64,000 nt of DNA. Source: Yuukianura sp. NJ FZ-2021 (Eukaryota). Both the position numbers and the translations under genes were made by a program. Below the pieces are notes generated by a model, which was not told the DNA's origin, searched no databases, and saw nothing but the letters and a program-made list of their open reading frames with translations. Shown in pieces: positions 1 through 64,000 of the stretch (position 1 is the stretch's first letter; each line of letters opens with the position of its first letter). Location of the stretch: positions 4,960,001 through 5,024,000 of the forward strand of contig CM102289.1 of assembly GCA_046563655.1 (NCBI GenBank), read 5' to 3'.

Positions 1-70
1 TTTTCAAAATAATTTGAAGTAATTCAAAATAGTTTGAAATAATTTGAAGTAGTTCGAAATAATTCAAGTA
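1..70. repeat. Degenerate ~10/20-bp periodic intronic repeat (aaataatttg/aagtaattc)
   Basis: Near-identical 10-nt units repeat in the intron upstream of the exon at 101. Confidence 0.5.
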
Positions 71-100
71 CTTTACTTTGTGCTAATTTTTCTTTTTCAG

Positions 101-1016
101 GAGACTTGGAGAAGATGAAGCAGAAGTTGAGTAACTTAGAAGCTGACAAGGCTCAAGCGGAGACGAGATTGCAAGTACTGGAAGCATATTTCAAGGAAAA
201 GGAGGAAGAGTTGCGTCGAGTGGTGGAGAAGCATGAGGCTGAGAAGAAAATGCGCGGGAAAGACAAGGATGAACTGGTCACCATGGTTGAAGAGAGAAAC
301 GAAACTGTGCAGGATTTGAATGATAGAATTGAAAAACTGAAGAAGGAATTCGAAGAAACCAAAATTGCCCATCGCACTGAAATCCGGGCATTAGAGAGCA
401 AAGGACATGAGACTTGGGTACGTCACAAAAAAATTCAACAGTTATAAAAAAAATTCGAAGTTTTTCTCAATTTTTTTTAAACATTGTTTTTAGCTCTCAC
501 TGTGTCAGTCTGAACGGAAAGCACAAGAAGCGAGGAAAGAATCCGAACTTCTGCGACAGAAACTCACGGCTCTTGTAAAAGTAAACGAAGCTGATGCACG
601 TAAGTCTAAAAAAAACGAAAGACGTTTAAAAACAAAACTTTTTTTTTTTAATTTTTTTTTCAAAATTTCCAGAGCATGGTGTGGACAGAAGGGAATCGAA
701 TGGAGAAGTGCCTTATATTTTTTCAGAACTGGAGTTGGAGGACATTCCTCCTCCGTTGCCAGACGAACCTTCGCTTCCTTCGTACTTTGGTTTGGGTGAC
801 TTTGAACCCCCGGCTCCTCTGGACGATGACGAAGATGAAGAAGAAGATGAGGTTAATGAAATTTACCGACTCCGTAGTCACCACCACATGAACGGAAACG
901 CTCGTGAGCCAGAGCGTCCAGCCCCTCTTGGCCAAATGTCACCAAACGATTCGGATCGTGATCATGACGACGACGAGTTATCACCGATTCGAGGCCTGGA
1001 AGGTGTTTCTGATTGA
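101..1016 (+). CDS. Tango1: TANGO1/MIA3/cTAGE5-like ER exit-site cargo receptor, 3' part (last three exons; 5' part is outside the window)
   Basis: Exons 101-417, 494-599 and 673-1016 join through GT-AG introns with consistent phases. The coiled coil YFKEKEEELRR...ALESKGHETW|LSLCQSERKAQEARKESELLRQKLT resembles the cTAGE5/MIA3 'EKKAHDNWL...AER...RKE...RQKLTE' segment and is followed by an acidic/Pro-rich tail (DIPPPLP, FEPPAP). AATAAA at 1129-1134. Confidence 0.75.
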
Positions 1017-1579
1017 AATTCGATTGGTCCTATTAGGTGTTATGAAGTCCAATTGATTTTGGAGCTTTAATCACTGCGCATTATTTATTGTGAACTGAAA
1101 GTATTTATATTGATTATGGCAAAAATTGAATAAACTCGCGTCCATACTGCCACTTTGATCGATTTAAAACGTTTCTAAACTACGTATTTCATAATGTTGG
1201 ATTTCATGTGTTACATTCTCACGCCAAGTCTGCAAGTGCGGGAATTATTTTAGGTTTTTGGTAAACAAACCGGGAGGAGATATTCGTTTCATCTTAATCA
1301 TTTAATCTTAAGCGAGATTCCACGTTTAATTAAATACTACTAAAAAGTTTTTAGTATAAACGTGTACATTCATTTCTGGATGCGGTATAATGCAGCATAA
1401 GCAAAAGTAAGTTATTCATTCCTCCAATTTCTAATACCTACTTATAAAAACAACAATTAAATCCTGTACCCGTTCAATTGTGCTTGTTGTAATATTTTTA
1501 GGACACATTTCAATTCGAATGCTTCTCGTTAATCCGGAATTATTCGTTTAACGAACCTTGACCTCATGCGACTTTACCG

Positions 1580-3286
1580 ATGATGATGAATATCCTAAAC
1601 ACCACTTGCCGAAGTTCCTCAGTCAATGTACTAGTGAAATCACGTCTACTTTTTGCTGGCGTTGGTACTGCTGCTGCTCCTCCACAAATTCGGAGACGGA
1701 ATCGTTCAACAGCATCAGCGAAATCAAAAACGTTTTCGGCTGAGGAATATGCCAATCCCAGGATAGATGGCAAACCTGAACCAGGAAAACGAGACACTGG
1801 AAAAGTCAATCTGGAAGAAATCGCGCAGCTTGCAACTCGTCGACGACGTTCGAAGGAAGAATTCAATATTCCAGGCGCGGGTCCACCAGAACCAGAGAGT
1901 CAACGGGAGTACAGACTTAATTCCCACTTTTATCGACACTTGTATCCCTGGAAATCCAAGGAACAACTAGCAACGTACTTGTGCCATCAGATTGTTCATG
2001 AATCAGGTATCTGAATATGAACTTCATCCCTTGCTTAACAAAAGCCCTCTTTCTTCATTAACATCAACGATTGGTTTATAATTTTGACTTTTTGATGTTT
2101 AGACGGGGTCATTGCAATTAACAAACCATTTGGAGTAGGTGCTCGAAATGTCCATCAAGCCAAAGAAGATGACCTTGAGATTTTGAGACGGTCGGGAAAA
2201 GAAGTACACAGGATGGATGCCGAAAATGATCCAATGCATCATGCTCGTGGAATCGGTGTCTGTGAGTACACTCTGGAAGACGTCTTACCGATTCTCAGAA
2301 GTAAATTAGGAGAACCTCATCTTCAACTTGTGAAAAGCATCGACAAGTACGATAAGCAGATTTGATTTATTGAATCAAAACTTAACACCGCCTAGCTCTG
2401 GGTTGATTTATTTTTTGTGATAGATTTTGTTCGGGAATTGCAATTTTTGGAACAACCGAGAAAGCTGTGGAAAGAATCCAGAGATCGATCAAACTGAACA
2501 AACCGCTCGGTGTGAAAGCTTTCTCGTTCCTGGTAATCTCTATGAATAATTCAAAGAAATTCCAAGAAGTTGGAACATTGACCGAACGCGTGGCAATTAC
2601 GCTAGCAGAGAATCCAGAGACTCGAGTCGCGCATGTAAATAACTTAACTTTTTTAAGTTTTCAATCTCGAACTTAAACTTTTTTATTCTCTTATAGCCAA
2701 TTATCCTCAGAGAATTTTCGAAGAAACGGGCCAGGGAAGTACAGAGTAACATAAAGCCGGTGACAGTTGCACTGACTTTGCTGGATAAGAACGCCACTCT
2801 CAACGTCTGCTTGAGTAGATTCGATACGAATTCTACCAATAACAATTTCCTTCGTGTTTACTATGCCAATATCGTATCTCCAATTCTGGGTGACCATTTG
2901 TATGGAACAAGGGTTGCCACAGTCGGAGGAGTTATGGTTCCTGTGCCTCCAGCCATGGCTCGAGTTGGAGTTGGACACCAAGTTAGTGATTGCTAATTTC
3001 AAAATCAGGAACTGTATTGATAGAGAGTAACCGCGATCTTGTTTTGTTTGTATCCTGATAGATCCTGTCACGGGAAGTGATCTCAGCCTTACGACTTAGA
3101 CGACCGGAAGACAGCATAGTGGTACCCCTTCATTCACATCTCGAAACGTTTACCTTAGGAAACTTCTGTGGAAAGGGACAGCATCTGTATCTGTCGGCTC
3201 CACCGTTCCCACTCTTTTCCTGGACATGTAAACAGTTGTCCCTAAAACTACCTATTGATTCTTCGCACAAAAATGAAAATGACTGA
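1580..3286 (+). CDS. RluA-family RNA pseudouridine synthase domain protein, RPUSD3/RPUSD4-like, probably mitochondrial (463 aa)
   Basis: Exons 1580-2006, 2103-2346, 2424-2634, 2697-2981 and 3062-3286 total 1392 nt in frame. Motifs: GVIAINKPFGV (motif I), KSIDKFCSG (motif II position), PILGDHLYG, PLHSHL. The basic/Ser-rich N-terminus resembles a transit peptide. Confidence 0.85.
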
Positions 3287-3450
3287 TGTTTTAGAATTAT
3301 CGCTTTAACTATTGGAAAGTGCCGTCATTTTTTAATTAATTAGAATAGCGCGTACAACTTTAAATAAGAGAAACTGAGTAAAAAGATTAGCAGTGACATG
3401 TGTTAAAGATTCTATCGACATATGTATCTCTCACGAAGGATGGAACGATC

Positions 3451-4141
3451 TTAGTAGACTTCTTCTTCAGCCATCGGCATTTCCTCTTCATCCGATTCGT
3501 GGATTTCTTCGACTTGTCTCTCTTCTTGAGCCTTTCGCAGTAATCCAGCTGCTGGGGAACGAATAAGAGGAAGATTTCGTTGAACTTCTTTGATGTCCTT
3601 CTCCTGTTCCAGAACTTTGGCTTTATTGAGACGATGCATAATGTGTTTGGCACTTCGCCTTTGCCTAATTTCTTCAACTTTCTTCATTGCTTCAACTGTA
3701 AACACACGAAAAGAAAACCGGATGCGCATTAGCACTGGAATAATTCATTAATACTCACATTTCACTTTAATTACTACTAATGTGGAAGTACCTGTCTTCG
3801 TCCACAGTTCTCTGTCGTACTTAATCGGAACGTTTCTCCTCTTTTCAAATTCGAATGACGGATCCACTGCCAATTCCTTTCCAGCTGCTTTCCTAAATGC
3901 CTTCGTCCATCGTACTTTCCTCGGAATCTTCTTCTTTTTAAACGCAGCGTGACATTTGGATTTACAAAACCTGAATACCTGCAAGCACACAAATTACACC
4001 CGAATTAAAACAATGACCAATTGACCCAGCATGAATTGAAAGGTAAATATTAAAACTTACTTTGCAATCGTTCCTTACAAACTGAACACCATGACCGGGG
4101 AAAATATTGGATGAACAGAAGTAGCACTTTTCAATACGCAT
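3451..4141 (-). CDS. RSL24D1: Ribosome biogenesis protein RLP24 / RSL24D1 (170 aa)
   Basis: Exons 4141-4061, 3978-3792 and 3695-3451 total 513 nt. Translation [76 protein letters not shown] is the RLP24 signature. Confidence 0.97.
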
Positions 4142-4379
4142 CGTAGAAAAAAATGTAACTGTAAACTTATATTTCCAAAAACTAAAATTTTAAAATTTGA
4201 CAACCGGAAACTTCGAAATGCGGATACGAAGAACGAAAGAATGATTTTTCCGTTCCTTTTCCGTTTCCGTGCTCGTGCATAGAAAAATTCAAAATTCAAA
4301 ATCACAAAATCAAAATCTCAATTTTCTCCATGTGCAGATTCAAAGTTGGCGCGTTTCAGAGCTTGACTTTTTCTGCTCC

Positions 4380-4392
4380 CCACTAGATGGCG
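4380..4392 (+). promoter_or_regulatory. CTCF-like motif CCACTAGATGGCG between divergent genes
   Basis: Matches the CTCF core consensus CCASYAGRKGGCR and lies between the divergent RSL24D1 and membrane-protein genes. Confidence 0.45.
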
Positions 4393-5282
4393 AAAGACCC
4401 TGGCGTCTCAATGTGGTGTTAGTTTTAATCTTATTCTATCTTATTTAAAAACCGCAAAATTAATTGCTTTCAATCCACAATTACTTTGTCTGCCCAAACC
4501 TCAGAGTTATTTCCGTGTTTAGCACAAGTAGTCCAGTGATACCACTCTTACTCCCTTGAACTTTTTTTTAAAGTTGCAGACGTAGAGGAAATACTGTTGC
4601 AAAATCTGCAGGAGTGTTCTTATCTTGTCTGCTCATCATCGCAAGTCCAAAATGGCGGAGGAGCAACAAGTATTTTGGGGTAAGTTAAAATCTAAAGTTG
4701 GTTATGAAACCCGTGTAATTTAGTTGGATAATCAGCAACAGCTTTGGAGTAATCGTTTATGTCGTTCCAGCGTATTTGCCAGCCGTGCCGAGTGACTTGA
4801 ATGACCTACTGCCAACTGACCTCCTGCCAGCCGACCTTGTAGAAGATCTTGGAGCAGTTGGAATTGTAGCGGCAGTGGTGGTGGTCATCCTTATTCTAAT
4901 TTTGCTTTCATTGCTTCTGAGCAAACTGTCTGGTGGATCCTTCGGCCTTGGAATTATTTTTAAACCATTCATATTGATATTCGGTGTCATCGGAAAAATC
5001 ATTCTTGCGCCATTCAAGCTCGTGTTTTGCGGGATCGGAAAGATCCTTGGAAGTATTGGCTCCTTGAGTCTTGGCTTTGGACCGAACCTTGGAACAGCAT
5101 TTAAGTTTCTCATGACGCTTGCAATCATTGTGCTAATCCTGGCAGTAGTGGTCACGATTGTACTAAAGAAAACCGGAAACGACGATCTACCAATTCTGGA
5201 ACTTATCCCTTATAACCTCACAGACCTCACCGGTATGATCCCTGAATTTGACTTTAACTTCCCTGAACTATTTCATGAATAA
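4387..5282 (+). CDS. Uncharacterised multi-pass membrane protein (~230 aa; first exon tentative)
   Basis: Exons 4574-4679 and 4724-5282 join in frame through a GTAAG...TTTAG intron. A possible first exon is 4387-4417 (donor GTTAGT). Several long hydrophobic segments (GAVGIVAAVVVVILILILLSLLL; FLMTLAIIVLILAVVVTIVL). AATAAA overlaps the stop codon. Confidence 0.6.
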
Positions 5283-5755
5283 ACTGAAGCCTTTTTAGTC
5301 TGCTGGCTAAAAACGTAGTTCAATCTTTACTTCTCATATTGTTTGTTTGTATATCCAATTTCTTGATTGAATCTGAACAGATTTCCTTCTTCCGAGATTC
5401 CATTTTTCCTTTGCGAAAAAAGTTATAAGTTTTTAGTTCCCCGTAGACTTTGGTCAGAATGTTCACTGCTGGGTTTTACGAATTGAATCAAAACCGAAAA
5501 GATCAATGACTTTGACATACTCATCATCAGTTTTGGATTTTCTGTGAAACCACTTGAAGTCTAGCCACTTTGAATTTTGACTAACTCGTGTGTCATTTGA
5601 AGTTGAGCCAACGGAATAAATGATTAAATCAAAGGTTAGAACTTAAAAACATTTTTTACAATTAATGATAAACTGTATCGTATATTTCACGGATGACGGA
5701 TGAGACTTTCGATTTTGTTCTAAACTGAAAGTAACTTTTCCTTCCTGAAATTCAT

Positions 5756-6057
5756 TTACTTTTGTAACATATTTTCCCAAATTTCTTCAACTCTGTTTTT
5801 CTCAATCCAATCGTCCAGCAGTTTGATACACTCCGGACTTAACTCTTCTTCCCATGATCCGACCTTTCCTTTTCGAATGAAACTTGTCGTTTTTGGTTTT
5901 CCATGATATTTGGACAGAGCCTCATACAAATCTTCGCTGTTCACTGCTGGGTTGTTCTTCATTGACGCAAAACTAAGATGGTCAACCAGTTTGGCGTATT
6001 GCTCGTCCGTGTACGATTTTCGCACGCTGCAGTCTGGCGCAAAACTGCTCCCAAGTC
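5756..6057 (-). pseudogene. Cytosolic sulfotransferase (SULT) terminal exon, frameshifted and apparently orphaned
   Basis: Acceptor TTTGCACAG at 6058 is followed by DLGAVLRQTAA in one frame and KSYTDEQYAKLVDHLSFASMKNNPAVN...FIRKGKVGSWEEELSPE in another, with a 1-nt shift at the A run 6017-6020. RKGxxGxW is the SULT C-terminal PAPS motif. No upstream SULT exons were recognised. Confidence 0.7.
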
Positions 6058-9000
6058 CTGTGCAAACAAAGCAAAAAATGAAAAATTGCACACAACTGCT
6101 CAGTGTTGAAAACTCTCAATTAGTTTCAACCTACCTTACCTGATACTCAATTCAGCACTCAATTAAAAATTTACATAATTCAAGAAAAAAAAAGCATCAT
6201 TCTTATCCTCCGTAATCAATATGTACTATTGGATTTCAAAACTCACATACTTATTTATATACTAACTATTTGAAACAGAGCTTACTAAATACCACTTGCC
6301 AATCACCAATGAGATGCAAGAAAATAAGAACAGCGAAAGTAGAAATTTTTGCGTAACTTCAGTTATTGGTTTAACTAATGATGAAGTTTTTGAAAAAGTC
6401 GCGGTCAGATCGTTTCCACATGGATTACGTCAATCCCCGACTTCTACCCGGGTTTCGGATTCAACAAAACGTGAACCCCTAACCCCAAAGAGGGCGAAAT
6501 CTTTTGAATTTGTCTTTCTTCTCGGCAATTTTACGTGGACCCTCCATACAGAGCATTTCAAATCCAAATGGCAGGATTTAAATGAAAGATTTGGTTAAAT
6601 GAACTTTTACGTTTAGGCTAGGTTTGAAATAAATTTGAGTTTTAGTGATAGCTGACATGTCGTTGGTCAACAATCCACGCTTGTTCCGGAAAAAATGACA
6701 AGGATTTGGCAGAAATAAAATGCAGTAGTGATTAATGATTGAGGCTTTTAGGACTTTAGTTTTCCCTTTCCAAAATTCTAAACAAAGTGAAACTGACCAT
6801 TTCAATTTTTTTTTCAAAAACTTTGACCTTTTTCCATTAGGCAAGTTCCAATTTCATGTTTGAGAGAAACGGAATTGTAAACAAACAGAAAAATTCTTTT
6901 TAATTTCTTTCAACTGGAAAGATATGGTAAAGGAAAAATAATTCAAAATCTTTTGAATTTAACTAATGATTCTTCTAATGGATTATTGAGTACTTTTGAG
7001 TTTAAATTTCCCACCACAATTTGAAATTTTGTTTAAAACTGTTCAAATAGTATGTGTATTTGCGTGTGAGAAGATTTCAGCTTCAGCTAAACTTTTCCTT
7101 TCGATTTATTTCGCAATCAAAGAAATGCCCAATTCCTTTTATTTCGTTACTTTTGTAGTGTAAGTGCTACATCCGTTTTATCTTTATGGGTTAGGAAATA
7201 GAAGGAAGTGCGGGAATTTCAAATGTTTGCGAGAATGTTCAAATGTGTTGTTCATATCAGTAGCTCCAATATTTCACTTTTTCCAATTCTCTCGCTCACT
7301 CAAGTGCTCATTCACACTTTACTTACCCAGAGGAAGTCAATAATGATTATGATCACTTTGAGTCTCATGTTCTCCAAGAAGATACTTTCACTTTTGAAAA
7401 TAAAGAAGAACGCCATTTTCTCCCGCGCTTTCTTTTTTTTCCGGAAGAGCGGAAACTTCAAACAGCCGCAAACTGAATTGAAGCTTTTCCTTTTCTCTTG
7501 AGAGAAAGTAGCAAATTGCCAAGTCGAGAAAAGAATCTGAAATGAAATCCACTTTCTTTCTCTTTTTTTTCCTTTTGTGGCGTAGTGTAATGGAGAAAGC
7601 AAGAACCGCTTTCTCCAAATGTACGAAAATGTAAACGAAAATCACTGGCGGTTAAAAACACGTTTTTCTTTTCTTTCACTACAAACTTTCCCCAGGAGAT
7701 TTGAATTTGACAAAAAAAAATAGTCAACAGTACCTCCAAGCCTAAAATAATTTTTTTTTCGAACAAGACTTCCTTGTTGGTTTTGGAGTAACTGAGAACC
7801 CAAAAGCTTGCTCTCTGCTGTCGAAATCAACGTGACTGACAAGAGGAAAGAGAGAAAGTGACAGAAAGCATTAAATGAAAATAAGGAAGGGATTTGAGGT
7901 TTCATTTTTTGAAATGGTATTTTTTGAGAGGGAAACGGAAAATTTGAATAATGTTATTAAGCTTATGGTTCTTCCACAAGACTTTCTCTTTTTTTTTCCT
8001 GACAGCACAAAAAAAGGAAGAAGCACAAGTTTATGTTGGGGTTGTAAAGAGAATTATGAACTCCCCGAGTCGGAAATCAAGACAAGTCTCCCGCGCTTTT
8101 GAATTTTTTTCCAGTTTTAAATCTCGTTTGAATCTGTAATACACCCGGATTATCACCAATAAACCGATTTGAGACGCTCACTTTGCCATGATCATCATCC
8201 TTTGAATAAGAAAAGAAGCGGGAAACTTTAAACTTTCAAAATATGTTTTCCTTCATCTCTCTCACATTCCGACTTTAGAAAAAAATCTTATTGGGCCGTT
8301 CGCTAACAAAGGTAATTTAAATTCATTTCCATCTTCACCAAATTTTTTTCACTGCACAACAACAAAATGTAATCGTATGTTTGTCTAATTTGTAATTGGG
8401 CAATTTGGAGAAAGTAATTGGTAATTGAAGTAATTAAGGAGCCATTCGTTCAAGTGAAAGTCGTAAATTGTGGTCAGTGGACACTGTGGAATTTAAGTGG
8501 AAGTTTTAGAAATAGGGTTTGTGTCTTTTGTAAAGTGTTTTGAGGTTGAAGTGGATGAAGCTATTAGAGTGCATGGACGCATGGACCACTGACTTGATCA
8601 ATGGAGCCACAAAGTGAACAATATTTTATTGTCCAGGGAGAAAGGGAAAGCATTACGAAGGGTGACAGTGGCCTTCCCTATTTTTTCCATTACAAGGTGC
8701 AGCGACTGGACTCCAGAAATAGCCGAATTCCTGGACTTTCTCTTCAGCGTCCAGCAACCACAACTTTTCCTGGACCGCGTTCCAGAATCCCATCGACTAG
8801 GCTGCTTTCACTCTAACTTTCTCAAGTGGAAACAAATTGAAGTGGACAAAGGCACAAACTTTCTTTTCTTTTCAGTTTGAAATTTGGCGCTTTCACAATT
8901 TTCGACTCGGAATCCTATCGTCGGTCCTGTCTTTTGGAAAAATACTTTTTGTCCGTTTCAGACAACGTGTGGTTACCAGGTTTCCATGTTCGGAGCCCAG

Positions 9001-9662
9001 GCGGTTGGTGACCTCTGACTCGGCAGAGGGAAGCGGAAAGCGGGTTTTGTGCTGATTCATTCAAATGCGGGGGGAATTTGAAAATGAATGGCTCTTTAGT
9101 CATGTAAGATTGGAGGCAAGAGGATGCTTTGGTTTGGTGGTCTATTGAGACTTTGAGGAAGTCTCTGTTCTGAACAATGGTTTTGGAAAGTTGTTATCTG
9201 GCCCTGTTTTGTGTGGATCTGGATCATTGGTCGTTGCCCAACTCTGTTTCGCCCCAGTGGGTGACTGCACATGCGACTGAAGCTACAGGTCGACCGAGGT
9301 CACAGTCATTTCCCGTATCCCCCTTCCTTCCGCTTCTGCATAAATCCAAATCAATTGTTAGTCACACGAACATTCACCTGTCCCAGTCTTCTTAAACAGT
9401 CAAATCAAGTGGGCCAGGTGACAGGAGGTGTCAGAGAGACAAAGAGCGGGAACGCGCCTGCGCGTCGTGGTCACGGTCATGAGCATTAATTCAAATCCGA
9501 CTTTTAACCGCCAAACGGAATTTCCACTTGAATTCATAAAGTGAAATTCATGACATTTCATTTGTGGCAAGAATTAAATATACGGCTTGCCAGGCAATTT
9601 CTAAAAAGAAAAATATACTTTGCTTGAATACAAGATTCAAAAATACAAAAACAAAATTTTTC

Positions 9663-9670
9663 AAAAAAAA
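9663..9670 (-). terminator. RNA polymerase III terminator (T8) of the tRNA-Gly gene
   Basis: Run of eight T on the minus strand, 5 nt downstream of the discriminator base. Confidence 0.8.
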
Positions 9671-9675
9671 TTTCC

Positions 9676-9757
9676 TGCATTTGCCGGGATTCGAACCCGG
9701 ATCGGCTGCTGGCTCTCATTTGGAAGGCAACCATGCTGACCCTTACACCACAAATGC
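9676..9757 (-). tRNA. tRNA-Gly(TCC) with a 10-nt intron (9711-9720)
   Basis: The minus strand reads GCATTTG TG GTGT AAGGGTCA GCAT G GTTGC CTTCCA [AATGAGAGCC] A GCAGC CGAT CCGGG TTCGAAT CCCGG CAAATGC A. All four stems pair, the A/B boxes are intact, and the mature length is 72 nt. Confidence 0.93.
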
Positions 9758-12700
9758 TGTTGTTGAGGAGCAGTGATTCTTTCCACTCCAACTCCTGATC
9801 CACATTTAGTTAAATGCAGCATTTGCAGTGTAAAACTTTCTTTCTGCTCTGTTTCCCATTGTGTAAAAAATTGCATGCAAAAGCTTATCAACACTCGTAA
9901 AACTTTTAATGCTAAGAGGTTCAGACAATAGACGCCAAGTTTAATACTTATTGTATGCTCCAACGCCTTTGTGAAAGGCATTGTACTTTAGCGCCAAAAA
10001 ATTTGAAGCACAACAGAAAATCTGCAACAAAACATGAACAAAATTTCAAAAAATTACTTTCATCAATCGATAATGCTTGGATTCTTTTGAATTTTGATTC
10101 TGTGTGGACAGGATAATTGGGTAGGGACATCCACATCTATCATGTGATGAATTTCGTCCAGTTTTTGGTATCAAGGCGCATGCGCAGTAACCTGTTTGGG
10201 CACACTCCAGTGGCCCAATCAATCACGGGGGTGACAGATCATGAACCCTCGTTCTGTTGGAATTAAACGGGGGAAACTTTCTGTCCAATCATAATTACTC
10301 CGTACTGAACCCGAGTTGGAATTAATTTTGAGCTGGAGAGAAGAAAATGAAATTGCGCGCCCTTTTTGTTCCATGGATGAAATGCTCAATTACGTAGGCA
10401 ATTTGTGGCGGTGGAAGTGAAAAATGGCGGCGGTGGGCTCGTGAATGAAGTGGTGGCGTAATGGTAATCCGCTCGATCCCATAAAGATTTTTAATCAAGA
10501 TGACTCTTACGTTGGAAGCGACCAAGGGAAACCCGGGTCCCAATGGGTCGTGAGCTTTCGCGCTCTTAAATTTCCAACTTTTTGAATTTTGGCGGTCCTG
10601 GAAAAGCGGGAGAGTCAGAAGTGGTAAGCCCCGATTTTTCCTGATCATTAGATTAGGCCTGAAGCAGCAGAGTATGGAAATTTGAACACATTCCCTTGAC
10701 ACCGACCGGGCTCAAACATTAGAGTCACAGAAATCCTAGCTGTTAAGATAAGAGTCCCTCAAGGGCTCCAATGCTACGCTCTAAAAAAAAAGAGCGCGAG
10801 GGAAATTTACATTTGAAATTCAAAAAAAAATCGTTGCGACTAGAATTTTTCCTAGTCGAGGAAATTCTACTTTCTCCTCAAAGCAGAGAATTCTTTTTTC
10901 GTTTCTTCTTTCGACCAATTTCTCCGCTCGTTGCAACACAAAAACTCAAAGTTTTTTTAAAACTTATTTTTAAAAAACTTCAAAAATTGAAGGAAAGTGT
11001 AATTTGTATTTGTTAAATGTGTTGATAGTGGCACTTTGCGTGATGCGTGGGAGGTGGAGTGGCTGTAGAGTGATGGTTTGTGGTGATGATTGGGATAAAT
11101 TGGATCCGAAGGCACTTTCAGAGTGCGGGATCTCTTCATCATCTTCTTCAAATCTCCCGGGACTTCTATTATCACTCGCCACTCAATCTACCCGCTTCAC
11201 ACTTCAACATCATACATCTCCTCAATTCAAAAGATAAACTTCTTCATGCCTCATGTTCTCCCAAAACTATCTCTCTGGATATTCCCAATAAAACTTTTTA
11301 AATCTAACTGCATTTCCTGACACAAACGTGTTTTGGTTCTAAATCATTTTTGAACCATGATATCTTTTTGAATCAAGTTCAAAAAATTCTTGTCTAGTCA
11401 TTGGTCAACCAGCTTAAAAAATTAAAATCACAAAAAAGCTCTGACTCATCATAAACTCTGTTTCCATGCTCAAAAGTTAAGGTTAGTAATTTTTTTTTAT
11501 CTCGACTTTAGCTAACTTTTTGATGAACTTTGTAAGTTGCTCTGACTGCATTTTAAGTTAATTTTGGTTATCCCTTTGACTTGAACTTCATCAAATTTTC
11601 CATATGTGGCTGACACTGAATTTGAAGATGATAAAACCAAAGTGAATAAGCTTTTTCTATGAAAAAAGAATAATAACGGCGGTTTTTTTTGTCGGAAATT
11701 TCGAAAGGGATTCAAGTACTTTTCCTCGCGTGTCGTCATGAAATGGTAGCTACAATGGCGGTTTATTTTGAAATTCAAAATCCAGGTAAGTTCGTACTTG
11801 GGGAAAAACGAAAAAGACAATGGATTTGGGAAAGTATGGGGAGGAGAAAGTGCTCGTACTTTCACGAAACACACAGTTTTCTGTCCATTAAATTCTGAAC
11901 ATGCAAACAAAATGGCCGCTCTAAAAAAGTCATGAAAACAGGTCATAACGAAGCGTGACATATGCTGAATTGTGTATGGTTTCCAGTGATGTCCAAATAT
12001 TTTTTAAAAATAAAAAAAATTGGAGTTAGTACTGCGTTTTTGTACGCCAAAACTTTTTTGGACTTTGGATTTCTTAGATCTTTTGAAATGTTTGGGTTTT
12101 GTTCGAGAAGAAATTTTGAGTGACGTCAAGGGAAATTAGAGATTGTGTTAGTCACACATTTTGTTTTTACCTTGCACAAAAGCGTCCTTACCCCTGACAC
12201 AAATATTGGTCCATATGAACAAAGCTGTAAGATCAACAAAACTTTGACCTTTGACCTCTACAAATATGATTCCACCTTGTCGTCTCTCGCCTGGCTGGAG
12301 ACAATGACTGTTACATCCAGTTCCAAACTGGTTCAATCTGGACATTATTCGTAACCAATAAAATTTTTCAGCAGAATTTCATCTACTTCAGCGCAATTCT
12401 TAGATTCTAGAAAGTAGAGGTTCTAAAAATGGGTTTTAAAGGCCACATCGCACCAGGAAAAGGAATAAATTTTCGTAATAGGGACACAGGGAGCAAAAGA
12501 GCAGCAGCAAAAGGAACGATTATTTTAGACTCGAGTCCTTTAAACTTTGAAATTTTTAGTTAGTGATTGTGCCTTGTTTTATACATAGACGTGTCCAAGC
12601 GTCCAGGGAAGATGATGTCGATGGGAAATTTTTTGGTAGTCGGTGCATTTGATAGCTCCGTGAGGTCAAAGATTCCGAGTCAAAAGTTTTTGAGGTTTGT

Positions 12701-12997
12701 CAATTGAAGAAACAGTTCGTCAGATGGGAAGAGGGGCCTCGTGACGTGGTCCATCCTCTTCGTCATTGTCATCTTATTCCAACATCTTGATAAAGTCAAG
12801 TATAAACCCAACTGTTTCTGGACCAAACTGTTCCACATTTTCGTATCCTGTTAATTTCCACCCCATCTTAAGTTTTTGTGTTTTTCAAAAGTGCGTTAGA
12901 GACTTTTAGTTTTGGACTGTCGAATCCTTGGCCACTGGAAAATTACTGAGGACAAACTCCAGTCCTTTGGACGTAAACAATTTCTGGAATCTGGAGG

Positions 12998-13078
12998 TAT
13001 AAAAGTGTTGGTCCACCACTCAACAAGTTTCTCACTTTTGCGAATGATTTTCATGAGCAACAACGGAGTTCAAGGTCA
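12998..13078 (+). promoter_or_regulatory. Putative TATA-box core promoter of the SLC35G gene with a downstream TCAAGGTCA site
   Basis: TATAAAAG at 12998-13005, ~240 nt upstream of the ATG. AGTTCAAGGTCA (DR0 / FTZ-F1-type site) at 13067-13078. Upstream CRE TGACGTCA at 12121-12128. Confidence 0.4.
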
Positions 13079-13243
13079 ACTAGTTTCATGTCAATAAGAG
13101 TCTCGGTTGGTGATATCTTGCAATTGAACTGAAGACTTTTTAAAATCTTTTCTGACAAAAAACTTTTTAAAAACTTGGTTTCATAAAACCCAAGTTTCTG
13201 AAACTACAATTCCTCCAAAGGACTAATTTTTTGAAAATTCAAA

Positions 13244-15035
13244 ATGAAGTTGGTCGGAGTACCGTTTTGGACTGAAAATGAAGTCAAAAATCCTGCGGCA
13301 GCTATAATTCCACCTGACGTCAGAGAACAATCTGCCCCAGTTGCCACAACGTCAGACGTCAAGGAATCCGCGTATGTCGAATTACCGTCAACGCCAGTGA
13401 TAGCACTCGGTCCATGTCAAGTAGCAGCCAAAGCATTGCATCCCATGATGACAAGGGCACCACCACACAGAAGCGTCAGCGAAGGTGTAAACAACAATGA
13501 AAACGAAATCAAGTCACTGGATCTGAGTAGTGCCATACCACGATTTCGAGCCAAATCTTACGGAACGATTCCGATCAACGGAACTTCGGGACAAACTGAT
13601 GACGAAGACGATTCGGACTATGAAGGAAGCTACGAAGGAGGATTTCCGAGTGAAGCCGGATGGAGTACTCGGATGCACCGAAGGCAGTCGATTGTAAAAC
13701 CGGAAACTTGTTGTGTCCAGTACATTGGAATTATCTTTGTGTTGTGGTATACGATCTTCTCGTCTCTGTCGGGCCTTACCGTAAAACTTCTAGAAAAAGA
13801 ATACCATCCGTACAACATTTGTTTCTGGAGATTCCTTAGCGTTGGATCAATTTCACTCATTGCCATTGCGTACACCAAACTCTGCACCGACAAAAAGTTG
13901 TGGCCACGACCTCTCGTCGAAGAGAAACACGAACATGCCAAAAATATGTTCTTACTACTGGTAAGTAGAAAGCTTAACTGAACTTTTACGGTACTTTTTA
14001 AAAAACTAGCAATCATTTCTCGCACAAAAATTCATGTAAGGTTAGGTTTTGCTGAAAGTTTTGCGAGACAAACTTTCTCTAATTTTTTTTCCCAAATTTT
14101 ATAAATAAGAATTTTAAAAATTTCAGCTCCGTGGAATCCTCGGTTGTGCTGGTCGTATTTTGTACATTTTTTCAATCACTTGCATGAACCTCTCAGATGC
14201 TATGGTGATTGCATCTTCTTCTCCAGTGTTCATGACTTTCTTTGCATACTTTCTCCTCGGAGAAAGTTGCGGCATCGTTCCTGTCGTCGTGGCTGTTATC
14301 ACACTTGTCGGAGTTGGAATTATAACGCGCCCTCCATGGCTCACTGGCGAGGGACATTATGACGCCGAAGTTCTGGTAAGAAAATACGCAGTTCGGCCTG
14401 AATTTCACACGCGTGTGGGTCGTCACGTAACAAACTTTTATCAATTGTCTGTATCTCATTTCAGCTTGGAACTGGGACTGGATTTGGAGGGATGATCCTC
14501 ACCACGCTAGTGATGATCGTGATGCGCAAGTTGCGTCACGTGGACGTGTCACTGATAACACTGTCTTTTGCATCGTGCGGTGTCCTTGCGGCCTCCGTGC
14601 TTTGTCTCAAGGATGACGTTTTCGTAGTTCCCAGCGCCAATTTTAGAGATATTTGGCTTCTTTTTGCTTCTGGAGCCACGAGCTTCCTGGGTCAAACTTT
14701 TTTGACATTGGGACTCAAGTATGAAAGCGCAGGCGTTGTGGCACTTCTCTCAAATTTTGCAGTCGTCTTCAGTTTTATTTTTGAATACATTTTCATCCAT
14801 GTCCCGCCAGACGTTTACAGGTACTACACAACAGAAGTTTTCAAAATTTTTGTGTTTTTAGTCATCTTTTGAAAAGAGAGAAATAATTAAAATTCTGAAT
14901 TTTTTAACTTTTTTCAGTATCTCTGGCGGAATCATCGTCGTTTTGTGTATCGTGGTGACAACGTTGCGAAAATGGATCGGAAACCTGCCTGTCTACAACG
15001 ACATCCGTGAACGGTTTTGGTTTCTGCTCGTATAA
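13244..15035 (+). CDS. SLC35G1-like (EamA/DMT superfamily) transporter, 479 aa
   Basis: Exons 13244-13960, 14127-14375, 14465-14820 and 14918-15035 total 1440 nt. A long hydrophilic N-terminus is followed by about ten TM segments with EamA motifs LLRGILG, LSDAMVIASSSPVFMTFFAYFLLGE, GVGIITRPPWL, GQTFLTLGLKYESAGVV and PDVYSISGG. Confidence 0.9.
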
Positions 15036-15764
15036 GTTCTGCGCATGCGTCTTAGTTTCCTAGTTGATTCACTGTGCGCAAGTAGACTGTAGTTTTGTTA
15101 TGCAAATTTCGTACGCGGCCGCTCACTACTCATAGTAGGTAAAAAATTTTTGATGCGGCTTAGATTCCTTTTATGTCACGAAAAATATTTTGTGATCCTT
15201 GACCTCTCAAGCCACCGCCTAAAAATAGACGTTTAAGGAAGTGATGGAACTCGAGTATTGTCAAGCACAAAACCAATGTGATTCCACTATTTATTTCCGC
15301 CTTTCTCAAAAGTCATATGCTTTAACCCACTGTGAAGCAACAAACTAAATGTATTTACTATAAGAATTATATATTAATATTATATAATTCATTGAAATAA
15401 ATAAGGTTTCTTTTGTAACAAATTCTAGTCGAAGGTTTTCCGTATTGAACCAAAATATTCAAATTGAATTACTTTTCTATCCCAAAATTGGCCAGATTTT
15501 GATTTTCCAATTTGGTTGCAGTGAAGACATTGACATTCAAAATCAAATTGGAGTTTGGTGCTCCCGCCAATTGAAGCCCAAAGCTCAAACCCACTCAATT
15601 AATATGTATAAGGAATTAGTTAGAGAGTAATGGACCAGTAACCAAATTTGAAACTTTTGGACATAGGAAAAGTCCCGCCAAAATTCAATTACTCCCGGAG
15701 CCTTTTCTCTTCATTCAATTACTCTCTGTGATCCGAGTGAAAGCTCTTGGGTGGCCAATACTGC

Positions 15765-15897
15765 CCGTTGTTGTCACCCTACCATAAGAGGCGACCGTTG
15801 TTGTCACCCTACCATAAGAGGCGACCGTTGTTGTCACCCTACCATAAGAGGCGACCGTTGTTGTCACCCTACCATCAGAGGTGACCGTTGTTGTCAT
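15765..15897. repeat. 30-bp tandem minisatellite (ccgttgttgtcaccctaccataagaggcga) x ~4.4
   Basis: Three identical units, one variant unit and a partial unit, head to tail with no spacers. Confidence 0.95.
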
Positions 15898-18800
15898 CTT
15901 CCCCTTTCTTCCACTTCCGATAAATCACTTTCTCCTTCCAAAGCGCCCGGAGTCTCACTTTACCCCATTTCCAGCTGAATAATTTAAATTTTGTGGCGGG
16001 GTGTGAAAGGCATTTGATAGAATTAGGCAGAAGGATGAGTGGCATAGCCCGAGGCTGAAGCCAAATGTTTTATTGGGCGAGGTCAGAGGTCACGGGAGCT
16101 ACTTGAAACCTTGGGGATGGTAATTAAAGGTGTTGTAACACAGGGAGGCGCCACTTTTCGAATTCTTTACAGTGGGAAGTGGTAATGAAGTACGGCGGTT
16201 AATTCAAAGATCTCAGTAGGAAGTGATTTATTTCCTCTTTGTGGTTTCATAAGTTACAAAAGCGTTCCGGGTTTCTCCTGTTCGGTGAGTCTGTGAATCA
16301 AATTGACTCCCAAAGAGTCAGATTCAAAAGAATCGAGGATCTGAAATTCATTCGGGATGCTTCCACTCACTTGATTTTCAAAATGACACTGGGAGGTCCT
16401 ATGCATCGGAAACTGAAAAAAATACAAGACCGCTGACATTAACCTTAAGTTTCCACTTTAAAAAAAGAACTACACGGGCGAGTTTTAGATCCGGTAAACG
16501 TACGCTCGAATTTCAAAAAACAGATTTAGAATTCAAAATTTTGAAATTTTATTATCGTGATTTTGATCTTTCATTGGAGAAAATCCGATTTTTTTTGTGA
16601 TGCGTTGCAGTTAAACTCCCCGTTGCTTTTGGGTTTTGTAGTTCGGTTGACTGGAATCAATTTCAGTGAAATAAATCACTCATTTGTCAAAAAGTTCCAA
16701 CAGAGTAACAATGATTTTATTTTAAAAGTGAGAACAATTCCATTGTAATCCCATCACTTAGCAACGCCTTCTGGAAGCAAGTGAGTAATTTATGTGGTGA
16801 CGGTGACTTACACTCCGTAGGGGAACGCAACCGCAGGATCATTTGGAACATGATTAGCATTCGCCACACCTGAGGCCATTTTAATCAAAAATTGTACAAA
16901 AGCTACTTAACTTTTCAGAAAAGAAAAGTTTTTGAAATGTAAAATGTGAGTGGTTTTTGAAATTAAACGCTGCCGCCATAATGTTCATGTGCCTCTAGTT
17001 AGCTCATTGTTGTAAACCTTAATTGTTGTGTCCCTCCGCGTGGCTATTAAGTGACAATTGACTTGATTTTTAACCGTTTCAAATCTTGCCGCAATTTTAA
17101 TAGCTTCCGGACGACATTTGAGTCTCAGCGGGACTTAATTAGAGCTGTCAAGAAATCCGGGAGCGGGAAAAATTGAAATATCAAAAAGAAGTGGGCGGAA
17201 GTGTTCAACCGCGTACTCATTTCCTCACCTCCTGCAACGGTTGACAAAACAAAACAAAAGTTTTTCAGAACAGAAACTCAATTTTTTAAACAAATTGTTC
17301 TCATTGATTTTATTAAGTATAAAAAAAATTAAGTTTGGTTTTTAATGTAATCTTTCTGGAATTATAGATTCCTTGATAGGGGAAAGTAGATTGAGTGAAA
17401 GTAGCTTTTATGAAATTCTGAAAAATATTCAAGTGAAAGTCTTGCGAAGTAATAAAATTGGAAATTGGGAAAAAAGTAGCGTTGGACGAAGTACTTTTGC
17501 TAGGGAGCTTCGAGTCAAGACTCGACACTTGAGTCGAAGCAAAGAGGGAGGGAGTCGTTGATTCATTGGAGGTCACTCAGAGGTCACTTCGACCCAACTT
17601 CAATTCCATTCCACCTCTTACGAAACTCAACCCCAATCGCTCCTTCCGAAATTTCATCTCAACAGCGTTTTTGGTTTCTCAAAAAGCCAACTTTTTGCTT
17701 TCTCTTGCATGAATTTCCCTTGTCCATTTTTCTTCTGAGAAACAAATGTCGTAGTCTTCAAAACCGAACACGACGCTCGGAATATTTAGAAAATTTTCAT
17801 CCTCACTTCAATCTTCAATATAGTTGGTTTTGATTAAAACAAAAGAAAACGAGATGCATCTTATTTGTTTAATTTTATACGATTTTTTTTTCAAAATTTT
17901 GATTTTCGGTGTCTACGACTTATGGAAAACATGGATGCTATTTGGCCTAAGTCTATGTTGCGTGGAGATGTATGGGCCTATTAAGTAAAACCCTTTCCGC
18001 TTTCCCCCACTTTCCCCTGTCCACAAATGGGCATTTCCTCCGGATCCCCACTTCTCCTTTCCCACAGAGTGACATGACCAAAGGCCTGCTCAATTCCCTA
18101 TTTTCCAAAAATATCTCATCATCCCCCACATAAATCCTCACAAGTAACCCTTTTACTCTTTTTTTCAAGCTAAGCGCTCTTTTTTTCAAAATACGCGCCT
18201 TTTTTCCACTGTTCATGCTCTTTTTTTTGTGGTCAATGGTTGTGACAGAAAGTCCTAAAATCCCGCTCACTTTTACTTTTTTCTCTCCTAAACTGACTGA
18301 GAGAGTAGCAAAAAGAAAATGCGAGATTTCCATATTTTTGTTGTTGGTGGAATCAATTCTCAATGCTTCATACTTCAAAAAAGTCCTCAACATAATTTTG
18401 TACTAAAATTTTACGAGAAGATTTTCAAGGTTTTAGGAAAAACAAAAAACCAAAAGAAGTTTACGAAATATGGAAACAAAAATTTAAACGTCAAGTATTT
18501 TCAAAAGCCTAGAAAATTTCTTTCAGAAAAACCTGTTCAAAGCATAAATAATTTCAAATTTTTGACACACTTGAAAATAACACGAAAAAATTGCCGAAGC
18601 GTGATGATTTTCTCTGGATTTTTGCAAAGTCATAGAATTGAAAAATGCTTTTTGAGAGTAAATTTTGCAATTGTGCAAATTTAAAAGCACTTCGCAATCG
18701 CATGCTTTGGTGAACACGAAACAACTATATTTTTTGAAAGCCTATCAAAATTTAGACGTTGGGGGTTCCTTTCGCGTGCAGTTTTTTTTGGTTCATAATT

Positions 18801-21800
18801 TTAAAGTTCTTAAATTTTCTGTGTGGTCATTCCTGATTGTTATTTACTTAAATCCTTAATTTTTTTCAAATTATGTGGAGGGATTTAAGCGCTCACTTTG
18901 ATTCGTTTGTGTCATTGTTGCTAGTGCGAACAAAATAAAAAAAATAATGGAGGATTTGTGCATTGTCGAGCCACGATTCTTTGGTGGGCGTCTTTCATCT
19001 TGTGCGGCGTCTTTCTTAATGCAGTGTGTTTTTCCCGCTTTATTTGTGTAGCGTCAATAAGGTGTAAAAGCCCCTCCAGTTACTTCTGTGCAAAGTGGAT
19101 TAAAACTTCCGTTTGTTTCCTTCTGATAACATTCCGCCTTTGTCATCCATTAACGTTTTTTTTACACACGACCAAATTTTAGTTACATTTTTTGAATTTT
19201 ACACAAAAAGTACAAAGCCGAAACAATTTTTTTTACTGATTTGAGACAAAAACGAAGTTTCGGGAAGTGGAAAGAAAAGTAAATTCTTTTGATTCCACCT
19301 AACAAGAGGAGGGTTTCGGATTAAAGTTTTAGAAAAGAGAAAGTGAAACCCCTTCCTACTGTATCTCTTGCTTTCACTTCTTCCTCTTTGCGCCTTTTTT
19401 GAAAAGAGCTCCATGATTTGAAAAATTCAATTTGAAGTGGATTTTGAGTTTGGATTTCCTTTGTCCCTGTCACCGCAAATACAGGCACAATGGAGTGAGA
19501 ATCAGAATCCAACAAAACGGGAGTCGGTAGTAACAAATTCAAAGGAGCGGATGGGAGCGGGAAACAATTGAAAGTGAGCGCACAGCAAGACACGTCGCAG
19601 CTTGAATCCGAATGCTAAGCATCCTCAAGAGGAAGTGAAGTAAAAGCATAATGGAGCCCTGTGAAAACTGATGCAACGAGTCTTCAACGACGTTTTGAAT
19701 CCAGATCGACTCAAAAGATGAAGATGACAAAGGAAACAGAGTTGATAAAGAGTGGATTAAGACTCTGAAGTACGCGCGCGCGTTATTTCAAAATGATTCT
19801 CAAGTCAATCAGGCGGGAAGTCTCAAGAGATAAAGCCTGGAATCGTATCTTTCCACTTTATGTCCTCCATTGTCTCCTTCATGAGGAGTAACTTTGTAAA
19901 TCTACACTTCCGCATATGTCGTCAAAATTTTGAACTTATGGCGCTGAATTTTAAATTTTAAACTTAAATTTCGACCTAAATTTTGTCCCTTTTGTAACAC
20001 AAAAATTGCAGGCTCCCTAAACATGCTTGAGGACAAAATTTTGAACAGAAAAGTTTGGTTTGCAATGTATATTTGTGTCAATTTTTCATTTTTGAAGATT
20101 TGATTAGCGGATAAAAGTCATCCTTGAACCGTTTCTTTCTCCCGCTCAATTTCATTACTTTTGAAACCCGTCCTCGTCCTAGCGGGAAACGTTCACCCTA
20201 CCACATTTTTTGAAAATATATTGCTGCTAATATGACTTTTTCAAAAACGCATTGTTTCATTTTATGGAGAATTGTGAACAATAAAAATTCATATCGAATG
20301 CCTCATGAGAACTCCTGAGTTAAATGTATTGGAAATGTTTAGAAAAAGAAAAGGGGTTCGAGTTTTAATGTTCAGTCGGGGGAAAGGGTTTGACTTTTTT
20401 TTTGAAAATTGGCGGTTCTTAATGGACCGCAACGATGACCAAGGGAGAAAAAAAAACAATAATTTTTTTTTGGATGTGCATGCGCTGAACTTTGCTTCCG
20501 TTGACCACAAATGGACAAAAAAAATTGTTAGTTGGAACTAATCAGAGACAATGAAGAGAAACTGGAAACGGAAAGTGATTTGAGACAAAACGTCAGAAGC
20601 CTCGGAGAAATTTCCGGTGCTTTCTACAACAAACTTTCTCTTGGTAATTCTCTAGAGAATTTTAGAAAATCTAGATTTTCTAGAAAACTCCCCAATTCCT
20701 TCCAACTCAACAAATAGCTTCCGCTTTCCGTTCTCTCTTGTCCAAAATTATGACTTTGGTGAAAGGAAAAAGTGTGGCAGAAAGATAATGGAGTTCTTCG
20801 CCTAAGAGTTGACATGAAATCGATCCACTTTCTCTTTTTTCACCACTTTTGAAAAGTTACTCCCTCCAATTTTTTTTCTTTTTTGAAATTACCACGCAGA
20901 AAAAGTTGACTTTTCAGCATATTTTGACTGTCAGTGTCGCCTAAATTTTTACAAAGCACAATTTTTTAATTTCAAGTTAATCATCTTCTGTCATTTCAGC
21001 AAAAAAGAATTTTTTTTTTGTGTTCAAATTTTGAAAATTGAAATTAACTGTACAGAACAAGTGTAAGTTTCAAGTGAGACATGTAATACAATAAATTGGA
21101 AGTTGTATGAAAATAACAATTAGAAGTTATTGCTCTGAGGCTCATATTTCTTGATTTTGTGTCAAGCCAAAAAGAGACAAAGGGAAAGCGTGTGGTGGAG
21201 ATTAGATTTTAAACTTTCCCTCTCTACAACACTTAAACTTTCCCGCTTTCAAACGACGGTCTGCTTTTGGGGCCGTTTGAGACAGTTGCCAAGCAAGGAT
21301 GACTGAGCTAATCAGGCAATAAATATTCAGCTTATGCAAAACGTGGGACTAGGGATTGAGACAATAGGAGACACAAATGCCTTTTCAAATTCTCCCGCGC
21401 TTCGTGTTCAATGTCACCCAGCCATAATTCATCTTCCAGCGTAATAGAGATTCATTGAGCTCCAACACCTTAAATCAAAATCAGTCTCTGAATCTCAATT
21501 CCGTTTTGTTCCAATTTTTAAATTGCGGCGCGTGCCGCGAAAAGTGGAACAATTGCAAAAAAAAATCGTTTCTAAAAAGTTTTAGCTTTTGGGCGTTGTT
21601 CGCCCTAGACGAATGAGTGTGAAAATTCCACTTGACTCGTTTCCCCATGACAAATTAAATTTACATGGAAATAATACGCCAAATTTTGAATTGTTCAGTG
21701 ACGGGAAAGGGAGTTTGTTCTTCCTGTTCCCATTGTAGTACTAAAAGTTAAATAAATCAAATACAATTTGGTAAAACAAGGGCTGCCAAGAGCTAATTGC

Positions 21801-24800
21801 CACAAATTCCCATCTCAATTTCCCCTGAGTTTCACTATGGGCAGGGCAAGAGATGGAGGGCGACTCGGGCGCTTTATTTGATTTTGATATTTCTCACTTT
21901 ATGACTTCCACAATTTTCCACAAAGTCAGAGAGTTCATGCATATTCATGACAAACTATGGTGGAACTGGAGGATCCTAATTGCCCAACGTCGTCAGCGGG
22001 ATGAGTGATTAGGCCTCTTATGACACTCCAGAAAACAATTGAATTTCCGCGCGCCTAGCGCGGAAAGCACAACTGTATTCTCTGTCATAATACGTATCTA
22101 TGTGCTTCTAATCTCTCAATGCTACCAAGATTTGAAATTTAGCACACAAGCTATTAATGCTCAAACCAAAAGAATGCGCTTTGATAGTCATGATAATGAA
22201 TGCATTTTTTTCTAAAAGGTTGGTCAATAAATTACGGAAAAAGAAAGGCAGAAGGAGCTTCTGAGTTTCATCATGTATTTTTTGGCACCACTGTTTGAAA
22301 CGCCAGAGTTGAAGAAACTGCGAAAACTGCACGGAACTGGTTTGTTAGGTTGGGATTAGGTTATGTTTAAGGTTCGTGGCTCATGTTAGGTTAGGCTGGT
22401 GCATAGGTTATGTTTTGTGAAAAGTGTTAATTTCGTCATGATTTGTTGTAGTGTTGCTTGGTAAGTTGAATCCATTAATTTCGTAGTTAGCAGGTGCATT
22501 TCCCAGTGTCTTCTTCTAATTAACTTTTCTCCCTCCGTTGTTCTTTGGAGCCAAAAGTGTGAAGAAACAGCTCATTTCTCAAAGTGCTTCTGCGTAGTTC
22601 CTTTCATCTTCACAAGAACTAAAATCATTAACTTCCAACAACCAAACTGAAGCAGAGGCATTAAGTGCATTAATCACGCTCATCTTCCTAAAAACATTGG
22701 CCCAAAAAGTTCAAAAATGTTCGAATTCGAACGTTCGAAACGTGAAACTTCTCCTTCCTGACGATACGATCAAAGAGATCAAAGAAATATTTTTTGAAGC
22801 AGTCTCGCTGTTTGTTTGACCTGAAGAATGGAAGTTTGACTAAATTTAGTCTAACGGGCTTCAGCGTCTATTTTTTTCGTCTACTTATGCGACCAGAATA
22901 ATTTAAAAAAATGCGGGAGAGATTCGGTTTCCCGCGTAGTCCGATCCCCTGTTTTTATGGATCACTTTTCCAAAGTGGCACTTGCCTCTCCAAGTCAACT
23001 GCTTTTTTATATTTATCTTCTTCTTCTTGTGGCGCACTTTGGCGCTGTTTTTTAAAAAAGAGGAAGTTGGTGCAGAGGGAGGGTGGTGCGTCGTGTCATT
23101 GACACAAAGTAAGTGGAGGGGAAGGCAGAGAAAATAAATCCGAAAATACTTTTTACCAATTTCTCTCCTCACTCTTCATTCCATTATTGAAATTGACAGA
23201 TGGAATTATTAGGATGGGCTTTTAGGTTACCCACAACCTAACCTAACCAACCTAATGTTAGGTTTTTAGGAACCTCAACCTAACTGGATTCGACGGAGGG
23301 AGAGGAGACACACAAACCACAGGATGAGAGAAACAATTCATTTTGTGTCTTCGGTCGGAAGGGAAATAAAATTGGCTCAGGAGAAAGCACTGGAAAAACT
23401 ACTTTCACTTTTTGGCTTTCAAGACCACAACAAAGTGGCTACAAAATATAACTTTGTTCGTTGAACGCATCGTCTTTTCAAGTTTTTTTTAGATGCACAA
23501 GAATCAAAATTTCAATTCCTGTTTCAAATTCTCGAGAAGAATTTTGAATCAATTCAACAACATCAACAATTCTGCTCACATCCGTGAAAATCAAATCTAC
23601 TTTCACTTTCTCTTTTGTAAATTTCTTGGTTTTTTACTTTCACACCCCAACTTTTCTCTTTTGAATTCAAATTTTGTCAACAATTTTGTTTCTTAGAGTA
23701 TCTGAAGCCGTTTCTTGTACAAATTTTAGGTCAAGGGTCAGAAAATGCGCTTTTGAAAACCGCAACATCCAAGTAAAACGGTTTCAATTTCTTGGTGATT
23801 TAGAAGAAAAGTTGTTGAAGCGGTTTCGTTCAAAAGTTAAAACAAACAAGGAGGAGCAGATCTTTAAGTCTCGTGTAATTTCAGCCAAAGTGTCCATTTC
23901 TAAGGGTCCGTTTCTTTCCCACGGTTGTGTCCGAAGGGTCCCCTTCCGGGAGCTCCTTTGGACATTTATGACTGAAACTCACTAATTCTTGACATATGGA
24001 CATGGAACCAAAACCGCAAGGGACAACTTCTGTCTTCCTAACTCAATCAACTGTAAAGAACTTTTTCAAAACTGCTTTTTCAAAAAATTTGTTCTAAAAA
24101 AGTTCAACTTGAACTTTATGTCCGTGTCCAATCGACTCCTATCATTGTCCCCTTCCTCAAATTGAGTTTTCAAAGTGAGGGGGACTGAATTTTCTAAGAA
24201 GAAAAAAAGTTTTGGATAGCATAACTTTAAAAAAAAAGTTTTTAGAACTTGAGCTACCGTCCAGTGACGCTTGACAAAAACTGAAATAGAGTTGGATGGT
24301 GAAAGAAAAGTGACATGGCCCATGTCACTTTGAGATTAGGTTAGTTGGGTTATGATACAAGTGATAGCAAAGGGCCCATGCACCCTTGACTTATTGCATC
24401 CATGTCAAAAGGCATATAAACTCAAAAAAAAAAACATGAGCGAGAACTGGTATATGACGGGATGTGCTACTCAACATCATTTATAAAAATTTTAAACTGA
24501 AAAGTATCAAATTTCGAAATTTCGGACGGGTGCGGACGTAAGGGAGCAGATTTGGGCGCCAAGGGGCTCTTGCTGTTGTGGTCATGTTTGTAGGACCCTT
24601 TGACAGGGTGACAACAAGTTGACAAGCAGGTCCCACCTCATCTATGACACTTGACAAGGGAACCTTTCGTCTTATGTCACTCGATTCAGTTTACTTCATT
24701 AGGCTAAAAACCTAAAATTAGGGTAAAAACCGAAATTGGTTAGGCTTTTCGGTTTGGCCAAACAGGAAATGACCTCAGGCTTGACCTGTCAAAATTTCAA

Positions 24801-25989
24801 AATTCAATTTTCGAAATGAGTAATGTCCATTCCAAACTTCCAATTTCAAAATTCAATTTTAAACTTTTGAAATTTGAGAGAAAGTGAATCCTTTGGTATT
24901 TGGAATTTTTTGAGAAGACAAAATCACCACCACCACCGGAAGAAGAGCAGATTGAAAAATTCCATTTTAAAGGAGGCGGAAATGATGTTGCGTACATGTG
25001 CATGATTTCAAATCCTGGCGGGCATTTTTACTTGTTCCAACTGTCTCTTTCCTTACTGCGTTTGAATGAATGTAGAGCGTGGGAAATTTGAAAAGCTTTA
25101 AAATTTCACGAGGGTCATCTTGTAGAAGATAGTTTCAAAAAAAGTTTTAGGGAAGGAAGAAGACATTAAAGTTGAAAAGTTGACATTCCACAAACCACAT
25201 GAACATGAACGTGTGGTACAGGAGCGGGAAATCGTGGGAGATTTTGAAGTGGTCCAGGATCCCCCATCTTCGTTTCCTATTTGAAAAGTCGCGGGAAAAC
25301 CCGGGTTTTCCGGAACTGGATTAGCATTTGAGTGCCACTTTTTAAATCCTCGAATTTTGAAAATCTCAACAACTTCCGTCAATTTCACCCCTTCATCTTC
25401 CACCCCTCAAACTTTCCCATTATCTGTATCACGATAGCGCTAAAGTGAATGGAACAGGTTTCGCGTGACATGTTAAGCCGCCTCAACTTTTTTTTTGAAA
25501 ATCAGATATCCAGTAGTAAACAATGAAATCAAATTCGTTTCAAAATGCTAAAGTTGTTTCCTCATTCCATTACACTTGACACGACAACTCTGATTTCCTC
25601 AAATTCAAAGCACGCGACAACCTGCCATTTCTGATTTTCCCATAACTCAAAATTCCGGAAGTTTAAATACCGTGAGAACACTTTGGTTTTTAAAAATTGA
25701 CTTTTTAAAACAGGAAGTTTAGGAAGTGATTTTTTTTACTTTGAAAAAAGTTTTAAATTAGCTTGTCGCTGCCATTAGACAGATATTTCATAATTACGCC
25801 TTTTCTCCAGAACGATGTTCGTGAGAACTTCAACTTGGGAATTTGAAATATTTGAAATAACCCACCACAATTCCCAGTAGATCTCCACTACAGACTCATT
25901 TGGTGGGACTCTAATGTATGAACTTTGAATTTCAAAAAAAAAGCAGCAGCAAGGATTTTCAAAATTTGAAAGCATGGCGGGAGAGAAGC

Positions 25990-26165
25990 GGAAGCAGGTG
26001 ACGGTTCCATCGAATGGGGGTGCGGAGGTCAAAGTTGCGACCGAGGTCAGTGACCTGACGTCCGCTGCTTCCTATGACTCACTTCTGGTTTTAATTTTCC
26101 AAAGTTCCCTCTCCCCCATGTCCCCCCGGAAAACCGAAACCGGGAGAGGTCACGTCGAGGTCAGG
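25990..26165. promoter_or_regulatory. Nuclear-receptor response element cluster (perfect IR1 + DR5 + half-site)
   Basis: AGGTCA at 26026-26031; AGGTCA-G-TGACCT at 26044-26056; AGGTCA-cgtcg-AGGTCA at 26147-26163; all in a locally GC-rich island. Confidence 0.6.
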
Positions 26166-29100
26166 CTTCCGTCCCTGTGCTTTCAAATGAGCTCTCCTTC
26201 TGCAGCCGCAGAGTCACAGCCAGTGATCCAGGCAGAAACACGCAGCGAGCAGGCGACACTTCCGCTGTCGCTCGTCGCTGACATGCTCAAACATGTGGAA
26301 AGAGTGAGTAATTACGACATACACTCAAACACAACTGACTCTAACAGAAGTCATCCAGAATTCAAAATTTCAAAATTTTGATTTTGAATTTAACAAAAAA
26401 CTCAGCATGCTTTCTGTTAACAAGGAAATCGACAACTTTTAGGAGGAGTGATCATAATTTTACAAAGATTTATGGAAATTGGCGTGTGGGCGTGAGAGTC
26501 ATAGAATTAAATTTTGGGTGACTGAATTTTTTGAATTTCCCGCTCCAACAACAATGGGCCTTCTGAAGGTTTTCCATTGTTACACTTCCTAATAATCACG
26601 TCAAAATTCATTTCTGTCCCATCTGCTTTATGCCGCCACTTTTGAAATCCATATCGTCCAGTCTGCGCTCCTGTTTTCAAAATTGAATTTTCCCTCCATT
26701 TGTGCCCAATTTGAGCTAACAAGGCGTGTCAAATGAGTTTGAGCCAAATTGAGCCATCAAAACCTTTCTCGCTCCGACACAACTTTTTTGAATTTCCTTT
26801 TGTGTGTTGAAAGGAGCAGCTTGTCCAGCGGTGCAGCTAAAGACTGACCTCGTGACCCCTGGAATTGTTCATCTTTTGTTGATTGTTCATTTGAGGGTGG
26901 AGTGAGCAGGCTTAAGGTGTTGAAACGTCGGTTGGAGGGAAATTTGAATTCAAATTTAAAAAGTGGGATTGAAAAGAAGTTGTTGGCTTCCTGACTTTGT
27001 GCAGTGGAATTTGTATGCGAAGGAGCATCTGTTGTGGAATTACTTAAAGTGCCACACCCACTTTCCTATTATGTCCCCTACTACGTCTTCCAGCCTCTAA
27101 TCACGTCATCACGCCTTTTCCAGCTTCTGTTTGACGCAACAACTGCAAAACATTAAGCTAATTTATAAACAATTCAGTTTATAAACTTTTGGGAAAGTGC
27201 CATTTTTAATTTCAATTTCTTCATAATTTCAAAAACTAAAATCTCGAAACTTCCTAATTAGGTTGTTATTTAATTCAAGTAGAAACTTTTGCAAGTAACA
27301 CTATCGGCAAAACGCAAAACAATTTTTCTTCAACAAAACTTTGGTCCTAATTTGTTCAGTTTAAGACAGTTGGAAAATGTGTCTTTTTAAGCACTTTTTC
27401 TGTTAAAAATTCTCCGTTTTTTGAAAACTCTTTTTAAAAAGTTCAGCAATGAATGACTTTTCCAGGACTCGGTTAGAAGCCCGAGTGGAATCCGCATTGA
27501 AATGCAGATGGAATATTGTAGTTGTTGTGGATAATGGTGAAGGGTTGCATGCCTCCTTGCTTTTGTCGAATGAGCTCTGACCTTTGACCTCTCCAAGAAA
27601 CAGCTTCCTTGCATCTCTGGAGGAGACCAAGCGTTTTAGCAGCATCACTCTCCGCAGCATCCAGCTGCAAAATGTCAACCCAAATCATTCCACTTAATTT
27701 CAACAACAACGGCACTGGCGCTCAAGTCTAAAAAACTGCTCACTATTTTTCTAAGCTTCCAATTAAGCTCCCTCGCACAAGTTGGTTTCGGTCGACCACC
27801 AAAGTCGTGCACTTACTCCCTTTTCAAAATATCGAGCCAAAACACGATCGAATTCGAGATTAGGAACTAAAGTACTAAAAATCCCAGTAGATAATCCCAG
27901 AATTTTGGTCGTACGACGAACACCACATTGGTCATAAGACATACGCCAAATTAATTTCGAATTCAAAAAAAGTAAAAATTTTGTTCAAAATTTTTGCAGA
28001 GTTGTATGATGATCCACTTGGATGATTTGATGAGGAGATCAAAGAAATTATTTAAAGTCCATTGGGAACTGATTTGGTAAAATCAAAGGAAAATCTAATT
28101 GAGTTCAAAAAGTGCTTTGACTGTTTGAGCGGCTAAATTTAAAAAAGTGTCTCCCTGAGCTGGTGCATGTCTGTTTTATGTACAGTGTGTTCCAGTAGTA
28201 GTACAATATGATTAATAATTTGGCTGTTTGTTTTCTAAGGCAGAAGGACGTTTGATAAATTTGGTTACGTTGTGGCCCAAGAGAGGAATTCATCTTTCCC
28301 CGTCTGCGACTCCCGTGATCATGATGAAGCGGGAAACTGTCTAATGGATGACTATTCGTCGGAATGCATTTCACTCGATTTCATTCGACTAACAAAGTGG
28401 AAGAGGCTTCTGATCTCAAACTTTTAGGCTTCCCACAAACGACTCCAAAAGAAGCCTAAATTCCGCTTTTCTCCTTCAGTCTGACGGAGACGAATTGAGC
28501 TCATTAGTTTCCCGTCCGAATGAAAACTGAGAGCTTCAAGATGAGCTTAGATCATCAAGGGAAGGAGCAAGATGAAGTTCCGTTTTACAGTTTTTTTTAT
28601 AAGGAAACTTCACTTTGTGAAAATTAACTCAGAATATACCCAACATCCAAGGTTTCATCACTTCAAAACCAAAATTTCCCGGAGAAAAAGGGCGGGAACA
28701 TACCTTGACAGCGGTGCTTAATTTTAAGAATTTTGAAAAAAAGAGAAACAGTTTCTCATTGGCTGAAAGTTTCAAAAAAAGTAGAGAAAGACAAAGAAAA
28801 AGTTGTGGGCGGTAACCCTTTCCCGGTGAAGCACATCACGAACCGACTGTTTTTTGTAAAAACGTAAAAATTTTGTGTTCGCCATTCTTTTACCGCCATT
28901 GGATTTTCGAAAAAAGAAAAAAAGCGGGAAGCAGGCAACATAAATTGAGCTAATTAGATTAACGGAGCATTTAAAATGTTCCATGGTTATTTTAAGTGAA
29001 AGCAATAAAGTAAAGACTTTGAAAATTTATGGTCACTGGAGAGGGAGTGACGTTAACTGTCCTCTGTTCCATATGTACAGCCTGTCTTTGTTCTAAAAAG

Positions 29101-32100
29101 AACTTTTTTAAATTTAAGTTAGAACAGTGTTCTAACTTTAGTTTTTTGTTTAGAATGAAAACCAGATGTAATTCATCAGGAAGTGAACTACTGGAGTGTG
29201 TCTCTTTAAAAGTGTCACAGAAGGGACTTTTTTAAGTGTTGGAGATGCGCAGGAGCTCTAATTGTTTCCATAATGTTCCCTCTTTTTTAAAATGTGGTAA
29301 AACATGGAATTTTACCATTTTCCTTCCCGCGAGAATTCAAAAAGTTTGTCTTTTCAAAAAAGAGTGAACTTTTAAGTTATTTTAACCAAACGTTGGACAT
29401 GTGTCTTGCGACAACAAAAGATTTTTTAGAAGGAAAAAAGTTTAGTGTTTTTGTACAACGTATTGGAATTTTGCTTTTCCGACGAAAATTTTTGGGTTTG
29501 ACTAAAACTGTGAATAAACAGAAAGGAAAACAGGACAAAATTAAGTCATAAATCAGTTTTTTTTTCAATTGTCAACATGCTTTGTGCATCATTCTTGCTT
29601 GTGGCGAAGAACAAGAATATTTGTTAATATTAAAAAAAGCGAGGGGATTCCTTGTTCATATCTGATTAGTATTCCTCTCCTGCCACTTTGCACCCGTTCA
29701 TCAAAACCACACAATACAAAGCTGTTGACTTTGTTCAAAAGCCATTTTTCAAAAAAACACACCATTTTTAAAAAGTTGAAAAGCCACAAAAGTTTTCAAA
29801 AAATGAACAAACAAGTGAAGAAATACATTTTAAACCTCCTAGTTTCGCTCACTTTGTTTACGTTAGGTTTTAGTAGGCCAGGTTAAGGTAGGGCAAAGTA
29901 AAATTCAAATGTGAGAAAATTTGTAATCTCCCGCTTTTTCTGTCTTTTTTAAAAAAGTTGGCTGTACATATTTTGTGATTGTGTTTAAGGTTAAGAGGAA
30001 GGAAGATTTAGGAGGGTGAGGTCAAGAGTTTAATTGATGTTGGAGGCTAAATAGTCTGAGAGACTCCCTGCTGCGCCCAAATGGAAATTTTTAAAAATCA
30101 AAACTAAAGTAATTTCTTGTGGTGAGTCCAAGTCGTTTGACAGGATTTGGATCATGAGCTCTTAAAAATTTCTCAAAAGTTAGGTTAGGTGCCAAAGTTA
30201 ACGTTTCCAGGTTAAGTACAGCCAAGCCCAACGTTTAGGTTAAGTGCCAAATATGCTTTTGTTGACTAAAATATTGGCAATAAAATTGGCAAAGGGACTC
30301 TGGACACTTTTTGAACCAAAAAACGCTGTCGTTGCTCTGTAAAAGTCGTGAGGGTTGGAAGGGCCCCGGGGGCCCTTGGCATAGCAATTACCCAGGGACT
30401 CATTAATTCCCTTTTGACAACAGTCAGAGAGAGGGATGATGTGGCTTCAAACCTCTCCAATGTTTTTCATCCCCCTTGTCCTCATATTTCACACAACTTT
30501 TTATGACTTACAAAATCTCAAAAGTGGTCAACTTTTTAAAACAAGTTTGAATTCGAGGGAGAAAAAAACGAAGCCAAAGGCAATTTCTGAATTCTCTCCT
30601 CTTGCATAATCAAATTTTGTTTGTTTCACGCTAACCTAAGTGTAGCCAAAAAAGTACAAATCGGCGAAACAGCATAGTTGGCGCTGGGGAAGCAAAAAGT
30701 TTGAACTAAATTTTTCAGATTTTTTTTTGAGCGGCGTGACTGAAATTAAAAGCTTTCGGCTACACGGCTACTGAGCAGAGACAGGTAAAAAAGAGGGAAG
30801 CTTTGAATGTTTTTTTTTCAAATTTAAAAAAACCGCCTCTCTGACAATGACTGTGATGATGACTCGTAAGGAGCTTAGGGAATGACCATCAGTCACCCAA
30901 GGAGGATGAGGACACACGGAGCGACTAATTCCCTTTGACAAAAGGCCGGTGCATAACCACTGCCACACGGCGCATAAGTCTTCTGCGCATACTCAAATTA
31001 ATGAGAGCCAATTTCGAAAGTGCTCAAATAATTGCTCGTTCATGATTTTCAAAAAAGTAGGGTTTTGCCGCCTTTTTAAGCAAGGCTAAAGAATTAGAAA
31101 AAAAATCATCTCTCAAGAGTTCATGTCCATCTTAAAGTTGCCAGAGGCTGGTGAGCAAAAACTTGGAATTTTAGCAAATTCAAATTAAACTTTGGCGCTG
31201 CCGTGGTTTTAGACAATAAATCATCTCCTGCACAACTACAATTCTTGCGGAATCCCTACTGCTAAAATCAATTTCAGAAGCCACAACACTTTTGCCTTTG
31301 TACAGGAACGCAATCAATTCAAATCCAAACACAAAATCTGTTTGAACAAAAATTCTCACGATTTGAAAAACGAAGGAAAATTTTGAATTTTTGAGGAGTC
31401 CCTTGAGTCCATTTTTCTTATAAAACGGATTTTGAAAGTACCCTCTACTTTTGGTGCCCTTAAGCGGATAGTGGAAGTCCACTGTAATGAATTATGCATG
31501 CATAAGGAAAAGTTGTGTGTGAAATCTCATGGGATCAATTTCCCGGGTCCATTTTCAAAAAATCCGGACTGAAATGGGGGTTGTAGGGATTTATGGACAT
31601 TGTCCATCGACCTACGAACGATTTCCAATAAAATGAATTTTGATCAAAAACCTTGAATTCGTAAGTAAGGTAGCACAAGTTCCCTGCTCCGTTAGGTTTT
31701 CGATTAGGTTAGGTTAGGCTACTGTGTTAGGTTGATGGGTTATGGTAAGTATGTTCGGAAATTGAATAATAAGCTGGACCTTTATTTACTTTTCCTTCTC
31801 CCAAAAACTCCCGGGAGAAATCCTTGATTCGGGTAAAATGAATTCATGGATTCTGGATCCGAAGCGTATCAAAAAAAAACTGACTCAATCCAGTCACCCG
31901 AATGTGAATATGTGAAGAAAAAGGGATTTTGAAGGCCCGTTGGAAGCCCTTTAAGGGCTCCCAGTTTTTATATAAATTTTAAGAAAAAGGGATTTGAGAA
32001 ATGTCCACTTTTGTGTTTTCGGTTACTAAAGCTCACGAGTCGTATCTTTTTCTTTTGTGTTCAACGACATTTATTCAGAACCAAATGCCCGAAACGCTTT

Positions 32101-35100
32101 GAATTTTCTTTGTTGGACATTTGGACCTCCACGGAAGAAAAAAAAATCTTTGAGAAATACAAATAATCGAACGATTTCGATTTTGAAAAATCCGAGCTTT
32201 TTGAAATATTGAAATTTTTCCCATGAAAATTCTTTTCGGGGTCTTCACATGTTGGAAAACGATGCGTGACAAACTGAGCGGCAAAGACTTTTCAAATTTA
32301 CTCAAAATTCGCGTTGCTAATTCCCATTCTTGAAAAAATTTTGCGAAAATTGGCCATTCAAAAAGATAAGGGGTGGGTGGTCTTGGATTTTTTCATTTGA
32401 AAACAGGAACCGTAAAATTTTTAATTAGCAAAAGACATGACACTTTCAAGTAGACAAGAAAATTGGAAAGGGAAAGATTTATGTTTGAAAACAGATTTTT
32501 TGCGTTTTGAAAACGGCCTTAAAAAGTTCAAAATGGTAAAATTCAAATTCTGTCACTTTTAAAATTTAAAGTCCAGGAAAATATTAAAGCGCCAAATTAC
32601 AAAAAAAAATTCACAGGGTGGTATTGCATGCAAACACGCAAGGATGACACCTTTGGAGGAACAGGGTGCAAATAAACACTTTAAAATTTTTACACTTAAA
32701 ATTGCACACTTGAAGATTTTCAAGTGTTATTCTTTGCACGTAAACATTCATGCACGAGCTGTCATTCAACGTTCAATTTTTTTTTGTATTGGTGATTGAA
32801 TTTTTCAAATCGTGATTGAATCTCCTTTGCGCGCGGGAGTAAACTCAAAAAAAGCTTTCTTTTCATTCAAATTTTCACTTTTCATTCCAAATGCATTGAA
32901 AAAAAATTGTACTTTTTTCCATTTCCTGTTCTTACACCCACATGCTTTACTGCATTTTCCTTTTCGGTTTACACAAAGTTCCACTTTTTCCGGAAGTTCA
33001 AATGCTCAAAATGCATTTTCCAATTTCTGTCAAAAAGACAGAAAAGGGCGCGGAGAAAGTTTTTGAAAAAAAAGTTGGAAAAAAGTTATCTTTTCCACTT
33101 CTGTCAGAACATTCTTTATGCATTGAATAATATTTCATTTCACGATCAAAATTTTTTATATCCAAAATGTAACAAGTGCTTTTCTGACTCATCCTCATCT
33201 TTTTATGTAAAACACAAAAGATTCAGGAAATTAAGTACAAACTCTCCCCTCTACGCCCAACTTTTTTTTCAAAATTGTAAAAAGAGCAAAACGTTTACCC
33301 CATTTTTGAAAATTTGGATTTAATTTGAGTCTGCTGAAACAAAGTGTGTAATTCCAACTCAATTGAACTTTGTTATTAGTAACTGGAAAATTGGTATTTT
33401 TCTGGTAGATCCTCAGCATCCTACTCATGTATTTATCCAACCCTCAAATTTGAACCCTCCTGGCGACAGTGCAAGATCTGTATTTAGGTTAGGTTATTGC
33501 CGTGGCCTAACATACAAAAGTTAGGTTATTATCCAACGTAACTTATTAGGTTAGGTTATTATTTGTGGTTTGAAATGATAGAGTTTACACTCCGTTTAAT
33601 TCTACTCATTGACTCTTGGGTTAATTTCCATTTTTAAATTTTCCCGGAATTTTTGTACTGGAAGTGTAATGCCTACTTGTGTAGATCCGTTTAGTGTAAT
33701 TGATATAATTTCAAATGTTGCCACCTTGGAATTAGAACCATGATCTTTCCCAGCATCGAATTCTTCACTCCCTCCAGTTTAATTTTGCAACTCCTCACCC
33801 ACCTCCTTTCCAACGTTGTAATTTTACAAATTTCAAAATCTACCAGAAGAAAAAAACTTTTTCGTTGTTTCTTGACGGAATACAAGTTACAAATAAGTTG
33901 GAACAATCCTAAGCTTGTAATCACTTGTGCGGAGACATGTAATTGTAGAATCATCCTTTTCTCCAAATAACAATCATCAACAAGCAAGGAGTTTTTAGAG
34001 GGAAGTTCAAAAACACAAAAATTCAAACCCAGTAATCATTCAAACTCCCAAAAAAAACTATGCCCAATTTCTTCAGAAAACTGCTTTATGTTTTCTAATT
34101 TCTTTGGAATACTAACCTTTGGCAATTGGAAATTAGTAGTGGTAAATTCAACTTTTCAAGGCCAATTTCTGCCATTTGATCTTTTGACTTTGCAAATTTG
34201 CAAGGTGCAGGTCTGGTTTGTGAGTAAATTTGAAAGTATTTGAAAATTTGAGGAGGATGTAACACTTTAATCTTCTTGTTTCTCGCTTTTTAATCAACAA
34301 GAGGAGACAATACATAGAAGTGTGAAAGTTCTAAGCATTCAGAACACTGCAGATCAGTTTCTGTGTGAAATTGGAAGTAGGAGAAAGTTATTGTCACCAT
34401 GCCTTTTGTTCTGTGTGGAGGAACAATCTGTCTCCCCTGGTTCGTATTTACCCGTCACCACAAAACCAAGGGAATCTGATTAGGAAGAGATGAATTGAAG
34501 CTAGATACGAACTCTTCCCGCCAAAATTCCATTTCCCCCGGAATCAGGGGAATTGTGCCTCTGACATGGTCCTATTGACACTCGACCAACCTTGGCTCCC
34601 AGTTCTAATTACAAGTCAAACCCATTGTTCTCTCTGAGAACAATACGAGAGAAGAGAGGCCACATTCAAATAGTACAAAATCTCCCGGGAGAAAGTGGAG
34701 AAAACAGGACAGGCGAGGCCAAAACAGGAACTGGCGGCAGATAATTGTAGGTTTGGAAACTGAAGGGTTAGGGAGGAGGACTTTTTAAATTTGGGCGCGT
34801 TAGAACATTAACCCAAAACTCAAAAAACTTTGGGAATGTTTAAAGAAGCGATGCAAAAGGTTATGTTGAGTGTGAGAACGGAGGGAGGGTAACCTCTTGA
34901 CCTTGATTGCCCACTGGCGACTTAGGTTAGGTTAGGCAGAAACATATAATTACAGAGTGCGGGAAATTATTTGAGTTTGGAAGACTGCTACTGATTAATA
35001 GACGCTACCTGCGCACTACTGGAGGGTTTGCTCAAAAACTGCTCAAAGTCATTAACAACTTTCAGTTTTTAGGAAATCCATGACACAAAGTTTTGATTTC

Positions 35101-38100
35101 ATTTTCAAAATTCCCGCCCAGGGAAGGTTAGTATTCTTTTTTGTTCCAAAAATTATTGCGAGCAATTAATTTACGTTTGACTTTTACAACTTTGAGGAAT
35201 ACCCAAAATCCTAATTCGCCCCCGCCCAAAACTTTGTCATAAATGTTTTAAAATGCCAAAATGTATGTGTAGTTACGGCGTTGTGTTGAGCGGCTTGAGA
35301 AAGTTGTGTTTGCAAAATGTTGCAAATTATTTCGCAGTTAACTTGGTATAAAATACATTTTTGCAATTTTTTGCACACATATCCTTCACATGCTTGAGCT
35401 TTAAAAACAGTTGAGGAGACAAGGGTCCATTTGACTGTAATTTATTGAGACAGTAAACTTCAGGGAGCAGCATTTGCAAAAGGTCCAATTTAGATTTATT
35501 GGCAAATCATTTTGACAAACAGAAACGGTTTAGAATCTGCACTAACCCATAATTTGCAAAAACTTATTTGCAAAATTTAAACTGACGAGTAGTAAAAGGA
35601 TTTGAGTAGAATCACTATGCTCATAACTCATGTCACTTCAAATCATTGGTTTAGACGAGACTTTGTGGTTGACCACAAGAAAAAATGCATCAAATGTGAA
35701 CCATTCCGAGGAAAAGTGGCATCTTCGTCATAAAATTTTGACACAAAAAAGTTTCTTGTTCGTTAGTAAACCTTAACCTTCTGTCAAAAAAGATGCATTT
35801 TAGAAAATATAATTACAACAAAATTTACAAGTGAAAAAAACTGACATGTTTTTGCATATATTTGCATCAAGGGGCGTGTCAGGGGTCAAAATTTTCAAAA
35901 TCAGAAAGAGAGTAAATCTTTTCAGAAAAAAATTCCCACCGATTTTCTTAAGATGTTAAACGAAATAAGGCTTGTCTTGTCTTATCACTTTTCGGTGTTA
36001 CCCGGTTTTGTTTTGAACAAAAATGTACAAGATGTTTTTTCTCTTTGTTTGTTTTTTCAAAAGGAACAAAAAGTGACCTGAGTGTGGGGTCAGAATGAGA
36101 ATGAAACTGTTTTTGTGACTGCAAAAAGTTCAAAAACAAATAAGTTGATGAATATTTATAAAAAGGCGGGAACAATGACCTGGTGTACACCTCGTTATGA
36201 GCATAACGGAAAGCTGTCACTGTTTTTGTCGACGGGGAAAAGACAATTGGCAACTGGAAGTGTCACTATCTTTGTCGCATCTTGTCACATGTCATGCGAC
36301 ACAGTTGGCAGTTGGCTTGAGCGACACTTTGAAAAAAAAGTTCAGAAGATCAGTTTTTTTTGTGTGTGAAGATGAGGTGTGATATTTAAAAATTGTAAAT
36401 TCTTTGGAACCTATTTTGTGTAAATTATTCAATTCTCACCAACTAATTTTTCAATTTGTTCTCTCTGTTCATCTTGAGAACAAAGAAGATGCTGTTCCTT
36501 TGTCTGATCTTGGAATTTGACTTGGGAATTCCCGCCTTTGTTCTCTGTGCCGACTGATTATCCGCTCTATTATTCTTTTACTGTCACAAAAATCTCTTCC
36601 AGTTCCTCTAAAAACCTTGAGGCAATTTGAAACAATGCGGAAAAAATTTATGCTTAAACACTTTTAAAAACTTGCCGCTTCAAAATTAAAGATATGCACC
36701 AACTCTACAAAAATAAAAATTGGCTTTTCAAAATTTAAAGTTACAAAAAAATATGTAACTTTCTACCGTTACCTTATGAGTTGGCGTTGTAACTGACTTT
36801 TTGTTTTTTGAAACTTTAGGAGCTTTTTTTTTTCAAAAAAAATATGTTTGAATGATGTAGAAAGTAGGAGGGGTGTCAACCATTTTTCATTGTCTTGTTG
36901 AGATGCGTTTAAATGTTGCTTGTCAATCAAATTGACAGCAGGAGAATCATTGCTAAAAACCTGTTGAGCAAAACTCGTGTTTTTTGTATTTAAAATTTGA
37001 AGTTTTGTTCAAGTTCCAAGAGGCGTTGAAGTGAATCTTGTTTTTTGTTAATTTTTGAAAGTTTTAAGTTAAAACACGTCTGCAACAAAAATGTCATTTC
37101 CTCGCTTTCCAAGTGCAAATGGCATAAAATTTTCCAAAGGTTGCCAACTTTACTTTGAAATTCCACAAAAACTAGAAACTGTTTTTTAAAACTTTCTTTT
37201 CTAAAATTCTTTCTGCTTCAAGAACCCCTGCCTCTGTTTCAATAATTGACAGGAAGAGACGCATGACATTCCCCATTTAAGAAAACGTAGGTCTCACACG
37301 GAGTTTCTTTTGCAATATTTAGGAATTGCATTGTTGGTGCTCTCGGTGCTGGAGGGGGTGAGTGTCCATTTTGTAGCAGTTTGAATTTCGTGCTTTTTCT
37401 TCCTTTGTATTTTACAACCACAAGTCCATAATTCTCAACAATGGACTTCTAAATGCGACCAATTCCACTCCTGCTGTGTCCCTTGTAAAGACTACGTGTT
37501 TACAATTTAACGACCCCCTTCAAGCACTACCAGCGAAAAGGCGCCTAAACTCAAATCCAACCAATGCTCACTCATTGCAAACTTTAAAGCAACAGCAACC
37601 TTTGACCGTCTGAATTATCAGGGTTTTAGGCACTTCTCTTCCCAGCAGCAACCTTGGCCAAGCTTGAAATTTTTAGCAAAAACGCGAATTGGAGGTTTTC
37701 ATTCTGACAGAAGCTTGACGTTTCTTAAGATTCATCGGACAGCTCAAGCTCTGTGAAAAAAATGTTTAATAAATCAAAACTATTGAATGTCCGAAAGTTC
37801 CGAGGAATAGTCAGCCCCCTGTTGCTTCTGTATTGAAACACAGTTCAATTAATTGGATGGCAGGGCTCCTGGGTCGTACAGTGCCCTATGGTCCTACACC
37901 ATCACGGTATTTATCAATGTGAACTTTTGGATTAAGGCCCTTGGAGAAGGGAGGAAGAAGCAAAGGGCTCCAGAATCTGTTCAATGGATTCCTACTGAGC
38001 TGAATGCCCAACTCTAATGATAATAGACTCCAACCTTCAATGTATCACATCACACATCAAATCCCTTGGACATCCAGGGGCAGTTCAAATCTAATTTTGG

Positions 38101-41100
38101 ACCAAGCACTGCCCGCCAAACTTTGAATTTTGAATCTCCCGCTCACATCATATCCAGTGGAATGCTCTTTTGAATAGGTTTTTCTGGAAGGAAGATCCTT
38201 TGGAAGTCATCGGGAGGGAACCAGAAATAAGATTAATGATCAATTGTGAACAGTGTTGGAGGCCTTGAAGGCCCCTGACATTGTCCCACCCGGGGCCCCT
38301 TGGCCCTTCACTCCTCATTTTCACTTCACTGGGTGGAACTTTCATAGTGTCCAGAGAAATTCAAAAGACTTTTCAAAAGCCCGAATTTTGAATCCAAACA
38401 GTTAAGGATTCCCATGTTTATAAAATCATTTATCTCTAGGAAGACCCTTAAGGGTCTCCAATACTATGAAAAAATAGGACCCTTTAAAGTGTTCAAACAA
38501 ACACCATTTTCAAACAAAATAAGATCAGACAGAGATACTTATCCTCTGTGCTGGACATAGGATTCCATTAGTGCAACAATTTCACAATTGTTCCGCAACA
38601 TCTTTTCGATTTAAAGCTTTTGTAAAATAAATTTTTGTAACGGATATCCGAGGATTCGTCCAACCATGAAAATCCGCATTGTTCCCACCATCATTAATTC
38701 GGCATTTAGTGTCAAAGTTCCTGGATTTTTCAAAACATCATTAATAGTTTTCCAAGAAATTTTGAAAAACACTCAAATTTTTTGAAAACGAAATGAATTT
38801 GAAACTTTGGGAATGTTCATGCATGAGGGAGAGTGTTGATGAAGTTGAAGTGTCATTCGGCGGAAGGGAAGAGATGACAGGGTTGGTCACTCCTGCATGA
38901 CTACGGAGACACAATTCATTCATCACTGCAAATACGCAATTTAAACTTTCCCTCTTCGGCGTTTCTTCTATTCCCGCCTTCATGTTGATGATTAACACCT
39001 TGGGTTTTTAGTCCTTGATTACAGGTAAGACACTTCATCTTGTGTCCTGTGAAGCAAAGGAATCAAAGAGAGCACAGCTCTCCTCTCGATGACTTGCGAA
39101 ATGGCCAAATTAGTATCAAGGATTAAATGAACATTGTCATCAAAAAATGCCGACTAATGGTTCGTTTTAAGTGCTCAACACTTAAGGACATTTGCAACAA
39201 TTGCAAACGTCGGCTCGCAAATGCGGCTCAGATAATTGCCACGTTGAGTGCAAACACTTAAGTTTCCAGGGTTAGTTTAATTAAATTATGAAACGACTTG
39301 TGAATTTAAATAATTTTTGAAATTTCATTCCAATTGAAATTTTATTCCAACAAAATTCGAATTTTGCGGTGAAGGAATGCGAAAGCCACTTTCTTTCGAA
39401 AGTTTAAATCTTGAATGACACTGCACTCTGGTAAATTCCATTTTTATTCAACTTTTTAAAATTCAAGACATCTACTAAAAATGTGGTTTGTTTTTGAAAG
39501 AGTCATCAGCGCCAAGTCGTTGTCAGCAGCCGGTGGAGCTTTGTATCATCACGCTATAAGCTCAGTTTATAAATCACAAAATCCTTGAGATTCCTTTTTT
39601 TCAAAGAAATTAATTTTCAAAAGTTCCCGCTTTGTCTGCGAATATTTTTTGTCTCAGTTTCAGTTTCTGTTTAGGTTGTGATTTCCTGTGAAGATGATTT
39701 TTTATGCGGGTAGGTCCGGAAGAGTTGAATTAGTGAAATGCGGCGAGATTTGGAAATTGAAACTGTAAAAGAAAAGAAAAAGCTGGAGTGTGGCTATTCA
39801 TTTGGAAAAAAGAAGCGCGGTTTCTTTTAAAACTCTTTTGTAGGAGAGAGACTCCTAATAGTTAATTTGAGTGAAAGCATACGGAGAAAGCGCCGGTTTT
39901 TAATCTCTCCAAAAAGGAAATGAATATTCATGGGTCCTCCAAAGAAACTTTCGTTTTTTAATTTTAAATTTTGGAGCTCATCTACAAAATAATATTTTTC
40001 TACTTTCCGTTTCTTCCAGCAGGCTCATCATGCTTAACAAGGGAAAAGAACGCTCGTTTCATCTCCACTTCACTGCTCACACGACTTAACGCATCATAAA
40101 GTCTAATGAGGATCCAAATCAAACCAAAAGTAAATTAAAAAACATGAAACTACATGCAATAATTATTCTAAACGTTAAAAAATGTATTCTAAAAAAGTTT
40201 TCAAAACTTTTTGAAACCTTTGGTCAGTAGAGCACAAGATGAGTATTTTGGAGTAATTAAGGTAATGCCGAGGGGATGAAAGGGAACAATAGAAAGCGGC
40301 TTAGAGATGAACAAAGCAACGAAAAATCAATACGGAAGATGCGGTTAATTTGAAAAGAGAAAGACCACACATTGGACCACCAATTTTCATCAACATCCCA
40401 ACATTATTGTAGAGATGAGGTTCAGAACAGGTAAATTAATTAGAAGAATCAATGCTCTCCTCTCATAGTTTAGTTTTCAATTAAATTCTCAACTTTGGTG
40501 CGTTTTGAACTCTAGCCTCAGTTGATCCCCTTTGCCCATTATTTTGATCCCCGGGAAAATTTCAAACTTTTGAAATTGAGCCTCATGGACTTTGGAGAAC
40601 ATGAAATTGTAAAGTTATGGCATGAGCTGAGGCTGGTGCCCTTGCAACTTAGCTCAATTTGCACTTTGTGCGAAATTGCAAAAACCACAGAGATGATGAA
40701 GATGATGAACTCATGCAGAGTTCATTTAGGAAACATCTTGTTCATCTTCTTTTTGCAGAGGAATGCAGAGAGGCAGACATGATTTGTGCATGAATTCGGA
40801 ACTAATTTCCGTCTTCCAACAAACCACCAGACAGCCAGCGAGAGGATCTTTATTCACAAACAGGATTTGGTCTAGGTTGAATGCACTTTTCACCACAAAC
40901 TTCCTCCTTCCAAATAACATGTCAATTTTGGCACTTTTAAAAAAAATGCTTCGAAAAATTGTTTTCTTTAATTTTGCTTTACAACAAGCAGAGTTCCGAG
41001 CTTTACCATTTTTCTTCTTTCTTTTTTTTCTTTCATAACCTTCATAAAAGAATTCCTTCGAACGTGGTCAATTTTTGGATTTTTAAGATGGCTAAGGTTG

Positions 41101-44100
41101 GAAAGTTTTTTATTTGAATTTTTGGTGGAAACTGTTGTGAATTTTATGGAAGAAGTGATCTGTTTCAGTTGAGATTTTGGAAAAGGTTTCCAAGATTTAT
41201 GATCTTTTGTGTAGTTGGGGGATGAAAGTTGAGAGACTCTTGTCTTTTTTTCTCTTGAAAAGCTTAAGCTCATCAGGAAGAAAAAAGAACGAAAGTGTAT
41301 TAGAAAAAAGCAGAAATGGGCAACTGGAGGCCACTGGATGCCCGTCTCTGGGTGAAGGCGTGGGTGATGTTGCGGTTGAAGTCTCCCGCTGCGCTCTGCA
41401 CAATGACTCTGGATCATGGCATTCCATTTTCACAGAGAAAAGTACCCTAAGACCCTTAAGCAACAATGGACTCGTAAATTTGATCCAGAGTTAAGGGCTC
41501 CACTCATTAGAACATCCATTGACAGTTTAGCAGTAGAGAGACTCAGGTGGAAGTGCTAAAAATCAATTGTCATGTTCAAACTTCAAATTTTGGAGGGAGT
41601 TTCAAATTTATGAAAGTTTTTAAAAATTTACAATTTGGGGAACACACGAGGGTTACTGGGTGGTTACTGTCTAATTGGACGTTGGTAACCATGGTTACCC
41701 TGACTTGTGTGAGGTCTCCAGTCACACCCTTTTGAACAGTCGACATAATGCTTTACGACAACTCATCATCGAAATCGACTCCCAACTTTCCATTTTTTTG
41801 AAAGAAAAGATACGGCTTTCAAAACGAAAGATTTGACGTAAAGTGTGTTCCGTTTCAGTCAACCAAAAATCCATTACAGACAACACTATTCCCGTTGCAC
41901 TCAATCACACAACGGCAGCTACAACGTTTCCTGCTGAATTTTTTTTTGAAGTTCAAAATCTGATCAGTATTGAAATCTCTGATTTTCAAAAAAAAAAAAT
42001 TCGTGTTCAAAATCTTGATAATGTTTGAACGGGGGAGTTATGGACTCAGTTACATAATGCAATTTGTTGAGGTTGTTGTACCTCTGCCCCGAGGTCACAA
42101 AGGTTGCATTAAGGCAGACATGATTAGAGTTTTCGATAGCAACAAAAAGTACAATGAAAGTTTGAAGTGATGGGAACATGAGTAACTGCTTCGGGGGTAT
42201 TGTTAGGATTTAACAATAGGAAAACATCCAATGGTCAGTTGGAAGTCTTTGATCAAGTTATTTATGATTTCTAAAACTCTGTTTTCCCTCCTCCGCCTCC
42301 TTATCACCTGCTCAGTTAGAAAAAATTTTGAATCTTGCTTTTGCAAATTGAAATTCCTTAGAAATGACAAAGACGCTACTGTCTGCTTTAGTAAGTGAAA
42401 AATAATTTTTCGGGAGAAAGTGAGTGGTGGCGTGGAGGAGAGAGATTATGAGGGGGAAAGTGGAAAAGTGTGGAGAGGGAAAAGTTGTTCAAAAGTTTAA
42501 AGTCGACAAGTTCCCGCGTGGTTTTTGTGGCAGCTCAAATATCCCATTAAGCTCCGAGTAATTACACACTGGTTAATTAGAGCCTCCTTTCAAGATGCTT
42601 TCTCCAAGGAGACCAACACTCTGAGCCTCTCGTCACGCACTGGGCAAACTACTGTGCAAGGAATATCCGATTCCAGCAAATATCACTTTCTCCTCCGCCC
42701 TTTCACCAACTGACTCAAACATTCTTTAATCATGCTCCAGAACCAAGAGTCCACTTGGGACAAAGAAACCAAAACTTCTTCTGGCGGGAGATCAACTTTT
42801 AAATTTCCCTCATTATGAAACAGTATCCTCCAGCCCATTAGGATCCACACTGGCATTGCTTTGGCTCCAGGGAAGATTTGAATTTGAAAAGAGAAAGTTA
42901 CATGGACAAGCTGCTTTCCTAATTTTCCAAAAAGTGAAAAGATGAAGGGCCAAGAGGAAGGAAATAATGATGAGGCTTGCTGCTTTTGTCAAAAAGGAGA
43001 TCTTGACTTTCTCTTTGTTCCTTCTGATCAGGCACAAAAGAGCGCGTCATTTGATCTTTAGAGTTCTACGGTTCTTTGGATTAGACAGTCAAATAATGCA
43101 TGTTTTTGCGCTTGTGAGGCAGAAAAATTTGCAAAACGAAAATAAAAATTGTTCTTTAGTTCATGAAAAAGTTGCAGGGAGCACAGTAGCTTTCTTCACA
43201 ATCGAATTGTAATCCTACTTTTTTCTTTCTGAGCGCAGTGAGTCATTTGTGATAAAAAAAAAAGAAGAAGAAAGAAGCGGGAGATTTGGGATAAAAAGTT
43301 AGGCTTTTTTGGGTAACTAATCAAAGCCAAAAGCCGCTTTTCTCTGCAACTGAATTGTCAAACTAATTTTCCAGAATTAAGGATAAAAGAACAGAGACAC
43401 AAAAAAAGTTTCAGGATGAAAAAAGATCAATGATGTCTGCATTTTTTTTTCGTTTCTTTTGTGGTCTCATTATATTTTGTTGAAAAATGTTATTTTTCGT
43501 GTTGATTTTTTTAAATCTCTGAACCGACAATTGACAATTGGATCGCGTGTTGGGGATTATTATTTTACAATGACTTTGAAAAAGAATTGGTGGAAGGAAG
43601 AGGACCAGCAAGCGCTGATGCTAAATTTTTGTTCACTTTTTAAAGTAACTCGAAAACTTTATTTGAAAGATTGTTTTCGAATTTTTAAGTCGTTTTACAC
43701 TTAACTTTGAAGAATTTGAAACGAAGCGATGATTAATTTGTGTAGCAAGGGCTTGCCTCGTGCAAATCACGCAATCAAGGTTTCTTGTTCTTTCTGCACA
43801 AGGTTGCAGCGCGTCTTTGTCTTTACATTGATTAATTGTTGACTTTTGGAAATGATTAGTTTTCTCCAATTTTTACAAAAAAAAAACGTTCACTTAAGAA
43901 AAGAGCTCAAGTGACCAACAAAAAATCCAATTAGAAAACTCAGTTTTTGCTATTTACGATAAAAAATCAAAGTCACTGAACTTTTGCTGATGAAAAATTA
44001 GTTTGAATTTTTCCTCGCTTTCATTCTGAACATTCTGGTTAATAAAGTTATTCATGGGCGCCTGCCCATATTTGGTACTAAAATTTAAATTGTTGAGCAA

Positions 44101-44298
44101 CACAATTTGTTTAGTTTTGCTACTGGCTCACTATCTAAAATTCACACACTCCATATTCGGCTCAAATTGAGTAAAAAAGTGAAGCAGTAAATCACTGAAA
44201 TGTGAAATGTAGGAAAAGTCAGATTCCTTGAGGTTGTGTAATGTTTTGTACAAAACAATGCCTTTAAATTTTTCTGAAATTTTTGGTTCATTTTTCAG

Positions 44299-44428
44299 TA
44301 CCGTAAATTTTCAAATAATATAATCCAGCACCAGACAAGCATCAAAGCATCAAAAACCCTGTAAGCAGCATCGGAAATTGTTCATTTCCGGTAGAAAGTT
44401 AACGTACGTTAGTCGGAGGGTTACGGTA
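44299..44428. mobile_element. Possible short MITE relic with TA-CCGTAA...TTACGG-TA ends
   Basis: Inverted termini (AG)TACCGTAA and TTACGGTA(CT) lie 126 bp apart with TA on both sides. CCGTA ends are typical of some Tc1/mariner-pogo-type elements, but the TIR is short. Confidence 0.35.
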
Positions 44429-47400
44429 CTTTGAAAGTAGAGTATCGTCAATGTGTCTGTTAATCTCAGTTGATTACACTTGGTGAACATGGATATTAGT
44501 GCTTCTCTCACTTGATCTCCTTCATATGATTAATGCCCCATTGTTATCCCACACTTTTGCATCTTGTTCTTTCTAAAAAATCTAACGTCTTCGCACCCCC
44601 GGCGTCATTTTCGTAAAACCAACCCATTTTTACCAACATTGTTTTACAAAATGCAAAAAAAAAATCATTCTGAACAGGTTTTGCAAAAGAAAAAATGTGT
44701 TTAAAGTTTTGCTATCTGAGATAGAAAATCGGCTTTTCTTTTTATTGCATAGGAAGAGGAAATGTTGACAGCAGGGGGTTTGAATTTGGAATCGGAAAAT
44801 GTATTTTTAGCAACACGAGTTTGATCAGAAAAGATTGTGATTGTGTGATGTCATTGTTTTCTGGAAGAAGAGAATGAAAAGCTAAGGGTGTAAATTCGGT
44901 TTTTGAATTTCGAAATTTGGCGTTTGGTGGGTTGTTGCTGGGGAGGAGATGAAGTGACATGCAGACGACAGACGAAGTCACCCTTTGTGCAGGGTGTAAT
45001 GGATCACCCCACAAGGATTTGGACAATTCAGTTACAAACCAAGTTCACCACTGGTGCAAGTTAGGTGATTAGGAGGGAAATTTAAATTGAATGCGCAACC
45101 ACAACTGCACAAAATGTGTACCCACCAATCCCCGTATTTATGACGACGCCAATAATTCTGAAGATATATGTTTGAGGAAATTCGGTTTGAGGAAATCTTC
45201 AGAATTGAAGGGCTTGGCTTTAGATTTGGTAAAAGAGGAATTGAGGATTGAGGAAATCCTGAAATGGAGAGTACAAAGGATAAGATATGGAATTGCTAAT
45301 TTGGGCCATATCAACAGATCACTCATCTTCACTCATCCATCATCCAGCAAAAGTCATCTCTCCACCACACCAGTCTCCCACAATTCCACAAAATTACTAG
45401 CATCACTTCGTATGTTGGACTTCCTGGAAGGGATGATGAGGGAGAGCATGAATTCCCAAATGGAAAATCACTCAAAATCATCCATCAACAAACTACCAAA
45501 AACAGGATTGCAGAGAAAGTAAAATTGGAAATAACGTTTACAACATGCATAGTTTAATAATTTAATTTTATAACTTAACATAACTTTTTAATATTATATA
45601 AAACCAATAAATTATGATTTCCATTTACACGTCAGTGGTCACAAGTGAAAGGGGAAAAGGCTAAATTGATTTCTGCTCTATTCGAGTTTTCACCCCTTGT
45701 AAATTCCAATTGTCCAAAAAACAAAAGTTGATTTTGACTTATTGCCTACGAGTGGCTCAGTTTGAATAAAAATGAAAAATGAAACAAGTCTAATTTCCTC
45801 TTTCAAAAAAGTCGAAACAATAAAGAAAAATGCGGGTCTTTTCAAATCACTGCTCTGCATATTATTCAAAAGTCGCAGAAGTATTGTTCTATTTTTTCAA
45901 TTTGAATCAAAAGTGTGTTACAGCTATTACATTTTTGTCCATTGTTCTACTGTTCCTGGTCCTTGTTACACAATGGTCACTTTTTGGCGGGAGTTATTGT
46001 ATAAGGAAAATTTAAATTGTGCGGCTTACCACCGCAACCAGTCCTCATGCCTTGTGCTTTCCATAATTGTTTTCCCTTGAATCATTAAACTCCTCTCGTC
46101 CAAAAGTCATTACTTCCATCTGCTATGCTAATCAAACAATAAACTCCGCATGGTCCCTTGTTCCCAGGCGCTGTTCAAATGAAAGTGAGATTTTGTTCAA
46201 ATGAAAATGAAATCCTGCTCAAACGAAAGAGAAAGTGACACGTTTTCTACAAATGGGTGAAAGTCGTTTTGAAAATCTAAAAATGAAAACTAATTTTCCA
46301 AGTTTCAAAAGTTCAGATCTTAAAAACTTTCAAATTGAAACATTTTCAAATGCGAATAAATCCGAAGGTCACCTTGTCCTGTTTACAAAATCCTGCTCAA
46401 ATTTTTACAGCTTTTCTATGTCGAAACTAAATGTAAAGTATAAATAATTTCTTAGATTGTTAATTAAAGAAGGAAGTTTTGGAGATCGCTTAAGAAATGA
46501 AGAAACGTCTTCATTTTGTTATCTTTGAGCAGAGAGATGGAGGTCACCGAGGTCACCTCCCAAATCTCTACCCAGAAACGAAATGAAACTGAAATCTTTT
46601 AGTTCTCAAAATCTGTCGTTAGAATTGCTCTGAAAAGATAACGACTTCTGCTCTTAATTTCCTCGACTAAGTTTTATTTCTTTAGCTAGTGACCTCGTGA
46701 CCTTTGTTGGACAGGGACACATAAATCTGCCAGAAGTAGGAATGCATAGAGTCACCACATGGCTTCCACTGTGACTCAGATAGTAACAGTTTAAGATGGG
46801 ACAATTCGAACCAAAAGTTGGATTTAGACTGAGGACGCGGAAGATCCGAAGTCGTTCCTGTCTCATTCCCGGGAAAAGTCTGAAAATTCGGAGACTGCGC
46901 TATGTGGAAGAAGAGAAAGAAGCCGGGTAGTGAGAGCTGTGGAACGTTGGCGGGTAGCTCCACCCTCGGAGTGGAGCCATTGGCCAGGGCAAGACCCAAT
47001 GAACCCGGGTGACCACCTCTGGCGGATCAAGATCAATCTGGAGTGCCCCTGTCAGAGATCAGGGGTCTCTCGGTCTCTCGGTTCGCCCAAAGGCCACTTT
47101 CAAAACGACGCGCCTTTCCCTCTGCACCACATGCATATGCCCAACTACGCTTCAACTTTCTCCGCTTTCGCTTTTCCCAACTCTGCACACCCATTACTTC
47201 CAATGGACAATTCCATTATTTTGAATGGCTCAACTCCAGTTTCCCAAGCACAAACAACGCCAAAAGTCTCCTTCCCGCTCCATAAATTTCCACATTTTCA
47301 TCCATTTTCCCAACTCTCTTGTTTTTTTAAAGCGCTAATTTTGAAAAAGGCAGTTACGGAACTCAAACTCAACTCTCCTGACTTTGAATTTAAGTTTTCA

Positions 47401-49053
47401 AGTTCAAAAGCAAAGATTTAAAATACACAAAATTAAAAATTCGCATATTCAGAAATCATCTTTCAACTGGCCAAAATTGGCTGAAACTGGCAGAAACGAA
47501 TCATTGAAAGAGAAAGGTTGACAAAGAAAGTTTCATGTTTTCGGAATTTTGAAACGGATGAAGAAATGTTTGAAAAGACATTTGTTCATGACATGGAGTG
47601 TTGAAGTATGATCCACTTCTGGTCACTTTTGCCAAGAATTGTGTAAAAAGCTAAGATTTATTCCGTGAGGAGGTTGGCCGAAGGAGGAAGGCGACTGTTG
47701 GTAGCCAACCAGGAGCTGGTGGGGCAGGGAGTGCAGAGTGTCGCAGGGCGGAAGGCACGGTGAGGCAAGTCGACTTGAGGTTGGCCCCACAGCCCATCTC
47801 AAAGGCTGCGCACAGAGGTCCCCACCTCACGAACTTAGTCGCACTGCCCTCGCACTCAGACCCCCACTTTTTCTAAGCGGGAATTTCAAACGAAGTATTT
47901 TTTCAACTTGGGTTGCCCTCACCCTCTCCAATCTTCTGTCGTTTTTTTCTACTGCGGAGAATCTGTGCTACCCAAGTGAGTTCTTGGCCCACGGGTGAGG
48001 ATCGAGTCTTGGATCGTGGATTGCAGGTCGCACACTTTAGTCGTCTTCAACACCATCCCATAGCAGTACATTGTAAAGTCAGCTCTCGAGTCACAGGACT
48101 CACCCCTGTGTCAAGTCCTTTGACCTCTGCTTCAAGTTGACCTCAGCTACTGATCTTGACCTCACCAAGTCAAGCCCTCGCCCTGTGACCTCAACCACTC
48201 CTTTCCAAACAAAACTAACCTTGCCTAAACGTTGGAAAAAGTGGAGATTGTGGGCGCACGAGCCTAAAAGTCTGATTCATCAGAAATGACAATAGTGCAA
48301 CTTTCGTCTGAGAATTTAAAGTGTTTGGGCAATAACAAACAGCGTCAGCTAGCAGCAAACTGTGCGAATAAACAAATTTCAAAGCCGAGAACTTACTTTT
48401 GTTTTGAAGAATTGTGCTGAAGCGTCTAAAACACTTTTCACTTCCCACAACAACTTTGAGTTCTTGCTTTCACTTGAACAAGTTCAAGAAAGCTGAAAAG
48501 TTTTGAAATCTTACAACTTTCAAAAAAAGTGAACAAAATTGAAGTTCATTTTATTTCGAAAGTGCTGGAGGGGACGAGAATCTCTGAAAAAGTTGGTGGG
48601 ACAAGGTCCCACGAAGTATCCAATATTGTTAACTCTGATTCTGAAGATTCTTTGGGGCAATTGGAGAAGCCCAGGCCCCACTACGACCTCCACGCCTGGC
48701 TCAGTAGAGAAGAGAACAATAACTTGACCCACTTTGATCCCACCCAGTCCCACCACCCCTTCCCCACTCTGGGGCACAAGGGGAACCACCACCACGTCAA
48801 GACCCCAATTCCCATCAAAGCAGAAGTAATTGGTGGAGGTGGGTCTTGGTCCACGTCCAGCACCACGGCGACTCAAATCCAGCCCCACCCCAACGTTCCG
48901 CCACTTCACCATCACCCCCACCCCGCTCAGTCCCACCACCCCATCTACTCTAGTTCTGGAAACTACGCGTCTGCAGCCCAAGCGGCTGGACGCACCCAGA
49001 GTGACAAACTGGTCGTCCCACCGGGCACTGGCTGCTTGCTCCCACCGGACGTG

Positions 49054-49369
49054 ATGGCTCTCGTGGCCCCACCACCATCTTCGGGTGGTGGGTGGCGTGA
49101 ACATGCAATGATGGCCAATGGACCCACACTTACTGGACTTGGTTCCCTCACACCGAATAGCCCCAACGAGCTCCACCACCACCACGATAGCCACCTCAAC
49201 GGATCCAACGGGCTCTCTATGGTTCCAGTGACGCAGCCGCCACAACCCACCTCCTCAGCCTCCTCTGCCGCATCACCGAACTCTGCCTCCATCAAAACAG
49301 AAAATATCGAGTGTGTCGTCTGTGGAGACAAGTCAAGTGGCAAGCACTATGGACAGTTCACATGTGAAG
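49054..49369 (+). CDS. svp: svp coding exon 1 (A/B domain and first zinc finger); open frame extends upstream to 48478
   Basis: [16 protein letters not shown]...[23 protein letters not shown], donor G|GTAAAA. Confidence 0.93.
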
Positions 49370-52300
49370 GTAAAACAAATTTTTGAAAAATTTTAAAAAA
49401 TTAATCACAAACTAGAGCCTAGTGGGGTTCTTCGATTTAAACAATTTTAAACTTAAGAATTTTTCGAAATTTTGTGTTAAATTAAACCTCATTTAAAGTA
49501 AAATGCACTCAGAAAAACAGTTTGTCTCACGTTCTCACCTCCAATTTCAAAATTTCAAGTTTTATTTTGTGGTATTGCGGTCACTGTCTCCAGTGTGCAG
49601 ATGAAGATGCTGCAATTTTGACTGCGGTTGAGATTTTATGTGTGCAGAAAATCTCGTCCGTCCAGAAAGAAGCGCGTGCAAAAAATTACGTTTTGAAATT
49701 TATGGAGTCAGTGAGCCGTTACGCCAGAGATTTCTGCTGCCACTAAAACGAAAGATTTGCATTCCTCTGCTCCGCATCTCCTTCGTCTGTCGGTGATGCA
49801 TTGCTTTTGTCCAACAAAACGAGACTTCAAGTACCCCAAGGGCCCACAGAAAGGGCTTCAAAGTCAGACGAGAAAAAAAGTGCCTCACGACGTGCCTTGA
49901 GGACTTGCATGTTCTGACCATTATGATGTTCCCAACACCACAACAGTCATATCTTACGAATCAACAACTGAGAAAAGCAGCCTTAAGAAAATTCAAAAGT
50001 CAGTCGACATTTTCTCAAGGGTCCACGAAGTCTTTCGTTCCTTTAAAATAACTCTAAAAAAGTTTTAAAAATATTTTCAAAATCTCCCCCTCAATCACTT
50101 TCCCACCGGAATCAATCATTTTGTGGCTTTTGAAAACTTTCCCATCAATTTCAAAGTTTACTGGTAACGTTTTCTAAAAGACGAAAATCGAAACAAAAGG
50201 AAAACAAAAAATACAAACTGTTCGGAAGTTTTCCCCAGAGAAATTTTTGATCTTAGAGTAAATACAGTTTATAATAAAATTTCCGTATTTTTTTTCGCTT
50301 TTCAAAAGTTGTGCAAATTGTTGAAATTTCAAAATGTGGTCCAATTTGTATTGACAAAAATGAGGAGCACGTAGACAGAAAATTACAGGTCGTTGTTCTT
50401 CTGTGTTGCCTTTGTTTTTCTTTTTTTCAAATTTAACCGCCAATCCACTTGGAGGCAAATATTTGACAAGTGTAATTCCCACGTACTGGTGTCATTTTCA
50501 AGTGGATTCTAAGCACTTATTTGCTCCTCAAATATTTTTATGACCAGAGTCAACCGAGTAACATTCAGGTTCAAGTTTGCTTTTTTCATGATTCAACAAC
50601 TTTTCAAGTTTTCTTTCTTTTTACATTTGTCAACTCTTAGGTTTTACATTCACAATTTATGTAGCTGAAATTTAAAACTGTGAAATGAAAAATGTAAAAC
50701 GAGTTGACACTACTGACTCAGTTTTTCAACTGATGAGGTCAACAATAACAAAAAATATGAGCAATGTCTATGCGAATGAAGTTGGAGAAAAACAAAGGAA
50801 TTGTTCTAACACTTAGCTAAGCACTTTTTCTAATCTCTGCAACAATAAGTTTTGATGCCAGACTCGTGCTGGATTTGCACATTTGCAAATTCGTAATTTG
50901 CAATAACCGATAACAAAAATTACGCAATCTTGTTTTTGGCGCGACGCTTAAGATTTATTTATTGTTTAGTTTGCAGATTAAACAAAAGCTTTTTTCTCTT
51001 TTAAATTTCAGTTTTTTTAACTTTGAAGCTTGATTCAAGTGGCGTGAAATTGCGAATTGGATTCGCTTATTTTGGGATTGAAATCCCTCGTAGCTTAAAC
51101 TTTATGTTGGTGCAGAATTTGTGTGTAATCTTGTGATTTTCTTCACCTTTTTCTTGTTTTCATTGTGCAAGAGACCTTTGTGACGAGAGAAGAGAAAGGG
51201 AAACGCAGATGATGAATGTCGTTTTGTAACAAAAATGTGGAAATGACAATAGAAGAGTTGTTTGTTGGTTTCTGAGCAGCAAACCAATTTAAAGTTGTTT
51301 AGTGTACAGATCTATTAAAGAGACACGAGAAAATCTAAGGATTGATGTCATAGGGTAGAGGAAAAGTTACAATGGGATTCCCCCATACTCACACGAAAAA
51401 ATCCTCCCTCTACGTCGTTTATCATTTCTTTTTAAAATTTTGACGTATTATAACTATTGTCAGTTCGAAAGTATTTTTGTTGGCGTCAAAGATTCAAAAA
51501 ATTGTCAGGTGAGTACAGGAAGCTAACGTTTGTCATTGGGTAGGTCACCAGGTTTGTTAATATGTTGACCTATGCTGTCGGGTCAAAGGTCAACTAATGG
51601 TGTAGATCCAATTATTTTGTATTTGATAACGAACAGCCAAAATTAGTAGCTGGTGAAAACATTCGTAGATCGAGCTGGAACTAGCTGGTCGCTGACCTAA
51701 CTGGTCGCTAAATTAACTGGTCGCTGACCTAGCTGGTCGCTAAATCAGCTGGTCGCTGAGCTAGCTGATAGCTGACGTAGCTGAAAGCTGAGCTAGCTGA
51801 TAGCTGACCTAGATGATAGCTGGACCTAGCTGGTCGCTGACCTAGCTGCTCGCCAAATCAGCTGGTCGCTGACTTAACGCGGGTCGCACAGTTTAAAAAA
51901 TAAGCAAAGTCAACAAGAGATGATGAATGATCATGAGTGGAGTCAATTGGCATTTGATTTCCATAAAACTATTAGTCTCACACTTGGTTCTTTTGTTACC
52001 TGATCTGTCATTTTTTCACATTCTAAACAGTATCTGCTTCTGTCCAACTCTACGCTTGCCCAGCCCCATCTGACTTGCGCAGCTTGACTCCGGCCGCTCC
52101 TCCATCAAAAGTCAAAGTTGCAAACTGCAATGTATCGTTTTTTAAACTATGAACTATGCTTTGTATAACTATTGTTTCTTGTGTTTCTGACTCAAGGAGG
52201 AAATGACCCCTTGATTACTTGTTGTTCCTATTATGGACCACACAACACGACTCGCCAAATTCTTAATATCAATCTCCCTCTCCATTCCTTAGCGGGAGAA

Positions 52301-55300
52301 ATGCAATTTAAAGTTCTTGTCAAAATATTTCCAACTTTTTGCTAAAATTCCAACGTTTTAAAAAAGAGAAAAACCAATTTTGGAGTTGGTGCAAATTGGA
52401 TTAAAGCAGAAGTTCACACCTTGACTTTGGAAAATACCGGTTTTGAGGGAGATGAGAAATTAATTAGCACAGAGTAAGTGAGGAGCCACACGGCAGAGGT
52501 CAGTGCTCCTCTGCATGCTTTTTCTTTGCATTCGTAAAGCAACTAACTGGAATTTAGCACTAATTAGTCATAGTCACTACAACTCAGCGCCTTCGGAAGA
52601 TTAGAATATTAACTTCAAAGTGTGGGAAAAGTTAAAGTGAACAAAAAAGACCGAGGGAACATTTAAAATCGTGTTTCTGTTTCTGTGTTCTGGGAAACGT
52701 GCATAAGAATTCATTCGGTTTCACGAAGAACTTGCAAGTTTAAAGACAACTGTTACTCATTTTCACACAAAAAAAAAGTTTAAGCCACGACCGCCTTTAA
52801 TTCATACTAATTTTGAAAGATGTTGAACATGCGCAGAATGATGCGCAAGCATTTTTACGTAAACAGTTGCTGAAAATCAATTTGATGAAAACGTAATCAT
52901 TTTTCTGGAATTTTGACACTATTAAATTAAGTTCTACGTAAAGTTTGTTTGTGACTATTTTTTAATCGTGTGGAAATTTTTTGTTTTTTAAATTTTTGTG
53001 AATTAACGCGCGAATTTGTTTTTGAATTTTTAAAACGGAGTTTGAATCGAATGAGTTGAACTTCGTATTTTTTTGGGTAAAGACCATTGACCTCTGCGTC
53101 TCCCTTTTTTATGTCAATTCACATATGTGTTATACTACACAGTTTTATGTAATGTTGTAATTGTAATTTAGAAAAAAAAAGTTCAACTCTCACTTTTTGT
53201 TGCCGTACAAAATGAAATTAGAGGAGGGAGAATTTGAAAAGAAAAGAGAGAATTTCACATGTATTAATGATCATTGTTCTTACCGCCAAGTTTTGTGGCC
53301 CTTTTTTATGGACACTTATGCTACAGCCTATAGTTTTTTTTTACCGTAAACCCTGTCTTATAACAATTTTTACCGTAAACCTCCGCATATATTTTTTTTG
53401 CTGTAAACCTTCAGTATGTACTTTTCTAACACTAACAGTGGTGACTCCACTTGACTCCATTTTTTGTCCTTTGGACGTAATTTGGGATTTGATGATTGTG
53501 GAGGGAAAAGCAATTTTGTTCGGTAGAGAGTGGAGGGTCTGCCCATTGTTGTGTCTTGGCCCTTGAAATGCCAAGACCCTTTGGACACTTTGAGACATGG
53601 GCATGCATGTTCCATTTGATCAGACATGGGCATTTCATGTCCCATTTTTTATGTTGTCATGTTCTCAAATCGCTGCAAAATTAGAGGTTAACAATTGGGA
53701 TTTTAACTACCATGTACAAGAGTCAGTCACAGTTTTAAACAATGGGGAAGAAGGAACATTCAATTGTTTCCAACTTTTTGATAGTTGGAAAACACAGGAA
53801 AAAATTATGACAAAAAATGAAGTGAGGAATATAATTTTGAAAACCATAAAAGTTTGGGAAAGTGCGCAGAAACCAAAGGTTTCTGTGTGTGGTCAAATGG
53901 GGTTTTGGTTTTTTAAATTTAGCGGTTGTTGCTCTTAAAAGTTATGCTCACATTTTCATAATTTTATAAAGTCACGAACTTTTGTTCTAAATTCTGAAGT
54001 TTAAAGATTTTGAAAGAGCATTTCGAATGTTGAAGTTTTGTTTTTGATTTTTTCAGGTTGTAAAAGTTTTTTCAAAAGGAGTGTACGGAGAAACCTAACC
54101 TACTCTTGTCGTGGAAACAGAAACTGCCCCATCGACCAACACCATCGAAACCAATGTCAGTTCTGTCGACTCAAGAAATGCATGAAGATGGGCATGAGAC
54201 GAGAAGGTATGAAATGTTAGTGGTTCATTCCTACACAAAAATTATGAACATTTAGTCAAATGCTCTCCCTCTAAAAAAAATTCGAATCTTCCCAAAAATT
54301 TAAGAATTTTCGAAAACTTTTAAATCCTGACAAAGTCGTGTCCTGATTTGAAAACTGAAAACGACTGGTTCACACGCTTTGGTCTTCAACGCCAACGCCA
54401 AGCCGACCACGCCCCCTCACAAGATTTCAATTGATAAAGTTGTAAAATTTGAGATGGGTAATCATAGGGTAGGAACCATCCAACCAAAGGGTCAACAGCA
54501 ACCCACGAAACCCTTAAGTACCCGTCTTCGTCTGAGGGGACGGTACTTACTCGTTCGTTATGGAAATTTCAAAATTTTGAAGAAAAATGAATTAGTCAAA
54601 TTGCAGCCGAAATTTTTTAATGTTGATTATGACATTAGTTGACAATGGCTCTCAAAAATGTTTCTGTACCTTGGGACTAATAATTATCCCTGTTTTCTCA
54701 GCAGGAATTCTTGAATTTTCTCAACGTTAAATTTTTTTTTTTACTTTTAAATTTTGAATTTTTGTTAAACAAAAAATGAAAAAAGGAACCATGCCTTTTA
54801 ACTGGTTCACACAATTTAACATTTGACTTGACTTTTCACTCTTTAAAAGTGTGAGGATTTTACTCTAAAGTTGTTCCGTAGGAAACTTTGAATTAAACCG
54901 AGACAAGGTTCACACACACTTGTAGGCGTTGTTCACAAATTACGTAAGCACGATTCCACCTCTATTTTTTAAGTTCTGAGAATGATGATGAATTTTTAAA
55001 TAATGCTCTTGCGTTATTTTTGTTATGCATTGAAAAGATAGAGTGAAGGATATGCATTTAATAAGGATGAATCATGTTCAATTTCTGATTAATTAATTTT
55101 CAATTTAGAAAACAATAGGAAGAATGTCTTTGTTGTTTTTTGTTATGTTGAAGATGTAACCTTTATCAGAGTCTTGTATCTTAAGGGGTCAAAATATCCT
55201 TGTAGGAACAACAAAAGAACAAAACGAGCCGATAGTTACTCCCTCTCCGCATCATCATTCATTAGCTCACTTTTGATTGGAAACTCAAAGCACAAAAGAC

Positions 55301-58300
55301 GCTTCTTACTTTTACATCATCCTCCGGATGAGATTCAACTTAACTCTTCGCTCCCAAGATCATTTTGTTCAGGTTTAGAATCCTCTCGTGAGGATATCCT
55401 CAAAGTAGCCCTCAAATGTCTCTCTAGTTTTATAGAATTGGCAGCTCTTTATTGATTTTTGACTTGAGGATATTCTCAACTGTTAATTCTAGCCTATGTA
55501 TATTTTTTGTGAGGACTGGGGTTTCTCATGGCAGGAGTCCCTGTGTCAGGTGAGTACAATGGCCAGGGACTTTTTAAGAGTGAAGGAATTCCTGGGACGA
55601 AGGAACCTAGGAGATGCCGACATGAAAAAAGATGCCGCCAAGGTTTAAAATTAGAAGGTGGACACTTTCATTCTGCCCAAATGACTCCAGCTCCAACAAT
55701 AGAATCATAACCGTCTACCATAACCATGTTGAGCGGTACTTTTAAAAATTTCACTTAAAAAAATCTAACAATAATATTTTCAAAAATCTCTGTCAAATTC
55801 TTTTGCCTCTCCATCTCCAACTTCGCAGCCAGTTTTCCGAATCCAGTTTTTAAAATTGTTGTTTTTGGTAATTTGAGATGTGGCGAATCCTGGAATTCTT
55901 TCTAAGAAATTCCAAAGATGAACGTGACACTAAATTAGTGTAAATTATGTCGTGTTGTGGGCGTGGCCAGGAAGGGGTTGAGTGTTAGAGTCCTTGATTC
56001 GAGGATAATGGACGACAGATACAATTCCAAGGGCTCTGGAAGGACCCTTAAAGATCTGTAGAAGATCTAAGGGAGACAAGGACCAAAGAGACGGAAGAAC
56101 AGGTAGGGTGAAAGAAGATCATCATTAACTCCCTACCTCTCATCCACTTCTGTAAGTCAGGGGGCGGTGGAACAGAAAAAGACAATCAGTCAACTTACAT
56201 AAAAAATCATGTAGCTATTACAAACATAAAAAATGTTTCAAGGAACAAAAACAATTTTAACTTTTCATATTCCTTTTGCCGAATTCAAATCTCTCGATGC
56301 AATTTAAATCCACTTAAACATATGCCAAATGCCAACTAGGCATTTTCCGTTCCTCATTTTAATTGTTTTCATAACTGAAGTTGAATGTATTTCATTTCTA
56401 CTACAAACTTGTCATTTGAGATAACAACTAGCCGTAGTTTAGCTCAACATGTTCCATGTATCAATTGAAAATTGAAAAAGTCAAATTGAAAACGAAGCAT
56501 CACAAGGATTGATCATTTGTAGAAGTGAATGAATTGACAATTGATCCCATAATTTTATTGCAGTTAGTCACCTAGAAGTGTCTTTCAGAAGTCCACAATG
56601 TGCACAAAGTGTTCATTATGAGTAACATTAGTCGAAGGCCAAGTGCTCTTTGGTCTAAGTGGCCATTGAAGATGCTCCAAGGTCTGATGAGACACGTAGC
56701 AAATGCGTTCCAAGGAGAGTGACAATGGGACAATCACAATTTCCTAATGGCTCCAAATGAATTGACCATTGCCCAACTACCACTCAAATGTTAAAAAATC
56801 TGCTTCACTGGCCTCTTAACTAATCGTAAGCTTAACATTAAAGGCGTCAAGAACTTTTTAACAAGAGTAAGGCATGAAAATTTTCCATCTCGATTTGCAA
56901 TTTTTAAATTTGTACAATTTAAACTGTCGGTTTATGCTGACTTTAGAAAGATGCCAATTGGAAATTTTGTTTTGATTTGGGAATTTGAATGTAGAAAGCT
57001 TCAGAAGTGAAGAAAAAGGGGCGGAGCGTGTGGCCTCTTGGCCTCCACTGCTTTTTCCTTAAATGTTTAAATTCTCCCTCCATTTTGTTCCTGTTCGACC
57101 GTTTAATTGCTCCGTTAATTATTTAGAAAGTTAACTTTTTTGCTTATATTTTGCCTTAAAAGGCTTTTGTAGAAGTGGCGTTTTCGTGGGAATTGACCAA
57201 GAAGGGGTAATAACAATTTACATTAAATATTCAATCAAGAACAATCAAAATACCCAAAAATTTGACCGCACCAAAGTTCAATGTTTCACTTGCTCCAACT
57301 TCAAAGCAGAAGGAAGTGTATTTTGAACATCGAATTTTTGTGGGTTTTTAGGTTTTGATTTAAAATGGAGTTGATTAAAGTCGAGTGAAATGGAAAGAGT
57401 TAAAGGATGGAGTCATTTGAGTGAAAGTGGAGGGGAAAAGTCAATTTCTGTTATAAAATGAATGTGGGATTGATTCTTGCGGTCACTGAGGTGCTCCCCG
57501 CCCCCATCAATAAAGTATACATGCAGAAGTCACTTGGGTGTCCCCACCTCCACTGCCCATGTCATTTCCATCGGCTAGGTAATTACCCAAATTGAGTCGT
57601 TGGGCCAAGAGGGCCTGGACACAAGACAACATGGCAGTGGGAACCTGTCCAACCTGTCTCTTTAGTCTTCATGACAAAAGGACATGCTCTTGCTTCATAA
57701 CCCTACTGAAATTGACTCTGCGATGACACAGTACCGCAAAGCTCCAAAACGCGCCCAGGATATAAAATTGAAGTTTTGTCAACTGCGGTCAAAGGAAATT
57801 TTTGGAAAAGTTGGATTCTTTTTGGAGTTTTACGGTACCCATGTGATTGCATTGATCTGCCCCAACTAAAAGATTCAGAGGTCTTTGGTAGTTAGTGTTT
57901 GTGAGGTACTTCATTTTACATGAGCTTTCACTTCACTTTCACTTTCAAGGCGCAGTGAAGGCGTGTCAACAGACAGAGACATAGCTTAATCAGAGTGATT
58001 GGGTAGTGACTCCAAAATCAACAACTGCAGTGTATAATTCTTAGCCTAGGTCTAATTTATCCCGGGATAAAGTTAAACTATCGCAGATTTCTTTCGATAA
58101 GAATTCCGGCAGATAGGATGAGTAAGCGCACTTAATTTACGATTAAGCACCGAATTCCAACGTCCACGAGTGAGATACCGGTGTAATGAAAATAGTTTTG
58201 AATTTCCCACGCTCTTCGACTCAAATTCTTCAGTGAATTACTTAATGCCCAGAGGGCATTTTGCATTATTTTGAACACAAGCCTTTGTTTTAAAAAAATG

Positions 58301-60365
58301 AGTTCCCACCGAGGTTTTGTTTTAGTATATTTTTTAAAAGCAGGTTCAAAATTGAATTTTTTCCAGAAATTGTAGTGAACTTGTTCAAAGTGAGGAAACG
58401 TTGATGGTTGAGCGTCCAAAAAATGAAACTTGAGCCAAAGATCATAAAGCAGAGAAGGTTCATTTGAGGGTCATAAATTTTAGGAGAACAGTATCCCACT
58501 GGTTACAGTTTTGTTGTTCGTTTTGTCTGAACATGAACTGCTGGGTGTGGAGGGAAGACTCAAAAAAAAAGTTTCAAAAAGTGAACAGAGGGAAGATTCA
58601 AAAATGGATTTGGATGAATTGTACTAAAAGGGCTCGGGGCTGGAAGCATCTGAATTAGATAATGACCTCATGTAGTTCTCACATCAGATTGTGAGATTAC
58701 GAAATGCATTAGGGAAGTACAACAAGAAAACAATGACATTCCAGGAAGATCCTGGAAGGGAGGAGCATTTGATTTAGTCATTAAGATTTTCTGGAGATAA
58801 CATTTTGTTTTAGCCGGTCTAATCTAAATGTTGGTTTGAATTTTAGCGGTACAACGTGGCCGGATTCCGCCAACTCCCGGGCCGGGTTTCCCGGGTCAAC
58901 TGGCCCTGGGCAATGGAGATGGTATGCATGGGTCAACATACCTGTCGTCCTACATTTCTCATCTGCTGAGGGCTGAGCCCTACGCCAATGCCCGCTATGG
59001 TTCCTGCATCAATGCCAATAACATTATGGGAATAGATGCCATCTGTGAATTGGCAGCGAGACTACTCTTCTCAGCCGTCGAATGGGCCAGAAATATACCA
59101 TGGTTTCCTGAACTACAAGTAAGCGCCAACTTTCAAATTTGAATTTTGTTCAACCTTTGATTTCCCGCGTAAATCCTACCTTTACTCCGAGTTATTAGCG
59201 TAACTGTAATTCTGTAAATCAGCAAGAATGAGTCAAAATCGAAGTTATCGGTTCGAATTCCAGCCCATCACTTCATTTTTACGTTTTCTTGTAACAGCTT
59301 TGGATAAGTTTAGAACAACGCTATATGATGTATTATTCGAAAACAACTGAGAATAGGCACTAATTTTTTTTGATTTTTGCAAATTCAAAAAATTTCAAAA
59401 ATTTGTTTTAAAGGCGGAGCGTTGAGGCCTTTGACGCTGTCAATCACCTTCTTGACAGTTGGGCGCTAAAAACCAAAAAACTTCAAAAACCAGTTTTTTT
59501 TTCAAAATCAACTTGTTTCCCCGCCCTAAGGAACCGTAATTAAAGAAGGTCCAAAATCCTCTTTACTAATGTTCTCCACAAAATCAATATCACGACTCCA
59601 TTGTTACTCTCCAAAATTATTTGGCGATTCAAAATTGCACCTATTACGTTCCTTGCGTCCACGAGTTCAAAGCTCCGTCTTAATCAATTAACTTAACAAT
59701 GTTCTCGCCATCATTTTTTTTTTTTGAAAAACAACGATTTTCGTACATGGGCATCACATCTCTGTTTCACTCCGCTGGTTGCCCATACTTAATGATCTTT
59801 AGCACAAGGGAAGAGGACCATTAGACCCACTTAACTCCCAATTCTTCTTTCTCAAAAGTCAAAACTTGTGTTTTTTACTTAAAAAAAAGCATATTTCCGT
59901 GTCATCTTCTCTGTTATTACGACGAATCGTCAATGGTCAATTGTTAACAAAAAATTACTGTAAGGTATTGTTTACGAGGTGTGAAAATAGTTGGAAATTG
60001 CTTGGATGCGTGTCCGGGGGTTCATTGTTACCTCAAAAAGAACGTGCAACAATTGTATTTTTTAAAGTATTATTGTCTCATGGTGTTTTCTTTTGCTCAT
60101 GCGCAGGTGACTGACCAAGTGGCGCTTCTGCGCCTCGTGTGGTCTGAGCTATTTGTACTGAATGCCGCTCAGTGTTCGATGCCTCTCCATGTCGCTCCGC
60201 TATTGGCTGCGGCGGGGTTACACGCGGGCCTGAATGTGGCTGAACGGGTAGTGGCCTTTATGGATCAAATCCGAATTTTTCAAGAGCAAGTGGAGAAACT
60301 GAAGGCTCTTCATGTCGACTCGGCGGAATACTCTTGTCTCAAAGCAATCGTTCTCTTCACTACAG
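49054..60365 (+). CDS. svp: seven-up / COUP-TF (NR2F) orphan nuclear receptor, 3'-incomplete (final LBD/AF-2 exon not found, presumably beyond the window)
   Basis: Exons 49054-49369, 54057-54206, 58847-59118 and 60107-60365 have consistent phases. [130 protein letters not shown]. The start is placed at the MALV...WR motif. Confidence 0.97.
51681..51876. repeat. 16-bp degenerate minisatellite (consensus ctagctggtcgctgac) x ~12 in svp intron 1
   Basis: Repeated agctggtcgctgacct / agctgatagctgagct units with a 16-nt period. Confidence 0.85.
54057..54206 (+). CDS. svp: svp coding exon 2 (rest of the DNA-binding domain)
   Basis: [24 protein letters not shown]...[12 protein letters not shown]. 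Confidence 0.97.
58847..59118 (+). CDS. svp: svp coding exon 3 (hinge and start of LBD)
   Basis: [15 protein letters not shown]...LLRAEPY...[18 protein letters not shown]. Confidence 0.96.
60107..60365 (+). CDS. svp: svp coding exon 4 (LBD)
   Basis: [34 protein letters not shown]...[12 protein letters not shown]. Confidence 0.96.
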
Positions 60366-63300
60366 GTTAGCACAAATTTTGAAAACTTTTGGTTTAATTT
60401 TCAAATTTTGTATGCTTGTTTTCTGTGCAATTAGTCAAAATTTTGTAATTAAATACAACTTTTCAAAAGTTACATTAGCTAGAAAGAATTGACAAGCAAT
60501 TGACTATAAAGGTGTATTTGGGCGTGGTTTAATTTTTGAAGATTTTCTAATGATTCGATGCAGAAAAAAATTCTTGGCGATTCTGTGAAAGAGCAATTAC
60601 TAACTTACTTAACCCCTTTCGACGTTTTAACACAAAAAATCATGACACGATTGTTTTGACTTTTTTATAAATGTGAAATTTTAAAAAGTTTTGTAACTTG
60701 AGAAATTGAAATTGTTGGAAGGTGTAAAAGCAAGAGTTAATTGAGCACCCATTGTCACCCAGTCACGAAACTACTAATGATGCTCCATTCATTGTCCAAA
60801 TTACTCTGTCCAACTGATCCTCTCTCTTTCTGATCAAATTTCACCTTGGAAAATCTTAGCACCTTCAAGGTCACTATTTTCATTTCTCAGAAAGACATTT
60901 ATTGCAACTTAGATTAGTAAGATCATGCTCAATTTTTACATTAGTGACACAATTCATGCGCAATTCCAAGAACAAAAATGTGCGGAAGAGTTTGACGACA
61001 TTGGCCTTGAGCCGCTTACCCCCTGCACTGGGATCTTGGGAACTGTGACAATGGATTTAAGGGATTCTGTGTGGTTGGTGAGGGTGCGATGGGGGCGGGG
61101 TGAAATGTTCTTTGGCCACATGATTAATATTCATGCAAATAGGGATGAATGGGGGTGGGGAGAATGAAGTGTTGTGTCACAGATAACTTGAATGGGGGAG
61201 GGGGATGAAATGGAGGCACAAATGTATTTTAGAACTTTTTCTAGTTTCATCCCCCTCTCCTCCTCTCTTCTCTCCCTGATTTTGGAGTGATTACAGGGAT
61301 GAAGAGGGTGAGTTTTTTGGAGACAGGAAAACAATCCAGAAGCAGAGCATATAACAGTTCCATAGTTCCAAGTGTCACAGTGTCACGTTTTAGATTTTAC
61401 CCGGGTATCGGCTTCCCACCCACAGCAACGTGTGCCAAACCCCTCCCCCACAAACTTAGCGGGAAGCTTAGAATTGCACTTTCTTTATCTCCAAAAACAA
61501 TTTTTAAAGTTCAAACCAACTTTTGCTGAAAAAAGTTTTAAAAAAGTTGCGTAGAATTTAAATTTTTAACAAGAAATTGAATCTGAGAAGTCGAATTTGC
61601 GTTTCCCTAAAGTTACGGTGGGGTTACCACCCTACTGGGGTGACACAAGGCGACTGGCATGGTGGTTATGTTGCGATAGAAATCTCACCATTGTTTCCCT
61701 CCGCTTCTTTGTGGCTTTTTATTATTGGTTTTGCGGGATAAATGTGACGCGGGACTTTTTTGAATCCATTGTTTTCCTCTTTTTTCATTTCCTGGTTCAA
61801 ACTAAGGGCTCCTCGTCCTTCGTAATACAAAACGCCAAGGGTCCGCTGCTCCAACAATTATTTTGTCCAGTTCTGCAGGGGTCACTGCCTTGCCCTTCTG
61901 TGGCCACGAAGGTGACATGCTCCCTCCTAAAAATCAAAGGACCCACATCGGCTGAGGGGAGAGAGCCCTTTGAAAGATGAAAAAATGTAATAAGGCCCTT
62001 GGACTCTGATTTTATTCAGGCTGTCAGCCTCCGATGAGGGTTTGGGATGATGATGAAGGGTGAGTCAGTGGTGCGTTCATGGGGACAGAGAGATTAGGAT
62101 GCCCAACTCTGCATTAGATTATGGGAGATGCCCAAGTCTGTTAAGCCTCCTTAAATAAATGCTTAGAGAACCCAAATCCTCTAAAATAATTAAACACTCT
62201 CCGAACTCTCTGGAGTTTTTAAAAATCCTAATTTAAAAAAATTTACTCCACTACTGCACCCGGGATTAGTTCGATACGCTTATAAGAATTTTGAGTTGAG
62301 AAAGGTTATGACCGCATCGAATTTTTAAATTGTAAAAAAACTTTTTAGGAAGCTTTTTGAATAAGTTTTAAAAAAAGCAGAACAAGGGTCATGACTTTTC
62401 CTTTTTCCAACACTTGGACAATTATGCACGGTTGCGCTTTGAAGAGATTTTGAAACGAATGTTACGCTGCACTTGAGCTGCTGATCCCTTCGAAAAGTCC
62501 CTTGCTTCCTTTTGTTAAGTAGCAAAAGCTACTTTATGTATCGACCTTGTCCGTCTGTACGTTTCTTCGTAGTGACGAAAACCCGGAAACGACTCAACGT
62601 TTTTGGAATAAGATTTCGTATTTGAAATAGGCGACTCTTGAATATTATTTACTACAGTGAGACAAGTCATTGCGGGTCAAAGGTCAAGCAAATTAGTTTG
62701 ATCCTTGGTAACGTAAAAATTGACATATACGAACGTACATCTCTTCCTGTGGAACACGTTTTGTGTGTTACAAAATTTTATGCATCTTTCGTTACTTATT
62801 TACATCCCGGCTACCACCGGTTTATTATTGTTTTAAGGGTCCATGGATTTGGTGTAACCGGACCCCTTTTCCTAACCTGTTTCTCACGCACTTTCTTCGT
62901 TTCTTCCAACTTTTCAAGGAAGTTTCTAAGTCTCTTCTCAATTAGTCATGTTTGTGAGGGGGCCCTTCAAACCTCATTTTCCTCAGTTGTAACCTAAACC
63001 TTTTTAAGAACAAGTTGAACAGTAGTTTTGAGGAAGCAGAGTTTAAACTTTATGGTTTTGTTCTACGTGTAATTACATGGAAGGGACTTCAAGGGCCTCC
63101 CCTTGTGGTTTACAAAAGTTACCAACTTAGAGTTGGAAGGCAGAGAAACAATAACTACTAATAATCCTAAATGTCACTTTTGGGATTTGGAGGGCCCTTA
63201 AATCTGGGTGCGGCAGAACAGTTTCGGGTGTGGGGAGAGTTTTTATTTAAAGCAAAACTTTTTCAATTCTGAATGTAACGCTTTATGTATAAACATAATT

Positions 63301-64000
63301 TAGAATCTTTTTGAAAAGTTGAAACCCTTTACCACCTTGGGGTCAAGGGTCGATTTTAGGGACGCACCCTAACATGCTCCACAATGACTGTGCGTAAAGG
63401 GGTCCCTTGAATTTCTTTGTCAAACCATGGAACAGAGATCTAGACAGTTCAAGGGCTCCGTTTTTAGTCATCAAGGGCCCATGAAGAGCCGATCTAAACA
63501 TGTGAGAAGCCTCTTTTCCAACACTTGTGGCGATGCAATAATGATCATCTCCTGCGGTATACGGAATGAGTTGACGCTTTTTCATTTTTTAAATTTCCCT
63601 CTGATTTGGTCCTATTGTGTAACAGAGTGAAACTGCTTTCGAAGCCTTAAGGGCCCTCCGGCCCCCACTTTGGATTCAAAGTCTGGAGCCCTTAACACCC
63701 TCGGAAGTGGGCAAGTGAGTGACATCCGTCACCTCCATGAGCCGAGAGTGTTTGCGCATGCGGTGACGCAAAGCCCTTGAGTGACATAATATTTGAAGAT
63801 GAGCTTAAACCTCTTCTGTTTTGTTACACAAGTTGCTCAAATCCGTAGTCCAAACAATGGGTGCCAAATCTCAAAATCCGGGAAAATTCAAATCGGTTTG
63901 GCCTCAAAATATGTTGCGTAGAAGAATTGGGTTATTGTTGCGGAAACAACACTCATGCAAATGTATAGAAAGTGACTGAGGCAACAAAATTTTAATTGCA

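What the first reader, a model, noticed from the sequence alone, without database searches (positions are those of the whole stretch)
9676..9757. Intron-containing tRNA-Gly(TCC) in an animal genome, with a very short 10-nt intron
Seen: a complete cloverleaf with anticodon TCC, intact A/B boxes and a T8 terminator, interrupted exactly between positions 37 and 38 by AATGAGAGCC. C32 can pair with the antepenultimate intron base (G), and U33/U34 with the adjacent A/G. Known: this anticodon-intron (A-I) pair is what eukaryotic TSEN requires, and metazoan tRNA introns are largely confined to Tyr-GTA, Leu-CAA, Ile-TAT and Arg-TCT. Inference: a lineage-specific intron gain in a Gly isotype that looks spliceable rather than decayed. 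It may mark a genome with an expanded tRNA-intron repertoire, very small excised introns or an intron-dependent anticodon modification.
Basis: partly seen in the sequence, partly recalled or inferred. Interest (0 to 1): 0.8.

Follow-up and report, generated by a model that had tools for sequence, protein, structure and literature searches.

The report
Glycine tRNA gene with 10-base intron
An animal genome carries a well-formed glycine tRNA gene interrupted, at the usual tRNA-intron position, by an intron of only 10 bases, which is unusual because animal tRNA introns are normally confined to four other tRNA types, but whether it is spliced is untested.

Summary
Window 9676-9757 (- strand) is the only tRNA in the 64 kb (Rfam RF00005, 51.6 bits). 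In intron mode ARAGORN reads it as tRNA-Gly(UCC): 72 nt mature, plus a 10-nt intron exactly between positions 37 and 38. It has a perfect B box, a T8 terminator and discriminator A73.

Intronless Gly-UCC genes with almost the same exons (L045, L070) align without the 10 bases. The contig is animal, since it carries a COUP-TF/seven-up nuclear receptor.

The insert is not an assembly error. Contigs of three runs of one sample carry it, including a 9.8-kb contig of the other haplotype. A differently flanked copy in a run of another study has a related 13-nt insert at the same place. A junction without any insert is also seen.

Intron-bearing Gly-UCC genes exist elsewhere: K. lactis (PMC4090602) and five environmental genes found here.

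Most likely this is a functional, TSEN-spliced gene (about 0.65). A dead copy remains possible (about 0.2). No RNA data and no genome were available. I rate it a new member of a known kind, of moderate interest.

The parts
9676..9757 (-). tRNA-Gly(UCC) gene, 82 nt including the intron (72 nt mature)
   Evidence: Rfam RF00005 at 51.6 bits, E 3.6e-08. ARAGORN -i reads Gly(tcc) with intron (38,10).
9721..9757 (-). 5' exon, tRNA positions 1-37 (acceptor 5' strand, D arm, anticodon-stem 5' strand, C32-A37 with anticodon UCC)
   Evidence: ARAGORN drawing. Alignment A1 to intronless L045/L070.
9711..9720 (-). 10-nt intron between positions 37 and 38. Because A flanks both sides, the placement could equally be one base further 3'.
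   Evidence: intron aatgagagcc, insertion position 37-38. These are gap columns in the intronless relatives. No indel is reported here in the contigs of runs X1-X3.
9676..9710 (-). 3' exon, positions 38-73 (anticodon-stem 3' strand, 4-nt variable loop, T arm, acceptor 3' strand, discriminator A73)
9740..9750 (-). A-box-like internal promoter element (positions 8-18)
   Evidence: Read from the sequence. It matches 6 of 9 specified positions of the consensus, which is recalled and not from a call.
9687..9697 (-). B box GGTTCGAATCC (positions 52-62)
   Evidence: The exact 14-nt match 9684-9697 is the only exact match in the window. The consensus is recalled.
9663..9670 (-). Run of 8 T on the gene strand, 5 nt after the 3' end: a Pol III terminator
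   Evidence: Sequence. The terminator role rests on established knowledge of Pol III.

Best explanation
This is a functional nuclear tRNA-Gly(UCC) gene of an animal that carries a canonical-position intron of only 10 nt.

Proposed mechanism:
1. Pol III transcribes the gene from its internal A and B boxes and stops at the T8 run. This is inferred from motifs.
2. The pre-tRNA keeps the mature L-shape. The 3' part of the intron pairs with C32/U33/U34 (or U33-C36) and stacks on the anticodon stem. The last two intron bases and A38 are left as the 3-nt bulge. This is shown only as possible in silico.
3. The tRNA splicing endonuclease cuts after A37 and before A38, and RTCB-type ligase joins the exons. 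The product is a normal 72-nt tRNA-Gly(UCC). This is inferred and untested.

The intron is most likely a neutral, evolutionarily young or fast-changing passenger. Sister copies differ in its length (10 or 13 nt) and at least one junction lacks it. An element with its own function seems less likely.
For: 1. The tRNA is well formed. It scores 51.6 bits over the full model. It has all four stems, U8, A14, G18G19, U33, the T loop UUCGAAU, A73 and a 4-nt variable loop. The score lies within the range of five other intron-bearing Gly-UCC genes (50.5-56.5 bits) and just below the full-length intronless relatives (53.3-60.0 bits; a third L045 copy at 37.4 bits and contig-end fragments are left out).

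2. The insert lies exactly at 37/38 relative to intronless genes with near-identical exons (A1). This is the only position eukaryotic TSEN uses (PMC10485636, passage).

3. C32 can pair with the G three bases before the 3' splice site. The same C32:G pair opens the anticodon-intron helix in human pre-tRNA-Arg (PMC10539383, passage). Four of the 5 environmental intron-bearing Gly-UCC genes also have G there.

4. The insert is real DNA. X2 record 9, a 9848-nt contig carrying the other haplotype's flank variants, spans 9663-10200 with no indel in the gene. It has 12 differences, of which 11 are listed, all outside the gene. X1 depth over the intron (211) equals single-copy flank depth (199).

5. 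A copy with other flanks on both sides (X4 record 24, another study) keeps the 5' half. It has stem-compatible changes at positions 42 and 43. It carries an insert at the same place that is 3 nt longer and differs at two bases, but keeps the last five bases.

6. L014, an environmental gene whose exons differ from the window's at 13 of 72 positions (my count on A1), has an 11-nt intron. That intron starts with the same three bases and holds the same anticodon-complementary GGAG/GAGAG block.

7. It is not a SINE. Other copies diverge from the window right at 9663/9676 and at 9758 (loose ends).
Against: - There is no RNA evidence at all, so transcription and splicing are untested.
- Ten nt is shorter than the 11-13 nt trypanosomatid introns. 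Those are called 'among the shortest known' and close to a proposed theoretical minimum (PMC4931112, passage).
- The anticodon-intron helix is only 3 pairs in the canonical register, followed by a C-A mismatch. RNAfold prefers a shifted register.
- Those pairings would arise by chance in about 1 of 16 random inserts (my estimate).
- A junction in which the 5' half runs straight into a 3' exon is present in the same sample (X3 loose end before 9720). Intronless Gly-UCC genes therefore probably exist, and this copy could be dispensable.
- Identity of the gene between the two haplotypes is only weak evidence of constraint. About 2 differences would be expected in 82 nt at the flank rate, and none are listed.
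- The differently flanked copy has an A at position 52 that would mismatch in the T stem, unless an unlisted change compensates.
- No genome was held, so copy numbers and the splicing-enzyme genes could not be checked.
Confidence: 0.65

Rival explanations
1. It is a dead or dying gene copy. A small insertion or duplication hit the anticodon loop of one Gly-UCC gene, the copy is not spliced, and intronless paralogs supply the tRNA.
For: - An insert-free junction exists in the same sample.
- The insert varies among copies (10 or 13 nt), as unconstrained sequence would.
- The differently flanked copy has a likely T-stem mismatch.
- A review notes that short insertions in single members of eukaryotic tRNA families are usually taken as pseudogenes. 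That was said of D- and T-arm insertions (PMC4090602, section 5 passage).
- Ten nt is below the known short introns.
Against: - All stems and conserved bases are intact, and the Rfam score equals that of other Gly-UCC genes.
- The exact 37/38 position plus the C32:G pair and the 3-nt bulge are what the endonuclease needs.
- The insert's last five bases are kept in a diverged copy whose stem changes keep pairing.
- Both haplotypes show no listed change in the gene, while 8 differences lie within 19 nt just upstream.
- A similar short intron sits in a gene whose exons differ at 13 of 72 positions (L014).
Confidence: 0.22
2. It is transcribed but not spliced. The RNA acts as something other than a decoder, such as a tRNA-like regulator or a source of fragments.
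For: The Pol III signals are intact. Nothing else points this way.
Against: Nothing specific supports it. The no-intron fold has a poor anticodon stem. The architecture is that of a normal pre-tRNA.
Confidence: 0.05
3. It is a tRNA-derived SINE or retroposed copy.
For: The tRNA sequence occurs at more than one locus.
Against: - Similarity between loci stops at the gene borders (loose ends at 9663/9676 and 9758).
- There is no shared body or A-tail, and no flanking direct repeats bracket the gene.
- ARAGORN and Rfam each find only one tRNA in 64 kb.
Confidence: 0.02
4. It is an assembly or sequencing error that created the 10 extra bases.
For: None, beyond the fact that runs X1-X3 are one sample and may be the data the assembly was made from.
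Against: - Contigs from three runs carry the 10 bases without an indel. One is a 9848-nt contig of the other haplotype.
- A run from another study shows a related insert in a paralog.
Confidence: 0.02

Closest known systems
Intron-containing tRNA-Gly(UCC) genes of the yeast Kluyveromyces lactis (Yoshihisa 2014, PMC4090602, section 18, read)
   Same: Same isoacceptor, with a eukaryotic-type intron at the canonical position. It is confined to one lineage while relatives are intronless, and it is discussed as a recent gain.
   Different: It is a fungus, not an animal. There the tRNA body is proposed to derive from a transferred bacterial tRNA-Glu gene. Here the exons match ordinary intronless Gly-UCC genes. 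I did not see the K. lactis sequences or intron length.
The conserved metazoan intron set: Tyr-GUA, Ile-UAU, Leu-CAA and Arg-UCU (PMC12530127 section 6; PMC12168002 section 12)
   Same: Same position (37/38), and presumably the same machinery (TSEN plus RTCB). The C32:G anticodon-intron pair is as in human pre-tRNA-Arg-UCU, which has a 15-nt intron (PMC10539383).
   Different: The isoacceptor is different. [quoted passage not shown] The intron here is shorter, and no intron-dependent modification is known for Gly-UCC (this last point is from recall).
Trypanosomatid tRNA-Tyr introns of 11-13 nt (PMC4931112, passage read)
   Same: A very short canonical intron, near the proposed minimum for splicing.
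   Different: The tRNA and clade differ. The window's intron is one base shorter still, and splicing there has been shown experimentally, whereas here it has not.
Five environmental intron-bearing Gly(UCC) genes found here (L002, L008, L009 = L015, L012, L014)
   Same: Gly-UCC with an intron at 37/38, 11-23 nt long. Four of 5 have G three bases before the 3' splice site. L014's 11-nt intron resembles the window's.
   Different: Their organisms are unknown, and they need not be animals. Exon sequences differ: L014 matches the window at 76.8% over 95 nt.
Nematode-specific V-arm tRNAs, nev-tRNA-Gly(CCC) (PMC3333845 abstract in the listing; PMC4033280 passage)
   Same: Only for the differently flanked copy in run X4. 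ARAGORN can also read its 13 extra bases as a long variable loop in an 85-nt Gly(UCC).
   Different: The window's own copy cannot be read that way. No stem forms in the extra bases, the anticodon is different, and the COUP-TF gene here is far better conserved than I would expect for a rhabditid nematode (from recall).

Membership tests
Eukaryotic nuclear tRNA gene (Rfam RF00005; Pol III type 2 gene) | Cloverleaf sequence and structure profile above the curated threshold | tested here: met
   51.6 bits against a gathering score of 29, full model 1-71.
Eukaryotic nuclear tRNA gene (Rfam RF00005; Pol III type 2 gene) | Internal B box, A box, downstream T run, no encoded CCA | tested here: met
   The B box is exact. 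T8 lies 5 nt downstream and GGA follows A73. The A box matches 6 of 9 specified positions against a recalled consensus.
tRNA-Gly(UCC) identity | Anticodon UCC with C35 C36, discriminator A73, C2:G71, and exons like known Gly-UCC genes | tested here: met
   ARAGORN -i reads Gly(tcc). The exons align to the intronless Gly(tcc) genes L045 and L070. The identity elements are recalled, and aminoacylation is not testable here.
Canonical eukaryotic (TSEN-type) tRNA intron | Located between positions 37 and 38 | tested here: met
Canonical eukaryotic (TSEN-type) tRNA intron | Anticodon-intron base pair (position 32 with the base 3 before the 3' splice site) and a 3-nt bulge holding the 3' splice site | tested here: met
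   C32:G is possible by direct reading. The bulge (two intron bases plus A38) appears in the constrained fold, although that fold shifts the helix by one. This is in silico only.
Canonical eukaryotic (TSEN-type) tRNA intron | Excised in vivo, with the exons ligated | not testable with these tools
   No RNA run was listed. This needs tRNA-seq or RT-PCR.
Canonical eukaryotic (TSEN-type) tRNA intron | Host encodes TSEN subunits and RTCB | not testable with these tools
   No genome is held for this window.
Conserved metazoan intron-bearing tRNA families (Tyr-GUA, Ile-UAU, Leu-CAA, Arg-UCU) | Anticodon is one of these four | tested here: not met
   The anticodon is UCC. The window's gene therefore lies outside the set named in PMC12530127.
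tRNA pseudogene or tRNA-derived SINE | Broken stems or a low score, or shared non-tRNA sequence beyond the gene in many copies | tested here: not met
   The stems are intact and the score is normal. Copies diverge at the gene borders. A genome-wide copy count was not possible.

The most novel reading that the evidence does not exclude
This animal lineage is in the middle of gaining or losing tRNA introns in its Gly-UCC genes.

Closely related copies and organisms show three states at the same 37/38 site: no insert, 10 nt and 13 nt. In the 13-nt version the first six bases repeat the first six bases of that copy's 3' exon. That hints at an origin by local duplication of the 3' side of the anticodon arm.

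If the 10-nt version is spliced, two things follow:
- It would be the shortest canonical-position intron processed by a metazoan endonuclease.
- It would offer a natural series for asking how eukaryotic tRNA genes acquire introns exactly at 37/38. The review PMC4090602 states this as an open question.
Probability: 0.3. Interest if true: 0.65.

Novelty: new member of a known kind. Interest (0 to 1): 0.42.

Why it matters
Recent surveys of GtRNAdb state that animal tRNA introns sit in four tRNA types and are essentially absent from the rest (PMC12530127, PMC12168002). How a eukaryotic tRNA gene can gain an intron at exactly position 37/38 is an acknowledged open question (PMC4090602, section 18).

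A clean Gly-UCC example in an animal would be useful for three reasons:
- It has sister copies that differ in insert length and a junction without any insert.
- It would give a young case in which gain or loss can be traced.
- It would test how short an intron the metazoan endonuclease accepts.

If the gene is simply a dead copy, the finding is ordinary.

Tried and rejected
- **Whole genome.** None is held. I could therefore make no genome-wide tRNA count and no search for TSEN or RTCB.
- **RNA evidence.** No RNA holder was listed among the 4 runs found. All four are DNA contigs, so read laying could not show transcription or splicing.
- **Earlier findings of the scan.** There were none for this genome, none by sequence, and only archaeal or bacterial cases by words. 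None was used.
- **Exact 22-mer of the 5' half in metagenome contigs.** This gave 0 hits.
- **Degenerate intron pattern in metagenome contigs.** This gave 16 loci.
  - Nine (L001, L003-L007, L010, L011, L013) have no tRNA by ARAGORN. I took them as chance or coding matches.
  - L016 has no ARAGORN call and no Rfam match, so it was dropped.
  - ARAGORN -i called L008 'SeC(tca)'. Default ARAGORN calls it Gly(tcc) and Rfam gives 50.5 bits, so I kept it.
- **17-mer in prokaryote genome contigs.** This gave 59 loci. Only L045, L070 and L074 hold a tRNA-Gly. L074 is a bacterium's own gene, and the other 56 are chance matches.
- **Phylum of the host.** It is not resolved.
  - The EamA-like exons gave 3 unnamed hits, no hit and 238 unnamed hits.
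  - The look-up of their clusters could not be made because the database was switched off.
  - The Atlas pointed weakly to arthropods for one exon and to nothing useful for another.
  - The COUP-TF exon is 89% identical to many insects, which is too conserved to place it.
- **Other computations.**
  - The unconstrained MFE fold of the 82 nt is not a cloverleaf and is no better than shuffles (z = -0.99). This is uninformative for tRNAs.
  - The sigma-70 promoter and terminator scan is irrelevant to a Pol III gene.
  - The 'tRNA-Trp(CCA)' reading was rejected.
- **Local duplication as a general origin of Gly-UCC introns.** The window's intron and those of L012 and L014 show little likeness to their own 3' exons (my reading). 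The idea therefore rests on the X4 copy alone.
- **Literature.** Seven full-text searches turned up no report of an intron-bearing tRNA-Gly in an animal. GtRNAdb itself and the PDF supplement of PMC12168002 (its per-tRNA intron table) could not be consulted, so such cases may be catalogued there.

Full report
**What is there**

On the - strand of window 9676-9757 lies a complete tRNA gene.

- Rfam finds exactly one family match in the 64 kb: RF00005 at 51.6 bits (threshold 29), E 3.6e-08, covering model positions 1-71. The surplus bases fall in the anticodon loop.
- ARAGORN as run by the tool, without introns, calls it tRNA-Trp(cca). Its drawing shows an anticodon stem with only three proper pairs and a long unpaired variable region. 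That reading is an artefact.
- With introns allowed, ARAGORN gives tRNA-Gly(tcc), 72 bases, with a 10-nt intron at 37-38.

Read directly, the gene has these features:

- acceptor stem GCAUUUG/CAAAUGC
- U8, A14, G18G19
- D stem GUGU/GCAU
- anticodon stem GUUGC/GCAGC
- loop CUUCCA|intron|A
- a 4-nt variable loop
- T arm CCGGG-UUCGAAU-CCCGG
- discriminator A73 and no encoded CCA
- a run of eight T starting 5 nt downstream

The B box is exact. By my reading against a recalled consensus, the A box matches 6 of 9 specified positions.

**Is the host an animal?**

Yes. The same contig carries exons of a nuclear receptor:

- Pfam zf-C4 at 48478-49386
- Hormone_recep at 59948-60370

The ligand-binding exon is 89% identical to seven-up/COUP-TF proteins. 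All named hits among the best 120 are insects. That exon is too conserved to fix the phylum, and my other attempts failed. An EamA-type transporter gene lies at 13.2-14.9 kb. The tRNA appears to be intergenic.

**Is the insert real, and where exactly is it?**

A 17-mer of the anticodon arm found two short contigs, L045 and L070. They are binned in prokaryotic MAGs and are probably stray eukaryotic DNA, which is my inference. They hold tandem intronless tRNA-Gly(tcc) genes with nearly the same exons. In alignment A1 the window's 10 bases are pure gap columns in these genes, exactly between A37 and A38.

Public DNA contigs were laid on 9200-10200.

- Runs X1-X3 are one sample. X4 is another study with another organism code.
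- In X1 the depth over the intron (211) equals that of single-copy flank contigs (199). No indel or substitution is listed in the gene.
- X2 record 9 is a 9848-nt contig carrying the alternative haplotype's flank variants, with 8 differences within 9770-9788. It spans 9663-10200 with 12 differences. Eleven are listed, all outside the gene, and its only gap is at 9857.

The insert therefore sits on both haplotypes. X1-X3 may be the data the assembly came from, so this rules out a consensus error more than it provides independent confirmation.

**A small family with different insert states**

Loose ends show that other loci share the tRNA but diverge from the window right at its borders (9663/9676 and 9758). 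The repeated unit is therefore the gene itself, not a SINE.

One such locus is seen with both of its flanks in X4 (record 24, 434 nt). The same flanks appear in X2 and X3. Relative to the window it has:

- changes at 9704-9706, which turn the U28-G42 pair into U-A and the G27-C43 pair into G-U, so the stem is kept
- two substitutions inside the insert (9716, 9717)
- three extra bases behind 9719, giving a 13-nt insert that keeps the last five bases of the window's intron
- T at 9697, which would mismatch in the T stem unless compensated

Of that record's 11 differences, 5 are not listed.

I applied the listed changes in a script. ARAGORN then reads an 85-nt Gly(tcc) in which the first part of the insert serves as the 3' strand of the anticodon stem and the rest forms a long variable loop. 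This works because the first six inserted bases repeat the first six bases of that copy's 3' exon. For that copy, the intron reading and the long-variable-loop reading are both possible. For the window's copy, only the intron reading works.

A further loose end in X3 (before 9720) continues from the 5' half straight into a 3' exon of the second type. This is an insert-free junction in the same sample. That string ends in GATCGATC, which looks like a Hi-C ligation junction.

The shared 5' half (38 nt) is longer than the assembler's word. I therefore cannot say which flank goes with which junction in these short contigs. The 10-letter tail of X4 record 25 is equally unassignable.

**Does it look spliceable?**

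Eukaryotic endonuclease needs three things (PMC10485636 and PMC10539383, passages read):

- the mature tRNA body
- an intron at 37/38

In human pre-tRNA-Arg that pair is C32:G, three bases before the splice site.

The window has C32 and a G at that place, followed by possible U33:A and U34:G pairs and then a C-A mismatch. A fold constrained to keep the anticodon stem prefers U33:G, U34:A, C35:G and C36:G (-4.0 kcal/mol). Either way the last two intron bases and A38 bulge out. By my estimate a random 10-mer would offer the three canonical pairs about once in 16, so this is supportive but not strong.

The length is the unusual part. Trypanosomatid introns of 11-13 nt are described as among the shortest known and near a proposed theoretical minimum (PMC4931112). 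Excised inserts of 3 nt are reported only at non-canonical positions in a nucleomorph (PMC4090602).

**How unusual is a Gly intron?**

For animals it is unusual. [quoted passage not shown]

For eukaryotes at large it is not unprecedented.

- K. lactis has two intron-containing tRNA-Gly(UCC) genes, discussed as a recent gain (PMC4090602 section 18).
- My single pattern scan of metagenome contigs returned 16 loci. Five distinct genes among them are intron-bearing Gly(UCC) genes: L002, L008, L009 = L015, L012 and L014.
- Their introns are 11-23 nt and their Rfam scores are 50.5-56.5 bits.
- Four of the 5 have G three bases before the 3' splice site.
- L014 is the closest to the window, at 76.8% over 95 nt. 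Its exons differ at 13 of 72 positions by my count on A1. Its 11-nt intron begins with the same three bases and contains the same anticodon-complementary block.

This likeness may reflect common descent. It may equally be convergence forced by pairing to the anticodon. The source organisms are unknown.

**Verdict**

The most likely reading is an ordinary, working pre-tRNA gene whose intron happens to sit in an isoacceptor where animals normally have none, and which is at the lower size limit (confidence 0.65).

The main rival is a non-functional copy tolerated because intronless copies exist (0.22). That rival is supported by the insert-free junction, the variable insert and the extreme shortness. 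It is opposed by the intact structure, the exact position, the retained 3' end of the insert across diverged copies and the similar L014 gene.

Assembly error and SINE origin are effectively excluded.

Nothing here shows transcription, splicing, an expanded intron repertoire or an intron-dependent modification. Those need the genome and RNA data.

I rate it a new member of a known kind, moderately interesting. It would be more so if the 0/10/13-nt series proves to be a live case of intron gain or loss.

Noticed in passing
window 9817-9833 (+), about 60 nt upstream of the tRNA: A 17-nt stretch is 88% complementary to 9743-9759. On the + strand it repeats the first 15 bases of the tRNA at 13 of 15 positions, preceded by a copy of the tRNA's last bases. 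It may be a relic of a head-to-head duplicate, or chance; my rough estimate is p of about 0.03.
   Followed up: partly
window 48478-49386 and 59948-60370 (+): Exons of a COUP-TF/seven-up type nuclear receptor. They comprise the start of the zf-C4 DNA-binding domain after a His/Pro-rich N-terminus, and a ligand-binding exon 89% identical to insect seven-up. The gene spans at least 12 kb.
   Followed up: partly
window 13235-14872 (+): A three-exon EamA-type (drug/metabolite transporter-like) gene with short introns. Its closest relatives in public protein sets are few and unnamed: 3 hits by word search, and 72% identity for the best representative.
   Followed up: partly
window 15765-15896 and 51681-51873: Tandem repeats: a 30-nt unit x 4.4 at 98% matches, and a 16-nt unit x 12 at 76% matches.
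   Followed up: no
L045 (524 nt) and L070 (1026 nt), genome contigs: Short contigs binned in a Bacteroidetes MAG and an Archaeoglobaceae MAG consist of tandem arrays of eukaryote-like intronless tRNA-Gly(UCC) genes. The periods are about 152 and 485 nt, with A73 and no CCA. They are probably stray eukaryotic DNA in prokaryotic bins.
   Followed up: partly
window 9535-9663, in runs X1-X3: The other haplotype replaces about 122 nt just downstream of the tRNA with 107 other letters, and another contig skips 66 nt (table 5). There are 8 differences within 9770-9788. Local heterozygosity around the gene is therefore very high.
   Followed up: no
run X3, loose ends at 9700 and 9720: The loose ends begin at GATC sites and read GATCGATC at the joint, the signature of a DpnII/MboI-type proximity-ligation library. 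Some 'junctions' in that run are therefore ligation chimeras, not genomic joins.
   Followed up: no
L009 / L015 (two metagenome contigs, identical over the locus): An intron-bearing tRNA-Gly(UCC) with an 18-nt intron sits about 130 nt from an intronless tRNA-Arg(CCU) on the same strand. This is the one environmental Gly intron with A instead of G three bases before the 3' splice site.
   Followed up: no
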